Shown: in pieces, positions 1 to 59,504 of the stretch
Layout: every line of letters begins with the position of its first letter
Position numbering within the stretch: the stretch's first letter is position 1
From: a virus
Taxonomy: Duplodnaviria > Caudoviricetes
IMG/VR virus record: IMGVR_UViG_3300050021_000174
Coordinates: 1-59,504 of that record
Strand: one strand, 5' to 3'
Length of the DNA stretch: 59,504 nucleotides
The notes under the pieces: model-generated
What the model was told of the DNA's origin: nothing
What the model saw: the letters and a program-made list of their open reading frames with translations, nothing else
The model's database searches: none
Program-made: the position numbers and the translations under genes

Positions 1-127
1 CCTAATACCTCCCGTGTCTTGCGTTCTGCTGTATCTGAAAACGCTCGCTGTCAATGTCCGTTAGCGCCCGATCCCTCTCGCGCCGATATTCATTGGCCCT
101 GTCTTGCTCATGCTGCCGGTACATATC
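1..127. repeat. Terminal direct repeat, copy 1 (circular-assembly overlap)
   Basis: Bases 1-127 are identical to 59378-59504; 127 is a common assembler k-mer length. Confidence 0.95.
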
Positions 128-400
128 GTCTCTTGCACTATCGACAGCCTGATGGTGCTCAAAAGAATCGGAGCCGCGTTCAAGATCGTCACTGACCCGG
201 TGATCGACTCTACCTAAAGGCTGAGTATGGGAACAACCACAGTCGCAGCCAGAGACAGACACCCACGGTCCATGCCACGGCGAATTAGGGTCTTTGGCAG
301 TATCTTCATCTACCAACTGACCGAAGCTCTTCTCACCATGAGACACCGCAGGTACACAGAACAGAAACATCGTTGCCAGAATACAGAATAGAATCTTCAT
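2..400 (-). CDS. Secreted/periplasmic hypothetical protein
   Basis: MKILFCILATMFLFCVPAVSHG resembles a signal peptide; purine-rich RBS upstream. Confidence 0.6.
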   Translation of the reverse strand: MKILFCILATMFLFCVPAVSHGEKSFGQLVDEDTAKDPNSPWHGPWVSVSGCDCGCSHTQPLGRVDHRVSDDLERGSDSFEHHQAVDSARDDMYRQHEQDRANEYRRERDRALTDIDSERFQIQQNARHGRY

Positions 401-401
401 C

Positions 402-698
402 TCACTTTCCCCCCTCAACCCATGTGATTCCACGTAGCCTCAAAAAACGCTTCCAACTCTCTATGGCGGAATCTGATTCGCCAAGTTGCTTTTTTAGGTG
501 CTCAATCATATCGAGGCAGACGTTCTTAGAGAACCCGCCCAACGGTCCCGTCTCGTGCCAATCAAGCCGGTCCTGAGTTTTTCTTAGGTTGTTCTCCATA
601 CTGTCCAAAGCTATTTCGAGGCCATGGATGCGTTCGTTGAGCTGCGCCCTCGTCTTCTTTTTGAGAACCCGGTTCATAAACCATTCGTACGGTTTCAT
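402..698 (-). CDS. Hypothetical coiled-coil protein
   Basis: 98-aa ORF tightly packed with its neighbours, GGAGA RBS. Confidence 0.55.
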   Translation of the reverse strand: MKPYEWFMNRVLKKKTRAQLNERIHGLEIALDSMENNLRKTQDRLDWHETGPLGGFSKNVCLDMIEHLKKQLGESDSAIESWKRFLRLRGITWVEGGK

Positions 699-699
699 C

Positions 700-858
700 T
701 CAATCTCCCTTCCCCAATTCCTTCATCTTGTCTCGTACCCGGAGATAACCGTCTATCGCCCTTCGGATGTGTTCGGAAACCGAAAGGCCATCAGCCGCCT
801 TTAACTCACGCAGCTTTTGATACTCATTCTCAGTTAAGAATAATGCGATTTGTCTCAT
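700..858 (-). CDS. Ribbon-helix-helix (CopG-like) DNA-binding protein; not in ORF track
   Basis: Hand translation MRQIALFLTENEYQKLRELKAADGLSVSEHIRRAIDGYL... fits the RHH pattern. Confidence 0.7.
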   Translation of the reverse strand: MRQIALFLTENEYQKLRELKAADGLSVSEHIRRAIDGYLRVRDKMKELGKGD

Positions 859-1037
859 AGTTAAAATCATTATACGCTTTCTATATGCGATGGCAATAAC
901 TTTCTTTACCCCCTTGTAAATAATTTTGAATGCGGATATTGTGGAAGGGAATCTTAGCCCGGTGGTCGCTCCCGTAAGAGGGGGGTGCCCAATCGCCCCC
1001 CGCCGGGTTCAACTCTTAAAGCTCATTGGGGAGCAAT

Positions 1038-1358
1038 ATGAAAAAAAGACCATCAGATAAAGCGTACTTCAAAACTCGCCACAACGTAGTAGATGCAAAC
1101 AAATTCAGAGCACTGCCCACATCAGCTCAATGCCTATACTTCCACCTAACCCGCCTGCAAAACTGGTACTGCAACGGTAAACCCGGAACATTCGAGCAGC
1201 GGGACTGGCAACTCATTGTCGAAACCGGGCTCCCCGAACGCACCATCCAACGCGGCAAAAAAGAATTGATCGAGAAGGGCTTTATCAAAACTAACCGGCA
1301 AGGGCCGAAAGGCCCGACCGTCTACACCGTGCTCACTCCAATGGAGGGGAAAAGATGA
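1038..1358 (+). CDS. Winged-helix protein of phage replication-initiator N-terminal type
   Basis: LPTSAQCLYFHL...ETGLPERTIQRGKKELIEKGFI...TVYTV. Confidence 0.65.
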   Translation: MKKRPSDKAYFKTRHNVVDANKFRALPTSAQCLYFHLTRLQNWYCNGKPGTFEQRDWQLIVETGLPERTIQRGKKELIEKGFIKTNRQGPKGPTVYTVLTPMEGKR

Positions 1359-2614
1359 ATGAAACAAGAGCGGTATCAGAAATAATTTATCGAGAGGACC
1401 TTTACCCACGTTCACTTACAAACCCTGAAAGGGTCCAGGCATATTCTGAAAACTTGGAGATACTACCGCCCGTTGAAGTCAATCAGCACAATATCCTAAT
1501 CGACGGTTGGCACCGATGGACCGGATACAAAAAAAAAGAAATCGAAAGAATCCCGGTAATAGTCACTCAAACGGCCACAGAACAAGAGATTTTATTTTTA
1601 GCGATTCAACGCAACAGCACTCATGGCTTGCAGTTGTCGCAGGCAGATAAACAAGACAAGGCAAGATCCCTCTACCATGCCGCGCCGGTTCGAGAGAGGC
1701 AAGAGTTCAAGAAAAAACTGGCAGGGCTTTTATCGGTAACGGAACGAACTATAAATTCCTGGTTGTCGCGTATCGACAAAGACACCAAGGAAGCACTCAA
1801 AACGAGAATTTTCGATATGTGGCTCGCCTGCTACACTCAGCAGGAAATCGCAGATGAGATCGGAATACCGCAACAAACAGTCAGTGACGAAATAGGGAAG
1901 TTTACCGAAAATGGAAACCTTTCCAAATCCGGTAAAATCCTCTTCCAAGATGACTTCGAACACCCGTTCTTCAACGTATGGAAAGTGCAGGATAAATCAA
2001 ACAAGGTCAATCACTTCGGCAACACCGAAGCGCGTTGGCTGGAAAATCTGCTCTACCTGTATACAAACCCTTTCGACATTGTAGTTGACCCCTTTGCCGG
2101 AGGCGCTTCAACTATCGACATCTGTAAAAAACGCGGTCGCAGATACTATGTGAGCGACCGGAAACCAATCGTAGAACGCGAAAAAGAAATCCGGCTTTGG
2201 GACGTGACCGAAGGTTTGCCGCCCATTCCAAGATGGCAGGACGTTAAACTCGTCTATCTCGATCCACCGTATTGGAAACAAGCAGAAGGAAAGTACAGCA
2301 AAGACCCCACGGACTATGCGAATATGACACTCGAACAGTTCAATAAAAATCTGTCTGAACTTATTCACTCCTTTGCAAAAAAGCTTGCCGGAGCATACAT
2401 CGCGCTCATCATCCAACCTACCCAATGGAATGCACCCAACAGGGAGTACACCGACCATGCCGCCGATATGATCCGATCCATTAAACTTCCAATCCACATG
2501 CGCTTCCAATGCCCCTACGAAAGTCAACAAGCCAACGCGCAGATGATGGACTGGAGCAAAAAAAACAAAATCCCGCTGGTTCTTTCACGGGAACTTATCG
2601 TTTGGAGGGTCTAA
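1355..2614 (+). CDS. ParB/Srx N-terminal + HTH + amino (N6A/N4C) DNA methyltransferase
   Basis: ParB motif LIDGWHRW; HTH TQQEIADEIGIPQQTVS; SAM-binding VVDPFAGG; catalytic LDPPY. Confidence 0.85.
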   Translation: MNETRAVSEIIYREDLYPRSLTNPERVQAYSENLEILPPVEVNQHNILIDGWHRWTGYKKKEIERIPVIVTQTATEQEILFLAIQRNSTHGLQLSQADKQDKARSLYHAAPVRERQEFKKKLAGLLSVTERTINSWLSRIDKDTKEALKTRIFDMWLACYTQQEIADEIGIPQQTVSDEIGKFTENGNLSKSGKILFQDDFEHPFFNVWKVQDKSNKVNHFGNTEARWLENLLYLYTNPFDIVVDPFAGGASTIDICKKRGRRYYVSDRKPIVEREKEIRLWDVTEGLPPIPRWQDVKLVYLDPPYWKQAEGKYSKDPTDYANMTLEQFNKNLSELIHSFAKKLAGAYIALIIQPTQWNAPNREYTDHAADMIRSIKLPIHMRFQCPYESQQANAQMMDWSKKNKIPLVLSRELIVWRV

Positions 2615-3072
2615 TGCCGCAAGAAGAAATCTACGGAAAACGAGATAGGACGTACTCGGATTGGCATCGGCGGAACTCCACACGCCGGTATATCGGGATA
2701 GAAAAGGCACAACTCCTGACTATGATCGACCTCGATGCTTCGGTTTATGTCGAGTACGACGATGGAACCAAGGAACCGCTTGCGCTTATTGAAACTGCAA
2801 TGGACATCGGGCAGTCGTTCAAGTCAGCAACCGTAACTCTTAAACTGGCTCAGCGAGCCAATTTGCCATGCTTTGTTCTACTCTACAAAAAGACGGCATC
2901 AATCCCGCCAGATATTGAACGGTTCAGGGCCAAAAGACTGCATCCCAAAATAGAGAAGGAATGGAGAATCCTCACACCCGAAGAGTGGTGCAAAACCTTA
3001 TTGGCCCTTCGTAAGTGGCAATGTTCCAAGCTCGATCAAGAGTGGGAAACCCAAACCGCTGTCCCGCCATAA
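2614..3072 (+). CDS. Hypothetical protein, possible PD-(D/E)XK nuclease fold
   Basis: TAATG coupling to the MTase; MIDLD...VEY...PLALIET acidic pattern. Confidence 0.45.
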   Translation: MPQEEIYGKRDRTYSDWHRRNSTRRYIGIEKAQLLTMIDLDASVYVEYDDGTKEPLALIETAMDIGQSFKSATVTLKLAQRANLPCFVLLYKKTASIPPDIERFRAKRLHPKIEKEWRILTPEEWCKTLLALRKWQCSKLDQEWETQTAVPP

Positions 3073-3393
3073 TGGCGTATCAGAACCCATTCCTGTCCCG
3101 CCACTTTTGAGGTGACAAAAAGGGGGGTACTTAATAAGAAAGAAGTTTATAAGAAGGGATGTAAAACCCCCACAAGAAAATCTATCCTGAAAATCTCACA
3201 AGTTGCCGGAGGCAGGCACGATACCCACCCCGGCCTCCCGGTAGCCCCCCGGTGGGGTCTCCCCAGAGAAAGAATGCCTATACCATGGGGGCCGTCTCTA
3301 TGGGGACGGGTATCCATAGGGGGAATCTCCACCCCATGGGGACATGCTGGACATCCTCTCGGTTGGGTGAGAACAACAAACGACCGTATGATA

Positions 3394-4032
3394 TTAATCT
3401 GTGTTTGGGTCTGTCTTGGAGGGTACTGCGGGGCCTAGACTGGTACACCGTAAGGCTTTGCTGGCTTCGGCTGCTCTCTTAGTTCCTTCAGCCATACGTG
3501 CTACAAGCTCGACACTGCCAGATACTTCCACCTGCTGCTTGTCTGCATACTTCCGAGGATTGAACTTGGCAGCCAACCACTGGCGGCCACCTATTCGGAG
3601 ACGCGACCGATCTACATTGTCGTAGGTTTCGTGGGAGACAACACCCTTCCACTCCTTCGTCTTAGTGCTCGTATGCTCAGTGTCGGCTATTTCAATGGTT
3701 TCTTCGGCCAGAAGCTCGGCCTGGGCTTCCCGTGCCTTCCGGTATTGCTCCGTGAACCAAGGATCTACCTCTTCCACCACCCAGAACAGTGCAGTTGATG
3801 GTGCTATTCCCAAGTCTTTGCATATCCGCCTTAGACTGGGTTTATCGTCATCGGTCAGTCTTCGGCATAATTCGGCTGCAACGGCCTGGTCGTAATTGCT
3901 TTTCGGTCCTGGTCCTGGCAGGACTTTACCGGTTATGGGGTCGTGTGGGAGATTGGGTGTTGTATCGAGGGTATGACCTGGGAGGAATCTTCCGGTATCG
4001 GGATCTCGATCCAGGTTGGTTTGTTGGTCCAT
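3394..4032 (-). CDS. terS: Terminase small subunit
   Basis: AELCRRL...SLRRICKDLG...FTEQYRKAREAQAELLAEETIEIAD...RSRLRI..RQWLAAKFNPRKY is the P22/Sf6-type TerS signature; N-terminal GRFLPGH-type repeats. Confidence 0.85.
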   Translation of the reverse strand: MDQQTNLDRDPDTGRFLPGHTLDTTPNLPHDPITGKVLPGPGPKSNYDQAVAAELCRRLTDDDKPSLRRICKDLGIAPSTALFWVVEEVDPWFTEQYRKAREAQAELLAEETIEIADTEHTSTKTKEWKGVVSHETYDNVDRSRLRIGGRQWLAAKFNPRKYADKQQVEVSGSVELVARMAEGTKRAAEASKALRCTSLGPAVPSKTDPNTD

Positions 4033-4232
4033 GGGATTACTCCGGGACGTGTTGGGGTATAGGTTGAGCAATAATAATGGGTTACAGGGCCATTGTAGGG
4101 CTTTGTTTTTTAGTAGTCAAGTGTCTCAGTGAGACAGTATTGCGGAAATATCGTTAAAAGCGTTTTGGGTGGCTGTTAATTGGCTTGCGTGGCCGATTTG
4201 AAATTATTTTTGATGTGATAGTAAAAAAAGAC

Positions 4233-4261
4233 TTGACAATCAATTTCATCGGCTCTATCTT
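4233..4261 (+). promoter_or_regulatory. Sigma70-type promoter of early operon
   Basis: TTGACA-N17-TATCTT preceded by an A-tract. Confidence 0.65.
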
Positions 4262-4280
4262 GCAAATCAACAAGGCAACA

Positions 4281-4291
4281 TTCTTTGAAAA
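4281..4291 (+). promoter_or_regulatory. boxA-like antitermination element
   Basis: TTCTTTGAAAA just downstream of the promoter, resembling rrn/nut boxA. Confidence 0.45.
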
Positions 4292-4409
4292 CATGAAGCT
4301 GGACCGAAACCGGACAACGTAAGATACCGGGGCCTTGGCAACTAAAGCCGGGACAGCGAGAAAGAAAGCGACTCAGAACAGGATAGAGGGCAGAAGGGGA
4401 GTAACTATC

Positions 4410-4673
4410 ATGGCGTATTCACCTAACAATGAGATCGAGAGGGCACTGGGCGGATTTCGACACAAAGAGACAAAGGCACAATTCGAATATAGGGATAACG
4501 ATACCGGGATGTTTCCGGAATTCCCGCACCAGGTCTATCTCACCAATGGGGAAATGAGATTTGCGCGAATAATGAAAACCGTGGCGGTTGTTGTGGTGGA
4601 TGAGGAAGAGTATGGATTAATCATAGAAAAGTGGCCCATTAAAACGTTGTGGGCGAGGGAAAACCTATCTTAG
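4410..4673 (+). CDS. Early hypothetical protein
   Basis: GGGGAG RBS then ATG; first ORF after the promoter. Confidence 0.6.
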   Translation: MAYSPNNEIERALGGFRHKETKAQFEYRDNDTGMFPEFPHQVYLTNGEMRFARIMKTVAVVVVDEEEYGLIIEKWPIKTLWARENLS

Positions 4674-4761
4674 CTAATCAATTCAATCCGCCCTCTACCA
4701 TGTTCTGAGCGCAAACCGATAGGGACTGTAGAGCGGGTCACAATATGGAAGGGATACAATC

Positions 4762-4971
4762 ATGCAGACGGCAGTGGATAACGTAAAGGCATCAGCACGG
4801 AAGACGGCTTTCGGGTACGTTGGCCGGATCACAGTTTTTGGGGACAAGCGGCGGTTGTGGAGTAGGTCAACGCTGATCACTCGGCAAAGCAGGGGTGACG
4901 CACTCCATGATGCAAGAATACTTGCCATTGATACGATCATTCAAAACGTAGTTGAGGTTCAGTGGGCTTAA
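4762..4971 (+). CDS. Early hypothetical protein
   Basis: 69-aa ORF with GAAGGGA RBS. Confidence 0.55.
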   Translation: MQTAVDNVKASARKTAFGYVGRITVFGDKRRLWSRSTLITRQSRGDALHDARILAIDTIIQNVVEVQWA

Positions 4972-5057
4972 CATTTAGCCGCGGCCCGCTGTATAGTCTC
5001 TATCGAACCGGGGGACCGATCCCGGATGATGGGCTTGGGATGAAGAAAGGGGAGAAT

Positions 5058-5174
5058 ATGAAAAGAACTGAGATTACTGGCATTATTAGAGATTGTGGCA
5101 AATTGGTAGCGACCTGCTCACATTGCGGCCGCACGGTTGCGGTAGAGGCGAAAGAGGGCAAAAATGGTGTTTAG
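5058..5174 (+). CDS. Small Cys-containing (possible Zn-binding) protein
   Basis: GGGGAG RBS; CSHCG motif. Confidence 0.4.
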   Translation: MKRTEITGIIRDCGKLVATCSHCGRTVAVEAKEGKNGV

Positions 5175-5251
5175 GGACGCTCATGCTCATTGTGTGTGTC
5201 AAGGCAGGGCAAACTAACATCAGTAGCCTACGGGCCGAAAGGGGCATAATC

Positions 5252-5413
5252 ATGGCAGAACCAAAGAAGGCAACGGCAATAATCCTGCGGGGTATAGACC
5301 CGGAGATGTGGACTAAGTTTCGGGTTTTGTGCTTGCAAGCGGGCATCAGCGCACAGGCGAAGGTTGATGAGCTTATACGGCGCGAAGTTGAGCGCGCAGG
5401 AGGGAAACCATGA
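5252..5413 (+). CDS. Arc/RHH-like DNA-binding protein
   Basis: AIILRGIDPEMWTKFRVLCLQAGISAQAKVDELIRREV. Confidence 0.65.
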   Translation: MAEPKKATAIILRGIDPEMWTKFRVLCLQAGISAQAKVDELIRREVERAGGKP

Positions 5414-5516
5414 TCCAGTTACAGAAGGAACAGCGAATAACCGATCCTCGCCAGATGTGCATCTAACTAAACATTCAATCCCCGTGCCTCCGGGTGCGGG
5501 GAGAAGAGGGGAAGAA

Positions 5517-5735
5517 ATGAGCGAATCGGTAGAGTCTCTAAACCAGAGAGATAACGGCCTAAAAATAATGGGCTACTTACGCAAACACGAATGGAACACC
5601 AAGTCTGACATTGCTAGCGAATTGGGAATTGAAGAAGTTGATTTTGAGTTAGCACTACAACATCCGGTGTGTGCTGGCCGAGTTCGTACTGGGGTCCGTT
5701 CCGACAGCTACGGCCAAATAGTGATATGGCTATAA
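5517..5735 (+). CDS. Small winged-HTH protein
   Basis: KIMGYLRKHEWNTKSDIASELGI. Confidence 0.5.
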   Translation: MSESVESLNQRDNGLKIMGYLRKHEWNTKSDIASELGIEEVDFELALQHPVCAGRVRTGVRSDSYGQIVIWL

Positions 5736-5754
5736 TGAGCGAAGGAGGCCAAAA

Positions 5755-5931
5755 ATGACAAAACCGATTAACACCGGGTCAATATCGAACCTGCCGCCGG
5801 ACCTGTTGAGGCAGGTTAAACAGCATTTACTGAACCTTCCGCCGACCGACCACGTGAAGACTGTTTCAGGGTTCGTGATTGCTGCTCTGGAGGAGAAATT
5901 ACGGCGCGACTGGATAAGGCAAACGCCATGA
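5755..5931 (+). CDS. Small RHH-like hypothetical protein; not in ORF track
   Basis: AAGGAGG RBS; MTKPINTGSISNLPPDLLRQVKQH...TVSGFVIAALEEKL. Confidence 0.5.
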   Translation: MTKPINTGSISNLPPDLLRQVKQHLLNLPPTDHVKTVSGFVIAALEEKLRRDWIRQTP

Positions 5932-5938
5932 ACCTACT

Positions 5939-5961
5939 GCCCCTCTTCGTGAGGGGCTTTC
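5939..5961 (+). terminator. Probable intrinsic terminator between convergent operons
   Basis: GCCCTC-TTCGT-GAGGGGC hairpin followed by TTT. Confidence 0.5.
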
Positions 5962-6063
5962 CTCGTTTTAAGCGCCTCAATCCCTTGTTTCAGCTACCCG
6001 CCCGTGTCTCACTTCGTTTCTAATCCGAAGTGCCGGAATGGACCCCTTAACGCGATTTCTACG

Positions 6064-6456
6064 CTACTTTCCCGCCACCATCGGCCCCGCAATTTGCAGG
6101 AATCTCTTGAAGCTCCTTATTTCGTAGAAGAGATGGTCTAACCGAACCAGTTTCAGCCGGAATAGTTTCTGGTCTTCAGAAAGCCTACCCTTTGCGGCTT
6201 TTAGCTCGATCCATAACGTCATCCCATAGGGCATGGCTGCGAAAATGTCAGGTTGGCCCGGCCTGTTCCTGCCTCGCGAACGATCATGCACAAATGCTAT
6301 CGCATGGGAGTCCAGCCAGCTTTCAATTTTGAGCTGTAGGACGCTTTCTTTCTCCTTGTCGGGTTCTTCATCGTCTTTGTGGGGAAGTTTGGCCGCAGAC
6401 CTATCCTGACGACGCTGATGGTATTCTAAAAGCTGCTGTTCCGACCAATTAGCCAC
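6064..6456 (-). CDS. VRR-NUC domain nuclease (Holliday junction resolvase-like)
   Basis: ESVLQ...PGQPDI...WIELKAAKGRLSEDQ. Confidence 0.85.
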   Translation of the reverse strand: MANWSEQQLLEYHQRRQDRSAAKLPHKDDEEPDKEKESVLQLKIESWLDSHAIAFVHDRSRGRNRPGQPDIFAAMPYGMTLWIELKAAKGRLSEDQKLFRLKLVRLDHLFYEIRSFKRFLQIAGPMVAGK

Positions 6457-6717
6457 TTATTCCCCCTCCTCCCCCAACTCCGGGAACCGGCTGATAGCGT
6501 TTTCCTTCCAGGCGGTGAGCTGGCGCAGGTCTTTTTCGAGTGTGTCACATTCAGTCAGCCGCCACGCAGCTAACCGTTGTGCTCCAATGAGTTCAGCCTT
6601 CAAATTTTCAATTTTCGCTCTAAGAAAGCACGGGTTCCACTCTTGCGCCTGCCGTTCGCCGGTTGCTCTTTTCGTATCCCATTCGTCTTTTTGTACTGGC
6701 TTCCCGTATTCGGTCAT
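6457..6717 (-). CDS. Hypothetical protein
   Basis: ATGA overlap with the upstream gene. Confidence 0.55.
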   Translation of the reverse strand: MTEYGKPVQKDEWDTKRATGERQAQEWNPCFLRAKIENLKAELIGAQRLAAWRLTECDTLEKDLRQLTAWKENAISRFPELGEEGE

Positions 6718-7268
6718 GATTCCCCCTTAGCCCCCTGCTCCATTGCCCTGGCCTCGGCCTGGCCCTCTATGATCTCCTGCACCGCACTGTCGGCCCGTTT
6801 CGTTTGATACCGGCCATGCAATGCTTCGTCTTTGATTACACTGCGGAGTTTCTTGTTTGTAGCTTTCAACTCGGCAAGTTCAGCATCCAACTCATCACGA
6901 TTCTCTTTTGCCTGTGCGATTTCAGCCCTTGCAGCGTCCCGTTCTTTCGTAATGGCTTTAATCTCTGCTAGGCAAACTCTCAATGCATCAGCCAACTCAC
7001 CCGAAAATCGAACGGACTCATAAGCCATCCATTTAATGCGTTTCCAGCGTTCCTCGTCGGTGTCAATGGGAATGAGCACCGAGCCTGAAGGAGGTTGCAG
7101 TATCACAGCCGGTTTTTCGATAGAATACGACTCATCCGGCAGCTCTGCCGTGCATGACCGACAGTTCGAAAACATATCATTCTGCATGCCCACCGGTGCC
7201 TTGCTGGCGCGGATATTCCGGCACGATTCAACCGTTGTCTGTTTTTCGGTGTAAGGGCATTGCCACAT
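6714..7268 (-). CDS. Hypothetical protein, N-terminal Cys motif and coiled coil
   Basis: MWQCPY...CRSC; TAATG coupling to the MTase stop. Confidence 0.55.
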   Translation of the reverse strand: MWQCPYTEKQTTVESCRNIRASKAPVGMQNDMFSNCRSCTAELPDESYSIEKPAVILQPPSGSVLIPIDTDEERWKRIKWMAYESVRFSGELADALRVCLAEIKAITKERDAARAEIAQAKENRDELDAELAELKATNKKLRSVIKDEALHGRYQTKRADSAVQEIIEGQAEARAMEQGAKGES

Positions 7269-8192
7269 TAGTCTGCATCCTTTATCGCCTGCATGATTTT
7301 TACGATCACCTGCGGCACTACTGAGTCTCCGAGGGCGGCGATCCATTTGGATCGGTCAGGATCGTCAGAGGGTAGCCCATCCACCATGCCGCAAAGCGAC
7401 TCGACAGCCTGTAGCCAGTGCATGTCCCAACCGTCTCCGACAATGGCCGAGAATTCCTCTCGAAAGTCTCTGGACTGCATTTCTCGGAGCGGTGATCCCT
7501 GGCCGTCAATGTGGGCAATAATCCAGACTCTATTTCTTCTGTGCCAGGCACCGACCGGCTGATGCAGGTATAATAAAACTCTCGACCCAATAACCCGCTC
7601 TCTCCATACCAGAGAGGATACTTTCGTATGCCAATCCCCCGTCAATAGTGAGGAGACCAACGACGTTCTCGAAGATTGCCCATCTGGGTTTCGTAATTTC
7701 CAGCGCCTTAATAGCTTGGTCCCAGAGCCAACGTGGGTCTTGTTTGCCGAGCCGTAGGCCAGCACAACTTGCTGCCTGACAGGGCGGTGAGGCGGTGAGA
7801 AGGTCGATTCCATCACTACATCGTATAATTGGCCCCTCTGCAAATTTCTTTGATGAGAAGCTGTGTGTTGTCCCTGTCTCATATTCGCATCCGACCCTTG
7901 CAGAGTAGGCAGTAGGGCGTTCTTGTATTTCGGCCTGCTCTTCGAGTTCCCCGCATACTGAGCCTGTGCCATGTCTTCCAGTGTTGCGGTACTCTTGGTT
8001 AGCGTAGGCAACAATTTGTTCTTCATCGTTTATGTCCTCAATGATCGGCACACCGGGCCAAAGGCGGTTAAGCTGCTTCCGGCGCCACGGGTCTATTTCG
8101 CACAGGGCCACGTGTTTGCAGTCTGGCCAGACGTGGGAGGCGGCGAAGCTGAAGCCAGAGACGGAGCCAGAGAACAGGTCGATGTGCCTCAC
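7268..8192 (-). pseudogene. C5 cytosine DNA methyltransferase, alpha chain, frameshifted at ~7555
   Basis: Motif I DLFSG, IV SPPCQ, VI FENV in one frame; VIII-X (VGAWHRRNRVWIIAH...ALGDSVVPQV) in another; removing one G joins them into 307 aa. Confidence 0.85.
7318..8026 (-). pseudogene. Overlapping alternative-frame beta chain of the C5 MTase (M.EcoHK31I-like), broken by the same frameshift
   Basis: LLPTL repeats and RLSSRFAAWWMGYP (motif IX-like); the same 1-nt deletion makes it a continuous 235-aa ORF. Confidence 0.65.
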
Positions 8193-8704
8193 GCTATCCC
8201 CTCCTTTTGCTCCCCGCCATAATATCCAAACTCCCATTTCTTTTGCTTCCACTGGACCAAAACAAACTTGAAATACCAGTATTGGGACGCAGCCACTTTG
8301 ATTTTTACGTTTGCGTCGTCTTGCATGAAGCCCTTAGTCTCGTGAAGCTCGATCCTATCTGTGAACAACACGATGAAGTCAGGGGTGTAAAAGGTTTTGT
8401 CGGCAAGGCGCAACTTTAACGCCTCGTAGCGCCAGTCAATGATTTCACCAGCCATCTTCAGGCCGTCCAAGTATTTTCCGTAACGCTCTTCGAGCTTATT
8501 CATTCCCTTTTCGGGTCGAGGTCCGAATCGTGGCTTGAATCGTCCTATACTCACTATTCTCCCTCCTTCGCCAACTCCGGGAACCGGCCGTTGGAGTTGC
8601 TCGATTTCCTCAACCAAATCCCGGAACGTATTGCAGCCCGCACAGTCGCAAGCGCCCTTCGCGGATAGATCCTGTTTAATCGCTTCGAATTGTTCTTTTG
8701 TCAT
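8189..8704 (-). CDS. DUF1064-like PD-(D/E)XK endonuclease
   Basis: MNKLEERY...YTPDF...HETKG...KIKVAA. Confidence 0.75.
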   Translation of the reverse strand: MTKEQFEAIKQDLSAKGACDCAGCNTFRDLVEEIEQLQRPVPGVGEGGRIVSIGRFKPRFGPRPEKGMNKLEERYGKYLDGLKMAGEIIDWRYEALKLRLADKTFYTPDFIVLFTDRIELHETKGFMQDDANVKIKVAASQYWYFKFVLVQWKQKKWEFGYYGGEQKEGIA

Positions 8705-8784
8705 TCCTCCTCCTTTTCTCGCAGGCTGGCCGCTTCCTTCCAGGGACGCGGCCCGAGTGAACGATTCACTCACCTGCGAAACAA

Positions 8785-9435
8785 TCACCAAGGCAATTCA
8801 TCTTCGGCCGGCGGTTCTCCCTCAAGACGTTCAGGAGAGTCGCAAGCAAACTTAATGCCGCGGTTTCCCCTTGCGATCCAGCATAGGCGGGGATCAGGTC
8901 CATTCAACCGGTCAATCTCGGCCAGACAAGCCCTGACATAGATTACCGCAATGGACTTGATTCTATTGTCGGCAAAACTCCCCACCCAGGATTCAGGGCA
9001 ACCCTGCGCTAACCAGTTGTCTATTTCTGCACGTTGCAGCTCCCATGGGTCAGGTTGTAATGCCTTGAGTCTCCGCAACTCATCCGTAGCACTAATCAGT
9101 TGCCGCCTGTATATATCCACCGTTTTCCCGAGGCGATCCACGAGGTACGCCTGAGCCGCCTCCCACGTATCGTGGTACACTTGATAGTCGGTTATCTTGC
9201 GTTCTTGACGATCATTATCAAGCCATACGGTCTTGTCGGTTTCCCCAGTGATTTCCACTTCGGTTATCTCGTTGTTCCACCGGCTCCCAGTTCTATACTT
9301 TTTCACTTTCTCCCCCTTCCGAAGCCGAGTACAAGTCGCAAACAAACGCAATGCCCCGATCTGCACTTGCACCCCAACATAGGCCGAAAGTTCGGCCGTC
9401 TCGTTCCGGGCAGTCAAGGTTCGGACAAACTTCAA
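8785..9435 (-). CDS. Hypothetical protein (start uncertain)
   Basis: Long ORF within the leftward operon. Confidence 0.5.
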   Translation of the reverse strand: MKFVRTLTARNETAELSAYVGVQVQIGALRLFATCTRLRKGEKVKKYRTGSRWNNEITEVEITGETDKTVWLDNDRQERKITDYQVYHDTWEAAQAYLVDRLGKTVDIYRRQLISATDELRRLKALQPDPWELQRAEIDNWLAQGCPESWVGSFADNRIKSIAVIYVRACLAEIDRLNGPDPRLCWIARGNRGIKFACDSPERLEGEPPAEDELPW

Positions 9436-9614
9436 ACGGTTTTAGTCTCATGGTTTGACTCCTCTCCGTGGATCTCCAAGGCGAGCAGCCGCTTGATCTG
9501 GGCGGAACGCTGACGGACTAGTCGCCTCTTCTGAGAAGTATCCCAGGGCGGATTTTCGTAAATCGAAAGCAAAATCGCCTCCAGTTTCGCATCGAACTCT
9601 TTCCCGAATTTCAT
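9432..9614 (-). CDS. Hypothetical protein
   Basis: AAAGGGG RBS; 60 aa. Confidence 0.45.
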   Translation of the reverse strand: MKFGKEFDAKLEAILLSIYENPPWDTSQKRRLVRQRSAQIKRLLALEIHGEESNHETKTV

Positions 9615-9665
9615 TTTGCTGCCCCCTTTCCCGCAAGTCGAAGCGGTTCCATTTTCCGAATGTCC

Positions 9666-9830
9666 TTAAACTGTTACAGTGTAAAAAACGCCCTTTTCCG
9701 AGAGCTCCGTAAGATAATTAATATCTTTGTAGATCAGTTTGAACCATTCACCATTTCCACGGGATTCCCTAAATCGTTCGTGGAGTTCTCGCTCAAGCCT
9801 ACCGTGATTATTCGAAGCTATTGTACACAA
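9666..9830 (-). pseudogene. 3' fragment of a T5orf172/GIY-YIG-like gene
   Basis: Hand translation ...GRLERELHERFRESRGNGEWFKL...; begins at the right end of the TnpB element and has no start. Confidence 0.65.
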
Positions 9831-9847
9831 TGTGACTACTCCGTCAG

Positions 9848-11002
9848 CTAAAGCAGACGGCTTCTTGGGACACTCGGAGCAACCTCCAAGTTAAGTCCCA
9901 CAGGCTTAGTCCAAGCCTGAACACCACGAGCAAGAATATTTCTTGCAGCGTTGTGATCTCGGTTTAACACAAGTCCACAGTGAGGACAGTTGTGAATACG
10001 AACAGACAAAGATTTTTCGACAATTTGCCCACAAGAGGAGCAGATTTGACTTGTGTTTTTAGGGTTTACACCTATCACAGTGACACCAGCACTTTCAGCC
10101 TTGTGTCTCAGGATGCTCTGGAACGATGCCCAAGCAACGTCAGAGATCGAACGGGCGAGTCTACGGTTCTTGACCATACCTTTGATGTTCAAGCTTTCCA
10201 TAGCAATCATCCCGTATCGACGGATCAATTCATTAGAAGTTTTGAAGTGAAACTCTCTGCGAACATTCTTTACTTTAGCGTGAAGCTTTTGAACTTTCTT
10301 AATAGCCTTGCGCCCATTACTTCCAAGCTTCTTTTTTCTAGAAAGGCTACGTTGTCGCCTTCGCAATTCAGGAAGCTCAGCCTTGAGGAATCGTGGATTA
10401 GCGACATGCTCACCATTACTAGTGACAAGGAAAGAGTTAAGCCCAACATCAATACCAATCGAAGGATTAACAGAGGGAGCAATAACAACATCTCCCAGGT
10501 CACAAGAGACAATCAAATACCACTTTCCAGCTTCTCGCTTCAAGGAAAGAGTTTTGATCGTGCCCTCGACTGGACGATGCAAACAGACTCGGATTATTCC
10601 AACGTGTTGAACTCTCAATCTATTAGCAGTCAGGCGAATTCCATCACCGTGAGAGGGAAACTCAACAGAATCAAAGAAGTCCCTTCCTTTGAATCGTGGG
10701 TATCCAGGTTTGTCCCCTGTCTTGATACGACGAAAGAAAGCCTGGAAGGATTTGTCCAGTCTTCTCATAGTAGCTTGAGCAGAAGAGAAGTTAATTCTAG
10801 CAAAATAGTCGTTAGTAGTCCTTTCAGCCTTGAACCAAACAGACTGCTCAGTGTATTTGATCGACTTCTTTTCCAGTTCGTAAGCATCTTTCTTTTGAGC
10901 AAGGCAGGCATTATACAGGCGTCTGTGAGTCTCAAGCATTATCCCAAGCTCACGCTCCTGATTTTTGTTAGTCCAAAGCCTGTATTTGAAAGCCTTTCTC
11001 AC
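9848..11002 (-). CDS. tnpB: RNA-guided endonuclease TnpB
   Basis: KAFKYRL N-terminus, RuvC GIDVG / MESL / RDHNAA, Zn ribbon CSSCG...CPHCG. Confidence 0.95.
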   Translation of the reverse strand: MRKAFKYRLWTNKNQERELGIMLETHRRLYNACLAQKKDAYELEKKSIKYTEQSVWFKAERTTNDYFARINFSSAQATMRRLDKSFQAFFRRIKTGDKPGYPRFKGRDFFDSVEFPSHGDGIRLTANRLRVQHVGIIRVCLHRPVEGTIKTLSLKREAGKWYLIVSCDLGDVVIAPSVNPSIGIDVGLNSFLVTSNGEHVANPRFLKAELPELRRRQRSLSRKKKLGSNGRKAIKKVQKLHAKVKNVRREFHFKTSNELIRRYGMIAMESLNIKGMVKNRRLARSISDVAWASFQSILRHKAESAGVTVIGVNPKNTSQICSSCGQIVEKSLSVRIHNCPHCGLVLNRDHNAARNILARGVQAWTKPVGLNLEVAPSVPRSRLL

Positions 11003-11104
11003 TTACTTTCCCTTTTGTGCCTCTATGTATTTTCTAATCGTATATTCGGAAACGTGTCCAACAGACCCGGCATAATAAGACCTAGACCAAAGTGTCGGAA
11101 GTTT
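11003..11104 (-). pseudogene. tnpA: C-terminal remnant of an IS200-type Y1 transposase
   Basis: KLPTLWSRSYYAGSVGHVSEYTIRKYIEAQKGK*, aligning with LWSPSYYVGTAGHVSADTIKKYIE of the intact TnpA at 23595. Confidence 0.85.
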
Positions 11105-12863
11105 ACCACCCTCCCCGCATAAGCCTATAGTCCTCTTTCCCGGCTCTGCGCCAATCACCCATGTTGGTAATTGCTTTTGAATTATCTAAGTCAACCTCGA
11201 AACTTCTGACAAGACCGTTTGCATTAAACTTTGGATTTCGGGACAATTTCACTTTCTCCAAATAGGCCATAACGTATGGGGAAAAACCGGGCCGCAGGAT
11301 AAGATTTAGAGAAACGTAAAGTCGTGATTTCTCTTTTGTTGCCTCACCGCCCTTACCTAAAGGCTCACCCTTCTTTTTCTGCAACGCTACAACGCAAATC
11401 CCGGAACCTACCTTCTCGTGAATACTCTTCAGAATATCTCCTATAGCGTAAAAATCCTTGTGGATGTCGATGAAATCAATCACGGTAGCTTGGTCTGCCA
11501 AGATGTGATGGTGGTAGTTCTTCTCCACTCTACCAAAATCCACTCGGTTCCAAAGGTCTGTATCCATCCAACTCCCATAAGACAGAAGCCGTCCATCAAG
11601 TTCCGCGTCGCTCATTTCGCTGTTTATGTACCTGATTCGATGGGTCCGAAGATTGAGGCGACAGAACTCCAGCATGAACCACGTTTTAGCGGCGTTCCCG
11701 TCCCCGGCCACGACAATGAGATTACCCGGCTGGATTTTAACAAACTCACTGAGTCCCAGGGGGAGAGTGCAGCGATATTCACTGTCTTTGCTCTGGAAGA
11801 GTTTTTGCGGTGTAAACTGGGTGTCTATTCTTTGATACGTGCCAGATTTAGTTCCGATCCGTTCAATGACATTTTCTTTTAGTAATCGAGACAATATATT
11901 GCGAGTGTTTTTAGTATCTTTAAATCGCAAGTCCCGTGCCACATCAGTATAGTGGAACACGCCATCTGTAATATCTAACCATTTCCGTATCTTATCGGAG
12001 TCAGACAGCTCAGGCCGGACTAAGTTTGTATCATAGTTTGTATCAAGTTTGTATCGGTTTGTATCACCCTCCGCAGATGTACCGTTTGTACCGTTTGTAT
12101 CGTTTGTATCATTTGTATCAGACGGACCCGGCCCATATCTTTTCCAAGCCTGATCTACTTTTGATAGTGCTAGCCGCTCGGAAAATCGTGGTGTACAGTT
12201 CGCCGCCGCGTGGCAAACCAAAAGCTCAGCCTCGGCCTTCGATACGTCTCTTCTGCGTAGTAGGCAGGCATACTTAAAGAGTTTTTCGTCCCGCTCCCCC
12301 TCTCCTACACCCGCCAAAATGGACAGGGGGTCCAACTTCGTAGGGCCATCGTTATCCAAGGGTACCATTGAATAGAGGTTTAAAATCCACCTTGGGGGGT
12401 CCACAATAGAACTGTCAGGGCCGAGTTTGTAGGTTCCTCCGGTTTCAGGGTGAATGCTTCCTGGGGCTACGACTTGACCCCCTACTCCGCGAATATCAAA
12501 TCCTAATTCTTTAAATGCCTTGTTGCCGTATACTTTCTCTTTGGGGTAGCGGTAGAGAAAATGAAATTTTCCACTTCCCGTTTCGTGATACCGGGTTGCA
12601 GGGCAAGTCCAATGGCGCTTAATGCAAGTCTTTTCAAACAGCTCCGGATCGTCAACATCGAGAACGAGTACGCCGCTAGTAGGTCCGCAGGCTATCCCGG
12701 CATTGTCTCCCTCTTGGAAATCTATCTCTTCAAAAGATCGGCGCTTATGGCAATACTGTTGCCACTCTTTTTCCAACGGGACTTTGCCCTTAACCCTAAT
12801 AAGACTATATTCCTCTGACAACTGCCGAAACAGTTCCATGTCAGATTTACCCTCCTCCTGCAT
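11103..12863 (-). CDS. Bifunctional primase-polymerase + PriCT + wHTH + RecA-type helicase-like domain
   Basis: NAGIACG...LVLDVDD, TGSGKFHFLY, DIRGVGGQVVAPGSIHP, PriCT EGERDEKLFKYAC; P-loop GDGNAAKT, Walker B VIDFID. Confidence 0.9.
   Translation of the reverse strand: MQEEGKSDMELFRQLSEEYSLIRVKGKVPLEKEWQQYCHKRRSFEEIDFQEGDNAGIACGPTSGVLVLDVDDPELFEKTCIKRHWTCPATRYHETGSGKFHFLYRYPKEKVYGNKAFKELGFDIRGVGGQVVAPGSIHPETGGTYKLGPDSSIVDPPRWILNLYSMVPLDNDGPTKLDPLSILAGVGEGERDEKLFKYACLLRRRDVSKAEAELLVCHAAANCTPRFSERLALSKVDQAWKRYGPGPSDTNDTNDTNGTNGTSAEGDTNRYKLDTNYDTNLVRPELSDSDKIRKWLDITDGVFHYTDVARDLRFKDTKNTRNILSRLLKENVIERIGTKSGTYQRIDTQFTPQKLFQSKDSEYRCTLPLGLSEFVKIQPGNLIVVAGDGNAAKTWFMLEFCRLNLRTHRIRYINSEMSDAELDGRLLSYGSWMDTDLWNRVDFGRVEKNYHHHILADQATVIDFIDIHKDFYAIGDILKSIHEKVGSGICVVALQKKKGEPLGKGGEATKEKSRLYVSLNLILRPGFSPYVMAYLEKVKLSRNPKFNANGLVRSFEVDLDNSKAITNMGDWRRAGKEDYRLMRGGW
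12024..12120. repeat. 9-bp TTTGTA(T/C)C(A/G) direct repeats, candidate replication iterons
   Basis: About nine imperfect copies inside the primase gene, encoding DTN/GTN. Confidence 0.7.
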
Positions 12864-12872
12864 ATCAAGCCC

Positions 12873-13145
12873 CTACAGCGTAGCCATAAATAAGTCCAAC
12901 GCCTCCAAAGCTAACTCTTGGAATTGGTCGTTTTTGGCCCGGTCGTAAAAATTTATTATAAATGCGTATGTGGATTTTCCGTCTTTTTCGTAAGGCTTTG
13001 CGGGCATAGCGAGCCATCGCTTACCCGCTTTTTCGTGTAAGCAGATATCGCGTATCTCGATCCCTACATTTGTTAATCGGAGAGTTAAAAATCCTTGGAG
13101 GGTATTTTTGTTAAACGGTCGGAAATCCTGTATCTGTATAGCCAC
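12873..13145 (-). CDS. SpoVG-like / single-stranded DNA-binding protein
   Basis: TLQGFLTL...IEIRDICLHEKAGKRWLAMPAKPY; directly upstream of the primase. Confidence 0.65.
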   Translation of the reverse strand: MAIQIQDFRPFNKNTLQGFLTLRLTNVGIEIRDICLHEKAGKRWLAMPAKPYEKDGKSTYAFIINFYDRAKNDQFQELALEALDLFMATL

Positions 13146-13461
13146 TAGAGTCCTCCGAGTGAGAGATTTGCGCGGGCTTCAGTGAGTTTGCCCCCAGGGA
13201 CAAAGGGCGAACCCCTCCCGTCTTTCTCGGAAGTTCCCGCGCACAATCGTTAGTTTCAGAGTTGGATTTGCTCATACTTGCGTCCCCGGTTCAAGGCTCC
13301 AATCGGTCTGACCCGATCAGATTGAAACTCACTATCTCATATCCCCGCCCCTATTGCAAGCCTGCCTACACACTTTTTCTCTGCCGGGTAGGGGAAGGCT
13401 GTATTTTTTCCTATTTGTAAGATTCATTGCTATATGAGTATTAATATTAGTAGATAGTGTT

Positions 13462-14367
13462 TCACGCATCAAGGCACATCGACTGAACTGAAGGCCGATC
13501 AACCGCATTCATCTGGTATTCAATTTTGAGCTGCTTTTGTTTCTCAGTCGGTAAGTCGGGTGTCCCCTGAGCGTCGAAACCGTCAGCGAACGGCCACTTG
13601 GCGATCACCGCATCTCGACAGGCAGGATAGCCGTAGACATCACTCCAAATTCCCCGGAGGCATTCGGTATGCCAGTAGCATCGAGGAGCTTCCGGCCCTA
13701 TTCCTGCTTGTTTTCGCACCTTTCCTGACGGCCAGATCGTACAGCCGTTGACGCGGATTGCGTTTGCCGGGATCACTATCGGTTTGATCGGCTTCGGCAA
13801 CGGGATAATTGCCGCTACCTTCACGACCACAGCGGGCTTGCGTGACGCCGTGCCGGTGCAAGTGGGGCAAATTGAGTCGGGCCTACCGTGGCGTCTGATA
13901 TGACCCCTTGTAACGTCCCGCGTCATTCCGCAGCCAGGACAAATAACGGGGACTCGCTCCTTCTCTGTGCATCGGAAACATATCCCGCGCCAAGCGTCCG
14001 GTGGAATGTGCAAGCCGCATTTGAGACACGGCACGAAACCCTTACGCCCATTTGCGACGTTCCTCTTTCGGCCACACTCGTTACAAACTGACTGAGGCGT
14101 TAGGTTCAAAGAGTGCTTGTGCGTCACCTGACGGTCCCTGTGACATTTTGGACAGTTAACGGTTACAAGTTGTCCGTCCTTACACCAGTTGCAAAGATAA
14201 TGGTCAGTCAGCACGCGACGGCCACACTGGATACATTTTGACACGGTTTCTATCCTCCTGGTCCTCCACCCGACGATGTGCCTACATTGACGACATAGGT
14301 TCCCCGATTGCCCCCAATACCGGCGGCCACATTCCGTACATGTTCGAGTAGTACGGCGGCGGGGCAT
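13462..14367 (-). CDS. Cys-rich multi-zinc-finger protein
   Basis: Ten CxxC pairs in a basic N-terminal region. Confidence 0.7.
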   Translation of the reverse strand: MPRRRTTRTCTECGRRYWGQSGNLCRQCRHIVGWRTRRIETVSKCIQCGRRVLTDHYLCNWCKDGQLVTVNCPKCHRDRQVTHKHSLNLTPQSVCNECGRKRNVANGRKGFVPCLKCGLHIPPDAWRGICFRCTEKERVPVICPGCGMTRDVTRGHIRRHGRPDSICPTCTGTASRKPAVVVKVAAIIPLPKPIKPIVIPANAIRVNGCTIWPSGKVRKQAGIGPEAPRCYWHTECLRGIWSDVYGYPACRDAVIAKWPFADGFDAQGTPDLPTEKQKQLKIEYQMNAVDRPSVQSMCLDA

Positions 14368-14609
14368 TAGTGGCTTTCTCTCCATTGGATAACCGTCTGT
14401 TGGTCTAATAGCCTCTTCATTCGGTTATTTTCATCGACGAGCATTCTATTGGTAGCCTTGAGGTCGGCCATATCATCTTCCAGGTCGCTCAATTCATCTT
14501 CCAGGCTGCTTATTTCGTTTTGGAGATTAACCGATGATCCGTCGGCTACTATCCGAACAAGCTCTTTGGCTACAGGGAGAGGGAGAGAAACAACCGCCGC
14601 CCGATTCAA
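14367..14609 (-). CDS. Hypothetical coiled-coil protein
   Basis: GGAGG RBS; heptad pattern. Confidence 0.55.
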   Translation of the reverse strand: MNRAAVVSLPLPVAKELVRIVADGSSVNLQNEISSLEDELSDLEDDMADLKATNRMLVDENNRMKRLLDQQTVIQWRESH

Positions 14610-14781
14610 ATTCGGACCTCCAAATAAGGTGCTCGATTAGTGGCTGCTCCTATCCGTGTCCGACTTCCCCTCACCCCCGAAACGCCACATGATTTCACCG
14701 GCAAGCCGGATGAGGGCTATGATGCCGATGCCTATTAAAAGCCAGTGTTGCCAGTGCATAACGTCCTCCCTGAAGTGTGCG

Positions 14782-14997
14782 TTAATTGTTTGCCCAGCGC
14801 GCCCAATCTCTGATGCGATTCTTGAGCTTGTTAAGATTAGACTCTTCCCAGCCCTTGAATTTGCCGTGCCAGAATATGCCCATCTCTAGGATGTCCATCG
14901 TTTCAGCATTCCCGTGAATCATGAACACTGCAAATTTTCCATCAGAGGTAAGGCGTTCGTACGCGCAAGCTCGATATACTGTTTGGGGGTGTACCAT
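14782..14997 (-). CDS. Hypothetical protein or 3' gene fragment
   Basis: Overlaps the truncated end of the ParB-Dam ORF in another frame. Confidence 0.3.
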   Translation of the reverse strand: MVHPQTVYRACAYERLTSDGKFAVFMIHGNAETMDILEMGIFWHGKFKGWEESNLNKLKNRIRDWARWANN

Positions 14998-15581
14998 TCG
15001 TTTTCGCCGGTATTGACGGTGCGGAAGTGAGGCTTCGCAATTTCCTCGGCTTGTTTCTCGGGAGGGAGCGAAGCTATCTTTGAAGCTGTGCTTACCGCAA
15101 TATTCCCTGATTCGACTTCACGGACAAGTTCGGGGATACCCTCGCGCAAGACCTTACTGGCAGAAGCTACCGTTCGAGGGGAAACATTAAGCAAATCTGC
15201 CGCCTCGGAACGCGTACAGACATGCAAATTTGCATCTCTTGATATGTCAGCCCTCTGTCCGTGTCTTAAGCTCTCCACCTTGGCCGCCACTATTCCGCGC
15301 TGTCCTTCGTCCAAATGCCTCCGGTGCAGGTTCAGGCTGAGGATGAAATTGATAAGTGGCACGCACCCATCGAACTCAATAAATCTCGGTTTTACCTCGG
15401 CTTCAATACAAGCCCGATACCTGTTGCGCCCGTCAATGATTTTGCCCTGGTAGGTGGTTATCGGTTCCATCAGGCCATTAGTTCGAATGTCTTCAACCAA
15501 AGCTTCGAACTCTCGACCTTCCATGAGCGGGAAAATGTTTGCTACCGGATGAAACTCCATACGTTCTATCCTTTCAGGCAT
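14919..15581 (-). pseudogene. ParB/Spo0J-like protein with only the first residues of a phage Dam-type adenine MTase domain
   Basis: FHPVANIFPLM...IIDGRNRYRAC...NLHRRHL, then NTGENEWYTPKQYIELAR and an early stop. Confidence 0.65.
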
Positions 15582-15795
15582 GTGCCCGGTTGTGTTCTCA
15601 CTTCACCGCTGCCCTCGCTTTTCCCGGCAAACCATCGGGATAAAGAAGTTCCTGAATGCTAACCTCTCCCTTGGTTGCCGAACTGATAGCCGCCGCCGAG
15701 TTGAGATTTGTTTCTAAGAAATTCAGAATACTCCACTTCGTCCTCCCATCTACGGTTTACCCAAGGCTTGCGGTTGCTCCCCCTTGGCTATCGCC

Positions 15796-15999
15796 TCAAT
15801 CTTGGGTGGCATCTAAATAAGGGTTCCCGAACTCTTCGGGCCACATCCATTTTTGGCGAGCGATGCCCGTTGCGGCTTCGAGCTTCTCGGCCATTTTTTT
15901 AGATGGCGTTTTCTTTCGGCTTAAGATGTCCTTGGCCCAACGCTCCCCCATTGGAACTTTTTCAACCAGAAATTTAACTTTGTTCTCATTAAGCATCAC
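15796..15999 (-). CDS. Cro-like HTH transcriptional regulator
   Basis: DILSRKKTPSKKMAEKLEAATGI...WMWPE; heads the leftward replication operon. Confidence 0.7.
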   Translation of the reverse strand: MMLNENKVKFLVEKVPMGERWAKDILSRKKTPSKKMAEKLEAATGIARQKWMWPEEFGNPYLDATQD

Positions 16000-16143
16000 T
16001 GCAACCTTTTCTGTTTTTGAGTCGTACTATAAGTGTAGAATAACGTGTTCCGTTCAGTCAAGAACTATTATGTGTTCCATCGGCAAGCTCCGAAAGTAGC
16101 ATACGCAAACGTAGTCAGATAGCATACGAGAACGTGCGCTATC

Positions 16144-16479
16144 TCAACCTTTCTCCCACCTCGCAGTCCCGTTTCCGGGAACTGCTATGTCAAGGAAGCC
16201 ATGTTCGATCAGGCTGTCAATCGCTCTCAAAAACCGGGGTGGCGTTATCCCCATCTTTTCGGCAGTGCGGTACGGAAACACAAGCTGGTCATGATTTGTG
16301 CAAACCCATTTCCCGGCTTTCCGCTTAGTTTTCTCCATCTTGCGCTTTCCTAAAAAAAGCAGATAGATTTGCGGAGCAATCCCAGGTGGAAGATTCAACC
16401 ATGCTGCCGATGTGACAATTTCGCGGTCAATAACAATCGGGCCGAGAGGCCGTTTTGCTTTTTGCCCAGAATTCTCCAT
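16144..16479 (-). CDS. Winged-HTH protein, possibly truncated
   Basis: SAAWLNL...QIYLLFL...FPYRTAEKMGI...FLRAIDSLIEHGFLD. Confidence 0.55.
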   Translation of the reverse strand: MENSGQKAKRPLGPIVIDREIVTSAAWLNLPPGIAPQIYLLFLGKRKMEKTKRKAGKWVCTNHDQLVFPYRTAEKMGITPPRFLRAIDSLIEHGFLDIAVPGNGTARWEKG

Positions 16480-16589
16480 TAAATATGGACCCCTCCAAGA
16501 TTTACAATTCCCCCATTCCCAATATACCAATAAACGGGTTATGATGGAATAGAAAATTCGAGGGTCGGAACATTTCATTCACTTTTTGC

Positions 16590-16618
16590 TTGCAATCAGC
16601 TTTCAATGAGATTAAGAT
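16590..16618 (+). promoter_or_regulatory. Sigma70-type promoter of the rightward ncRNA/recombination operon
   Basis: TTGCAA-N17-TAAGAT. Confidence 0.5.
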
Positions 16619-16640
16619 AGTTGTGAAAGTGAGGGAAGCG

Positions 16641-16838
16641 ATGACGCAGCAAGAGATGAAAGATTGGATTGATTCAGCTTCTTATGAGCAGCTTTTGAGA
16701 AAATGGCGTTTTGCACCCGCCGGAGATCCCTTCTTCTGTGGAGAAATTGGAGGCTATTACACCGAGAAGCTCCACGATAAAAAGCAGGAAGTGGGACAAT
16801 CGGAGCATGTTGCTGCAAGTAAGTCGATAGGCTGGTAA
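16641..16838 (+). CDS. Small phage hypothetical protein
   Basis: WIDSASYEQLLRKWRFAPAGDPFFCGEIGGYY...HVAASKSIGW; GAGGGA RBS. Confidence 0.65.
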   Translation: MTQQEMKDWIDSASYEQLLRKWRFAPAGDPFFCGEIGGYYTEKLHDKKQEVGQSEHVAASKSIGW

Positions 16839-16850
16839 CCGAAACACCCG

Positions 16851-16986
16851 CCACGCTCCGCTTGTTTCGACTCGCGGTCCTGTGAGCGGCAACCGCCCGA
16901 AGATTCCAACCCCGTCACCATGAGGACCGGATGAAGCGGGCAGGAAACAGAATCGGAAACGGCAAGAACGGAAGCGGAGTGAACTG
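16851..16986 (+). ncRNA. Structured RNA domain upstream of the tRNA-like RNA
   Basis: CGCTCCGCTT(16854-63)/AAGCGGAGTG(16972-81) closing helix; CGGTCCT/AGGACCG inner helix; GCGG-CAA-CCGC hairpin. Confidence 0.5.
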
Positions 16987-17288
16987 TGGTGGAGTTGCCG
17001 AAGTAAAGGCGCGGTTTAGTAGGCACGAGGTAACCGGACATGTCAAAGCTGATTAGGCCAGGTAGACGCGAACGAGAGGCTAGAAACAGGCACAAGCGAG
17101 CGATGCTCTCGCATTTATCGCCAACCTGTGCGGAATGGGTGACGCTGAAGCTCGGACGTAAGAAGTTTTCTATCTGGTGCAGGAACCAGCTTTCATCCAC
17201 TGGTGGCCGATAGCTGAAAGTATCGCAAGAATGGACGAAGAGCACCCGACGTATCCATGCAGGTATCAAATCCTGTCTCCACCAACCA
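16987..17288 (+). ncRNA. tRNA-like RNA with a giant structured variable arm
   Basis: Acceptor (T)GGTGGAG/CTCCACC(A) followed by ACCA, D-arm GCC/GGC, stem CGGTT/AACCG, T-arm GCAGG-TATCAAAT-CCTGT, ~220-nt insert closed by GACATGTC/GACGTATC. Confidence 0.65.
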
Positions 17289-17551
17289 ACAATTCAACCA
17301 GGAGGATAACATGAGAAAAACGATCATAGGTCTGGCCATTGTATCGCTGCTCGGTTCGGCGGGAGCTTCATAGGAGTTCAAAATGAAACGGGCCGGAGAA
17401 AGTCCGGCCTCATAAGGCTCTACAAAGACGATCGTTCCAGAAATGGAGCGCGGGACAATCTGGCCCGGCTGGGCTGGGGATATTTTGTTAATTTCAGAAA
17501 CGACGACAAGAAAAACCCCTGCGGGCTTTCCTGTGGGAGAAAGGAGGGGTA

Positions 17552-18268
17552 ATGCTAATCCAAATCAAAAAATGGGTAGACGGTAGCGTTTTGCACGCTA
17601 TTGAGGCTGATAACCTCAATGCTGCTGTTGAAATGCTGATTTCGAAGTCGGCCGATCTCTCCGGGGCCGATCTCTCCGGGGCCGATCTCTCCGGGGCCGA
17701 TCTCTCCTGGTCCAATCTCTCCAGGGCCAATCTCTACAGGGCCAATCTCTACAGGGCCAATCTCTCCAGGGCCAATCTCTACAGGGCCAATCTCTACAGG
17801 GCCAATCTCTCCAGGGCCAATCTCTACATGGCCAATCTCTCCTGGTCCAATCTCTCCGGGGCCTATGGGATAAGCAAATATCTAACGACTCCACTCTATA
17901 TGCTGCTCGATCAACCTGGGCTTATCCGCGCATATAAGCTCGTGACCGATAAAAATACCGGCCCAACTTACCCCGGAACCATCTACGCGCAGGGCCAAAA
18001 GTATGAAGTCGCGAATGCGTGCTGCGACGAATCCGAACAATGTGCTGAAGGCATTAGTTTAGCCACTCTCGATTGGGCGATGAAGGAATGGAGGCCGGGA
18101 TTCAAGATTTTGATCGCCGAGTTTACTACTCAGGAAATAGCTGCAATACCTATAAGTAGTGACGGAAAATTTAGAGTGAAATCCTGCCGGATTGTAGGCG
18201 AAAAGGATTTGAAAGAGCTGGGGCTGGAAAACGAGCAAGTCAACGCAGAATCGGAGGAACAATCATGA
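17552..18268 (+). CDS. Pentapeptide-repeat protein with a phage C-terminal domain
   Basis: A(D/N)LxR/G pentapeptides; C-terminal AYKLV...CAEGISLAT...DGKFRVKSC. Confidence 0.85.
17650..17860 (+). repeat. 15-bp tandem repeats encoding the pentapeptides
   Basis: GCCGATCTCTCCGGG / GCCAATCTCT(A/C)CAGG units. Confidence 0.9.
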
Positions 18269-18528
18269 ACAAACTCGAAGTTTTGGAATCACTCTTAAAA
18301 GACATGCAGGCTAAACGTGAAGCGATCAAAGTTTTATGGATGGAGCTTCAGCCCGAACACATGCCGGCCGCCAAAACGATATGGCGCTGCTACGCCGAAG
18401 AGGGACGGGAGGGCGATTTTCCGAGCAGGACCGAACCGGCCATGGCAACCGACATGTTGAACCGGATGTTTTGGGAGCATTTTGGGGAAACGGTCTACCG
18501 AAAACCTACAGGGTACGTGGAGAAGTAG
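18265..18528 (+). CDS. Hypothetical protein
   Basis: ATGA overlap, GGAGG RBS. Confidence 0.6.
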
Positions 18529-18530
18529 CG

Positions 18531-18791
18531 ATGAACGAGCCTGAACGTATTTATCTCATGAGTGACGGTGACGATGTGGAATCTCCGGAGACTGAATATA
18601 TCAGGTGGTCTCCGGAAAGGATGGATGAATCAGACGTTGAGTATGTCCGTGCCGATATTCATGCGGAGCTGCTTGAGGCGTTGAAAAATCTCTACGACAT
18701 CAGCGAACCATTTCATCACGATACCGATGCCGTTTGGAGGGTTTGTAAAAAACAGGTCTTGGCCGCTATCAAAAAGGCCGAGGCCAAATAG
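18531..18791 (+). CDS. Hypothetical phage protein
   Basis: PERIYL...DVEYVRAD...ELLEALK...AAIKKAE motifs typical of small early phage proteins. Confidence 0.6.
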   Translation: MNEPERIYLMSDGDDVESPETEYIRWSPERMDESDVEYVRADIHAELLEALKNLYDISEPFHHDTDAVWRVCKKQVLAAIKKAEAK

Positions 18792-19002
18792 GAGGGGTGA
18801 TGATCTGCACGATTGACGACGCAAAACGGAAAATCTGCCCACAGATGAGCGGTTGGATTCCCAGCTCGATCCTTGGGAATGTAGCTGAGTGGGTGTTTAC
18901 TTACTGCCAGACGGACCAATGTGCCTTGTGGTAGAGCTGGCCCAAAGAGACCGTGACGGGGGTCGCGGGATACGGCCGCTGCGGACTGTCGAGGGGGAAC
19001 AA

Positions 19003-19266
19003 ATGATTAAGCGCAACATCGATATTGAAATCAGTATATCCCCAAGAGAACTGGCAACCGTTTTCTGTAACCTGGATGCTGACAGCCAAGCATCTTTCTT
19101 TAATTGGATCGCCGAAATCAGCGGGCAGTGGGCAGTTCCTTTTTGTCTTCAACTCCAGGCCATAATTGATTCTGACGTTCTGGTCCCTTCCGGCAGGCTG
19201 GCTATGGAAGCAATAGGGGATTACGGCAAGGCATGGAGGCCAAATATAGGAGGAGGTGAACTTTGA
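19003..19266 (+). CDS. Hypothetical phage protein
   Basis: ISPRELATVFCNLDADSQASFFN; GAGGGGG RBS. Confidence 0.6.
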   Translation: MIKRNIDIEISISPRELATVFCNLDADSQASFFNWIAEISGQWAVPFCLQLQAIIDSDVLVPSGRLAMEAIGDYGKAWRPNIGGGEL

Positions 19267-19580
19267 AACTCAGAAGCGTGCTAAAAATTGGTTATGACGA
19301 GTATGAAATCCCTGAAGACATGCAACCATCAGACATTGAGACGGGTGTTGAGTTTCTCTACCGGATCATTGGAGACAAGAAAAAAATGGTCCTTACGACG
19401 ACCTTTGAACCGGAACCGGAACCGGAGCTTGACGATAAACCCGAACCGGCACTACTCGATGCACTTAACTTGATTCTTCCGCTTGCTAAGGGATATGCGG
19501 CCGAACATCCCACTGGCGCCAACCAAGATTATGTCACAATCGCAGAAGCAGAGATCGAAAGAGCTAAGGAACCTGAATAA
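19263..19580 (+). CDS. Hypothetical protein
   Basis: GGAGGAGG RBS, TTG start; EPEPEP linker. Confidence 0.55.
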   Translation: MKLRSVLKIGYDEYEIPEDMQPSDIETGVEFLYRIIGDKKKMVLTTTFEPEPEPELDDKPEPALLDALNLILPLAKGYAAEHPTGANQDYVTIAEAEIERAKEPE

Positions 19581-19751
19581 TGCTCACTCCTGCGCGTATT
19601 GCGGAAATCAGGGACCGATTTTCAGGCGACGATAAGAACGTCATCGATGAGCTGATCGCCCACATCTGCTGGCAGCAAGACAAGATCGAACGGCTAAGGA
19701 TAACAGTTAAGATCGTTTTGGGCTGGTATTACGAGCTTAGGGAGAAAAACA

Positions 19752-20594
19752 ATGGATGATAAAGCCATGACTATACGTGAAGAGGATTCACCGCGCGGGC
19801 TAATTGCTCTGGCGTTAGAGAAGAGTGCCGATCCAACCACTCTTGAAAAGCTGATGGACCTGCAAGAGCGGTACGAAGCTGGGCAGGCTCGGAAAGCATA
19901 CGTTGCCGCGATGTCTGGGTTTAAAATGGAGGCTCCGGCGATAATAGCGAAAAGCGACACAGTTGATTTTTCAACGCAGAAAGGCCGGACGCACTACAAC
20001 TACGCCAATCTGGGAAGTATCGTTCTGGAAATAACGGCCCTGATGGGAAAGTATAGCCTATCCGCGTCATGGGAAACGAAGCAGGACGAGAAGGATAACA
20101 TAATAGTCACCTGCCACATTACTCATGCCGCCGGGCATCGGGAGAGCGTTACATTGCGGGGCCCTGCTGATGAATCCGGCAACAAGAATCGCATCCAGGC
20201 GGTCGGCTCAACGGTCACATACCTGCAACGCTACACCCTGTTGGCCGTTTTGGGCCTGGCAACCGGTGAAGATGATGACGGGAGAGGCGGCCAAAAAGAA
20301 AGCAAACCCCCCATATCCCAGCCGAAGGCCAGAACCGAAAGCAAACCCGAAACCCTGACTGTGCGCGGGATCATAGACGAAGTGAAGGTTTTCGACGGGA
20401 CCACGAAACAGGGCAAGGCATATACAAAGTATGGCGTCGTGATCGGAGGCGTCAGTTACGGTTCGTTTGACGCAAAAGTGGGCGAGCTTGCCGGGCAGTT
20501 CCAGGGCTGCGAAGTGGTCCTGTCCTTTACCTCGGACGGGAAATTCAACACTGTTGTTGAACTCGTCCCCATCGCGGAAGGCGAAGCGGCATGA
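19752..20594 (+). CDS. erf: ERF-family single-strand annealing protein
   Basis: LEKLMDLQERY...YNYANL...VTCHITHAAGH...IQAVGSTVTYLQRYTLLAVLGLATGEDDDG. Confidence 0.9.
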   Translation: MDDKAMTIREEDSPRGLIALALEKSADPTTLEKLMDLQERYEAGQARKAYVAAMSGFKMEAPAIIAKSDTVDFSTQKGRTHYNYANLGSIVLEITALMGKYSLSASWETKQDEKDNIIVTCHITHAAGHRESVTLRGPADESGNKNRIQAVGSTVTYLQRYTLLAVLGLATGEDDDGRGGQKESKPPISQPKARTESKPETLTVRGIIDEVKVFDGTTKQGKAYTKYGVVIGGVSYGSFDAKVGELAGQFQGCEVVLSFTSDGKFNTVVELVPIAEGEAA

Positions 20595-21148
20595 TCGAGT
20601 TCCAGGAGGATAAGCACGTCTACACTGTTGATGGAGTTGTTTATCCGAGCGTTACACAGGTGTTACACGACATGGGCCTGTCCACATATTACGACTCGGG
20701 CGATGACTTTTACAAAGAGCGCGGTCAAGCTGTGCATAAATGCTGCGAACTCATCGACTCTGATACTCTCGATTGGTCAAGCGTGGACCCTAGAATTACA
20801 GGGTACTTAGATGCTTATCTGGCATTCAAAGAGGAAACCAGGTGGCAGTTCGACCACTCTGAAGAGCGCCTTGCTGACGATACTTACAAATTTTGTGGCT
20901 CGCCGGATAGATTTTGGCCCCTGCTCGATTTAAAAACAACGGCTTCGAGATTTGATCTTCAATTATCGGCTTATGCAATTCTGCTGCAAGCCAACGGATT
21001 CAAGCCAGGGAGAGAAGCCTATTTTCTACAGTTGAAACCCGACGGGAAATATACGCTGAACACTTACGTGTTGAACCGACGGGATACCGGGATATGGCAT
21101 TGCGCCGTCAGTTTGTGGTGGTATCGAAAAGAGAAAGGACTTTTGTAA
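20591..21148 (+). CDS. PD-(D/E)XK (Cas4-like) exonuclease partnering ERF
   Basis: HVYTVDG..YPSVTQVL...RGQAVH...CGSPDR...LDLKT...QLSAY. Confidence 0.85.
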   Translation: MIEFQEDKHVYTVDGVVYPSVTQVLHDMGLSTYYDSGDDFYKERGQAVHKCCELIDSDTLDWSSVDPRITGYLDAYLAFKEETRWQFDHSEERLADDTYKFCGSPDRFWPLLDLKTTASRFDLQLSAYAILLQANGFKPGREAYFLQLKPDGKYTLNTYVLNRRDTGIWHCAVSLWWYRKEKGLL

Positions 21149-21325
21149 ATGCCGCGCAACGTAAAAGCCACAACATACTTGGGGGATTCGGTTTATGCCG
21201 GGCGGGACTTTGGAACTCTCTTTATCTGTACCGACAACGGATGTGGACCTGAGAATGTTATCTTTTTCGAGCCTGAAGTATTCGAGGCTCTTCTTAATTT
21301 CGAAAAATCCACAAAGGAGGATTAA
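21149..21325 (+). CDS. Small phage hypothetical protein; not in ORF track
   Basis: MPRNVKATTYLGDSVYAG...TDNG...IFFEPEVFEAL exactly fills the gap between two genes. Confidence 0.6.
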   Translation: MPRNVKATTYLGDSVYAGRDFGTLFICTDNGCGPENVIFFEPEVFEALLNFEKSTKED

Positions 21326-22039
21326 ATGAACTTAACCGCACAAATACTCGAAATTACCCCGGAGCCAACAGAAGTTGAAGTCTTGAAGCAAGAGGCTGTG
21401 ACCTTTTATGACACCGTTAAGGGTCAAACGATAACAACAGTCCAAGACTACGAACAGGCAAGGGAAGGGCTACTTGAGGTTAAGTCGCGCCTCAAGAAAA
21501 TTGACGAAAAGACAGACCCCATGAAGGCTAAGACGTGGGAGGCTCACCAAGCTACCCTCGCGTTTATAAAAGAAGCTAAAGCCCCATATCTTGAAGCCGA
21601 AATTTTCTTCAAAAAGGAAATATCCAGGTTTTTGACCGCCGAAGAAATAAGACGCAAGGCCGAAGAAAACCGCCTTCGCCTCATTGCAGAAAAAGAAGCT
21701 GAAGAGCGCCGCCTTGAAGCCGCTTTGCGTGCCGAGGAAGAGGGCGATATCGAAGAAATGGAGGCCACCCTTAACGAAGTTCCAGCCTTTGTCCCTCCTC
21801 CCATAGTCCCAAGGACGGTGCAGACAGGGAATGGGATCCAGATGCGGGAAGTCTGGACATGCGAAGTCACTGACTTGAAAGCCCTTGTAAAAGCCGTGGC
21901 CGAGGGGAAAGTCGCAATCGTGGCTATCCAAGCCAACACAACCTTTCTCGGCCAGCAAGCCCGATCTCTAAAGGGGAGTATGAATTATCCCGGGGTCAAG
22001 GTTTGGGCAACAAAGAATATTGCTGCGGGCAGAAGATAG
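21326..22039 (+). CDS. Coiled-coil recombination-module protein (Gam/Gp157-like position)
   Basis: Long coiled coil, C-terminal W.CEVTD...YPGVKVW. Confidence 0.6.
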   Translation: MNLTAQILEITPEPTEVEVLKQEAVTFYDTVKGQTITTVQDYEQAREGLLEVKSRLKKIDEKTDPMKAKTWEAHQATLAFIKEAKAPYLEAEIFFKKEISRFLTAEEIRRKAEENRLRLIAEKEAEERRLEAALRAEEEGDIEEMEATLNEVPAFVPPPIVPRTVQTGNGIQMREVWTCEVTDLKALVKAVAEGKVAIVAIQANTTFLGQQARSLKGSMNYPGVKVWATKNIAAGRR

Positions 22040-22071
22040 ACGGTAGCAGCCTAGCTGCATGGGGAGGGATT

Positions 22072-22515
22072 ATGGGATTAGATTGTAGTCATAATGCGTT
22101 TCATGGTGCTTATTCAGCGTTTAACCGTTTCAGGCAAGCGGTTTGCTTTGCTCTTGGTGGTAGCTTCCCGCCGCACTGGAAACACAATCCCGACTTTTCG
22201 ATTACGAAAGGTCCGAATGATGAGTTTACCTATGACCGGACTTTAGACGAGGGCGTGATTTATTTTGGACGATATTTAGATGAAGATTCCGGCTTAGCCA
22301 TTTTTCTGAAGCACTCCGACTGCGATGGAGAGATTTCACCCGAAGATTGCACAAAGGTGGCGGACGAATTGGAATCTCTTTTGCCCGAGATTGAGAAGTA
22401 TGGAATGGGAGGCGGACATATTTCCGCGCGCGGTGGATATGCCGACGTAGCCCGAAAGTTTATAGGCGGGTGCCGTGAGGCCGCTAAGTCCAACGAGCCG
22501 CTGATTTTTGCTTAG
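22072..22515 (+). CDS. Hypothetical phage protein
   Basis: MGLDCSHNAFHGAYSAFNRFRQ...FLKHSDCDGEISPEDC. Confidence 0.65.
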   Translation: MGLDCSHNAFHGAYSAFNRFRQAVCFALGGSFPPHWKHNPDFSITKGPNDEFTYDRTLDEGVIYFGRYLDEDSGLAIFLKHSDCDGEISPEDCTKVADELESLLPEIEKYGMGGGHISARGGYADVARKFIGGCREAAKSNEPLIFA

Positions 22516-22544
22516 CGCCCCGCCCCGATAGCGAGGGAGAGTGA

Positions 22545-22736
22545 ATGGAACATTGGAACATTGGCGATAAAGTGTGCCTTCCTGGATGCCAGCGTGAAGC
22601 ACCGGAAACGGTAATCGCTCGCGATAGATTCGGCCGGGTTGAGATAGAGTGGGCGGATGGGAGCGGCAGTTATCATCTGGACCAAGAGCTTGTCGAGCCT
22701 GAGTTGAACGGCGAAATGCCGAGGCAGTTGACCTGA
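22545..22736 (+). CDS. Small hypothetical protein (SH3-like)
   Basis: WNIGDKV...VEIEWADG; GAGGGAG RBS. Confidence 0.45.
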   Translation: MEHWNIGDKVCLPGCQREAPETVIARDRFGRVEIEWADGSGSYHLDQELVEPELNGEMPRQLT

Positions 22737-22772
22737 GATGCAAAAACTTCTGACCCCTGAGCATAAATAGAA

Positions 22773-22985
22773 ATGAATAGATGGTTGTCGATGCCAGGCG
22801 CGTGTGAGTACGCCGATATGTCACGCAAGACTATGCGGCGCCTAATTGCTGACGGACTGATTGCTGCCGACAGGATAGGCGCAAGCTCGCGCGGTCACTG
22901 GCGCATAGACCGGGAAAGCATCGACAGTTATTTTGGCAGGACTGAGCAAAAAATACTTGCGAAAATACGGGGTCTTCGGCAATGA
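22773..22985 (+). CDS. xis: Excisionase-type HTH protein
   Basis: WLSMPGACEYADMSRKTMRRLIADGLIAA...WRIDRESIDSY, directly upstream of the integrase. Confidence 0.8.
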   Translation: MNRWLSMPGACEYADMSRKTMRRLIADGLIAADRIGASSRGHWRIDRESIDSYFGRTEQKILAKIRGLRQ

Positions 22986-23508
22986 TTCTGTGCATGAGAC
23001 TCGGGAAGCGCAAAAAATACGGAACTTATTTTATCGAGTTTGATTCCGGAAAACGCCTATCCCTTCAGACTCAGGATGAGCGAGAGGCCAAGCGTCTTTA
23101 TAATGTCTACCGGGCCGAATGGCTTGCGGGGAAGCTCGAACATATCACCGGAGCTTGTTCTAAAACACTTGCGGATTACGCGGAAGAATATCTGAAATGG
23201 GCCGTTGAGGTCCAACCTCACTCGACCTATAGGGCAAACAAACTGGCACTGGATAAACTGAAGCATTTCGCAGGAGAGAAGATCGCTCTGGACCGGATTG
23301 GGATTAAACACATCGACGATATGTGCGCTACGCTCAAGAAACTATCGCCAAACTCGGTCAACAACTACATCCGGCACGCGAGAGTCGTTCTTAATAAGGC
23401 CGTAGATTGGGGATATCTCAAGAGTAACCCGCTATCCAAGGTGAAGCAGGTCAAAGTTGAGAAGCGCCCTCCTGCATTTCTGGACAAGCAACAAGCGGCG
23501 ATATTCAT
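22982..23508 (+). pseudogene. int: Tyrosine integrase, arm-binding and core-binding domains only; interrupted by an IS, catalytic domain absent
   Basis: RLSLQTQDEREAKR...LSPNSVNNYIRHARVVLNKAVDWGYLKSNP...FLDKQQ; rejoining across the IS adds only VDLVLKCLDLN*. Confidence 0.85.
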
Positions 23509-23558
23509 AAAACCTCCGCAAGGAAACCCCTGATTGAAATCAGGGGAGGAATTGCGGC

Positions 23559-23587
23559 TTGACACGCCGCATCACATGGTATACTAT
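23559..23587 (+). promoter_or_regulatory. IS-borne promoter for tnpA
   Basis: TTGACA-N17-TACTAT. Confidence 0.6.
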
Positions 23588-23594
23588 GTGAGGT

Positions 23595-24008
23595 ATGGAA
23601 AACGTTACTACAAACAGAAATTGTGTGTATCAGACTGCTTACCATCTTGTGTGGTGTCCGAAGTACCGGCACGACATTTTGACTGGTGAAGTGGCTAAAG
23701 CACTTGAAGAACTTTTGGATCAAGTTTGCTCCGAAAGAAAGTGGACTATACTGGCACGAGAAGTTCAGCCTGACCACATCCACTTGTTTTTGAGCATTCC
23801 GCCTTCGGTTGCCGTTTCCGATGCTGTGAAAATCCTCAAAGGTACTACGGGTAGACGGCTGTTTGTTCGCTTCCCTGTTCTTAAGAAACGGTTGTGGGGA
23901 GGGCATCTTTGGTCGCCGTCTTACTATGTCGGAACGGCGGGACATGTGAGTGCAGACACTATTAAGAAGTACATTGAACGCTCCGAGCATGTAACGAAGA
24001 GAAGGTAA
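23595..24008 (+). CDS. tnpA: IS200-type HUH (Y1) transposase
   Basis: YHLVWCPKYR, PDHIHLF (HUH), LKG, LWSPSYY, catalytic helix KKYIE. Confidence 0.95.
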   Translation: MENVTTNRNCVYQTAYHLVWCPKYRHDILTGEVAKALEELLDQVCSERKWTILAREVQPDHIHLFLSIPPSVAVSDAVKILKGTTGRRLFVRFPVLKKRLWGGHLWSPSYYVGTAGHVSADTIKKYIERSEHVTKRR

Positions 24009-24011
24009 AAT

Positions 24012-24863
24012 ATGGGAGTTCCCAACAAGATCAATAAAGATAATTTGCAATTGGCTTTGAATGCTTACCAATCTGGACAATCGCTGCTTTCCTCCGGGAA
24101 TATTATTGGCGTTAGTGGGGCGGCACTTCGTCAGTATTGCATAAAGCACGGAATAGCACGGAGAACACGAAGTGCATCTATGCGAAAATTGAAAGTTAAC
24201 GAACACTTTTTTGAACAAATCATTAATGAACCCTCTGCATATTGGCTTGGGTTTATTCTTGCCGACGGAACGATTTTTAATGATTCCCTGACTCTTGCTC
24301 TGCATATCAAAGACTCTAATCATTTGGAGAAATTTAAAGAATCTATCGGTGCAGATCATCTTATTAAACATTATCATTATTCCAACCAAACCAGTCGTTG
24401 CCAAATTTCGATACGACGGCATGAGATTGTAAACGATTTGGCTAACCTGGGAATATATCGCAACAAGAGTCTTACTGTTAAGCCTCCGGTTGAACAAATC
24501 CCATTGTCTCTTGTCCATCATTTTTGGAGAGGGGTAATAGACGGAGATGGAAGTATTTGTTTTTTGAAAAAACGCCCTCATAATTCGCACATTTCTCTTG
24601 TGGGTTCTGAATATGTTTGTAATGCCTTCTCTGTTTGGGTCAAAACTTTAGATATAGATAGTCCTGTAGTGAAGCAACATAAAAGCATTTTTGAAGTTAA
24701 AGTATTTGGTAGAATTCGGTGCCGTGTTGTACTTTCTGCTTTATACAAAGATGCCACTCTCTTTCTAAATCGAAAATTTAACGCAAGTCACAATCTTGCT
24801 CGGATTGGTTGCTCTATCGAGCTTCCAAGGGGTGAAGTAGACCACCCTGATGTTGCCGCCTAG
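24012..24863 (+). CDS. HTH + double-motif LAGLIDADG homing endonuclease with a TnpB-like C-terminal tail
   Basis: AYWLGFILADG and HFWRGVIDGDGSI motifs; YKDATLFLNRK end of the LAGLIDADG, then NASHNLARIG. Confidence 0.85.
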   Translation: MGVPNKINKDNLQLALNAYQSGQSLLSSGNIIGVSGAALRQYCIKHGIARRTRSASMRKLKVNEHFFEQIINEPSAYWLGFILADGTIFNDSLTLALHIKDSNHLEKFKESIGADHLIKHYHYSNQTSRCQISIRRHEIVNDLANLGIYRNKSLTVKPPVEQIPLSLVHHFWRGVIDGDGSICFLKKRPHNSHISLVGSEYVCNAFSVWVKTLDIDSPVVKQHKSIFEVKVFGRIRCRVVLSALYKDATLFLNRKFNASHNLARIGCSIELPRGEVDHPDVAA

Positions 24864-24934
24864 CAGCGGACAATAAAGCCTCTGACTTCAGTCAGGGGTT
24901 GTTTACAGTGGACCTCGTGTTGAAATGTTTGGAT

Positions 24935-26209
24935 CTAAATTAAAATTTCGCCCGGTGGCCTCTCATCATATGGAGGTTTTAGCGCAATTAAATCAGCTTG
25001 GCATATTAGTATCTTGTGGGTTTCTTCAAAAGAAGTGGGATAGTAGTTTACTATCCTACTAATTTGAAACCGGCCTTTATACTTGGGCCGTATAAATCTA
25101 GCCCAATTCTCATTTGTATAGTACCAAAGTGAATTACTATTCCAGCGGCTAACGTGAGTCGGGTCTTGAAACGCGCCGCGTCCATCTGTACTCGGCACTT
25201 CTATTAACAGCCAACCGCCGGGTGCAAGAACTCTGTACGCCTCACCCATCGTAAAAATCGGGTCTTTCAGGTGCTCGAAGATATGATACGCCTTAATCAC
25301 GCCAACTGAACCGTCAGCAAACGGCCACCTTTTGTTCAGGTCGCACTTCACGTCCGCGTCGAACTTGTCAACGGTCGTAAATCCCGGCCATGCGTTGAAC
25401 CGTCCGCCGAGGTCGAGTAGCCTGAGCTTGTTGTCTTTGGCCCATCGTATAGCCATGTCCCGGCTGTACTTGAGATAGTTTTGGTCTGTGAGATATTGAA
25501 CTTCGGCATTGTCGGTCACGCTGGTGTTGCTGGGGTGGCGTCGATATAAATATAGGCATTCGTCTATGTGCCTGATTCCCGCAGCCCCGTATGTAATAAA
25601 AAAGCGACAGTTTAAATCGTGGTCATCAGCGGTAGGCATCGTCTCGTCATGTCCGCCAAGGTTGAAGTAGCTGGAAGTTCTAAAACAGCGCACATGATTG
25701 GGGGACCACTCTACCCTTCGGAAAGAATGAGGCGAAGGCGAAAACGCAACCATTTCTTTTAGCTGGTGTCCCTCGAATTCAAAAGCACGAGACTGCCATC
25801 CATAGTCCGAACTGTAAACAAATGGCTCCCAAGTCCGGTCTATGAACTCCGCTGAGTTGCTGTACGCCATGTGAACATCGGAGTCCGCGAAGGATTCAGC
25901 CACCCGATCCAAGGCATTGACCGTGAGCATGTCGTCTGCATCCAACTCGACTAGGACTTCGCCTGTGGCTTCGAGCGCCAAAGTCTTTTTCAATCTCCCT
26001 ATCTTGTTCCGTCCTCCGGCGAGTTCGTCGGGAATGTCTATCACCCTTACCCGGTCGTCTCCTCGAATGTATCCAGGAACCGACCCGCCGTTGTTTACCC
26101 CGATGAGCCATTCCCAATCGGCGTAGGTCTGCTCTTGGAGTTTACGGTAAGCGTCCCGTAAATACGGGGAAGAAGATTTATGGACCGGCGTGAAGACTGA
26201 CAGTTCCAA
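24935..26209 (-). CDS. GT2 glycosyltransferase fused to a class I SAM-dependent methyltransferase-like domain
   Basis: LSVFTPVH, ELDADD (DxD), DDHDL, LYLYRRH; LDLGG, DLNKRWPF, FEHL, YRVLAPGG, QDPTH. Confidence 0.9.
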   Translation of the reverse strand: MELSVFTPVHKSSSPYLRDAYRKLQEQTYADWEWLIGVNNGGSVPGYIRGDDRVRVIDIPDELAGGRNKIGRLKKTLALEATGEVLVELDADDMLTVNALDRVAESFADSDVHMAYSNSAEFIDRTWEPFVYSSDYGWQSRAFEFEGHQLKEMVAFSPSPHSFRRVEWSPNHVRCFRTSSYFNLGGHDETMPTADDHDLNCRFFITYGAAGIRHIDECLYLYRRHPSNTSVTDNAEVQYLTDQNYLKYSRDMAIRWAKDNKLRLLDLGGRFNAWPGFTTVDKFDADVKCDLNKRWPFADGSVGVIKAYHIFEHLKDPIFTMGEAYRVLAPGGWLLIEVPSTDGRGAFQDPTHVSRWNSNSLWYYTNENWARFIRPKYKGRFQISRIVNYYPTSFEETHKILICQADLIALKPPYDERPPGEILI

Positions 26210-26220
26210 TAAAGTATCTC

Positions 26221-28533
26221 CTATAGGTTGAGTTTATACCCAAGCACATTAAACGTAGGCGTTGCACCTGCTCCACCCCAATACCAAAGAGTCTGGCCGC
26301 TCAGGATTGGCATTGTTACAAGAATGGTTGTCCCCGCCTGAATGGTAATAAATATATTTGTTCCATCTACACTAAAATTAAGGCCAGTTGTCGCCGCTAC
26401 GGGCTGTAAGGCCGCAAAGGTTACTTCTACTGCATTGGGTGGAATTGTTGTTGATAAGTTCACTGTTCCAGGCGACCCAGATGTATGCGTTCCAACCAAG
26501 GTTACGGGTATCCTGGGATTAATCCATATCTTATCGTTCAACTGATTGCTAAACATCACAATGCTACCGATTCCTATGTAAATACTTCCAACATATCGTA
26601 CATAAGAGTATCCTGTCAGTGGAGTATACCCCGTACTGCCGTCTTGTATGGCTATAAGGTAAGAATCTCCTAAACCGTCTGCATATACGTATAGGTCATA
26701 CCACACCGAACTTAAAACAGAAGGATAATAGGACGAAGGGTCAGTTATATCTGCGTAGAAAATTTTAACAACCGTAGTGTCGGTCCCATTTGACAAAGTT
26801 AAGTCGTGGATATTTGCCATAATGGAATTGGTGCCATGTGTGTTTATGCTTATCTGAGAATAACCGCCGATGGATACGTAACTCTGAGTTGCCAGCGCCC
26901 CCAAAACCTGCCCATTCGAATAGGCTTTCCCGTTCGCAGCACTGAGAAAGAAAGACTGTGCTCCGGCAGCCGTGGTGGCATAAACTCCGGTACTATCCAT
27001 AGCGACCAGCGGATTGCTTGCGGCGGTAGCGAACTTCCCACCCGATAAAAGAGTTACGCTGCTCGCTAGAGTGCTTCCTAACAGTCCGGTCGCCCCTTGA
27101 GCCCCTGTAGCCCCTGTAGCCCCGGCCGGTCCCTGGCTACCCTGTAACCCCGTCGCGCCTTGCGAACCAGAAGAACCCTGTGCCCCGGTTGATCCAGCGG
27201 AGCCTGTAGCCCCTGTCGGTCCTTGACTTCCTTGAAGTCCGGTAGCGCCCTGAGTACCTGCCGGTCCCTGCGCCCCTGTGGCTCCAGTTGAACCGGTTGC
27301 ACCAGATGAACCCTGACTTCCTTGAAGCCCGGTTGATCCTTGAGCACCGTTGGCTCCCTGCGGACCTTGAGGCCCTTGGAAAGCTGCGGAATTAAAATTC
27401 CAGTCGGTGTGTGTGCCTGAGCCGCCTACGGTTGTGGGGTTTATAATAAACGTTGTTCCGGTGTAGGAAACGATATTGCCGGTTATGAAATTGGAAGAAT
27501 TTGCATTCGATGACGTTGTAACTGCCCCGCCAGGCTGATAACCCAAGCCAAGCTGGGTTGTGAAACTGTAATAGGAACCATCATTAGGACTGCCGATAGT
27601 AACAGAGGTAGTGCTGGTGGCCGAGAACGGAGTCCCCGTTCCGCCCTGCGATCCCTGAACTCCCTGTGTCCCCGTTACGCCCTGCGTGCCCTGCGAACCA
27701 GTGGCCCCGGTTGATCCGGTCGGACCTTGTGATCCAGTTGCTCCCTGCGACCCTGTTGTACCAGTAGCTCCTTGTGCTCCTTGCGCTCCCGTCGCCCCCG
27801 TCGCCCCCGTTGCTCCGGTCGGACCTTGGCTTCCCGTTGGTCCCTGTGCTCCAGTTTGTCCGCTTACACCTTGCGTGCCCTGCGGTCCCACGGACCCAGT
27901 AGCACCGGTTGGACCAAGCGATCCCTGCGGACCGGATAATCCCTGCGGACCCATATCGCCCGCAACGCCCTGAACACCTTGGTTCCCTTGCGCTCCGGTA
28001 AGACCCGTAGCACCGGTTGGCCCGGCTGGACCTTGAGCGCCCTGCGGCGTAGTACCAATCGGATAAGATGCAGGATTGCCTGAATCGTCAAACCCGACCA
28101 ACGTCCTAGCGGTAGCCTGAAAATAGGGAACATCTGATTGAGAACTACGGGGTAGTTGAAGCGCACGGTCGGCTTCTTCTTTAAGCTGCTGGACTTGCAG
28201 AGCAAGCTCGTCTAGTCCTGAATTTATAGAAGCTGCCGGTATGTCGGAGTTGGCTACGAAATTTATTCCTTGGGTATACGGAGCTTCCCGCAAAAGAGTT
28301 AGGGTATATCCAATTGGAAGGCTGTTCGTGAGAGTTACGTTCCCCCCCGTTGACACTCCAACCCCCGAAAGAGTGTAGTCTACATTTAAGGTAAGGGTTG
28401 TCTCTACTCCGTTCTCATCGGTAGTCAGGACTAAAAGGTCGGACGATTCCTTTATGATAAAGCTGTACGGGAATGGACCGGTAGCATCCGACCCAGTATA
28501 GGTATTCTTGCATGTGCTGACATTTACTGTCAT
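26221..28533 (-). CDS. Tail fibre with T7-type N-terminal anchor and collagen-like repeats
   Basis: YTG...FPYSF...LNVDYTLSG...GGNV...[11 protein letters not shown]; two long (Gly-X-Y)n blocks. Confidence 0.85.
27080..28050 (-). repeat. Two collagen-like Gly-X-Y blocks (GAT/GPT/GSQ/GAQ) separated by a short globular spacer
   Basis: Gly at every third residue over ~27080-27390 and ~27630-28050. Confidence 0.9.
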
Positions 28534-29795
28534 GATGACTCCTGAATTTTAGGTATTGATATACCATGATCTTGCATTTTGTTCCATTCGGTCTTTGTTT
28601 TATCTATAGCCTCAAGGGAGGACTCAAGCCCCTCTGCCTTTAGTTCGTCGCGTATCTCTATAATGTTGCCTTTGCATTCTTCCCACGTCGAACCCGTGAC
28701 GGCGATGGTTCCCAAGGTTCCGTTTGGACACGGTTGAGGAAGGACATAACAGGTTCCGTCTATTTCACAAGAGTATCGCAGCTTGATATTGTTCCTGTAT
28801 TTTGGCGGAAAGTATATCGGCAAGGCTTCCGTCTTGGCTGTCTCTGAATAGAGGCATAGTTCCATAGCGCATTTATCGGCGAACTCTGGCTCCACTACTT
28901 TGCCCTGAGCGCCCCCCGAATATATTTTCGGCCAATTTATAACTAGGTTCAATTTGGCCCCGAAACTTGGCGCACCCTCTCTCATGCAAATATCTATTGC
29001 CTTATAGGCTCCATTTTTCTGAACCCTCAATTCGCAAGGCGTGTTGCTGCGGCATCGGTATTTTTTAAGAGTGGGGGCTATTTTTGCATTGTAATCTATC
29101 ACCTGTTCGGGAAGTTGATCGTAGTCCATAGTTTTGCAGAAGTAGGCTTCGCTTTTGATCTCGACACCAAAGACTGTCTTTTGGGGATACTCGCCATCAA
29201 TGCAATACAAATCGTAGGAAATTTCCACCGCATCGGGGACTTCTTCTTCAACAAGGAAGTCCTGCGTTTCTTTCCACGGCCCAAGGTCGCGTGCGAGTCG
29301 GTCCAGTTTACCTTCGGACATCTTGAGGCTATCTGACCTGAATGTTTCGCACATTCCTCTAATTATCGATATTTTAACGTACACCCCTTCGTGAGTTTTC
29401 AAATACTTGCGGAGTGCTGTTATCCCAGCCACAACTTCGTAATTTGGAGCTGGGATATTTAGCTCTTGGAAAAGTTCTTTACACTCGATTCTGAAATTCT
29501 CAATATCTTCTGCCATTTTCGCAGACCAAACATTCTCCCCCATGCCTTCAAGGTGGACAGCCAAATCACCATAAAGAATGTCCGGCATAATCCAAGTATA
29601 TCCTTGCCCTATAAGGTGATAAAAGTCATTGACTCGCGTTACGCCTTTGTAGCCAACGCCAACCTGAAGCTGAAATTGGCTCGGAAAAGCACTGGCCCAA
29701 TTTGAGAAATAGGCTGATTTTTCCGCACCCTGGACGGCCAATGTCCGACTCAATTCACAAAACAACCCTTGGTCAACCACTATAAACTTATCCAT
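28530..29795 (-). CDS. ATP-grasp ligase, PurD (GAR synthetase)-like
   Basis: IENFR...[12 protein letters not shown]...VYVKIS...FLVEEEV..AVEISYD...R.G.P. Confidence 0.65.
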
Positions 29796-29980
29796 CACTT
29801 CTTTTCCCACACACTGAACTCGACACGTTTCAGCGGTGTACCACACTCACCACAATCATTGTTCACAAGCGGCGGGTGCGGGCTGTCTTCGCAGGATACG
29901 ATTTTGCGCTCGATAAACTTTCCGCAACCGTCACACCAATGTTTTGCCGGTGGATACTCATCCCGATATTCGTAGTTCAT
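29795..29980 (-). CDS. Small zinc-ribbon protein (FmdB-like)
   Basis: YEY...CDGCG...CGECG..LKRV. Confidence 0.55.
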   Translation of the reverse strand: MNYEYRDEYPPAKHWCDGCGKFIERKIVSCEDSPHPPLVNNDCGECGTPLKRVEFSVWEKK

Positions 29981-30216
29981 TACTTTTTCTCCACAAGCAT
30001 CCGGTATCTTCCCGCCGCGTGTTGCCTTCCATCTGACCCCTTAACCGTTCCGGCTTTAGGCTGCGTAGAAATCCTCGCATCATTGCTGCTGTGCGCCTGC
30101 CCTCGAACCCCAACCCTGAGCTTGTCTGGCTTGCTCGATTTGCCGGACCTACTCTTGAGGGACTTTACGGCCTTGCTGGATTTACCCGGTGATTTGCCAG
30201 TGAGTATGGTTGCCAT
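29980..30216 (-). CDS. Small basic protein
   Basis: K/R/S/G-rich 78 aa, coupled to its neighbours. Confidence 0.5.
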   Translation of the reverse strand: MATILTGKSPGKSSKAVKSLKSRSGKSSKPDKLRVGVRGQAHSSNDARISTQPKAGTVKGSDGRQHAAGRYRMLVEKK

Positions 30217-33200
30217 TTAATCGTGTTCCTTTTTAATCATGTCCCTGAAGCGGCTTTTTTGCTCCTTGCCAATGGAGCGTGAACGGTTGATCTTGCCGTG
30301 GATTGTTTCCCGGACTTGATCGCGCTGTTCGGGAGTTAGGACTTCCATGTACGTCCTAACGGCTACCTCTACATTCAGTCCCTTGATCCGTTCTTTTAGC
30401 TCTGAGAGTTTGGCACCCTTCTCGATCTTTCTTTTTTGATCTGGCGTGATTTTCCCGGCATTAACCGCTTCTTCCAATTTGGACTTTGCGTCTTGGGCCG
30501 ACTGCCCACCGATCCTAAGACCCTTTTCGGACTCCTTTTTAAGTTCTCGACGTTCCTTGCTCTTGGGGGTGGCCCCGGTGTAATGCGGGTAGTCTGATTG
30601 AATATTTCTGATCCCACGCTCCCATTCGGGAATTTCATTTACCGAAGCGGTACGAAGCCCCAACCCCTTTGTCAGCGAATCAAATCCGTCAGCCTGTCCA
30701 GTTACCCATCCGAATACATTCTGAAAAGGAATTGGAAGTTTACTTGCCGCCTGAGACAGAATGAAGGATGGAGTTTGCGCCCAGCTCACAGGGCCGGTTG
30801 ATTTTATAGGAGCAGTCAGCTTTCCTTTTAGGTCGCCCTTTGCAGTTATCCCGGCGAGTTGGTCCCACGTAGTGAACGGGTCTCCCTTCCAGTCTATCCC
30901 GGTGAATGCCTCTATTATGGGATTGACCACCATCGGAGAAGCCTTGTGATCTAACGTGGCTATTGGGTGAGCCATCCAGTTTAGAGCATCGGTCATATGT
31001 CCGAAAATTCCGAAGTATTTTCTTTTATCCGGCGGGGAACCCAAGAGCCGAGCGATGGGGGTTATGTCCACATCTAACCAACGGAGTTTCCCGGCGGACC
31101 ATGCTTCTTTGTACCTATCGAAAAATGATTTGTCGTCAAATGCCGACACCAAAAGGTTTGCCGTTACTGTAGCAGCCATACCTCGTGCTGCAACAGAAGC
31201 CCAGAACCGCTGATAGAGTTTGGCTTCTTCGCCGGTCCCGAACGCCTTTACGAACTGCCTAAAGTTACTTTCAGTCCAATCGGGGGCTAATGCTCCGAGC
31301 CTAAACATGTGCTGCCCTGTGGGATTGCGTTCGAGTCGATCCAGGTTCAACCCGCCGAAGTTGTTATTTACGTATTCGGATATTGCCTTTGCCCTGAACT
31401 CCGGTGACCAGTATGGGAACTGCTTCAGGGAGTATTGGTATTCAAGGATAGCGGCCCTAGCCTTTAATCCCGCGCCGAACTTCCCAAACAGGAATTTGGT
31501 CTGTTTCTCGGCAAAGTCAACGAACGCTTGCCGAGCGGCTGTGCCTCCCGGTATTTTCTCTATGGCCTTTGCGATTCTACCCTTTTCCGATTGCCAAACT
31601 CTTTCTTCCCACTCCTGTTGCTTCCCAATGGTAAGACCGCCGTTTTCGACAAGCTCTTTCAGGATAGGGTGATCTTCTCCAATCGCTTTTAGCCCAGCCC
31701 TGTAAGCAGCACGTGGGCTTAGATTCTTTGCTCCTCCTTCGAGTATTCCGTGAGTGCCGAGAAGATATGACCGCATGAACGCCTGATGGTGAAACAGAGA
31801 CGTCATTAGCAGGATTGATTTAGCCTGAGCGTTAAATTTTGTAGCTGAGTCTAAAATCTGTCCCGTCCACCCGGGCAGGTTCTTTAGTGCCGATGAACCC
31901 ATAATATTATTGAGTGAATCAGCTACCTCGTCAGGGGCGTAGAGTTCAGACTTCCGTAGAATGGTGCCATCTTCCGCGACTACCAAATCTTTTCTGACTA
32001 TCGGTTCAAACTTGTGACCGGATACTTCAGCCTTGTCCTGAATGGCGATGATACGTTCTTTCATGTTTTCGATAACGGTTTGAGTTCCAGCGCCGCCGTT
32101 AGTGCCACTAGCCTTTATCTTGGCGATGTAGTTTGCTGCCTCACCTTCCGACATTCCCCTGAGTTTGAGCGATTCGCGGACAACCTCTTCGAGTCTTGCT
32201 ATTGGCCCCGATGTTGCCGATCCTGCCGCTCCAGTGGTTGTCGTCGTAGAAGTTGTACTCACGGTATCCGACAACTCTTGAACGTGCTTTAAAATTGTCT
32301 CGACCTTGATGCTTCCAAAATACCGGTAAGCCTTAAAGTTCGGGTGGTTGACCTGTTTGTATCCTTCTTCGGGGTGATCGAGTAAAAGGGCCTTCCCGTC
32401 TTTCCACTTCGCCTTAGCCATTCGTTTGAGAACGGCTTTGTCTTCTATAACCTTAGATATTTCATCCTTCAGGATGCGTAGGTTGTTCGTAGCGCCCTCG
32501 ACTTGAAGTTCCCGCCCGAATGCCTGGCCTTCAATGATCGTGTCAAATATGCGCTTCTTGGCATGTCCTGTGGTGGTTCCAAACTTACGGGTGAGTTCGG
32601 ATAGGGCCTGCTCGCCTTCTGCCTTTGGCTTCCAAACGCGCGCCGCGTAGTTGTCAAGTACATTCTTGATAACCCCTGCGTCCAGAGCTTCAAGCCCTAT
32701 CTCGTCATAGGCTTTCCGTATCTGAGCGGCGAGCTTTCTAAACTCGGGGTCTTTCTGAAACTCCATTGCGTTGCGAACGACCTGGCGCTGCTCTTCGGTA
32801 AGATATTGCCAGTAACGGGAAATGTGATTAGGATCGCGTTGGGTATCAAGGATCAACTGAAGAGCCTTGTCTATATCCTCACTCTTTTGCCCGAAATGTT
32901 TCTCCCCGGATACCGTCTTTATCTGCTGTTGGAGCTTGTCGGCTTCAACCCCGTTTCGCCAAATCTTGTAATCCTTTTGCCCTATCCACCGGCTCTTTAT
33001 TTTATTAACAGCGGATTGCCATGCGGTAGGTGTTGAAAGTTTGGGCTTGAGAAGACTTGATAGTTTCCCTGCCGCTCCCGTCGGGGCAATCGGTTCCGCA
33101 AACATCTGGAACGGATTGTCTTCCAGCCATTCGCTTAACTGATCGGGAGTCTGGATGTCCTTTGATTTTCCAAGGGCGGTGGCTTTCTCGGCAAGGTTTT

Positions 33201-34167
33201 TGCGCTGCGACTCCCCGTAGGTACTCGCATATTGAAAACCATAGGGCAGAATGTGTCTCTGCGGCTCTTCGCCTTCATTGACCGGCATCTGAACTTGTGG
33301 CGCAATCCCCGGCAGTAACTCAACGTCTTCCGGTTTTACTTCCCTAACACCTTGTACTTCCTGTTCAGTCTGACCGGTTCTAAACTTCGCACCTGCCCCT
33401 GCGAGCCCCGTTTTCTTCTCTCCAACCGGCAGTACGTCTTCGTCCGTAATGGGCGTGATATCCAGGTTGACTACACCCTGTTCGTCCACCATTACCGTTT
33501 CCCCGGTTTCCGTCTTCTGCGGGTGGAGCATACCACCGGGGGATTCAGATGTATCTTCTGATGCTTCTGTGGATGTTGGCGAGAACACGTCCGTCATCAT
33601 ATCAAAGAAGGATTGCTGGGAGCGCCCCGGTTCTTGAGCCGTGCGTTCTCTTATCTGGGCGTTCTTATCGTGCTTGGCGGGTTGCCCGTTGTATGCCAGT
33701 TCGAACTTGGCAACATGAGCGGGAGTATCGTAATATTCGCGGCTCTTTTTGTTGTATCCTTTTCTGCCTTCCCAATCGGGATGCCCGGAGTTCCAGATAG
33801 ATGCTATCTGCTTGGGACTGTATCCCTGATTGACATAACCCAAAACCTCATTTTTAGTAACTGCATCCTCATATTGTTTCATGGGAAGCGGTTCGTTCCC
33901 CAACCCTGCTTTTTGAGCATATTTGGCCGAAGCTGTATTCCAAGTCTTTGTCGTGTACTGGTACTTGCCGCCGTACTCCCCATAATTGTTGCCGATAAAA
34001 GCCTTGGGGTTCCTACCCCCGCTGCTTTCTACTCCCGACAAAGCCCCTACTATCCGATCAACATCAGGATGATCGGCCGGTATGTGCTTGGCATCAGGCC
34101 CATAGCTTGTCTGCGCAGGCTCAACAAAATTTACAGGCTGAATTTGATCGTCAGAAATCGGGATCAT
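30217..34167 (-). CDS. Large internal virion (ejection) protein with N-terminal lytic-transglycosylase-like domain
   Basis: ALSGVESSGG...GKYQY...TWN...WNSG; 1316 aa; third gene of the podovirus internal-protein trio. Confidence 0.7.
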   Translation of the reverse strand: MIPISDDQIQPVNFVEPAQTSYGPDAKHIPADHPDVDRIVGALSGVESSGGRNPKAFIGNNYGEYGGKYQYTTKTWNTASAKYAQKAGLGNEPLPMKQYEDAVTKNEVLGYVNQGYSPKQIASIWNSGHPDWEGRKGYNKKSREYYDTPAHVAKFELAYNGQPAKHDKNAQIRERTAQEPGRSQQSFFDMMTDVFSPTSTEASEDTSESPGGMLHPQKTETGETVMVDEQGVVNLDITPITDEDVLPVGEKKTGLAGAGAKFRTGQTEQEVQGVREVKPEDVELLPGIAPQVQMPVNEGEEPQRHILPYGFQYASTYGESQRKNLAEKATALGKSKDIQTPDQLSEWLEDNPFQMFAEPIAPTGAAGKLSSLLKPKLSTPTAWQSAVNKIKSRWIGQKDYKIWRNGVEADKLQQQIKTVSGEKHFGQKSEDIDKALQLILDTQRDPNHISRYWQYLTEEQRQVVRNAMEFQKDPEFRKLAAQIRKAYDEIGLEALDAGVIKNVLDNYAARVWKPKAEGEQALSELTRKFGTTTGHAKKRIFDTIIEGQAFGRELQVEGATNNLRILKDEISKVIEDKAVLKRMAKAKWKDGKALLLDHPEEGYKQVNHPNFKAYRYFGSIKVETILKHVQELSDTVSTTSTTTTTGAAGSATSGPIARLEEVVRESLKLRGMSEGEAANYIAKIKASGTNGGAGTQTVIENMKERIIAIQDKAEVSGHKFEPIVRKDLVVAEDGTILRKSELYAPDEVADSLNNIMGSSALKNLPGWTGQILDSATKFNAQAKSILLMTSLFHHQAFMRSYLLGTHGILEGGAKNLSPRAAYRAGLKAIGEDHPILKELVENGGLTIGKQQEWEERVWQSEKGRIAKAIEKIPGGTAARQAFVDFAEKQTKFLFGKFGAGLKARAAILEYQYSLKQFPYWSPEFRAKAISEYVNNNFGGLNLDRLERNPTGQHMFRLGALAPDWTESNFRQFVKAFGTGEEAKLYQRFWASVAARGMAATVTANLLVSAFDDKSFFDRYKEAWSAGKLRWLDVDITPIARLLGSPPDKRKYFGIFGHMTDALNWMAHPIATLDHKASPMVVNPIIEAFTGIDWKGDPFTTWDQLAGITAKGDLKGKLTAPIKSTGPVSWAQTPSFILSQAASKLPIPFQNVFGWVTGQADGFDSLTKGLGLRTASVNEIPEWERGIRNIQSDYPHYTGATPKSKERRELKKESEKGLRIGGQSAQDAKSKLEEAVNAGKITPDQKRKIEKGAKLSELKERIKGLNVEVAVRTYMEVLTPEQRDQVRETIHGKINRSRSIGKEQKSRFRDMIKKEHD

Positions 34168-36533
34168 TCTTCGCCCTCGTCGGGTTCTTCTTTATCGTCT
34201 TCCGGTATCCGCTCGTCATCAGCCTCTTCTTCGCGGTCCTTAGCATCTTCTTTTTCTTCGGGAAGTTCGGGAATGGTTTGAGCTTGGCGTTTTGTTTTGC
34301 CGCGCTGTTCCTGCATGGCTTCTTCTATCTTGTCTTGCGGTCCCATTTCGGAATGGTGTTTTGCAGCGTAAGCATCAGCTTCTTCTGCGGTATTAAATAT
34401 CCCTAAATGTTTCCCGTCCTTCTTGTATTTTTCAACCACTTCTTTATTTGTCATCTTGCGGCCATCGTCATCCAACGTGGGAAGCAGAACTTCTTTTCCT
34501 TCGATCTCAAAACTACTCGACTGAACCGACGATACCGAACCGTCTTTATTCTTAACCACTGGCCGGGTGTTGTAATCAATGTTGCCGGGAACTAAGGGCT
34601 GAATATCATCTGGTTCCGTTATCTCGTTCTCCTGCTTCTCGCTGCCCTTGCCCACCGTGAACATTCTGCCATCTGGAGCTTGATAGATCGGTTCGCCGGT
34701 ATTTTTATCATGTCCCACGAGTTGAGGCTTCTGTGTAGTGTCAACTATCTTGGAACCGTCTGGAAGTTGGAATGCCGGGGCACCTGTCTTTTTGTCGATG
34801 CCTATAAACTTGGGCTTCTGCTTCTCTTCGGCTTGTTGCGGTTGCTGCGTTGCCTTCTTTCCCCCCGGTTCCGGTCGCTCTGGCAACGGCAACTTGCCCG
34901 TAGAAGACGCATCTTTACCTTGGGGTTTATAGACTTCGCCCTTCATTAACTCTCCTGCTTTGTCGAGAATGGCAGGGCCAGACAGCTTATCTTCGCCAAC
35001 CGATTCGGTTAGCGACTGGATAAAGGCGTTTCTTTTCGCAGAGACGGCCAGAACATCGTCTGTATTGTTTGCATCGGCCCAATCGTCTTTGTGCGCCTTA
35101 TCGTACATCTTGAGCGCCGTTTTGAACTCAGGCGCCTTTGCGGGGTCTTGGGCTGTCTGCCTTAGCTTGTCCAGCTTGTCGGCCGAAGCATTGCTTAATC
35201 CGTGAAGCCTTAAATCGTCAATATCCTTCCGATCTGAAATATGATCGTCCCTATCGGGATCAAGTATGCGTTGCCTTGCATCGGCATAGACACTAGGATC
35301 GGTTCGGTTCTTGGCCTTATCGTCGGACGCAATATGCTTCTGCGCCCACTCAATATCCTTTGGGTCGGTGATCTTCTCTTTGGTTTTCTTATCAGTATAA
35401 GAAGAAATATTGCTCGCGTTCGTCTCGCCCTTAATAACGCTATCCCTGAACCTGTCGCTTACCTCGCCTGCTTTCTGTGCCTCCACATTATCTACGTGCT
35501 GCTTTTGCGCCCTGATGTCCGTACAAAGACTTCTGGAGGTCTTTTCGGTCAACCCCCAAGTGGACCAATTAGCAGGGTTATGAACATCGTCCCACGCTTT
35601 GTCAAAGTCGCCGTTTGCGGAAGTCAGATTGTACGTGCTGAATATGTTTTTAGATGCGGCCTCATAGTCCTTTGGGGCTTGCTGTTCCTTCTCGTATCTA
35701 TCCTGTGCTCTGGCTTCATGCAGGAGAGCGGTGCTTCGTTTCTCAGCCTGCCTGATAACCAAGTCCTTAGTCTTCTCACTTAGTCCCTGGTAGACAACGT
35801 CGCCATCCTTATTTTTTATTTGAGCGTATTCACTCTTAGGGTCATTCAGCTTGGCTATTAATGCCTGCGGGTTCTCCCACGCTTCCCGCTGTGCTCGCTG
35901 ATGGAGTGTGTTCTCGATAAACTTACTTCTTTGTTCGACATATTTCTCGGCGTCAATAGCTCCCGAATGATATAGTCCGTCTAAAGTTGCAAGCCCACCC
36001 TTGCGAGAGTCGTGGAAGGATTGAGCACTTGGAGCACTGATCGCTGCATTTCCGAACTTGGAAAGATTCTCGACGCCTCCCGCCCTAAGCTGATCTACCT
36101 GAGTAGTTCGCACTGCATGGTTCACATCGTTGGTATAGGACACTGAATGGAGCGTCATTTGGTTGTCGAGGTGCTGCTTGGCAAGCGGGTCTTTCGTCTG
36201 GTCTAAAATGCTCTTGTGAAGCTCCCCAACCTTCTGCTTCCACAGTTCGTTGCCGCTATCGGGGTTCTGCTTGAAATCAGGGCTGGAAGTAATCTGGTGA
36301 TAGAGTGCAGCGGCCTGTGTCTGAAAGTTTGCCATGCCGGTTGATACTTGATGCGCCTGTTGCGCCTCTTCCAGTTTCTTGCCCCACTGGGTTGCGATAT
36401 TGCTAACCTCTTCGCCAGCATGTTCAAGTGCGGCGCTGGGCGCAAGTTTGGCGTAGCTTAACGGAATCTTGGCTGCTTCCACGTTGCCGTGAGGAAGTTC
36501 TTTGCTCTCGTATGTGGGGATTACTGGAGACAT
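34164..36533 (-). CDS. Internal virion protein
   Basis: MSPVIPTYE start, helical composition, position after tail genes. Confidence 0.65.
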   Translation of the reverse strand: MSPVIPTYESKELPHGNVEAAKIPLSYAKLAPSAALEHAGEEVSNIATQWGKKLEEAQQAHQVSTGMANFQTQAAALYHQITSSPDFKQNPDSGNELWKQKVGELHKSILDQTKDPLAKQHLDNQMTLHSVSYTNDVNHAVRTTQVDQLRAGGVENLSKFGNAAISAPSAQSFHDSRKGGLATLDGLYHSGAIDAEKYVEQRSKFIENTLHQRAQREAWENPQALIAKLNDPKSEYAQIKNKDGDVVYQGLSEKTKDLVIRQAEKRSTALLHEARAQDRYEKEQQAPKDYEAASKNIFSTYNLTSANGDFDKAWDDVHNPANWSTWGLTEKTSRSLCTDIRAQKQHVDNVEAQKAGEVSDRFRDSVIKGETNASNISSYTDKKTKEKITDPKDIEWAQKHIASDDKAKNRTDPSVYADARQRILDPDRDDHISDRKDIDDLRLHGLSNASADKLDKLRQTAQDPAKAPEFKTALKMYDKAHKDDWADANNTDDVLAVSAKRNAFIQSLTESVGEDKLSGPAILDKAGELMKGEVYKPQGKDASSTGKLPLPERPEPGGKKATQQPQQAEEKQKPKFIGIDKKTGAPAFQLPDGSKIVDTTQKPQLVGHDKNTGEPIYQAPDGRMFTVGKGSEKQENEITEPDDIQPLVPGNIDYNTRPVVKNKDGSVSSVQSSSFEIEGKEVLLPTLDDDGRKMTNKEVVEKYKKDGKHLGIFNTAEEADAYAAKHHSEMGPQDKIEEAMQEQRGKTKRQAQTIPELPEEKEDAKDREEEADDERIPEDDKEEPDEGEE

Positions 36534-36540
36534 TTAAGGA

Positions 36541-37098
36541 TTAACTCCCTGTATTTAGAAGCGATGAACCGGCACCGCCGGGCATAAATGCTTTGCTTAC
36601 TCCGGTCAGAAGCGTTGTCCCCGCATTCATGAATCCAGAAGTCTCGGCGTTCTTAGCTGCCCAATCGTCTGTATTGGCTTGCATGCCACCCACTCTCAGG
36701 GCTACATCTCCGCTATATCCGGTGTATTGAATATCTCGCTCGTACTGGCTGTACGTGTTTGCCATAACGTCAAGCGGTGTTCCGACCCCAGGATCGACTC
36801 CGGCTCCACCGTACTTGGCAATCTGGCTTCCGATCATCTTCCGTCGCTGTTCAGATAGATCGAGCTGCTTCGCCTTATCGGTCTGATCGGTCATCTGCCC
36901 TTGAATGCGGGCGACGTTGGCGTTCTGTTGGAGGATAGCTGCCTGAGTTTTGCCCTGCTCGATTGAGCCGACAGCACTCATGGCAGTCCCGGCAAGTGCT
37001 ATAAAGGGGAGTATGGCGGCAAAAGGTCCGAACCTGACATTAGCTGGATAGGGGAAATCTGGTGTCCCTACCCAGAAGGTATCTACGAGGGTCTGCAT
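36541..37098 (-). CDS. Internal virion protein (T7 gp14-like)
   Basis: Hydrophobic N-terminus AMSAVGSIEQG...GSQIAKYGGAGVD..GTPLDV. Confidence 0.7.
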   Translation of the reverse strand: MQTLVDTFWVGTPDFPYPANVRFGPFAAILPFIALAGTAMSAVGSIEQGKTQAAILQQNANVARIQGQMTDQTDKAKQLDLSEQRRKMIGSQIAKYGGAGVDPGVGTPLDVMANTYSQYERDIQYTGYSGDVALRVGGMQANTDDWAAKNAETSGFMNAGTTLLTGVSKAFMPGGAGSSLLNTGS

Positions 37099-37544
37099 AT
37101 TCTCACCACCTCAACTATGTCTTCCTGATCTGGCCCGTATGCTTTGCGGGTTGATTCAATCGTGAAGCCCAAATGTTTTGCCCACCTAACGTCTTGGTCT
37201 AAAGAGGGAAACACTTTGCCTTGCATCCGCACCCATCCGTGCTCGCGTTGGGTCCGATCAAGGTTATCTCGGCATAACTTGAAGGCAAGTTTCCTGTGTT
37301 TCTTTATCCCTGATCTCGAAATGAACATTACGACTTCTGCAAGACTCGGCCACAGGAGTTGGAGAAACACTACCGACGCTACAACACTATCTCCCACAAA
37401 CAGCGTGAAGCCGGTTCCGGCTCTTTCAACTACATCCATGTAAGGTTTAGTCTGAATAAAATCCTTCACTCTGCCGACAGTATCAATGTCAGGGATAGAC
37501 AGGGCGTGTGCGGCCTTGAAGGGTTCTATTTTGAAGTCTGTCAT
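37083..37544 (-). CDS. GNAT-fold protein (T7 gp13-like position)
   Basis: RMQGKV...RWAKHLGFTIESTRKAYGPD. Confidence 0.7.
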   Translation of the reverse strand: MTDFKIEPFKAAHALSIPDIDTVGRVKDFIQTKPYMDVVERAGTGFTLFVGDSVVASVVFLQLLWPSLAEVVMFISRSGIKKHRKLAFKLCRDNLDRTQREHGWVRMQGKVFPSLDQDVRWAKHLGFTIESTRKAYGPDQEDIVEVVRICRPS

Positions 37545-37693
37545 TAAACCCTTTCATCGTTCTGTGGGCATATTCTCACTAGTTCTTTTTGGTTACTGAC
37601 AGTTCCACAACCCGGACTTACGCATAACCATAATTGCACCGGCATGATTTGAGTCTCCGGCGTTTGGTTCGCGGCGGTATCTGCTGGAACTTC

Positions 37694-37906
37694 TCAGAGC
37701 GTAAAAACCGGCACGAACACATTTCCTTTACATTTAGGACATCCCAAGGTCGCAAGCGGAGTATCATCAAATTCCTTTTCTTTTCGCTTCAGATGTGAAC
37801 CTATCGGAACAACCTTCATCGGCGCGATCCTACTCAACTCTCCAAACTCAACTCGACAGAAACAGCACTTATCTCCATCGGGAGCCCCGGTGTTGATTGA
37901 AAGCAA
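37694..37906 (-). CDS. Small Cys-rich protein
   Basis: CPKC motif; overlaps the end of tail tubular B, start uncertain. Confidence 0.3.
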   Translation of the reverse strand: MLSINTGAPDGDKCCFCRVEFGELSRIAPMKVVPIGSHLKRKEKEFDDTPLATLGCPKCKGNVFVPVFTL

Positions 37907-40896
37907 ATAGAAAGCTCATCGGTATTGGAACTAAACGGTAGTCGCTTGACCCCATTAAATAAAGGCCGCTGAGTATCGGCCATCAAATCGCTGTATGTAA
38001 TGTCGTACAAATCTGTAAAGCTCGCTCCGTATTGTCCGCCGAGACTATTCAACATTCTTACAGCAAGACTGAAGGATAGCTTTTGCCTTCCTAAGCTGGC
38101 TCCCTGTCTGTCAACGGGATCCAATGGGAAGGTCTGGATACTTCCCTGATACGGCAGACCTACCACGGCGCTTACCTGCGGAACCCTCGAAACGGTAATG
38201 GAGCCGCCGGAAACAACGTATTGCCGATCTTCTGGAAGTCCGTCCACAATAGCTGTTGCCGTCATGCCGTCCAGATAGTCTAGTCCCGTAAGGGTGGCGG
38301 CACCGGCTGAAAATACGGTTGCACAATCAAGCAGGCAGAAATCGCTTGCCACGCGGGCCGCCGTACTCAAAGGTTCGTTGTTCGCCATGAGTTCAACGCA
38401 TCGCACTGTCTGGCCGTTTATGGTTCTATTTACAATGCACCATAGTTCGTCATAGCCCACTGTTATCCCGTTGCTCGCCATCTTGGAGGCACACGATTCG
38501 AACGTACCCTGAGTCGTTATCCTGGACCACGCCACTACCTTCTCGTCGCGTTGGTAGGTCAGGGCAAGAAGAACTCCATCCCCTCGAACACAGTAAACAA
38601 TCGAATGGGGCTCCTGCTGATAGCACATATCAAATATGCCGCCTACCGTGATGTGCTCTGCCCTGATCGTTAAGTCGGGAGCTTTGAATCCATCGGACGC
38701 TAAATCGTAAACAAATTCCCTTATCTTCCGCCTAGCCACCTGAGTAAACAACGTAGCCTGCCCTATAGAAACGGGAGCCGGGTATTGTGCGCTGCCGTGT
38801 GAGGTCTGGATATTACACAAAATAGATGTTGCCGTTATGGGAGTCTGATTACTGCCGGAACCGCCCGTGATTTGCCCTTCTTCCCCTATGGAGCCAATCA
38901 TTATGCCTCGCTGGCTCTCCATCCACACTATCGGGTCAATAAGCTGAGTTGGAGAAAAGGTTATGGCCGCGTCGTCCGTATCTCCATCTGGGTTGAAGTT
39001 CTCAAAGTCTCCAACCCACGATCCCCAGATCGTGTCACCCATTCCAAACCAGAGGCGATCGTCATGGAAAAGGGCTGTTGCCGGGTAGCCCCGATACCCT
39101 GACCACGCTCCTTCGCGCCAATTCGGAGTAGGGTTCGTGCTATTGAAAGGAAAAAGAACCGATCCTGTAACCTGAGAGGGTGATATGTACTGCGTTATGA
39201 CCAATGTGCCCCACTGCTCTGCCTGGGATATTTGGCCCGTGTTCCCTGATCCGCTAGAGTATTGAGTACAAAAGAGCCGGTAATAGATATTGCTTCTCGA
39301 TTCTACAAAGCTCTGAGTCGTAGAATAAAAAAATGTGGCGACATCTTCCCAATAATTGAGGTCCGTGCTGCTTTGTAAAACGATTGTGCCTATCCAGTAA
39401 CTTCCACCGTCCGGCGGAGTGTCGGGGGTAGTATCTACTTGGAATTTACCCCTCAGACGCAAGGGAGCGGTGGCTTGCCCCACCGACGTAAAATCTTGAG
39501 CTACGGTCTGACCGCCATGCTTTAATCTCCATAACGCACCTACATGGCCGGGATAAAAGACAACTCCAGGACCAGTGGGAGTTATTCCTAACTGGCATCG
39601 CCAATCGACCGACATATTATTTATGATCGCCCCCGGTGTTGATCCAGCTCCCGACCCATAGGACAAATCCTGATTCACACATCCAAGGGTAATGCCATCC
39701 ACCGGAGCAAGGCAGGTAAATACTATCCAATACGCTGTGCCGGGGGATAAAGCGACCGGCGTTGTGAACTCAAACGTATACACGGTATTCCCGTGTTTAT
39801 TGATGTCAACAAGGCTGCTTGTATCTATGACGGTTCCCGGACTGCCCGATGCGTTTGAATAAACGTAGGCAATTACGGGCGTTGCCGTAGGAGGGGCCGC
39901 AGTTACGTAGAGCTGCGCCGAATTAACCTCGAACCCACCGGACGGGGTAAACATAAAACCCAGGGAGGGCGAGTCCGCAGTAAAGGCGGGTTGCGATGCA
40001 GTTACAACATCCGTCCATGTTCCTGTGTATGTTTTTGACCCTCTATAGCTCGCTGTAAGCGTTACGCTTTCGTAGGCAGAAGCAGACCCTCCTGCCGACA
40101 CAAAGGCCAGGGTTTCTCCGGTTGTGTATCCCGTAGGAGTTCCGGTCTGTGTAACCCCGGTAACGGAACCATTTACTATGATGGGGGTAAACGTAAGTCC
40201 AGATCCACCTGACGCATATGCCGTCACTGGGGCTGTTAGCCCGGAGCCGCCGTTAATAATAATTACCTGAACCGCCTGCTGATTCGGTCCATTGAACAAC
40301 TTAAAGTTGACAACGTTCAGAACGGCTTGAGGCTGCACTATTTGCGACCCGTCGCTACCCGTGGCGCTTACCTGCATGAACAAAGTTGAATCGTCGTTCT
40401 GATCCATGTAGGGACCATCGTTGAAGCTAACAGCCGGGAACGACCATGATGCTTGGGAGAACCGCTGCAGCTTGTAGACCGGGTGCAAAGGGTTTACACA
40501 GTAGACAACATCGAAACTTTCGGCCGTCTGTATATAGGGTAGATCGTCCGTCTGGTATGGCGTTGCCACCTCAAGGGGCAAGCCGGTATTGGGGTCCAGA
40601 ATCCATGAGTACGGAGGACCGGAGAAAAACCTGATGTACTCGTTTCCCCATTCCATCATGTAGGATTCGAGATTGGAGAAGATGAACGGTATGAGTCTTG
40701 CCGTAACGCTCGGGTCTTTGGTCTGAGCTATGAACTTGAAACCCGGGCGAACGAACGCCGGACCATGAGGGCAGATAAGGAAGTTTTCTAAAACCTGGCA
40801 GGCATCTTTATATCCTTGCTCTTCGACCTGACCGAGCAGCTTCGCACTCCATTCGCCATAGTTTAGGGCGGATATAAGAGAATATTGGTTAGGCAT
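37834..40896 (-). CDS. Tail tubular protein B / nozzle
   Basis: N.GEWS..L, NF.I.PHG....RPGF, RLIPFIFS, GYPATALFHDDRLWF, DLTIRAEHI, VVAWSR. Confidence 0.85.
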   Translation of the reverse strand: MPNQYSLISALNYGEWSAKLLGQVEEQGYKDACQVLENFLICPHGPAFVRPGFKFIAQTKDPSVTARLIPFIFSNLESYMMEWGNEYIRFFSGPPYSWILDPNTGLPLEVATPYQTDDLPYIQTAESFDVVYCVNPLHPVYKLQRFSQASWSFPAVSFNDGPYMDQNDDSTLFMQVSATGSDGSQIVQPQAVLNVVNFKLFNGPNQQAVQVIIINGGSGLTAPVTAYASGGSGLTFTPIIVNGSVTGVTQTGTPTGYTTGETLAFVSAGGSASAYESVTLTASYRGSKTYTGTWTDVVTASQPAFTADSPSLGFMFTPSGGFEVNSAQLYVTAAPPTATPVIAYVYSNASGSPGTVIDTSSLVDINKHGNTVYTFEFTTPVALSPGTAYWIVFTCLAPVDGITLGCVNQDLSYGSGAGSTPGAIINNMSVDWRCQLGITPTGPGVVFYPGHVGALWRLKHGGQTVAQDFTSVGQATAPLRLRGKFQVDTTPDTPPDGGSYWIGTIVLQSSTDLNYWEDVATFFYSTTQSFVESRSNIYYRLFCTQYSSGSGNTGQISQAEQWGTLVITQYISPSQVTGSVLFPFNSTNPTPNWREGAWSGYRGYPATALFHDDRLWFGMGDTIWGSWVGDFENFNPDGDTDDAAITFSPTQLIDPIVWMESQRGIMIGSIGEEGQITGGSGSNQTPITATSILCNIQTSHGSAQYPAPVSIGQATLFTQVARRKIREFVYDLASDGFKAPDLTIRAEHITVGGIFDMCYQQEPHSIVYCVRGDGVLLALTYQRDEKVVAWSRITTQGTFESCASKMASNGITVGYDELWCIVNRTINGQTVRCVELMANNEPLSTAARVASDFCLLDCATVFSAGAATLTGLDYLDGMTATAIVDGLPEDRQYVVSGGSITVSRVPQVSAVVGLPYQGSIQTFPLDPVDRQGASLGRQKLSFSLAVRMLNSLGGQYGASFTDLYDITYSDLMADTQRPLFNGVKRLPFSSNTDELSICFQSTPGLPMEISAVSVELSLES

Positions 40897-41552
40897 TATT
40901 CACTCTGCCCCTGCCGCCAGCCACGGCTTCTAAACATCTTCCTGCCTTTGAGCCATGAGTCTCTTTGCTCGGGCGGTTGCCACGTTCCCTTCTGTGCATC
41001 TCGCGCCTGCGCCTTGGCAATAAGACCGGCAGATATTTTCATAAGCTCTTCTGAAAGCTTTTCGTTTCCCGTCATCGGGTATGCCAAAGTTGCCGCTATG
41101 TTGTGGGCCAACGCCAACGTGAACATACCAGAAAAAAGCCCCGTCTCGGTAACTCGATAAGTGTATTTCAAGAAGACGTAAGGGATATTTGTTAGGAGTA
41201 AATCGCCCTCTACAACCCACGGGAAGGAATCAATATCACGCCACAGCCCATCGGGCCAAACGACCCCGGCAGTGGGCTCATCTTCACTCCCGCTTAGGTC
41301 GAGTGGCATTATCAAATCAGGAGGCATCTGGAATTGATACAAGTAACCGAAAGCCGGACCCGTCGATAGCTGCTGCAACTGAACCCGCTCCGTTGCGAAC
41401 GTCCAGGCATACTCTTCGAGAAGCGAGTCAAGCAGGATCGGATAGGCTGCGCTGACCAACTGCGCCTGCTCGGTATTTTCCGTGATCGAGACAATGGGCT
41501 TACGTTTCAAAAGTGTCATTGCCATTGTTCCGATCTGTTCAATGCTTGCCAC
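40896..41552 (-). CDS. Tail tubular protein A / adaptor
   Basis: YAWTFATERVQL...PAFGYLYQFQMPPD...F..ALAHNIAATLAYP. Confidence 0.85.
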   Translation of the reverse strand: MASIEQIGTMAMTLLKRKPIVSITENTEQAQLVSAAYPILLDSLLEEYAWTFATERVQLQQLSTGPAFGYLYQFQMPPDLIMPLDLSGSEDEPTAGVVWPDGLWRDIDSFPWVVEGDLLLTNIPYVFLKYTYRVTETGLFSGMFTLALAHNIAATLAYPMTGNEKLSEELMKISAGLIAKAQARDAQKGTWQPPEQRDSWLKGRKMFRSRGWRQGQSE

Positions 41553-41553
41553 G

Positions 41554-41994
41554 TTAATCTCCTGCTGCGGTCAGGTACAACTTCACTTTCCCCTGTACGG
41601 AATTTCCCGGACCCGAAACGTTCAGGGTTAGCGAATCGCTGTTGCTCTCACCTATAAGGACGGCCCCGTAGATAGCATTGGCGGTATCCTGCTTAGGGAT
41701 AGCTGCTTCGGTGGCCGTGCGGCTTCTGGTAGCGCCTACACCGCCTAAAACGTCATACCCATCCGCATCAACTAGCGTTACAGTATAAGTGCTCGAAGGT
41801 TCCAGAGATGAAGTACCCGGAACGGTTTTCACCCGGAATAGATATGAACCGGCTATTTTTTTGAAGATGTCCGAATTGAGAACCGTTCCCGTGAAAACAC
41901 CACTGCTGTCTGTGGTCCACACTAAAGAGACGATCCAAGTTATGAGCTGATTGTTTCGTGTCTGAACTACCGATTGCGCGAGTGAGCCTGCCAT
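41554..41994 (-). CDS. Putative virion structural protein
   Basis: Beta-rich, T/S/G-rich, in the head-tail region. Confidence 0.55.
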   Translation of the reverse strand: MAGSLAQSVVQTRNNQLITWIVSLVWTTDSSGVFTGTVLNSDIFKKIAGSYLFRVKTVPGTSSLEPSSTYTVTLVDADGYDVLGGVGATRSRTATEAAIPKQDTANAIYGAVLIGESNSDSLTLNVSGPGNSVQGKVKLYLTAAGD

Positions 41995-42042
41995 TAATCA
42001 CCTTTCTTTCTATGGGTGATAGCTTCCCGTTAGAATAAGTGT

Positions 42043-42234
42043 TTATCCCCCCAAAAGAGTCTTCGCGCCGCCAGTGCCTTGGTTCTGCCCCAGTATAGTA
42101 CTTTGGCGACCCATGGCACGCATGAGACGGATTTTCTCGGCGCTTGCCGCATTGTCCGTTGACTGCTCGGTTTCTTTAGCCGGTGGCGGCATGGGGGGCG
42201 TTGCGGGGGTTGATCCCCCAAACATTCCGCTCAT
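42043..42234 (-). CDS. Small podovirus virion protein (gp7.3-like)
   Basis: MSGMFGG..P.PP...R...GRQSTIL...KTLLG. Confidence 0.65.
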   Translation of the reverse strand: MSGMFGGSTPATPPMPPPAKETEQSTDNAASAEKIRLMRAMGRQSTILGQNQGTGGAKTLLGG

Positions 42235-42252
42235 GCGAGTTGTCCTTTCAGG

Positions 42253-43467
42253 TTAGGCGATACGTGTAAACTGCATTGTGGCACCCGCATAGACGCTGGA
42301 CGTATCGGCGTGAGAAGCATGTTGTGCCATCTGCATTTGAATTGTTCCGCCCGTTCCAACTACCATCGACCCACGTATTACGGTGTCGATAATCGCAGTC
42401 TGAGAATCAAGAAGGAGCGTTTGGTCGGCGGTCGTGGTCGTATGCTGTGTTACCAAAGCGGAAGCGGTAAACCCCTTGCCGGTAGCCTCTATTGAAGTCA
42501 GGACGGTCGTTGTCAGCTTGAAGGCCACTTTGATGCCGCCGTTGGCTGTCGCTGTTCCAGGCAGATTCACCACAAAAGCGTAAGTCCCCGGCACTACGGT
42601 CGCCACCAAACCTGTCACATTGGCGAGGGTTATGTTGGATGTAGCATCCTGCTGGCTGGAACACCGCGACCAATCGGTAGAGACGGCCCCGGTAATAGTC
42701 TTGTTGGTCAAGGTCTGAGTGGCCGCGATGAGCGCAATCGTATCGGTTGCCGCAGGCAGGGTCGCCGTATAGTCCGAACCGCTCGAATTAGCCGTGGCGA
42801 TGACCGCCTTACCGGTTGAGGAACCTTTCAACTTGATTGAGGTAGTGGCGTCTACGGTGGTGAAAGCTCCGGCAAGGGGGGTTGACCCGCCTATTGCCAC
42901 ATTGTTCATCGTGCTGGCCGCAGTCGGGTTCACAGTAAGAACGCCGGTGGGAGAAATGGCAACCGTAGCCACAGGACTGATGGTTACTGTCCCGGTCCCC
43001 GTTGGAGAGATAGCAACGTTGGCACTCACCGGAGATAGAGTAACGGTACTGGACGCCGCAAGAGTTGTGAATGAACCAGCGCCGCCGCCCGTCGTCCCAG
43101 CTATGGATGCGAAATCAGTACCGGTCCCATAAAGCCAAACAACCGTACCGTTGGTTACGGAAACGCCGGTTGCCGGGCTAGGCCCCTTCACCGTAAGCGC
43201 ATACCCGGTCGAGTTAGCAACCAGAATGATTTGTCCCTTACGAGCCTTAAAAATTGCATTTACGGCCCCGTTTGCGTTTGTAGCGATAATGAGTTGGGCT
43301 CGGTTCTCACCGGCGGTAGCCGTCCAAGCAACAGCGGCAGCGCCGTAGTCATGAGAAGCTACTTGGAACTTGGAAATTCCGACTCCGATTACATCGGCAA
43401 TAAGGGACAGTCCATTGATCGGATCTTCAACAATCTGCTTACGTCTTTTTTCAACAGTTCCACTCAT
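42253..43467 (-). CDS. Putative head fibre/decoration protein
   Basis: T/A/G-rich; AGSFTTL, IGGSTPLAGAFTT, TQTLTNKT fibre motifs. Confidence 0.6.
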   Translation of the reverse strand: MSGTVEKRRKQIVEDPINGLSLIADVIGVGISKFQVASHDYGAAAVAWTATAGENRAQLIIATNANGAVNAIFKARKGQIILVANSTGYALTVKGPSPATGVSVTNGTVVWLYGTGTDFASIAGTTGGGAGSFTTLAASSTVTLSPVSANVAISPTGTGTVTISPVATVAISPTGVLTVNPTAASTMNNVAIGGSTPLAGAFTTVDATTSIKLKGSSTGKAVIATANSSGSDYTATLPAATDTIALIAATQTLTNKTITGAVSTDWSRCSSQQDATSNITLANVTGLVATVVPGTYAFVVNLPGTATANGGIKVAFKLTTTVLTSIEATGKGFTASALVTQHTTTTADQTLLLDSQTAIIDTVIRGSMVVGTGGTIQMQMAQHASHADTSSVYAGATMQFTRIA

Positions 43468-43545
43468 TTTTATTTCTCCTGTCCGTCCGCTCTCCAAGAG
43501 CGAGGTCGCTAACCAGGCTGAGTACCTGGCGCGTCAGGTCTTTCG

Positions 43546-44109
43546 TTAACGTATAGCCCGCCCCGTTGACATATCGGCCGGATTAAATCTTTCCGGTTCG
43601 GGAGCAGGATTGAGAAGCTGCTTCGGACTGGTTGGTTCCGGAGCGTCGAGAATTTCCACATTGATCTTCGTGTCCATGATCTCGAACCTGAAATTGAAGG
43701 GTTCCCCTGGCCCACCTACCGGAACTTTGTTCCTGGCGTAGTTGATCTTTCGGGGATCAACTAGAATCTTGGCCCAAAGTTTCTTCGTTTCCTTTGCCCC
43801 TTCTGGATCATACGGTTCAAACTGAAAGGGGATGAGCCTATCGGTTTCAACATCGACAACCGAAGCGCCTGCCGGATACCAGTATTCGCGGGCATAATCC
43901 CACTTGTGCGGCGTCTCGTGTTGCGAGAACTCTATGTCTATTGTGTCACCCTTTCTATAGAGATGCCCACCATCAGTACCAGGACGGGTCCAGAAACATT
44001 TGTCTTCCCTGCAAACCCAATGGGTAATGCGGGGAACACCCTTTACCTCTTCGGGCTCAGGTTGCACTTGGGCCGCCCCTGTTGGATCGAATTTATATTC
44101 CTTAGCCAT
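43546..44109 (-). CDS. Hypothetical protein
   Basis: AGGAGA RBS, follows the capsid genes. Confidence 0.55.
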   Translation of the reverse strand: MAKEYKFDPTGAAQVQPEPEEVKGVPRITHWVCREDKCFWTRPGTDGGHLYRKGDTIDIEFSQHETPHKWDYAREYWYPAGASVVDVETDRLIPFQFEPYDPEGAKETKKLWAKILVDPRKINYARNKVPVGGPGEPFNFRFEIMDTKINVEILDAPEPTSPKQLLNPAPEPERFNPADMSTGRAIR

Positions 44110-44169
44110 ACTCAGTTCTCCTTGGGTAAGGGAAGGGGATTCCCTCCCCCGCCCCAGGTTAAGTCTTGT

Positions 44170-44616
44170 TTACGTTCCTGATCCAGTCGGAAGGGGTTCG
44201 CCAGAAAGCCATGCCGTAAAGGTTCCTCCTGTAGCGTTTTCGCCCGCTACAGTATTTACGATCTCAAGGTATCTGGGAGCGTTCGGAGGAATGGCGATGA
44301 ACGTCCCGAACCCTACGACGAGTTGCGCCTGAGTGAAGGCAACCGAACCGACAAGTTTTGCAAAGCCCGAAGTGGTGGCCGAGCCCCAAAGCTCGAAGGT
44401 TGATGTCATGGTGTTGCCAGCCGAAGCCCCGGCAGCCGCCATCTGAATGTTTGCGAACACGGGCTTGCCCATACCAATGTCAAAATTGGCAAGTACGGCC
44501 CCGAAAGCATCCGTACCAACTCCGGTGTCAATATAGTCGCTCGCGTTGGCTCCGGTGTTTCCGAGTGCTTGAGGATTGGTGGTTTTTGTAAAGAGTGCGT
44601 CGTAGTCGTAAGGCAT
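44170..44616 (-). CDS. Capsid cement protein (Bbp16-like)
   Basis: D..F...Q......SDYID...DIGMGKP...RYLEIV.TV...ATGGTFTAWL; directly after MCP. Confidence 0.75.
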   Translation of the reverse strand: MPYDYDALFTKTTNPQALGNTGANASDYIDTGVGTDAFGAVLANFDIGMGKPVFANIQMAAAGASAGNTMTSTFELWGSATTSGFAKLVGSVAFTQAQLVVGFGTFIAIPPNAPRYLEIVNTVAGENATGGTFTAWLSGEPLPTGSGT

Positions 44617-44645
44617 ATCTATGCTCCTTCCTTGTCGAGCAAGTG

Positions 44646-45611
44646 TTAGCTGATTTGGGTTTCTGAGTTGTTAATCATTTCGTCGATATAGATCGGAACT
44701 CCCAACACGGCCGGAACTTCTCCGGTTCCCCAGGGGTCTTCCATTGTGTACCAGACGTTCCCCTTGTCCTTGGCCGCTTTGTAAACCTGCGCCCAAATAA
44801 AGCGGTTCACATAGGCATACCCGCCGCCAGCACGGTTTCTCATCTGCGCTATAACGGAAATGAAGGTATCATCATCCCATGTCGATGCCGATCCAGTGGG
44901 AATGATATTTGCGATACGCCCTATAGCGAGAGGGTCTTTTACAACAAGGCCACCCTCCCAAACGAAATGGTCGCGGTAGACTTCCATGAGGCTACCGTCG
45001 CTGAACTGTTTGGTGTCCCTGCCCAAGTCTTCATGCAGAAGCCAACCTTCGCCGCCACGCGGGTAGACCATGAAAGCGGTATCTTCGCCCCAAAGGATTA
45101 CATACATTGAGGTAAGGGCCGCGCCAGTACCGCCGCATCCCTGAATGGTCGTGCTATTCAAAGCGGACATACGGGGTGCAAGGCCGGTCCATGCAAGCGG
45201 GGTTGTGGCTACATTGCCGTACCACAGGTTTGTAGCCCATGTCTGAGCGATGCCTTCCATCGACCCGACAACTTCATCCATACGGTATTCTTGAGGGTTG
45301 GGCATCTTATCCACAAGGCCCTTATCAAGTTCGATATAGCCTTCGAGCATACCGATGTAATCCCGGATTTGCTTCCTGCGCCCGATGTCAGGACTTACGC
45401 CAACGTTAAACCCGCGCCATGTACCGGCGGGCAGATAGGTTCTTTGGACCTCCACGTTCGAGGTCATGTCGTTTCCCTCTTTCCAGATCGGATGCTGGAT
45501 GCCGGGTTTCATCTTATAGAGGATTTCTGCAACCCGAATCATTTCGTTATTGTGGGTCGCCTTGGCTGCTTCAAGAAGGGTCAACCTTCCCACTGTTGAT
45601 ACTGCTGCCAT
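44646..45611 (-). CDS. Major capsid protein (BPP-1 Bbp17-like)
   Basis: LTLLEAAK...EGND...RTYLPAGTWRGFNVGV...GLAPR...W..GLVVKD...RIANI...GVPI. Confidence 0.9.
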   Translation of the reverse strand: MAAVSTVGRLTLLEAAKATHNNEMIRVAEILYKMKPGIQHPIWKEGNDMTSNVEVQRTYLPAGTWRGFNVGVSPDIGRRKQIRDYIGMLEGYIELDKGLVDKMPNPQEYRMDEVVGSMEGIAQTWATNLWYGNVATTPLAWTGLAPRMSALNSTTIQGCGGTGAALTSMYVILWGEDTAFMVYPRGGEGWLLHEDLGRDTKQFSDGSLMEVYRDHFVWEGGLVVKDPLAIGRIANIIPTGSASTWDDDTFISVIAQMRNRAGGGYAYVNRFIWAQVYKAAKDKGNVWYTMEDPWGTGEVPAVLGVPIYIDEMINNSETQIS

Positions 45612-45659
45612 GATTTATGTCTCCTTCGTATCTCCGGCTTTGGCAAATACGATGCGTTG

Positions 45660-46481
45660 CTACTTTCTGCCCTTCTTGTTTGATCCCATACTTTTTGAGT
45701 AGTCAAACATGGGACGGCCGTCTTTCCGTGTGGGACTTTCGCCACCACCACCTTGACCGCCGCCGTCTGAAGGGGGTACGTAGTCTTCGCTGATCGCCTT
45801 ACCGATCTTTTCCATTAAACGGACTAAGGTCGGGTTACTGCCAAGCCGGGTATCTTCGAAATATTGAAATTCACTATCTGAAGCAAACTTTCTGAAAGTC
45901 TGCTGCACCAGTTTCGATTTGCTATCAAACTCGTTACCCCACTCGATCTTCAGCGCCTCGATGCCTTCTTGCTCATTCTTGGCGACTTGATCCATGAATG
46001 CCTGCTGCATGACCATGTACTGACCCGCTATGGCCTCGAACTGCTCCTGACCCATACCCGCTTTATGGGCCGCATCTTTCATTGAGGCCACAAAGGCAGG
46101 ATCAACCGGCAAGCCCTTTGGTATATCGAGAGTGTACCCGTCTGCCTTTTCGGGAACCTTGGGGAGTTTGGCGCTGAGTTCTTCATTCTGCTTTGTTATA
46201 TCGTCCTTTGCTTTCTGGAGTTCGAGATGAGCTTTTGCAAGCTCGGATACGTCCTTGCCCTTGAAGTCCTTAAAGGAATCGGACGTTTTGTATTCATCGC
46301 TCAGACCATCGAACCAATTAGGAGCTTCGATCTTGCCGTTTGCTCCAGCGGTTCCCGCGTCTGCGTTTGTATCGGAGTTGCCGGTACCAGCCGCTCCGCC
46401 TTCAACTATTGCCGCACTCACATCGGGGGCGGGAGTTCCGCTTACGTTGGGTATCGTGCCGCCGCTTGCTACATCTGCCAT
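45660..46481 (-). CDS. Capsid scaffolding protein
   Basis: WFDGLSDE, PEKADGY, LKIEWG, LGSNPTLVRLMEKIGKAISED; between portal and MCP. Confidence 0.8.
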   Translation of the reverse strand: MADVASGGTIPNVSGTPAPDVSAAIVEGGAAGTGNSDTNADAGTAGANGKIEAPNWFDGLSDEYKTSDSFKDFKGKDVSELAKAHLELQKAKDDITKQNEELSAKLPKVPEKADGYTLDIPKGLPVDPAFVASMKDAAHKAGMGQEQFEAIAGQYMVMQQAFMDQVAKNEQEGIEALKIEWGNEFDSKSKLVQQTFRKFASDSEFQYFEDTRLGSNPTLVRLMEKIGKAISEDYVPPSDGGGQGGGGESPTRKDGRPMFDYSKSMGSNKKGRK

Positions 46482-46508
46482 TTGGTTCTCCTGTTTAGTC
46501 CGCCAATA

Positions 46509-46599
46509 GAAAAAGGCCCTCACCGGCCTGTGCACAGGAGAGCCTTCTTCGATATTGGCTCCATCAACGGGGGATCAACCCGGATGGAAAGATTGTCAG
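46509..46599 (-). promoter_or_regulatory. Two-hairpin leader/terminator upstream of scaffold-capsid genes
   Basis: TCCATC..CGGG-TTGATCC-CCCG..GATGGA stem, then GAAGGCTCTC...GAGGGCCTTTTT. Confidence 0.4.
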
Positions 46600-46613
46600 A
46601 TTAAATTATTACG

Positions 46614-46844
46614 CTATATGTCTCCTACCATTTCAAAATATTCCTTCCGATGTGCGAAAACGAATTTACTGGTGTATTGGTCCATCTCTATTTTTAAATC
46701 ACACACATTGCCGCAAAGATAAGTAGCCCTATCCATTGGGCAGCTTGGACAGTAATCAGATATGCCTCTGCCGTAGCAGAGCATCCTTGCTTGCGCTGTA
46801 TCGTAGTCAGCCACTTCCTTGCAACTCATCGGTATGCCTCTCAT
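46614..46844 (-). CDS. Small Cys-rich hypothetical protein
   Basis: ATGA overlap with the upstream gene. Confidence 0.4.
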   Translation of the reverse strand: MRGIPMSCKEVADYDTAQARMLCYGRGISDYCPSCPMDRATYLCGNVCDLKIEMDQYTSKFVFAHRKEYFEMVGDI

Positions 46845-47182
46845 TTTACGTCCAATTCTTTTTTCTGGCTATTCAACTCGTCTATCAGGGCTTGTTCTGC
46901 CGACTGCCCCTGTTTATATACACACTCGGCGTAGATACCTGGGATGTTGTCGGCTATCGCCAGAAGCGAAGCTCTAACGCCCTCGTTGAAAGAACTTGTA
47001 TCTCTCGAATTTGTAAAAGATGTTCTCCATATGAAACTACTATTTATTATATCAGTCAAGACCTTACGGCCGTGTTCTGTTCCGAAGGTCTTAGCGTAAT
47101 CATTATGAAGATTCAACCGCATCACAAGTATCTCGCGCGCGGCCTCTTCTCGTTCTTCTCTTTCGCGTTGGCGTATTTCCAT
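46841..47182 (-). CDS. Bbp19-like protein
   Basis: DYAKTFGTEHGRKVLTDI...FNEGVR. Confidence 0.75.
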   Translation of the reverse strand: MEIRQREREEREEAAREILVMRLNLHNDYAKTFGTEHGRKVLTDIINSSFIWRTSFTNSRDTSSFNEGVRASLLAIADNIPGIYAECVYKQGQSAEQALIDELNSQKKELDVK

Positions 47183-47409
47183 TACCTTTTCTTTGCCACT
47201 TTGCCACCGGAGCGGGGAGCGGCCTTATTGGCAACGGTGCGTAATGCCTTCACTTCTTCGGCTTTGTCCTTTATCATTGACTGTGCTGCCTTGGCCGCAC
47301 CTTTTAACCGATTAGGGTCGCCCATGATCTGCTTTGCTTCTGTCAGAGTCCTGGCATCACTCTCGCGCTGCCATTTAGCATCAAACGATACAGCTGTTGG
47401 TTTTGACAT
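47182..47409 (-). CDS. Small basic virion-module protein
   Basis: KWQRESDARTLTEAKQIMGDPNRLKGA. Confidence 0.6.
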   Translation of the reverse strand: MSKPTAVSFDAKWQRESDARTLTEAKQIMGDPNRLKGAAKAAQSMIKDKAEEVKALRTVANKAAPRSGGKVAKKR

Positions 47410-49175
47410 TATTGCGCTCCCTGTTCTTCTTGTCCGCCGCCCTGCATTGCTCCCGCCATCTCGGTCAGGGCGTTAGGCTTTGACTTGTCCATAGGTGTTT
47501 TTCCCAAGGCCTTTGCCAACCCCGCCCCCTGCTGAAGCTGTTGCATCTGTTCCTGCTTCTCCTGCTCTTGCTTGCGCCTATCCCGTATAGCCTGTACCTG
47601 ATCTTCCGACCTTATCACACCAGCGGGGCATCCCGTCATGTCGGCGCGCTCCCTGATAGCCACATCAATGTCTATCAGGTCGGCGGCTTCGGGAAAGATT
47701 TTTTCAGCTCCGCCTACGAAATTAACATTCTCGTCAATTACAGATTTGCCTACTTCCTTTTGAGCTACCGCAAGGATCGAGTTATATTCAATCTTGAATG
47801 ACGTTCCCTGTATTTCCTTGGGGGGAGGTTCAAGACCGTACCATTCAGGGAATTCAAGGACTTCCTCGATGACTCCTTCGATAACCTGATCCAATATCTC
47901 ATCTGTCATGTGTTCTATGAATGGGCCAAGTTGAAGCAACCCTTGAGATACCATTTGATCTATCTGCGCCTTGGTTACTCGGTCGGCTTGATTCTCAATG
48001 TTCATCATCATGAGAAAGATGTTGTTGTAGAAACCTACTTTGATTCTTTCCCTGAGTTGGGCCTGCTTTGCCTCTCCCGCCTGAATGTTGAACTTTATGT
48101 TGTAGAGCGGTTCGAGGTGCTTCTGTCCGGTAGTTTGGTTCAGATAGGATATTCCTCCTGCACCCGTCCTGATGGGCTGTCCTTGGAGAGAAGTATCCGC
48201 CGTAACGGGCGGGTCAACTTCTTTATGCACGGCGATAATCATGGACTCTTCCATGTCCTGTAGACGTCTGGCATCTTCAAGTTTTTTAATCGCAGGGCTG
48301 GCCGTACCGTACATATTGGAGCCTACTATCTTCCAACGGGGAACATAATAGGGGAATGTTTTATACCCTGACTCGTGTAGGATTTTTGCTTCACCTTGAG
48401 CGCCGCTTGTCTGCTGAGATGATCTTAATTCTGAACCGCCCTGGTTTTCCCACCACACGGATTCAAACGGCATATTGCGGTTGTCGGATCGACCCACCTT
48501 CCTATCTTTTCGAGGCTGCACACAATGGATGATCTCGTACGAAACATACGGGTTCTTTTCTGCATCAGTCCTAACCTGTTTGCTTGCGGAGTTTTCCCCG
48601 AACTGCTGAACTATTTGTCGTGCCGTCATCCAAACGGATCTGTATAGTGTATCGACCACTCCTAAACTGGAACATGAAATCCAATACTCCCCGTAGGTCA
48701 GAGTCTTAAATCTCAAGCCGTGTTCGGGGTCGCGCTGTTTCATGAAGCAGCCGGTAGCGAAAAGAAGAATCTCTCCGTAAACCTGATGGATGGCACTATA
48801 GAAGTTGCTTACCCGTAGAACGGTATAGATGATACCACTGAGCTTATCCAGCCATTCGCGGGAAGGACCGTACTTGTTGAGGCTCTTGTCTCTGAACGCC
48901 AATCGGAACCAGGGACGAGAGGATGGAGTAAGGCCACTATTCATTCCATTTTGAGCAACTTCTAAAGCGTCCTGTGGGGTAGAATCAAGAATCCTTTCGG
49001 CGCGTTTACCGTGGAGTTGGTCGGGCCTCATATCGTCACCAGGATACCGGCCACATTCGGGCGCAAAATGACGAGTGATCTCTTGGCAAAGAACCTCGTC
49101 AACCTGCCGCTGATCTTTCAGGCGAAGGAACTTTTGCTGGTACTCAGATATTTTTTGACGCTCATCTTGGGACAT
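47409..49175 (-). CDS. Portal (head-to-tail connector), T7/BPP-1 type
   Basis: DST...GMNSGLTPSSRPWFRL, VDTLYR, ESGY..FPYYVPRW...YG. Confidence 0.92.
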   Translation of the reverse strand: MSQDERQKISEYQQKFLRLKDQRQVDEVLCQEITRHFAPECGRYPGDDMRPDQLHGKRAERILDSTPQDALEVAQNGMNSGLTPSSRPWFRLAFRDKSLNKYGPSREWLDKLSGIIYTVLRVSNFYSAIHQVYGEILLFATGCFMKQRDPEHGLRFKTLTYGEYWISCSSLGVVDTLYRSVWMTARQIVQQFGENSASKQVRTDAEKNPYVSYEIIHCVQPRKDRKVGRSDNRNMPFESVWWENQGGSELRSSQQTSGAQGEAKILHESGYKTFPYYVPRWKIVGSNMYGTASPAIKKLEDARRLQDMEESMIIAVHKEVDPPVTADTSLQGQPIRTGAGGISYLNQTTGQKHLEPLYNIKFNIQAGEAKQAQLRERIKVGFYNNIFLMMMNIENQADRVTKAQIDQMVSQGLLQLGPFIEHMTDEILDQVIEGVIEEVLEFPEWYGLEPPPKEIQGTSFKIEYNSILAVAQKEVGKSVIDENVNFVGGAEKIFPEAADLIDIDVAIRERADMTGCPAGVIRSEDQVQAIRDRRKQEQEKQEQMQQLQQGAGLAKALGKTPMDKSKPNALTEMAGAMQGGGQEEQGAQ

Positions 49176-50735
49176 TTACTGTCTCCAACTCACTTCCCTG
49201 AAAGTCTGCCGTTCGGTTTGCTCCTGAATCCCACGGCCCAATCCGATATAGCTTGGGGATGAATTGTCCGTGTGGGTCTGGACGCTGCCAACCGTAAGCC
49301 TGTCTCTGCTCTTCTTTTCTGTTACTTCCCTAAAAAAAGAGATAGCCAAGGCATCGGCTCTGCCTACATCAACGTCAAGTTCTTCCTTGCTTTGAATTTG
49401 TATCTTGCCGTCACCTTTACCCGGTACTGTTTCGGGGGCCATGATTGCAGCGCGGAGTTTAAGGTCTTGTTCTATGGCTCCGCCTATCTTCAGCCAATCG
49501 CGCATACACCTCCAGAGATACGCCCTCATGTTGCGGCATCCCTGATCGGGTGATCCCGAACCAAAGTCAACCAACTCCCATTGTTTCTTCCAAGTCTGGC
49601 CGCAACTCCAAATGCCGGTTCCCCACCCTTTATCAATGAATACGGCATCAGCTCCCTGGTTATTTTCCTCGTTTGCGAGAATCTGGGCGACTTCTACATC
49701 GTTATCGTTTTTTGGCATAGTGCGTAAGATTTTGAAGAAAAGCCCCTGCCTAAGTCCGAAGACGAGTTCGTTCTTACCGGTCCATGCTGGATCGAGAGTT
49801 AAAATTTTAGGAGCGAAGTTGTACTGTTCGGGTCTGAGTATCTTGCCATAAGCCGCATCCACATCTCTCGTGGAAATGAACTGCCTATCCGATGCTGAAG
49901 GGAAGAGGCCCCGCACACGGACTTTAAAGAAATCAGAGTCTTCTCCGTAGTCGTCTTGCCACTCTTGTATCTGGACCTTGTTGCTAAACTTGCACGTGCG
50001 CGTGTCGATCTGTTTGTGGTTCCACCTGTGGGCGAACTTGCCTCCATCGAAGCATTCTCTGAACCTGCCGGTATTTCTTGTGGGATTGCCAAACACGCAC
50101 CAGATTATTTCTGTCCCAACATCGGTCAAAGCACCTTCGGTAACATTCCAAATTTCGTCAGCGATAGCACTGCTCTCATCGAAGATGACGATAAGTCGCT
50201 GCTTTTTATTGTGCAGTCCTTGGAAGGCTTCTGTATTCTCCAAACTCCAGGGAGCCATGTCTATCCGGAAGGTTTTCTCAAATTCCTTACCCTTCCAATA
50301 AATAGCCGTAGCAGCAAGCTCGAACAGGTCTTTGGTGATACATAGCCTATGCCATTTGGATAGTTCGGCCCAGGTCTTGGTTTTTAACTGGCCTTCAGTA
50401 TTGGCTGTTACGACTCCCTTACTGTTCGGGAAGGTAGAAAGGCACCAGAGTAATATCCATGCCACCAAACTAGACTTGCCCGGACCGTGACCGGATGCTA
50501 TAGCTTCTCGGATTACCCCACCGTCAGGACGGGCGTTGTCCGTAACCCTATTGCCAAGATTGACGAGAAAATCCCTTTGCCAATCGTCGGGACCGGTTTC
50601 ACCCTCAAGCTCTCCGCTCCCCCAAGGGAAGGCATACATCACCCACCCGTAAGGGTCGTAAGCATACGAAGCGCTCTGGTCTACGAGTTGGCCGTAATGC
50701 TCTGCGGCTTTTGCCGCTGCTGTCTGCTTTGCCAC
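49176..50735 (-). CDS. terL: Terminase large subunit
   Basis: ASGHGPGKS Walker A, TANTEGQL, EAFQGLH, IFDESS, GNPTRNTG, VRVRGLFP, nuclease LDPA. Confidence 0.95.
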   Translation of the reverse strand: MAKQTAAAKAAEHYGQLVDQSASYAYDPYGWVMYAFPWGSGELEGETGPDDWQRDFLVNLGNRVTDNARPDGGVIREAIASGHGPGKSSLVAWILLWCLSTFPNSKGVVTANTEGQLKTKTWAELSKWHRLCITKDLFELAATAIYWKGKEFEKTFRIDMAPWSLENTEAFQGLHNKKQRLIVIFDESSAIADEIWNVTEGALTDVGTEIIWCVFGNPTRNTGRFRECFDGGKFAHRWNHKQIDTRTCKFSNKVQIQEWQDDYGEDSDFFKVRVRGLFPSASDRQFISTRDVDAAYGKILRPEQYNFAPKILTLDPAWTGKNELVFGLRQGLFFKILRTMPKNDNDVEVAQILANEENNQGADAVFIDKGWGTGIWSCGQTWKKQWELVDFGSGSPDQGCRNMRAYLWRCMRDWLKIGGAIEQDLKLRAAIMAPETVPGKGDGKIQIQSKEELDVDVGRADALAISFFREVTEKKSRDRLTVGSVQTHTDNSSPSYIGLGRGIQEQTERQTFREVSWRQ

Positions 50736-50741
50736 GTTAGG

Positions 50742-50912
50742 CTACCTGGGCCGCTTCTGGTTCTTAACGCTCTTGATGTGCTTGTTGGCGTCGTGCTGTG
50801 CCGCGTTTACATGCGGGCCTTCTCTGTTGTCACTACCGGACTTGGGGCCTTTTCTTCCACCACCGCGCCCACCACAATCCTGCGCTGCTTTTGATGCCAT
50901 GTCGTTACTCAT
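50742..50912 (-). CDS. Small basic protein; not in ORF track
   Basis: AAAGGA RBS; MSNDMASKAAQDCGGRGGGRKGPK... Confidence 0.4.
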   Translation of the reverse strand: MSNDMASKAAQDCGGRGGGRKGPKSGSDNREGPHVNAAQHDANKHIKSVKNQKRPR

Positions 50913-50951
50913 TTATTTTTCCTTTCGTTGGGTCGTTGATGAGAATTAAAA

Positions 50952-51221
50952 TTACTTCAAACTCACAAGGTTGTGATCGTCGGGTTTAGCTTCGGTTGAT
51001 CGAATCGGATCGTCAGCCGTCCCGGTCCCGACCTTGTTGTGGTCCTTCGAGACGAGGCCGAAAATCGCAAACAGTATGGCCATTTCCCACTGATGAGCGG
51101 TCGGAAGTTGACCAGTACCGCCGTTGATTATAGGGTCAATGACCACAGACATTCCGAGAACTAATCCCAAGAGGGTTGTCTGCCAAGATCCAAGTATGGT
51201 TGTCTGAATGAATTTCAGCAT
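50952..51221 (-). CDS. Holin-like membrane protein
   Basis: SWQTTLLG, two hydrophobic segments, GLVSKD. Confidence 0.6.
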   Translation of the reverse strand: MLKFIQTTILGSWQTTLLGLVLGMSVVIDPIINGGTGQLPTAHQWEMAILFAIFGLVSKDHNKVGTGTADDPIRSTEAKPDDHNLVSLK

Positions 51222-51225
51222 ATGA

Positions 51226-51417
51226 TTATCTCCTCATAGGGGGACCGCCGAACGATCCAATCATCGGCCACATCGCGCTTAGAATCCAGATGCAAATGAA
51301 TACGATTGCAACAACCTGGATGATACGCTTTATCGTCGGGTCAATCGGAAGCAGGCTAACGATGTAGAGCACCGCTCCAATGAGGATTAGAGCTATCAAA
51401 ATCTGTAGTATCGGCAT
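51226..51417 (-). CDS. Small two-TM membrane protein
   Basis: LIALILIGAVLYIVSLLPIDPTIKRII. Confidence 0.65.
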   Translation of the reverse strand: MPILQILIALILIGAVLYIVSLLPIDPTIKRIIQVVAIVFICIWILSAMWPMIGSFGGPPMRR

Positions 51418-51526
51418 TATGATTTCCTTTCCTTCTCCCAATCCTTGAAGCGTTCACATCCGTCCCTGCATGAAGTGTTGTGGTCCACGACAAAGTAGCT
51501 CGAGCATGTGGCGCATGGGTTTACGA

Positions 51527-51733
51527 TCATTGCGATAACCCTTTTCCGCAAAACGGACAATATGAAACCGGATCACCGGAGTACGTGTGTCCGTGAAGCC
51601 ATGCGTCAAAAACAATGTCCTTTAAAGACGGATAGCTTCTCACCCATCCTGGGCAGTCACATTGGTTCGGTATCAGGTCGCTCATGCATGCTACTCCCAT
51701 ATTACCACGCCAGTATTTGGGATAACGTGCCAA
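51527..51733 (-). CDS. Small Zn-finger protein
   Basis: CDCPGW...YCPFCG. Confidence 0.5.
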   Translation of the reverse strand: MARYPKYWRGNMGVACMSDLIPNQCDCPGWVRSYPSLKDIVFDAWLHGHTYSGDPVSYCPFCGKGLSQ

Positions 51734-52026
51734 GCGCGATCATCAAAGCACCCTGCCATGCGGAAGTCCTTTCGGTCAGTGATGTCGAGCTTGGGCATCC
51801 CATTGTCTTCAAGCCAATGTTCGATTACTTCCTTCTGGCCAGGAAATGAAGCGCGAGCAGTAAAGATTTTTACCTCGTATTTCCCCTCATTTACCATAAT
51901 AAGAAGATGCTCTTTCATAGCAGGGACAGGGGGACCAATCTCAAGAAGGTTGAAAACGCCATGGTATTCAGCGAGAGTTGAATCGACGTCGAATCCCCAC
52001 CATTCTTCCGTAAAAATGTCGCTCAT
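51691..52026 (-). CDS. HAD-superfamily (polynucleotide 3'-phosphatase-like) protein
   Basis: FDVDSTLA, IGPP, VKIFTAR, K...DDRA. Confidence 0.75.
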   Translation of the reverse strand: MSDIFTEEWWGFDVDSTLAEYHGVFNLLEIGPPVPAMKEHLLIMVNEGKYEVKIFTARASFPGQKEVIEHWLEDNGMPKLDITDRKDFRMAGCFDDRAWHVIPNTGVVIWE

Positions 52027-52081
52027 TTCATAAAACCTCCGCAAGGAAACCCCTGATTTCAATCAGGGGAGGAATTGCGGC

Positions 52082-52110
52082 TTGACACGCCGCTGTTTTA
52101 AATCTATAAT
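52082..52110 (+). promoter_or_regulatory. Consensus sigma70 promoter for tnpB
   Basis: TTGACA-N17-TATAAT. Confidence 0.8.
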
Positions 52111-52135
52111 CCTTCAAACAAAAGAAGGATATGCC

Positions 52136-53269
52136 TTGAAACTGATTGCCCAAGTGAAACTTCAGACTACGCCAGAGCAACACAAAGCCCTGATGGATAC
52201 GATTCTGCGTTCGAACGAATGTGCCAATGCGTTGTCTTCTTGGGCTTGGGAATCGCAAACCTTTCGACAATACGATCTTCACAAGGCAAAATATTTTGAA
52301 CTGAAAGAACAGTTTGGCCTTGGTGCTCAAGTGACAATCCGGTGCATTTCCAAGGTTTCCGATTCGTACAAGAAAGACAAGAAAACGAAACGAGTTTTCA
52401 AAGACACCGGCTCCATCGCTTTCGACAGCCGAATCCTTTCTTGGAAGATGAAAGATCAGTCTGTCAATATCTGGACTCTTGTGGGCAGGCTTCGAGTTCC
52501 TTTTCTCGCAGGGAAAAAACAACTTGAACTTCTCGAACACAGGAGAGGTGAAGCCGACCTTGTGCTTTCCAAAGGAATTTTCTATCTGCTTCAGGTCTGC
52601 GAAATTCCGGAACTGCCTGAGTTTGAACCAAAAGGTTTCTTGGGGGTCGACCTCGGAATCGTTAGTCTTGCCACCACTTCGGATGGAGATACTTTCTCCG
52701 GTGAAGCGACGGACAAAGTCCGAGAGAAAGCAACCGAACTTAAAAGAGCACTTCAAAGCCGTGGCGGAAAGTCTTCGAAACGCCACCTTAAAAAGTTTTC
52801 CGGTAAAGAGGCAAGATTCAAGAAGAACACGAACCACGTAATCAGCAAGAAAATCGTTTTTTTGGCTAAAGACACCTGCCGGGCAATCGTAATTGAAGAC
52901 CTGAAAGGCTTCAACGGCAGGACAACGGTTTCCAAGGCGCAAAGAGAACGGTTCGGGAGGTGGAGCTTCGGGCAGCTCAGAGGATATATCGAATACAAAG
53001 CCAAACGGGAGGGTGTGCCTGTAATTGCGGTCAATCCCCGCAATACGAGTCGAACCTGTTCCGTGTGTGGTTTTGTATCTAAGAAAAATAGAAAGTCTCA
53101 AGCCCTATTCTCCTGTACGAAATGCGGGTTTACAACCCATGCGGACTTAAACGCCGCAATCAATCTTAGTTTTAAGGGCAACCCTGTCAATTTGCCCATC
53201 GCAGTCCACGCTGATTCTCAACTACTCCCGTTCTTGGAACTGCAAGCCTCTGACTTCAGTCAGGGGTAA
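52136..53269 (+). CDS. tnpB: RNA-guided endonuclease TnpB
   Basis: RuvC GVDLG / IEDL / HADLNAA, Zn ribbon CSVCG...CTKCG; TTG start after AAGGA. Confidence 0.95.
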   Translation: MKLIAQVKLQTTPEQHKALMDTILRSNECANALSSWAWESQTFRQYDLHKAKYFELKEQFGLGAQVTIRCISKVSDSYKKDKKTKRVFKDTGSIAFDSRILSWKMKDQSVNIWTLVGRLRVPFLAGKKQLELLEHRRGEADLVLSKGIFYLLQVCEIPELPEFEPKGFLGVDLGIVSLATTSDGDTFSGEATDKVREKATELKRALQSRGGKSSKRHLKKFSGKEARFKKNTNHVISKKIVFLAKDTCRAIVIEDLKGFNGRTTVSKAQRERFGRWSFGQLRGYIEYKAKREGVPVIAVNPRNTSRTCSVCGFVSKKNRKSQALFSCTKCGFTTHADLNAAINLSFKGNPVNLPIAVHADSQLLPFLELQASDFSQG

Positions 53270-53301
53270 TTGACGGTCATGCTACGCGCTTACTATTCAA
53301 C

Positions 53302-53871
53302 TTAGTTCCGAATCCCAAACAGGTAGAGAGTATTCTTCCAGAGGGCCTTAGTATTCCAACTAAAGCTCTTCTGAACCTTTCCGGTATCAATAACAACTCC
53401 CATTTTTGAGGAAGCAGTAGGGCCGTTAAAACCGACACACACCCCATTGCAAAAGTTGGAAAGGTAAAGGAGTGCATCGGACGATGAGGCATTCCCGACA
53501 TAACTCTGTAGTTCACTCCACACGAGGTTGAAAGCCGCAAGTCCGGCTGCAATTTCAGCGTTGGCAGCGGCGGAGTTATTCTTGCCTGAGATTAGAGCGT
53601 AGAGATTTGCCACCTCAGTGGTGATTGACTGAAGAGTCGCGGCTGCATCTGTTGGGGATCTAAGTGCACAAAGAGTCCCGATCCCGGCATCAATAAGAAC
53701 CGCATATTGCGCCACAACGGGCACAACTTCCGCTATCTTTGCCAACCCTCCAAAAGCAAGGCCGCCATTATAGAAGTCGGTAGCGAGCGTTGTTGGAGTA
53801 AGTGTTCCTGCGCACCCAATCATGGTGGCGAGAACTACCACTAAAAACGATTTTCTAATTTTGAACTTCAT
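53302..53871 (-). CDS. Putative lipoprotein of the lysis region
   Basis: MKFKIRKSFLVVVLATMIGC lipobox-like signal. Confidence 0.6.
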   Translation of the reverse strand: MKFKIRKSFLVVVLATMIGCAGTLTPTTLATDFYNGGLAFGGLAKIAEVVPVVAQYAVLIDAGIGTLCALRSPTDAAATLQSITTEVANLYALISGKNNSAAANAEIAAGLAAFNLVWSELQSYVGNASSSDALLYLSNFCNGVCVGFNGPTASSKMGVVIDTGKVQKSFSWNTKALWKNTLYLFGIRN

Positions 53872-54104
53872 ACTTGCTCCTCGACCTTCCCGGTCAAAAC
53901 GACGGGCTCCACTATCGGAGCGGTTGCGGTTTCGGGATAAACCCCTATGGGGGGCTTGTCCGCTTCGCCAGTCAGGGCTTTTTCAAGCCGGTCGATGTCT
54001 GCCAAGGTATTTTCGTAGTTAGCCTTGGCCGCTACCCGCGCTTTCGCAATGTGGGTTTTGGCCGCGCTCTCCATCTCGATTGCTTTATCTGTAAAGATGC
54101 CCAT
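53868..54104 (-). CDS. Hypothetical protein
   Basis: AGGAG RBS, overlaps the next gene. Confidence 0.5.
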   Translation of the reverse strand: MGIFTDKAIEMESAAKTHIAKARVAAKANYENTLADIDRLEKALTGEADKPPIGVYPETATAPIVEPVVLTGKVEEQV

Positions 54105-54114
54105 GTTAAAACTC

Positions 54115-54912
54115 CTATCGCTGATCCGCTATAGCTTGCATTGCATCGAGTAGATTGCCCGTGAACTCCGGACAGAACCTACTCGCACTCTGAATCATCT
54201 CCTGGGACGCTACAATCCACATCTCATCAACCTGGGTCAGTGCGTCTTTGGTGGCGTACAGAATCCCGCCCCATGTGAGAATGGGCAAGAGGTTGTCTCC
54301 CAACTTCGGTACGGTCAGCCCATAAGAAGGAATCCCAACGCCGTGACCGCCAAGGACATTCCCACTTCCGGTCCAGACCTGGCCGTTGCGGAAAGCCGTC
54401 TGCATATCATCCGTACAAGAAACGCCCGTATGGAGGTACTTGAAGAGAAAAGCGGCGAGCCTTACATGGTCCCAGTTAGAGGGATCAATGAACACCTTGA
54501 CTGTCGGTTTCTCCCCGAACGATCCATTTGCAATCCAGTTATCCAAGGAGTTGGAGATATTGAGACCGCTGTCTTTGCCCTTTGTTTCCGCGAGGTATTG
54601 CTTTACAACCGCAGGCGCCGTAGGAATAACCCGTTTCCCGACAAGACCCGCGTAAACGGTCCGGCCATGGGCTTTCATGCACTCAACACAGTTGCCGTAG
54701 CCGTCCTCAGTCGGTACAGCCGGGTCAGGGCCGTTGCCGTCGAGCGGGAAAAGTACCGCCGGGTCACTCTCACCTAAGCTTGCGTAGACGGCACCCAGAG
54801 TGTCGTACATATTGGGGATCGGAGGTAGAGTTACCGGCACGAGGTCTGCGAACTGCAAGGCCTCGTCGATGTGTTCCTGGATTGGAGGTAATTTTCCTAA
54901 GTTGTATTGCAT
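54115..54912 (-). CDS. Papain-like (C1-related) cysteine peptidase
   Basis: LGKLP start, GN...YGNCV (catalytic Cys), DSG, GGH, LTWG. Confidence 0.65.
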   Translation of the reverse strand: MQYNLGKLPPIQEHIDEALQFADLVPVTLPPIPNMYDTLGAVYASLGESDPAVLFPLDGNGPDPAVPTEDGYGNCVECMKAHGRTVYAGLVGKRVIPTAPAVVKQYLAETKGKDSGLNISNSLDNWIANGSFGEKPTVKVFIDPSNWDHVRLAAFLFKYLHTGVSCTDDMQTAFRNGQVWTGSGNVLGGHGVGIPSYGLTVPKLGDNLLPILTWGGILYATKDALTQVDEMWIVASQEMIQSASRFCPEFTGNLLDAMQAIADQR

Positions 54913-54913
54913 C

Positions 54914-55267
54914 TTATGTCCCTTTCGGGCGCTGTACCACCGTACACCTATCCAACTTGTCGCTGAGTCTTTCTACGGATTTCCTAATGTCTTCCAGGGC
55001 GCGAGCAGTCATTTCCCGCTGTATAGTAACGCTGTCCTTAACATCGTTGTGCTCGCCCCTCGGTGTGAAGTTCGTGTTCGCCGTCTCTTTGAACGACTCC
55101 AAAACGGAAATGCGCAGGCACATTGCCCTTGCCTGTTCCTCGATAGCGCCGGTCCATTTCGAGATTACGACGAGCTGAATTACAACCGCCAATAGTACCG
55201 CTATGACAGTTGTTACCGCGCCGATAATACCGTATTTTTCGACGAACATGCGGCGTTCCGGACTCAT
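54914..55267 (-). CDS. Single-TM coiled-coil protein (holin/spanin-like)
   Basis: N-terminal TM then coiled coil, downstream of the lysozyme. Confidence 0.5.
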   Translation of the reverse strand: MSPERRMFVEKYGIIGAVTTVIAVLLAVVIQLVVISKWTGAIEEQARAMCLRISVLESFKETANTNFTPRGEHNDVKDSVTIQREMTARALEDIRKSVERLSDKLDRCTVVQRPKGT

Positions 55268-55425
55268 CTAAAACCAACCTCCGCGCATAAACGACGGTGG
55301 CCCGGTTAGAATGTCGACAACATCGGCCGGAGAGTGCGCCTCCTGGTATGACTCAGAGCCATCGCATGATTTGCAAGGCTCTTCGAGCATATCGGCTTGG
55401 TAATATTCGCAGGTTTGGCACTTGC

Positions 55426-55872
55426 TCATCGGGCAATCATCCTTACAGCCAGGCGCGAACATCGTTCCGGCGCTTGATGGGCGAATTTGCTCGACATGAT
55501 AGACATAGCCGCTCCTGCCCAATCCTTTGCGGCGATTGCAGACTGGAGGTGATGCCAATCCTTCAGTTCGTGCATGAGATCAAAAGCCATATTTACGAGG
55601 GTGCGCTGTACGTTATCGGGGAGGGAATCGTAAGACGGGAAGATTTCACGGCAGCAGATCACCGCCGCGTTAACATCGTTGTTGTACCAGCCGACGATCA
55701 CCTGATCGGGAATGCCAACTTTGAGCCAGGCTGCTATGTCCTGCCAGGAACATTTAGCCGCTTCTAAATTATGCCCTATTCCCCCAGTCCAGATGCCCTT
55801 CGTGTCCTTGTAGGGATGGGTGCGTCGGCCTTCGTCTTCAACCAACTCGGCCTGGAGCCTGACTCTATCCAT
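55426..55872 (-). CDS. Endolysin, T4-type lysozyme (GH24)
   Basis: E-x8-D-x5-T (EGRRTHPYKDTKGIWT), GIGHNL, LVNMAF, SKFAHQAPERCSRL. Confidence 0.9.
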   Translation of the reverse strand: MDRVRLQAELVEDEGRRTHPYKDTKGIWTGGIGHNLEAAKCSWQDIAAWLKVGIPDQVIVGWYNNDVNAAVICCREIFPSYDSLPDNVQRTLVNMAFDLMHELKDWHHLQSAIAAKDWAGAAMSIMSSKFAHQAPERCSRLAVRMIAR

Positions 55873-56071
55873 CGCACAACTCCATAAACGAGAAAAGGCG
55901 CCCATTTCTGAGCGCCTCGCGGCGGCGCATGTATGCGGTGATTATTTCGGCAGGAGCGTCGCCCAGGTGGTAGGAGATGAAAGCCGCTTCTCCTGCAACT
56001 ATGTTGGAGTGCGGCGGGGGAGCGTAGGTCCGAATGTTGTAGCCAAAAACTATGTCAGTTCCAGCCATCAA
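55865..56071 (-). CDS. Hypothetical protein
   Basis: Overlaps the lysozyme start. Confidence 0.35.
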   Translation of the reverse strand: MMAGTDIVFGYNIRTYAPPPHSNIVAGEAAFISYHLGDAPAEIITAYMRRREALRNGRLFSFMELCDG

Positions 56072-56087
56072 GAAAGCTCCGCAAAGT

Positions 56088-56603
56088 CTAAGTCTGGGGT
56101 ACGCTCGGCTTTTTTCGTAGAACGGACAAGCGTTTTATATCTTCGCCTGCCCACAAGTCTTGTTTTGAAATTGACATATCAAATTGCATGTCGGCACAAG
56201 TACCGCCGTCCAGGAGATAGCCAACGGCTCGCAGGAAGGCTTCGGGGCTATCCCCAAGACGACCTACGGCCCAATTACATGCCGTGCATAAAAGCCCTCG
56301 GAAAAGTCCGGTTTCGTGACAATGATCAACATTTAGGTGTTGATTCGGAGAGGGCGTTTTATGGCAGATAGCGCATTTGCCCCCCTGTCTTTTGTAGGCT
56401 TCTTTATATTTTGAGTCTGGTAAGGGACGGAGTATTTGCTGTTTAGCTTTTTCAATTTCGCATTGTTTGCACGTACCAATTAGAACTGATTTTGTTCCGT
56501 CGTCGCTAACTTTACACGAGAAGTCTTCAACCGAAAGGTTCGTCTTACATCTTCGGCAATAATGGAACCCTATTGGAGATAGTTGCGGGTTTACGGCTAC
56601 CAT
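56088..56603 (-). CDS. Endonuclease VII-like HNH homing endonuclease
   Basis: QGGKCAIC...VDHCHETGLFRGLLCTACNWAVG. Confidence 0.9.
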   Translation of the reverse strand: MVAVNPQLSPIGFHYCRRCKTNLSVEDFSCKVSDDGTKSVLIGTCKQCEIEKAKQQILRPLPDSKYKEAYKRQGGKCAICHKTPSPNQHLNVDHCHETGLFRGLLCTACNWAVGRLGDSPEAFLRAVGYLLDGGTCADMQFDMSISKQDLWAGEDIKRLSVLRKKPSVPQT

Positions 56604-56861
56604 TAACGCTCCTTTGGGTCGGATTCCCTAACAAATCAACTGCCCCCGCCTTGTGAGCGGAGGCATATTGCGAGAAAGGGGGAGGATGAGTGTTGGTTAA
56701 GGGTACAGGGAAGTAAATGGGTCTGTCAATAGTGAATTACGATATGCCAGTATTTTAACGAAATATCGGCAAAATAAATATGCAATAACAAACGATAGAG
56801 CCTTGACTTGTTATTATTCTAGCTGTATATTAGGGGCAACTTTTAGGGGGATGGATAAAGG

Positions 56862-57530
56862 ATGAATGTTTTCGCGTACTTGCGGGTTTCTACTAGTGAA
56901 CAGGACGTTCATGCCCAGCGTGGAGCCATTGAGCGGTTTGCCGCCAGCAACGATGTCACCATTTCAAGGTGGTATGAGTTCTCGATTAGTTCGAGGAAGA
57001 GCATGGAAGACCGGGGTATAACTGAGCTTCTGTCGAAACTAAAACCCGGTGACGAATTGATCGTTTCGGAAATATCAAGATTGGCCCGTAGCGTAGGTGA
57101 GATTGCGACGATATGCGATACGCTTTTACAGAAGAGAGTCCGTCTGATATGCCTGAAAGAACGTATAGACCTCAAAAGAAATGGCCGGGACATGGACCTG
57201 ACTTCGCAAGTCCAAATAAGTATGTTTGCCCTGTTCGCTCAAATATCCAGGAGTTTAACGAGTCTGCGGACTCGTGAGGGCCTAGCAGCAACCCGAGCTA
57301 GAGGTACGGTCCTTGGAAACCCCCGCCTGTCTGAGCTTAACGACCGCAAGAAGGCAGAAGCCCGTACCTTCGCTTTAACACTGGAACCGATAGTCCGACC
57401 CATGATCGAAAAGAAGATGTCCCGGCAGGCTATTTGTAACGAACTCAACCGGCGTAAGATTAAGGCTCGGCGGGGCGGGAAGTGGTCGCAACTTCAATTA
57501 AGCCACGCGTTGAAGCAGATGGATGGCTAG
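56862..57530 (+). CDS. Serine resolvase/invertase with recombinase C-terminal HTH
   Basis: YLRVST..Q, GDELIVSEISRLARS, RTREGLAA.RARG..LGNP. Confidence 0.9.
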   Translation: MNVFAYLRVSTSEQDVHAQRGAIERFAASNDVTISRWYEFSISSRKSMEDRGITELLSKLKPGDELIVSEISRLARSVGEIATICDTLLQKRVRLICLKERIDLKRNGRDMDLTSQVQISMFALFAQISRSLTSLRTREGLAATRARGTVLGNPRLSELNDRKKAEARTFALTLEPIVRPMIEKKMSRQAICNELNRRKIKARRGGKWSQLQLSHALKQMDG

Positions 57531-57531
57531 G

Positions 57532-57717
57532 TCATTCGGGACATCGCTTGAGTGTGTCGAATCCACCACCGTTCCAGCACGACTCTTCGTTCTTTTTCTT
57601 GTTAGGAAGATTGTTTGTGCAGTCCCTTACCCCTAACTGCACAATGCAGTTATCATTTGTTGCCTCATACTCGTCAATGACAACCGCCAGCTTATCCAAA
57701 AATTCGGTCCAGTTCAT
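57532..57717 (-). CDS. Small Cys-containing hypothetical protein
   Basis: GGGAAGGG RBS. Confidence 0.4.
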   Translation of the reverse strand: MNWTEFLDKLAVVIDEYEATNDNCIVQLGVRDCTNNLPNKKKNEESCWNGGGFDTLKRCPE

Positions 57718-57778
57718 CTCACCCTTCCCCTAACTCCGCTTCAGATTCAGCATTTACTAAAGATACTTAGGACGTAAC

Positions 57779-58060
57779 TTAATCCCGAAAGTAAGCGGGA
57801 TAAGAAAAATTAGATAACTTGGCTTCGTAATATTCCATTTCGGCTCGTTGCAGTTCTTTGCTGTCGTGGGAGGCTATGGCTTTTTGAAGTAGCAATTCGA
57901 AGGTTATCCTATTCGCGGTTTGCCGGTCCTCTTGGCTTTTTATGACCCCATTGTTCACCGCCTCAATCACAGCCCATAGGTCGAGATCGTCTACCCGCTG
58001 TTGGTAGATTTCCTCGGTATCAACTTCATTGTCGCCCTTGCCAATAGTTACCCAGAACAT
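57779..58060 (-). CDS. Hypothetical protein
   Basis: ORF in the leftward cluster. Confidence 0.45.
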   Translation of the reverse strand: MFWVTIGKGDNEVDTEEIYQQRVDDLDLWAVIEAVNNGVIKSQEDRQTANRITFELLLQKAIASHDSKELQRAEMEYYEAKLSNFSYPAYFRD

Positions 58061-58062
58061 AG

Positions 58063-58389
58063 CTATCTCACCCTTCCCCTAATAACCGCAATCTCTTCCT
58101 GCGTGAACATCTCGGCAGGCTCGAAGAATACAAAACTAAACTCTAGGCCCCGTACCTTGCGGAGATCCAATCTGGATGCAATATCCAAAAACACCATCTC
58201 GGCCCCGTTCTTAAACTTGCACCACGCCCTCTTGTGGCTCCACTCAGACCAATGATCTTGGAGAAGGATACACAGACGGGCCTGAGCGTACCGCTGGTCT
58301 GAAACGCGCCTACAGGCTATCAGGCCGGTTCCGTTGGGATAGCGGTTACTCTTCTCTATAATGAGTGATGCAAGTTCGGTTGGGTTCAT
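58063..58389 (-). CDS. Hypothetical protein resembling a fragment of a terminase ATPase
   Basis: KFKNGAEMVF...KVRGLEFSFVFFEPAEMF. Confidence 0.4.
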   Translation of the reverse strand: MNPTELASLIIEKSNRYPNGTGLIACRRVSDQRYAQARLCILLQDHWSEWSHKRAWCKFKNGAEMVFLDIASRLDLRKVRGLEFSFVFFEPAEMFTQEEIAVIRGRVR

Positions 58390-58407
58390 GATTGTTGATC
58401 TCCACTT

Positions 58408-59253
58408 TTATATGGGGTTCGGATAGACGGTTTCAGTTCTACGCCAAAAAAAGTTCCTAACCGAATCCTTGCCTTTCCTGTTGGCGTTCCAGGCCATAAT
58501 CAATATGGCAAGGTATTCGTAGTCCATATACGTCGCTCGGTCTGATTTCATCTGGCGCATACGCTCTCTCGCTACGAGTACTGGATGCCCACTGCTCAGA
58601 CCTGCGCCAGTAAGTAATTGATTAAACATGCTATCTGCCAGTTCCTTGTGTATGTTCTTTAGTAGATAATGGGCGAACGCGACAATGCCCGGAGCACATA
58701 TTCCCCTTAACACCCCGGATTTTTTGTTTAAAAACTGAATCGATTCCCGTATGGTAGGATGCTTTGCTAAATATACCGAAGCCAACTGCGGGGTCATCCT
58801 TTTAACGGTGGTGGTGGGTATTCCCCCATCACGAGATTCCCATCTTTGCACCCACGTCAGTACGGCGGCGAGGGTCTTGCAATTAGTCTCGCCATCTATT
58901 TTTAGGCTATCGGCTATAGACCTAGTTTTACCTCGGTCTATGGTTTTAAAGACATCTGCATGTAGCCCCCACACGATAGTTACCGGGATGGATGCCCCCG
59001 ATTTAACTACTGCCATCAATCTATGCTGACCATCTAGCAGACAGTCGTTTTCGCTTATTTTAATGGTTTCGCCGTTGTCTTGCCATCTCCTTTCGCGCAT
59101 GTCCTGCGCGTAGCGTTCTACGATGAACTTATCTATGTTTCTGTTCTTGGAATAGTTCCTTTCAAGAATGCTCCGGGCGAAATCGGGAGACATTACGACT
59201 CTCTCCACAACAACACCGTCTTGGATGATCCTTGACATTAGCGGATTTCCCAT
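58408..59253 (-). CDS. ParB/Srx-like N-terminal domain protein
   Basis: NRNI....VERYAQDM....WQDNGETI...LLDGQHRLMAVV...IDRGKTRS. Confidence 0.8.
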   Translation of the reverse strand: MGNPLMSRIIQDGVVVERVVMSPDFARSILERNYSKNRNIDKFIVERYAQDMRERRWQDNGETIKISENDCLLDGQHRLMAVVKSGASIPVTIVWGLHADVFKTIDRGKTRSIADSLKIDGETNCKTLAAVLTWVQRWESRDGGIPTTTVKRMTPQLASVYLAKHPTIRESIQFLNKKSGVLRGICAPGIVAFAHYLLKNIHKELADSMFNQLLTGAGLSSGHPVLVARERMRQMKSDRATYMDYEYLAILIMAWNANRKGKDSVRNFFWRRTETVYPNPI

Positions 59254-59331
59254 CTCACTCTCCCTTCCTGCAAACCCAACTTCACCTTTTATTTTTGAGG
59301 CTCAGGGAACAACCCCCGGACTCTGATTCAT

Positions 59332-59377
59332 GAAATCTGGAACTGCAAGCCTCTGACTTAAGTCAGGGGTAGTTGAC
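59332..59377 (+). mobile_element. 46-bp single-hairpin relic of the same IS200/IS605 family
   Basis: TTCAT|GAAATCTGGAACTGCAAG-CCTCTGACTTAAGTCAGGGG-TAGTTGAC; matches the RE at ~53235-53274 with two differences. Confidence 0.8.
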
Positions 59378-59504
59378 CCTAATACCTCCCGTGTCTTGCG
59401 TTCTGCTGTATCTGAAAACGCTCGCTGTCAATGTCCGTTAGCGCCCGATCCCTCTCGCGCCGATATTCATTGGCCCTGTCTTGCTCATGCTGCCGGTACA
59501 TATC
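59378..59504. repeat. Terminal direct repeat, copy 2
   Basis: Identical to 1-127. Confidence 0.95.

Follow-up and report, generated by a model that had tools for sequence, protein, structure and literature searches.

A family of phage early-region modules in which a conserved RNA fold appears to be the message of a small arginine-rich protein

The element located at positions 16987-17288 of the window (by which we mean the whole stretch of viral DNA analysed, 59,504 nucleotides, IMG/VR record IMGVR_UViG_3300050021_000174) belongs, on the best explanation, to a family of phage early-region modules without an earlier description. Judged by its sequence, the RNA is a conserved folded message for a small arginine-rich protein and not a non-coding tRNA decoy. 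We propose that it represents a self-contained early-gene module, the fold of which would control and stabilise the message of its own small, putatively RNA-binding protein, and we assign this reading a probability of roughly 0.6. The original prediction had described a large non-coding RNA framed as a tRNA. As an observation this was partly confirmed, and as an interpretation it is partly supported: a discrete, conserved and structured domain of about 300 nt with paired ends does exist, it is coding, and since seven of 15 members share the tRNA-like order of elements the picture was right in outline.

The family in hand comprises the window element and 14 relatives, 13 of them on viral contigs and one on an Ohtaekwangia MAG contig. 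Across the family the module consists of an RNA domain of 275-395 nt, its two ends being paired. Five viral loci were obtained by back-translating the blocks shared with relatives of an antisense ORF (discussed below), a 20-mer from the most conserved block (block 1) yielded nine viral loci and three genome contigs, and a later peptide-pattern scan added four further viral loci; 14 is the count after removal of duplicates and of one chance match. The latter (L036) matched the 20-mer by chance, its genome containing no protein match, and was rejected as a member. Since a fixed 20-mer served to collect some of the members, the conservation of block 1 is partly ascertainment; its synonymous sites are almost fixed also in the four loci recovered from the peptide pattern alone. 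A DNA similarity search with 16850-17420 against phage records and E. coli genomes, and tblastn of the 41- and 57-amino acid ORFs against phage records, gave no match; viral contigs searched for exact patterns from the 5' frame or the left flank gave 0, and a scan with a third flanking gene (144-amino acid ORF) returned no locus. The element is absent from 14 loci fetched through the 82-amino acid upstream gene and from six fetched through the Erf-like gene. It is rare in cellular genomes: two phylum samples, of 401 genomes each, contained it once apiece, in the very genome used as index. Literature searches at the level of titles and abstract openings gave nothing on this family; supplements could still contain such motifs.

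The small ORF (17040-17213, plus strand, as are all features of the element described here unless otherwise stated) encodes 57 amino acids (MSKLIRPGRREREARNRHKR...TLKLGRKK...GGR) followed by a TAG stop, and a homologous ORF is present in 15 of 15 members. Its product carries the motifs GRREREARNRHKR and LKLGRKK. Family-wide, the recurrent motifs are an N-terminal G-[KR]-R-E-R-E-A-R-x-R-H-K-R, a central L-K-L-G-R-K-K and, in most members, a later A-V-P-V-A-D-S-R-K. From the conserved ATG through LKLGRKK the frame is open in all 15 despite length variation between the motifs, and in 12 of the 14 homologues the spacing between blocks 1 and 3, which also varies in length, belongs to a single frame class. 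Among differing codon pairs, 787 are synonymous in frame versus 211 and 271 in the shifted frames, which is a 3-4 fold excess. Variability is highest at the third codon position (0.53 versus 0.43 and 0.38), with third-position variation starting immediately after the conserved ATG. Frame conservation, synonymous excess and homologous predicted proteins together indicate that 17040-17213 is very probably protein-coding, and the original statement that the stretch held no credible sense-strand ORF is wrong.

A peptide-profile search (E≤0.001) revealed 247 database proteins of 54-160 amino acids; every named one is designated 'hypothetical' and none has a Pfam domain. The module-encoded proteins are hydrophilic, basic and arginine-rich, with lengths of 54-135 amino acids across the family, and when fusions to longer proteins were sought, one of 244 amino acids was found, without domains. 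AlphaFold2, run with 77 sequences, predicted a helix (residues 9-17), a beta hairpin (21-38) and a second helix (40-54) with a pLDDT of 75.8. The core of the arginine-rich N-terminal helix is invariant. No match for the peptide was found in Pfam or PHROG, the PDB sequence search returned 0 hits, and no known RNA-binding fold or family was matched. Foldseek against the PDB gave a best E-value of 2.5, three weak IscB rows being among the results (E 2.5-4); the best VIA-align Z-score was 3.3, and the Protein Atlas offered nothing usable. We take the peptide to resemble the basic motif of RNase P protein. The notion that the 57-amino acid ORF is a pseudogene was rejected, L044 and database protein P0083 ending alike. 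Since the window, L044 and P0083 all read block 3 in another frame with a stop inside it, the 57-amino acid form is a recurrent short variant and no wreck. None of the alternative genetic codes opens a frame through the gap.

On the minus strand a 170-amino acid ORF (16757-17269) is annotated as a gene in public data. Its codon score is -0.09 versus 0.21±0.08 in coding windows, and a word-indexed search with the protein found itself only. HMMER analysis of 1.84 billion representatives revealed three ORFs (78, 132 and 182 amino acids) whose similarity to residues 14-94 is confined to three short blocks and whose ends are unrelated, a pattern that pointed to an element conserved as nucleotide sequence, across which gene callers had read. 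The 170-amino acid ORF is probably spurious, an antisense reading of the conserved blocks, its conservation being due to constraints on the sense strand. Such a set of spurious antisense 'proteins' is worth flagging, for gene callers choose the wrong strand here.

Alignment of 15 core sequences (RNAalifold and pair counts) gave a core of 19 pairs, in which 97.5% of cells are paired and 8 of the 19 pairs have changed on both sides. None of 500 shuffles equalled any of these measures, a control that overstates independence because the members are related, and slid controls were 21-39% paired. With compensatory changes in excess of the controls, this is a structured RNA with a conserved secondary structure. 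Two covarying helices, Ha (17022-17024 with 17213-17215, 3 pairs) and Hb or NC-stem (17029-17035 with 17202-17208, 6 pairs), form the long-range junction. Hc (5' strand 17068-17076, 3' strand 17151-17159) has 7 pairs with 98.1% of cells paired, and the small internal hairpin Hf (17130-17145; stems 17130-17132 and 17143-17145, GCG/CGC in the window) has 3 pairs, 2 of them changed on both sides. One pair of Hc changes from C-G to U-A and G-C. The 5' strand of this helix lies in the R-E-R-E codons and its 3' strand in the L-G-R codons of LKLGRKK; in L040 a synonymous C-to-T change on one side is matched on the other by a G-to-A change that turns Arg to His. The helix at the anticodon-stem position, P3 (5' strand GCGGU, 17011-17015; 3' strand AUCGC, 17222-17226), is part of the minimum-energy fold of the window. 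It is 5 bp long here and 4-8 bp in the family; cognate strands scored 12.7 versus 10.6 for non-cognate ones, a value reached by 44 of 100,000 random pairings.

The 5' leader block (17018-17035) consists of AGUA, the C-stem strand GGC, a two-base bulge, GA and the NC-stem strand GGUAACC, in columns that are invariant or nearly so in the 15 sequences. Its partner, block 3 (17202-17218), covaries with 17022-17035 and contains the NC-stem 3' strand GGUGGCC, GA, UA, the C-stem strand GCU and GAA, and includes the TAG stop of the ORF. Block 3 is read as P-V-A-D in 12 of 14 homologues, as G-G and then a stop in the window and L044, and as W-P-I in L040; its conservation is independent of reading frame, three frames having been seen. 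The sole Shine-Dalgarno-like sequence, GAGG, lies in the leader block, inside Hb and the junction. A kink-turn has a canonical and a non-canonical helix, tandem sheared G-A pairs lying between them and a 3-nt bulge, and in the bulged-G (loop E) motif AGUA stands opposite GAA. The element has invariant G-A steps on both strands between Ha and Hb, and invariant AGUA and GAA outside Ha, an arrangement which we take to resemble a kink-turn with a bulged-G motif. These letters are invariant in 15 of 15 sequences and the exact strand layout is found in six members; in the window the bulge is of 2 nt and the opposite strand is longer by two bases.

The minimum-energy fold of the window includes P1, the D-like hairpin, P3, the C-stem, the NC-stem and the T-like hairpin. 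The 302-nt stretch has a fold energy of -97.2 kcal/mol (z = -1.42), and 11 of 100 shuffles were as stable. Two helices of the original prediction have a pair probability of about 0 and clash with the helices supported by covariation, namely the anticodon-position stem CGGTT/AACCG and the insert-closing helix GACATGTC/GACGTATC. They overlap P3, Hb and the start codon of the ORF, which is contained in GACATGTC. Nor does the large domain sit in the variable arm, as had been supposed; its place is that of the anticodon loop, beyond the 5-bp P3.

The ends of the element form a terminal or 'acceptor' helix, P1, with its 5' strand (TGGTGGAG) at 16987-16994 and its 3' strand (CTCCACCA) at 17277-17284. 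It was recognised as inverted repeat I14, with pair probabilities of 0.62-0.97, and both strands are supported by the cognate test described below. The predicted extension of this helix to 8 bp is borne out by the sequence, and 14 of the 15 members have a cognate helix in the corresponding position, each with its own sequence. When narrow windows were compared, a post hoc choice set to the positions observed, cognate strands scored 24.6 versus 17.0±3.2 for non-cognate ones, and 0 of 100,000 random pairings reached the cognate mean. Wide search windows gave a weak difference (25.3 versus 21.1±3.4), 3 of 15 cognates being the best in row and column, and ViennaRNA duplexfold with long flanks was uninformative (cognate -55.8, non-cognate -49.3±9.2). 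In L032 no terminal helix was found and the hairpin at the D-like site is offset by 4 nt; the terminal helix of L044 has only 6 contiguous pairs.

Downstream of the 5' strand of P1, and separated from it by the two-base linker TT that had been noted, is a D-like hairpin (GCC-GAAGTAAA-GGC, 16997-17010). This was the predicted D-arm, and it forms with a pair probability of 0.99-1.0. Counterparts are found in six other members, with stems of 5-6 bp, differing sequences and purine-rich loops. The T-like hairpin (17259-17276), GCAGG-TATCAAAT-CCTGT or in RNA GCAGG-UAUCAAAU-CCUGU, is flush with P1 and, as predicted, pairs with a probability of 0.91-0.98; in all 14 members with P1 a hairpin ends 0-3 nt ahead of the 3' strand of this helix. 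For transcripts between 302 and 1016 nt long, the pair probabilities of P1 and the D- and T-like helices stay at 0.62-1.0. At the variable-arm position lies a local hairpin, Px (AUGGACG...CGUAUCCAU, 17231-17258), which includes the conserved ACGTATCC block and has a similar fold in the tRNA-like members. The predicted ACCA end is present in the window directly 3' of P1 (17285-17288), and neither ACCA nor CCA was found after the terminal helix in the 3' flanks of the other six tRNA-like members.

D-like and T-like hairpins both flank P1 in seven of 15 members (the window, L027, L029, L030, L031, L033 and L042). The order in these is P1, a 0-2-nt linker, a purine-loop hairpin, P3, the large core, P3', a local hairpin and a hairpin flush with P1'. 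This is the topology of a class II tRNA in which about 200 nt stand in for the anticodon loop, and the likeness is loose. The remaining eight members have P1, P3 and one stacked hairpin only, with the exception of L032, where P1 was not found. The terminal helix measures 8-12 bp in the tRNA-like subgroup and 6-15 bp family-wide. T-like loops have 5-9 nt (8 nt in the window), four of them being alike (UAUCAAAU, UGUCAAGC, UAUCAAGC and UAACCAAC), and the D-like loops lack the conserved G-G. Since the helix length varies and the D-like arm is missing from 8 of 15 members (L032 included), tRNA mimicry is no family-wide trait.

Searches for known RNA classes were negative. ARAGORN identified no tRNA and no tmRNA, either in the window, where introns and lowered thresholds produced unrelated low-grade candidates only, or in the contigs of the 14 homologues, which were scanned as 19 loci. 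The Rfam tRNA model (RF00005) found nothing at E≤10 over the genome, and the halves of the element searched alone gave the same result. Measured against a tRNA, the element has a T-like loop of 8 nt, a D-like loop without G-G and no anticodon loop; in place of an acceptor of 7 bp plus CCA, the window has 8 bp with ACCA and the other six have 8-12 bp with no encoded CCA. The Rfam tmRNA models matched neither the window nor the homologues. It had been argued that the element lacks the G3-U70 pair of tmRNA and is not D-stem-less like it, and this holds: the third acceptor pair is U-A or G-C, never G-U, and the D-like part is a real hairpin. The group I intron model (RF00028) found nothing in the genome at E≤10, and nothing in the homologue loci at E≤1 or the gathering threshold. 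Rfam 15 gave 0 matches in the window at the gathering threshold; at E≤10 the region and its halves matched nothing besides fragments of a miRNA and of a fly lncRNA, and none of the 14 homologue contigs gave anything relevant. Other candidate identities were rejected as well. A retron ncRNA was dropped in the absence of a reverse transcriptase among the ORFs adjoining the element, transposon terminal repeats on the ground that the terminal helix sequences vary among members, and RNase P RNA with no model match at the gathering threshold or at E≤10 over 16700-17600.

A frame as loose as that of the original prediction occurs once in the window versus 0.04 times per dinucleotide-shuffled window, 16 of 400 shuffles containing at least one; a scan that left out the arm with the 15-nt loop gave 3 frames against 1.46 expected. 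The count is marginal for one window and within chance for a large scan. The observation is rescued because the homologues have cognate-specific terminal helices at the same position with adjoining hairpins. Comparison of the 14 relatives, the check by which the prediction was to be judged, supports the terminal helix, P3 and the core beyond the controls.

The window comprises a complete virus record, which has direct terminal repeats, and the sequencing runs containing its sequence are mostly peat metagenomes; no RNA run is among those listed for the stretch. The element lies in the early region of the phage genome, with an 82-amino acid gene (16590-16838) as its left neighbour. On its right, a 20-codon ORF (17311-17373) with a strong Shine-Dalgarno sequence ahead of it is followed by a gene for a pentapeptide-repeat protein (17552-18268), and the neighbourhood also includes ParB-like and Erf-like genes. 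A cassette spanning 16948-17405, to which no strand is assigned, has been swapped in near relatives of the phage. Contigs from two peat runs, X3 and X4, show zero differences from the window over 16454-16947 and 17406-17580 and are unlike it in between; these runs have no cover on 16988-17357, and the replacement is judged only from the loose ends and the contig diverging from the window. With perfect flanks around a divergent middle, close relatives have something else instead of 16948-17405. In several loci, same-strand neighbours lie 8-67 nt from the element, gaps which fit excision from a polycistronic transcript. The original placement of the element downstream of a promoter was not upheld, since a simple scan of both strands over 16546-17600, covering sigma-70-like sites only, found no promoter-like site.

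We suggest that the fold acts in cis. P1 and the hairpin stacked on it would delimit and stabilise a discrete RNA inside a polycistronic early transcript, and translation of the small protein may be gated by the long-range junction that joins the leader to a block about 180 nt downstream. Through its arginine-rich N-terminal helix the protein could bind RNA, plausibly its own junction, as a form of feedback. The data show the family, its ORF, its helices with the closure of the two ends, and the varying presence of the cassette among close relatives; processing, translational gating and protein-RNA binding are what we infer from this arrangement. The tRNA-like outline of the junction in the window's subfamily comes from two extra hairpins.

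If the element were instead a true tRNA mimic, its arms would be a substrate for RNase P, 3' trimming and CCA addition, leading to excision of the module or allowing it to act as a decoy or competitor, in a layout like that of tmRNA. The order of elements common to seven of 15 members, the similarity of four T-like loops and the ACCA at the end of the window element all point in this direction. We nevertheless regard it as unlikely, given that ARAGORN and the Rfam tRNA model find nothing, that the helices are 8-12 bp in the subgroup and 6-15 bp overall and not 7, that T-like loops range from 5 to 9 nt, and that D-like loops are without the conserved G-G, the other six members without CCA and 8 of 15 without the D-like arm. 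Less probable again is a tRNA-mRNA chimera, in which the frame would recruit tRNA enzymes or the ribosome and the arginine-rich protein would form a small RNP with the kink-turn/loop-E core, its target being host RNA metabolism or defence; phages would then have invented, independently, a functional counterpart of tmRNA-SmpB. A chance tRNA-like pattern in ordinary spacer would explain why no tRNA tool detects the element and why its fold energy is ordinary, and the 0.04 frames expected per window amount to many cases across a very large scan. It is hardly credible, the helices being kept with different sequences in the homologues, and it is refuted unless the alignments are wrong.

Another reading is a message resembling those of type I toxins, kept inert by a 5'-3' interaction until processed and countered by an antisense RNA antidote. 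The small ORF does lie inside a 5'-3' helix, the sole Shine-Dalgarno-like sequence is buried in structure, and close relatives differ in whether they have the cassette, as is frequent for addiction or exclusion modules. The protein is hydrophilic and basic and no membrane peptide, a simple scan restricted to sigma-70-like sites found no antisense promoter, and constraints on the sense strand account for the antisense ORF and its conservation, all of which makes a toxin doubtful. We are equally sceptical of N-like antitermination, whereby the arginine-rich N-terminus would bind the upstream D-like hairpin and early transcription would resist terminators. That hairpin is absent in 8 of 15 members, the alignments show no conserved boxA-like sequence beside it, the RNA conserved family-wide is the long-range junction, and no antiterminator family was matched in Pfam or PHROG; what recommends the idea is an arginine-rich N-terminal helix with an invariant core, a location in the early region and, in six members, a GC-rich hairpin of 5 bp, its 6-nt loop rich in purines, 45-60 nt 5' of the start codon. 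Finally, a purely non-coding structured RNA, with open frames on both strands as by-products of stop-free conserved blocks, would accommodate the ORFs reported by gene callers on both strands and a nucleotide conservation beyond the needs of the peptide (the synonymous sites of block 1; the three frames of block 3). The 3-4 fold synonymous excess in frame, the indels between motifs that preserve the frame in 15 of 15 members, and the conserved ATG with third-position variation right after it make this very improbable.

On the preferred reading, that of a folded message for its own protein, the element offers a widespread small-protein family (247 predicted members), in genomes where very small genes without annotation abound, the message of which is itself a conserved, covarying, multi-helix RNA, both constraints acting on the same bases. 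It is a candidate new RNA family for Rfam. It could serve as a model for the insulation and control of a small gene inside a polycistronic phage transcript, for the co-evolution of arginine-rich peptides with RNA folds, and for a tRNA-like outline as a possible mRNA processing signal.

Among known systems, tmRNA (SsrA) invites comparison. In both, the ends pair like an acceptor with a T-like hairpin adjoining, the size is about 300-400 nt, a long irregular helix replaces the anticodon arm and an ORF lies in a large enclosed domain. The element, however, is undetected by ARAGORN and the Rfam tmRNA models, its third acceptor pair is not G-U, its D-like part is a real hairpin, and the arms are absent in about half of the family. 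Its ORF has its own ATG and is predicted to encode a conserved basic protein, whereas tmRNA encodes a degradation tag without a start codon. Group I introns in the anticodon loops of bacterial tRNAs are likewise large structured inserts at that position of a tRNA-shaped frame, but Intron_gpI finds nothing at E≤10, the order of helices does not fit the intron core, no anticodon loop can be restored and the frame of the element is without tRNA identity.

The lambdoid N proteins bind nut hairpins (a boxA + boxB site), and the N leader is structured. The element shares with N a structured leader, an early protein that is small and basic and has an N-terminus rich in arginine and, in some members, an upstream purine-loop hairpin. 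Unlike N, it has no family match, its hairpin is optional and boxA is lacking, and the conservation of its RNA is that of a long-range junction which includes coding sequence. Ribosomal protein leaders are autoregulated messages in which the proteins recognise kink-turns or loop-E-like motifs. The element resembles them in its invariant tandem G-A steps between helices, near AGUA/GAA and around its own ribosome-binding region. In the element, however, about 180 nt separate the two strands of the junction, and one strand falls within the ORF or directly behind it; its protein is not of a known fold, and the binding is a proposal.

Type I toxin-antitoxin systems comprise a small toxic, usually membrane peptide and an antisense RNA, and the toxin messages of hok and aapA have a long-distance 5'-3' interaction. 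For aapA3, a preprint (bioRxiv 10.1101/615682) describes folding of the toxin mRNA as governing the system. Like these messages, the element has end-to-end pairing around a small ORF and a ribosome-binding region held in structure. It differs in that its predicted product is hydrophilic and arginine-rich and an antisense partner was not seen, and in an internal fold that is far more elaborate and a sequence that is more conserved.

Near-identical relatives from other peat samples (metagenome runs X3 and X4) diverge from the window exactly at positions 16948–17405, and this stretch, from the sequence comparison, looks like a hot spot at which accessory cassettes are swapped. After position 16947, one relative variant has an apparent ribosome-binding site and then what looks like the start of a different gene. 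The replaced cassette is flanked, one per edge, by two similar stretches (16931–16950 and 17384–17403; 16 of 20 bases alike), both of which start with ATGAA and encode MKRAG; these are possible recombination joints. Also at the right edge is a GC-rich 7-bp hairpin (17391–17409), terminator-like for the minus strand only, on which it has a T-rich tail; there is no minus-strand gene upstream of it. Within the cassette lies a 20-codon ORF, MRKTIIGLAIVSLLGSAGAS (17311–17373), which is preceded by a perfect AGGAGG; the two together span 17300–17373. Its product resembles a signal peptide, with the stop codon directly 3' of a cleavage-like site of small residues, and the ORF could be either a truncated secreted-protein gene or the gene for a tiny membrane peptide.

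On the left, homologues of the predicted 82-amino acid protein (16590–16838) align only from residues 9–29 onwards, and the closest of them starts at the equivalent of Met18; the true start is therefore probably the ATG at 16641, giving a product of 65 amino acids. Such a start would leave space for divergent promoters. The pentapeptide-repeat gene on the right (17552–18268) contains, at 17650–17700, an exact 21-nt repeat in three copies with a spacing of 15 nt. Coverage of this segment is very deep in all four runs and, because it is supplied by many unrelated contigs, the depth there is uninformative about the phage.

Public gene calls have been placed antisense to the folded RNA element, in the window at 16757–17269 (minus strand; the 170-amino acid ORF) and in related sequences, yielding the "proteins" P0001, P0004, P0005 and P0006 (170, 78, 132 and 182 amino acids). 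All that these share is the conserved blocks, read antisense; the ORFs look spurious and should be flagged as such.

In two family members from other contigs, L042 and L044, the leader has a local stem just 5' of GAGGTAAC; it corresponds to the one which the original prediction had set at the anticodon position (CGGTT, 17012–17016, with AACCG, 17032–17036). In L042 the stem is 5 bp long and shows a compensatory change compared with the window; in L044, 5 of 6 positions are paired. This stem and the long-range NC-stem (17029–17035 with 17202–17208) are mutually exclusive, and the local pairing may represent an alternative conformer in this subgroup.

In a further member, L032, no terminal helix was found; at the place of the T-like arm of other members, its minus strand has a hairpin (1745–1790) whose 7-nt loop is a canonical T-loop. 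The hairpin lies just upstream of a 415-amino acid ORF, judged by eye to be a putative integrase, and could represent the 3' part of a host tRNA within an attachment site.

Follow-up and report, generated by a model that had tools for sequence, protein, structure and literature searches.

TnpB, together with its omega RNA, is seen as the device by which a transposon homes and as the progenitor of Cas12. What, then, has happened in an IS200/IS605 derivative from a peat phage in which the place of tnpB is taken by a gene for a protein of quite another endonuclease family? The element in question, referred to here as element A, lies at positions 23509–24906 of the window (the whole 59,504-nt stretch of viral DNA that was analysed; all features described below are on the plus strand) and is inserted 3' of TTCAT, a TAM-like pentanucleotide at 23504–23508 which also precedes the tnpB-only element B found in the same phage (52027–52031).

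The initial annotation had described a complete set of IS200/IS605 ends around an intact Y1 tnpA, and all of these parts are present. The left end (LE, 23509–23570) contains a subterminal hairpin (23527–23546) and a −35-like TTGACA (23559–23564) belonging to a promoter-like TTGACA-17-TACTAT at 23559–23587, which is a consensus match only, while the right end (RE) carries a hairpin at 24877–24900 and finishes at 24906, as fixed by contigs of runs X4 and X5 from two other metagenomes. The hairpins are imperfect and subterminal, terminal inverted repeats are absent and the target is short and fixed; there is no TTCAT 3' of the RE, which indicates insertion without target duplication. Contigs of other runs lose their match to element A at 23504 and 24906, an X5 contig with another left flank likewise reads into TTCAT, and the flank similarity between elements A and B ceases precisely at the element boundaries, with the 67 nt at 23504–23570 (TTCAT plus the 62-nt LE) being 97% identical to 52027–52093 in element B. 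The tnpA gene (23595–24008) encodes a Y1 (HUH) transposase of 137 aa with HIH and SYYVG motifs and strong matches to Pfam Y1_Tnp (E 7.6e-43) and NCBIfam transpos_IS200 (E 4.4e-47), and over these 137 aa the protein has 73.7% identity with the TnpA of L176, a canonical tnpA–tnpB element on a Methylomarinovum plasmid. At the DNA level, the sole match of element A among the GenBank phages was 65.8%, to part of tnpA.

The insertion disrupts a host gene (22982–23533) for the N-terminal SAM-like domain of a phage integrase (Pfam Phage_int_SAM_5, E 8.7e-11), the reading frame of which continues into the LE. We considered whether the integrase resumes beyond element A and rejected this, as the frame stops 12 codons past the notional excision; no PF00589 catalytic domain was found anywhere in the record.

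The slot usually held by tnpB contains an ORF (24012–24863; 283 aa) which starts 3 nt past the tnpA stop and had been annotated as a helix-turn-helix (HTH) plus double-LAGLIDADG protein. Its endonuclease coding part, up to an invariant Arg-Lys-x, forms a foreign cassette at 24010–24779 (start codon at 24012) with a GC content of 0.355–0.415 vs approximately 0.5 in the flanks. The Pfam LAGLIDADG_3 match to the element A protein is sub-threshold (E 0.0048; 17.6 bits vs a gathering cut-off of 22.5), and the threshold is passed by the relatives L058, L108, L020 and L086 (24–28 bits). Despite this score we regard the ORF firmly as a double-LAGLIDADG protein because of its homologues, invariant motifs and structural matches. 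We identified 502 homologues, many with PF14528, and in a 26-sequence alignment the motifs YWLGFILADG (D85) and WRGVIDGDG (D179) fall in invariant columns. The AlphaFold model (pLDDT 89.8) has an N-terminal three-helix HTH followed by the pseudo-symmetric alpha-beta-beta-alpha-beta-beta-alpha LAGLIDADG fold, and the Foldseek matches listed are all solved LAGLIDADG proteins (best 2dch, E 5.2e-9; 143 chains at E <= 0.001), comprising homing endonucleases, intein endonucleases, the bI3 maturase and WhiA. The presence of WhiA and the bI3 maturase among these matches, together with the HTH, might suggest a nuclease-dead derivative which now regulates element A by binding DNA or serves it in a maturase-like way, but the retention of D85, of D179 and of every one of the 21 invariant family columns speaks against this and we consider it very unlikely. 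A search of viral contigs with the element A endonuclease gave only two loci, both without IS genes by tblastn.

The 3' end of the ORF has a different origin. The last 27 codons and stop (24780–24863) form the in-frame C-terminus of the endonuclease, and these residues are 26/27 identical to the C-terminus of the TnpB protein P0121 (369 aa; PF01385 and PF07282; NCBIfam guided_TnpB 2.5e-53), for which no relative was found among the viral contigs. The DNA alignment with the canonical element L176 (Methylomarinovum tepidoasis plasmid NZ_AP024719.1) spans the region from the Asn codon at 24780 to the right end. Judged from these alignments, the tail NASHNLARIG...DVAA is TnpB-derived, and this goes beyond mere likeness. 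The initial annotation had reached the same conclusion from motif resemblance, which by itself is insufficient because the native tail of the endonuclease family, RKxxxAxx[IL][IL], is superficially similar to the TnpB motif. Nor do free-standing homologues share the tail, as the nearest among the 120 listed homologues centred on the element A protein end in the native RKxxxA..., and a regular expression for the TnpB motif matched only two of the 120 (P0003 and P0009), so the nearest relatives of the element A endonuclease are without a TnpB tail. In the AlphaFold model, residues 253–267 form a single helix across the endonuclease/TnpB-tail junction (pLDDT 96 over residues 251–260) and residues 268–283 are disordered, with the TnpB codons providing the end of the final endonuclease helix and the stop codon.

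The 5' breakpoint was located by a contig from run X5 in which the end of tnpA (23980–24009) continues into the codons for MLKTVSLKLK, the N-terminus of P0121, and this places the edge of the cassette at 24009|24010. The view that the endonuclease replaced TnpB is thereby borne out, and tnpB is shown to have been replaced from inside its start codon to the codon before the Asn (24780) which follows the RuvC-III Asp. As tnpB codons 1 to ~342 are replaced, all three RuvC catalytic motifs are absent; only 27 post-RuvC-III residues are left of a protein with RuvC-I, II and III and a zinc finger, and the endonuclease ORF has no OrfB_IS605 or TNB Pfam match (E up to 0.01). Element A is unable to make its own RNA-guided nuclease.

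What the element does appear to keep is the RNA end of tnpB. The 127-nt region at 24780–24906 resembles an omega-RNA module with four conserved stem-loops, the last of which is the RE hairpin, and the earlier suggestion that the omega-RNA region was kept is supported by both pairing and covariation: in an alignment of three sequences, 97.1% of cells are paired vs 39–50% when the partners are slid, and in the same three sequences 13/34 pairs have changed on both sides vs 0–3 when slid. The 3' module of element A folds with a z of −3.05. No Rfam family matches it at threshold, and Rfam searches at gathering thresholds gave zero matches across the whole window. Approximately 20 nt of the module 5' of the junction have been replaced in element A. 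A read-through omega RNA would have its guide at 24907–24922, predicted by position only, and the retained module would function only with TnpB supplied in trans.

The covariance model R1 also recovers the 3' end of element B (53130–53274; 37.8 bits) and several mini-elements. Element B (52032–53274) has an ORF at 52082–53269 with a probable TTG start at 52136, the product of which matches Pfam OrfB_IS605 and Cas12f1-like_TNB, and it has the TTCAT, the 62-nt LE and the 24-nt RE hairpin in common with element A. It depends on TnpA in trans, which the TnpA of element A may provide. Two viral contigs, L172 and L173, contain element B at 99.5% identity, and the match to L172 stops exactly at the ends of the element, indicating another insertion site. 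An orphan B-type right end is present at 59340–59377, in which R1 matches the hairpin at 59349–59370, and in the mini-elements L177 to L180 and L171 tnpB is missing but the LE, the 3' module and the RE remain.

Could element A itself be an artefact, in which the assembly fused a tnpA and an endonuclease gene that do not belong together? The left flank is connected to element A only via the 67-nt LE repeat in common with element B, and contigs do break at this repeat. However, contigs from independent runs cross both junctions: one from X4, a separate study, covers 23637–24906 with one difference, X5 pieces (23907–24009 and 23980–24283) cross the tnpA/endonuclease junction, and one from X1 (possibly the source sample) covers 23541–25900 without difference. 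There is no sign of misassembly, and a chimera is refuted by these contigs and extremely improbable.

A second concern was that the tnpA–endonuclease unit might never be found at another site, and here the contigs of three other metagenomes (X3, X4 and X5) are informative. The region 23504–24906 is present in all three with 0–4 mismatches per piece, the phage flanks have zero depth in these contigs (i.e. they are not found in them), and X4 and X5 have distinct right flanks after 24906, with X5 also having another left flank before TTCAT. Counting the window, element A thus has three right-flank contexts (in contigs, not reads), and run X5 contains both element A and the parental tnpA–tnpB junction. 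These copies in new flanks, and the parental junction in one run, argue that element A is mobile, recent and no one-off. Three or more flank contexts are consistent with TnpA-driven single-strand transposition, in which TnpA would carry the single-stranded DNA of the element to positions 3' of TTCAT. They also bear on the possibility that the endonuclease is a TnpB substitute, cutting the vacated donor or preferred site so that copy-back keeps the transposon. The gene does occupy the tnpB slot within a tnpA operon, and one report (10.1101/2023.11.20.567912) describes TnpB itself as a homing endonuclease that works on vacant sites. On the other hand, LAGLIDADG enzymes are described as recognising sites of 14–40 bp (PMC13565253), i.e. 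one long fixed site, and with element A in at least three unrelated flanks its endonuclease could therefore not recognise each vacant site. This makes a role as a substitute improbable.

Further analysis of the endonuclease relatives indicates that such junctions with tnpB are found elsewhere, which the initial annotation had not foreseen. We fetched 162 loci, of which five were duplicates, and in 15 of the 157 distinct loci tnpB- or tnpA-derived sequence adjoins the endonuclease. Several of these have the identical junction, directly past the RuvC-III Asp codon. At the protein level only, 15 of the 144 best representatives that contain the anchor have diverse TnpB-type tails at the same position, and this recurrence suggests that the fixed junction is a common feature and not an oddity. 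The motif N[AG][AS]xN[ILV] occurs one codon past the invariant RK and in frame in element A plus 4/158 other loci, and anywhere within 240 nt in 6/159, vs two and one in two controls.

The individual loci differ in how much of tnpB they retain. The L086 tail has 81% DNA identity to the 3' end of a real tnpB in the same genome. In L108, a TnpB N-terminus (25 aa) sits directly upstream of the endonuclease and the tail downstream; the 54-aa tail had no tblastn match among plasmids at E <= 1, the query being too short for the database, and it is supported instead by the TnpB N-terminus upstream. L058 has the order tnpA, a 92-aa TnpB N-terminal fragment, endonuclease, out-of-frame tail and RE, with the fragment confirmed by tblastn to an annotated TnpB (E 7e-9). 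It should be noted that Pfam missed both of these short N-terminal fragments and that NCBIfam missed the one in L058. No second copy of the L020 tail and RE was found within its own genome, which leaves the motif and an RE-like hairpin as the support for this locus. The tnpB body is absent in all four informative same-junction loci (the window, L108, L058 and L020), with no case among them of a simple insertion that left the 5' part of tnpB intact, and the 5' junctions vary, lying at the start codon, codon ~24 or codon ~92. Other lineages are found at other fixed tnpB sites, either after FPWMYEV (L088, L089, L095 and L097) or within the tnpB tail (L033, L034 and L135). In a FastTree phylogeny, which has many long branches and 78/156 inner branches unsupported, the element A endonuclease branches apart from the other tail-bearers and three label changes are needed, so at least two origins of the tail-bearing endonucleases are likely on this tree.

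How did an endonuclease come to lie so often at one codon of tnpB? We consider a selfish invader targeting tnpB to be the likeliest mechanism, and think it on balance probable that the anatomy of element A and the homing of a selfish endonuclease into tnpB belong to one explanation. The endonuclease would be translated from the tnpA transcript begun at the LE promoter, and would cut endonuclease-free copies of tnpB at the conserved RuvC-III coding site or close to it. A copy that carries the endonuclease would then serve as repair template, pairing through tnpA/LE on the left side and through tail/RE on the right, and tnpA–tnpB elements would become tnpA–endonuclease elements. Under such a scheme the endonuclease would be a hyperparasite that exploits the nuclease gene of the transposon itself.

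Several points count against the targeting of tnpB. One is the loss of the tnpB body from all four informative same-junction loci. Another is that two intact tnpB genes (that of element B and one at 9848–11002) are present in the same phage as element A, and would have to be non-targets or the enzyme weak. A further point is that the fixed junction may stem from structural selection, as the only foldable point of fusion, because RKxxxAxx[IL][IL] shares its helical pattern with xNAAxNIL. An accidental recombinant would fit the latter: illegitimate recombination would have placed the endonuclease in tnpB as a passenger which rides with TnpA, with the junction set by foldability and retention of the RE. 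The matching periodicity of the native and TnpB tails, the confidently modelled helix across the junction, the variable 5' junctions and the endonuclease-free deletion derivatives that keep the same 3' module are all in keeping with this. Selection alone leaves unexplained both the frequent encounters with tnpB (the 15/157 loci and 15/144 representatives above) and the two further fixed tnpB positions in other lineages, and we regard an accidental origin as unlikely. We also entertain, tentatively and with slightly more doubt than belief, the wider proposal that a large HTH-LAGLIDADG lineage consists of dedicated IS200/IS605 hyperparasites which home into the RuvC-III codons of tnpB, with other lineages homing into two further conserved tnpB sites, and which have produced a widespread and unrecognised class of orphan-guide elements.

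Whatever its mechanism of origin, element A is a natural swap of an RNA-guided for a protein-guided nuclease, and because the parental form survives in the same type of community, the two make a ready-made comparison suited to testing the role of TnpB for the transposon. If tnpB is the target, a selfish element preys on the nuclease gene of another selfish element; this would open a new route to the loss of TnpB, to orphan omega RNAs and to non-autonomous IS605 derivatives, and would provide a family of natural meganucleases that probably recognise a known and conserved coding motif. If the wider hyperparasite proposal holds, the RNA-guided nuclease is erased while the omega-RNA module and RE are left, and TnpA- or trans-mobilised elements would encode an orphan guide RNA alongside a protein-guided nuclease, and may borrow TnpB from intact copies.

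We found no description of a tnpA plus LAGLIDADG architecture in the literature searched, and a comparison with known systems places element A between several of them. It is like the canonical IS200/IS605 elements of the IS608/ISDra2 type, of which L176 is the nearest, in its Y1 TnpA, subterminal hairpins, insertion 3' of a short target and absence of terminal inverted repeats. L176 has the same RE (...GGGTTGTTTAC) with compensatory changes in the hairpin, and the structured 3' module in common; the difference lies in tnpB codons 1 to ~342, which in element A are swapped for the LAGLIDADG gene. The endonuclease is alike in domain order, motifs and C-terminal RK to free-standing HTH-LAGLIDADG proteins of the PF14528 type (e.g. 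P0085 of Bacillus phage vB_BsuM-Goe21), and its fold matches I-Tsp061I, I-AniI, I-OnuI and I-SceI. Unlike the free-standing enzymes, it shares an operon with tnpA inside IS200/IS605 ends, and a TnpB-derived helix takes the place of its native C-terminal one. IStrons, in which a group I intron is combined with IS200/IS605 or IS607, are likewise chimeras of a homing-type and an IS605 element at the tnpB/omega-RNA end, as described in 10.1101/2023.11.20.567912; compared with IStrons as described there, element A has no ribozyme (no Rfam match), has a protein endonuclease as the partner and has lost tnpB. Homing genes and inteins in catalytic-site codons also recur in frame at a conserved motif, here RuvC-III, but in this case the host gene itself encodes the nuclease of a transposon, and its upstream body has been lost without any splicing to restore it. 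Finally, PATE/MITE-like derivatives such as the mini-elements described above likewise consist of LE, 3' module and RE without tnpB, whereas in element A tnpA is still present and a new protein gene has been acquired.

The virus record is complete at 59,504 bp, with a 127-bp overlap between its ends, and carries an insertion (element A, 23509–24906) that is preceded by a TTCAT target (23504–23508) and has hairpins at its left end (LE, 23527–23546) and right end (RE, 24877–24900). A promoter-like TTGACA-17-TACTAT sequence at 23559–23587, a consensus match only, lies upstream of tnpA (23595–24008), which was recovered as the intact Y1 transposase gene proposed in the initial annotation (Pfam Y1_Tnp, 7.6e-43; NCBIfam transpos_IS200, 4.4e-47). 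The endonuclease ORF (24012–24863; 283 codons) begins three bases past tnpA and has a GC content of 0.355–0.415 compared to about 0.5 in its surroundings. The proposed insertion sequence ends were also recovered in a sister element having only tnpB (element B, 52032–53274), which likewise follows TTCAT and has 62 nt of LE and the 24-nt RE hairpin in common with element A, with the flanks of the two parting exactly at these borders. Element B is found with 99.5% identity in two viral contigs (L172 and L173) and with 77% identity in a third (L169), and as the match to one of the 99.5% contigs, where the flank is clearly different, stops exactly at the element ends, these must be real transposon ends. 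Lacking a tnpA of its own, element B needs an A-like TnpA in trans.

Further features of the record were noted around these elements. A solo B-type RE at 59340–59377, consisting of the hairpin plus ...AGTTGAC and with TTCAT before it, stops exactly where the 127-bp terminal overlap begins, and so the assembly was probably broken at this repeat. A third and unrelated tnpB (9848–11002, minus strand; OrfB_IS605, TNB and HTH domains) adjoins a primase-polymerase gene (11103–12863, minus strand), and an N6/N4 DNA methylase carrying an HTH insertion is found at 1355–2614. The gene interrupted by element A (22982–23533) codes for no more of a phage integrase than its N-terminal SAM-like domain, and the integrase frame would stop 12 codons past the notional excision of the element. 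Because this frame is truncated and no PF00589 catalytic domain was found anywhere in the complete phage record, the right flank, in which a glycosyltransferase-2/methyltransferase fusion gene (24935–26209, minus strand) lies immediately beside the element, is probably not the original neighbour, and probably reflects either a deletion beside element A or a phage lacking a functional integrase.

The Pfam LAGLIDADG_3 match to the ORF is weak by itself (E 0.0048, under the cut-off). Homologues numbered 502 among 902 candidates, many with PF14528, and the LGFILADG and VIDGDG motifs and an Arg-Lys pair (RK) near the C-terminus were all invariant in an alignment of 26 sequences. An AlphaFold model built with this alignment (pLDDT 89.8) predicts a bundle of three helices at the N-terminus followed by a core with two lobes, and Foldseek returned 143 chains at E <= 0.001; those among the matches listed were all solved LAGLIDADG proteins, mostly homing endonucleases (such as I-Tsp061I, the TliVMA intein endonuclease, I-AniI, I-OnuI and I-SceI) but also the bI3 maturase and WhiA. 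By motifs and predicted fold the ORF protein is a LAGLIDADG endonuclease, in agreement with the HTH and double-LAGLIDADG organisation first read from the sequence.

A search with residues 240–283 alone found one protein among six candidates, the 369-aa TnpB P0121 (PF01385 and PF07282; NCBIfam guided_TnpB, 2.5e-53), which is identical to the ORF at 26 of the last 27 residues. The canonical tnpA–tnpB order is retained in an element on a Methylomarinovum tepidoasis plasmid, where tnpB begins directly past the tnpA stop, and whose TnpA is 73.7% identical to that of the window, whose TnpB shares 62% identity with P0121 and whose RE is that of the window, with compensatory changes in the hairpin. 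DNA similarity between this element and the window runs exactly from the Asn codon at 24780 through 24906, and the sequences are unrelated 5' of this point, which upholds the suggested TnpB origin of the NASHNLARIG tail. It should be noted that native tails of the endonuclease family (RKxxxAxx[IL][IL]) bear a slight likeness to the TnpB motif, and the origin of the tail is therefore decided by near-identity to P0121 and not by the motif. The native C-terminal helix (RK-x-N/E-x-A-x-x-I/L-L) is patterned like the TnpB RuvC-III helix (x-N-A-A-x-N-I-L), which is either a coincidence or the trace of an old association with TnpB.

Parts of the window were present in 20 public runs, mostly labelled as peat metagenomes, and we mapped contigs rather than reads from four of these (X1, X3, X4 and X5) onto 22500–25900, at a resolution which puts rare variants and excision products beyond reach. 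Contigs from X1, possibly the source sample, match the window throughout. In X3, X4 and X5, which come from other studies, 23504–24906 is covered with 0–4 differences per piece and both phage flanks have zero depth. One X4 contig spans 23637–24906 and runs on into unrelated sequence for 163 nt, one from X5 spans 24791–24906 followed by a third, different flank, and another from X5 has a different left flank running up to TTCAT. The tnpA–LAGLIDADG unit is therefore found at further sites, as had been proposed as a check. A further X5 contig continues from tnpA to 24009 and then into the N-terminal codons of P0121 (MLKTVSLKLK), which places the 5' breakpoint inside the tnpB start codon, substantiates the replacement of tnpB, and indicates that a tnpA–tnpB parent coexists with the tnpA–endonuclease form. 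Element A is recent and mobile, and its parent form is still present. These unrelated flanks also make it unlikely that the endonuclease is a direct stand-in for TnpB, as LAGLIDADG enzymes read one long site (in the general account of homing endonucleases within PMC13565253). A 557-nt contig was also seen in X4, starting in an RE hairpin and ending in TTCAT and the LE start, and one of equal length with the same LE end in X3, which suggests two family elements separated by about 500 nt in a different genome.

Similar junctions were sought in 162 loci containing endonuclease relatives (two from viruses, and 80 each from species-representative genomes and from metagenomes; 157 distinct after removal of five duplicates), and tnpB- or tnpA-derived sequence was found to abut the endonuclease in 15 of the 157 by tblastn, a small TnpB HMM and inspection. 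These fall into three patterns. The first is the window junction, in which the invariant RK is followed by one residue and then N-A/G-A/S-x-N-I/L/V in frame; the motif occurs at the exact codon in four of 158 loci besides the window (L020, L086, L108 and L157), and within 240 nt of the anchor in 6/159 loci including the window, compared to two and one in two control regions. The L086 tail has 81% DNA identity to the 3' terminus of a genuine tnpB of its own genome, and as the endonuclease RK takes the position of R-D in that TnpB, the junction lies immediately behind the codon for the catalytic Asp. In L108 a TnpB N-terminus (MVTVQKAYKFRIYPDAEQ...) lies directly upstream of the endonuclease. 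The Salinivenus iranica locus (L058) opens with tnpA and a TnpB N-terminal fragment of 92 aa, which matches an annotated TnpB at E 7e-9; the endonuclease follows, and after it come a GAANIRRK tail that is out of frame and an RE hairpin. The second pattern is an insertion after ...FPWMYEV, near TnpB residue 62, with the remaining tnpB present (L089 and L097) or partly deleted (L088 and L095); in this lineage the C-terminal tail of the ORF (e.g. LMYEVMNTPIQ) resembles the TnpB segment found where the cassette is inserted, as if copied from it and then diverged. The third, in another lineage, is an insertion within the TnpB tail, behind an otherwise intact tnpB in L033 (3400–4400) and L034 (3400–4450) and with the tnpB body deleted in L135 (1–1250). 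This site is also the omega-RNA coding region, and a cassette behind an otherwise intact tnpB would interrupt the omega RNA but leave the TnpB protein whole.

A profile made from five first-pattern cores cut at RK, and so free of tail columns, matched 31,178 representative proteins at E <= 0.001. The RK anchor is present in 144 of the best 150, and in 15 of these 144 the motif stands exactly one residue past it, with long, mutually different tails of TnpB type; about five more are near-variants. A FastTree analysis of 159 cores, a weak tree in which 78/156 inner branches are unsupported, placed the first-pattern proteins near one another except that of the window, which lies elsewhere and nearest to P0001, a homologue with a native tail, requiring three changes of tail.

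With the anatomy and parentage of element A and its occurrence in several flanks demonstrated, we propose that TnpA mobilises element A, and element B in trans, like other IS200/IS605 elements, and that the endonuclease would be translated off the tnpA transcript. It probably spreads by cleaving tnpB within or close to the RuvC-III codons, after which a copy bearing the endonuclease would serve as repair template, homologous through tnpA/LE to one side and through the tail/RE to the other, and the tnpB body would be deleted. Homing endonucleases tend to occupy conserved catalytic-site codons, and homing into tnpB fits both this preference and the combination of variable 5' junctions with a fixed 3' junction. 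The main rival explanation is that the fixed junction is a mere foldability filter, since a single helix (253–267) crosses the junction in the model and small and hydrophobic residues are spaced alike in native tails.

Retention of the TnpB tail/omega-RNA region, as initially annotated, is supported by an alignment of the last 147 nt of the window with the Methylomarinovum element and with L177 (9560–9813), a mini-element of a viral contig made up of ~170 nt from the tnpB 3' end between LE and RE; this alignment folds into four conserved stem-loops 3' of the junction. Paired cells amount to 97.1%, compared to 39–50% with partners slid by 1–3 columns, pairs changed on both sides to 13/34 compared to 0–3, and none of 500 shuffles reached the observed values, which is good rather than conclusive as the structure was derived from the same three sequences. 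The window stretch folded alone has a z of -3.05. A covariance model from this alignment matches the 3' end of element B at full length (37.8 bits, E 2.6e-10), and also L169, the 77% relative of element B, and, at 45–60 bits, three further mini-elements; the third tnpB gives only a weak match, at its 3' end (12.1 bits, E 0.058), and no Rfam family matches the module. Judging by IS608, TnpA should require only the last hairpin, and conservation of the remaining stems fits an omega-RNA scaffold. The mini-elements (L177, L178, L179, L180 and L171, all in other viral contigs) consist of LE, the last ~100–170 nt of tnpB and RE without a protein gene, retain the same structured module and may produce guide RNAs without a nuclease.

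The architecture was not found in searches of the main text of freely readable papers for LAGLIDADG or homing endonucleases together with TnpB, TnpA, IS605 or IS200, and an earlier description is possible; PMC13565253, PMC4853749 and 10.1101/2023.11.20.567912 mention LAGLIDADG, in the passages found, only where they introduce homing endonucleases, introns or inteins in general terms, and the other papers have off-topic titles. Element A encodes no TnpB, by which the IS605/OMEGA subgroup is recognised, and belongs to IS200/IS605 by its TnpA, ends and target.
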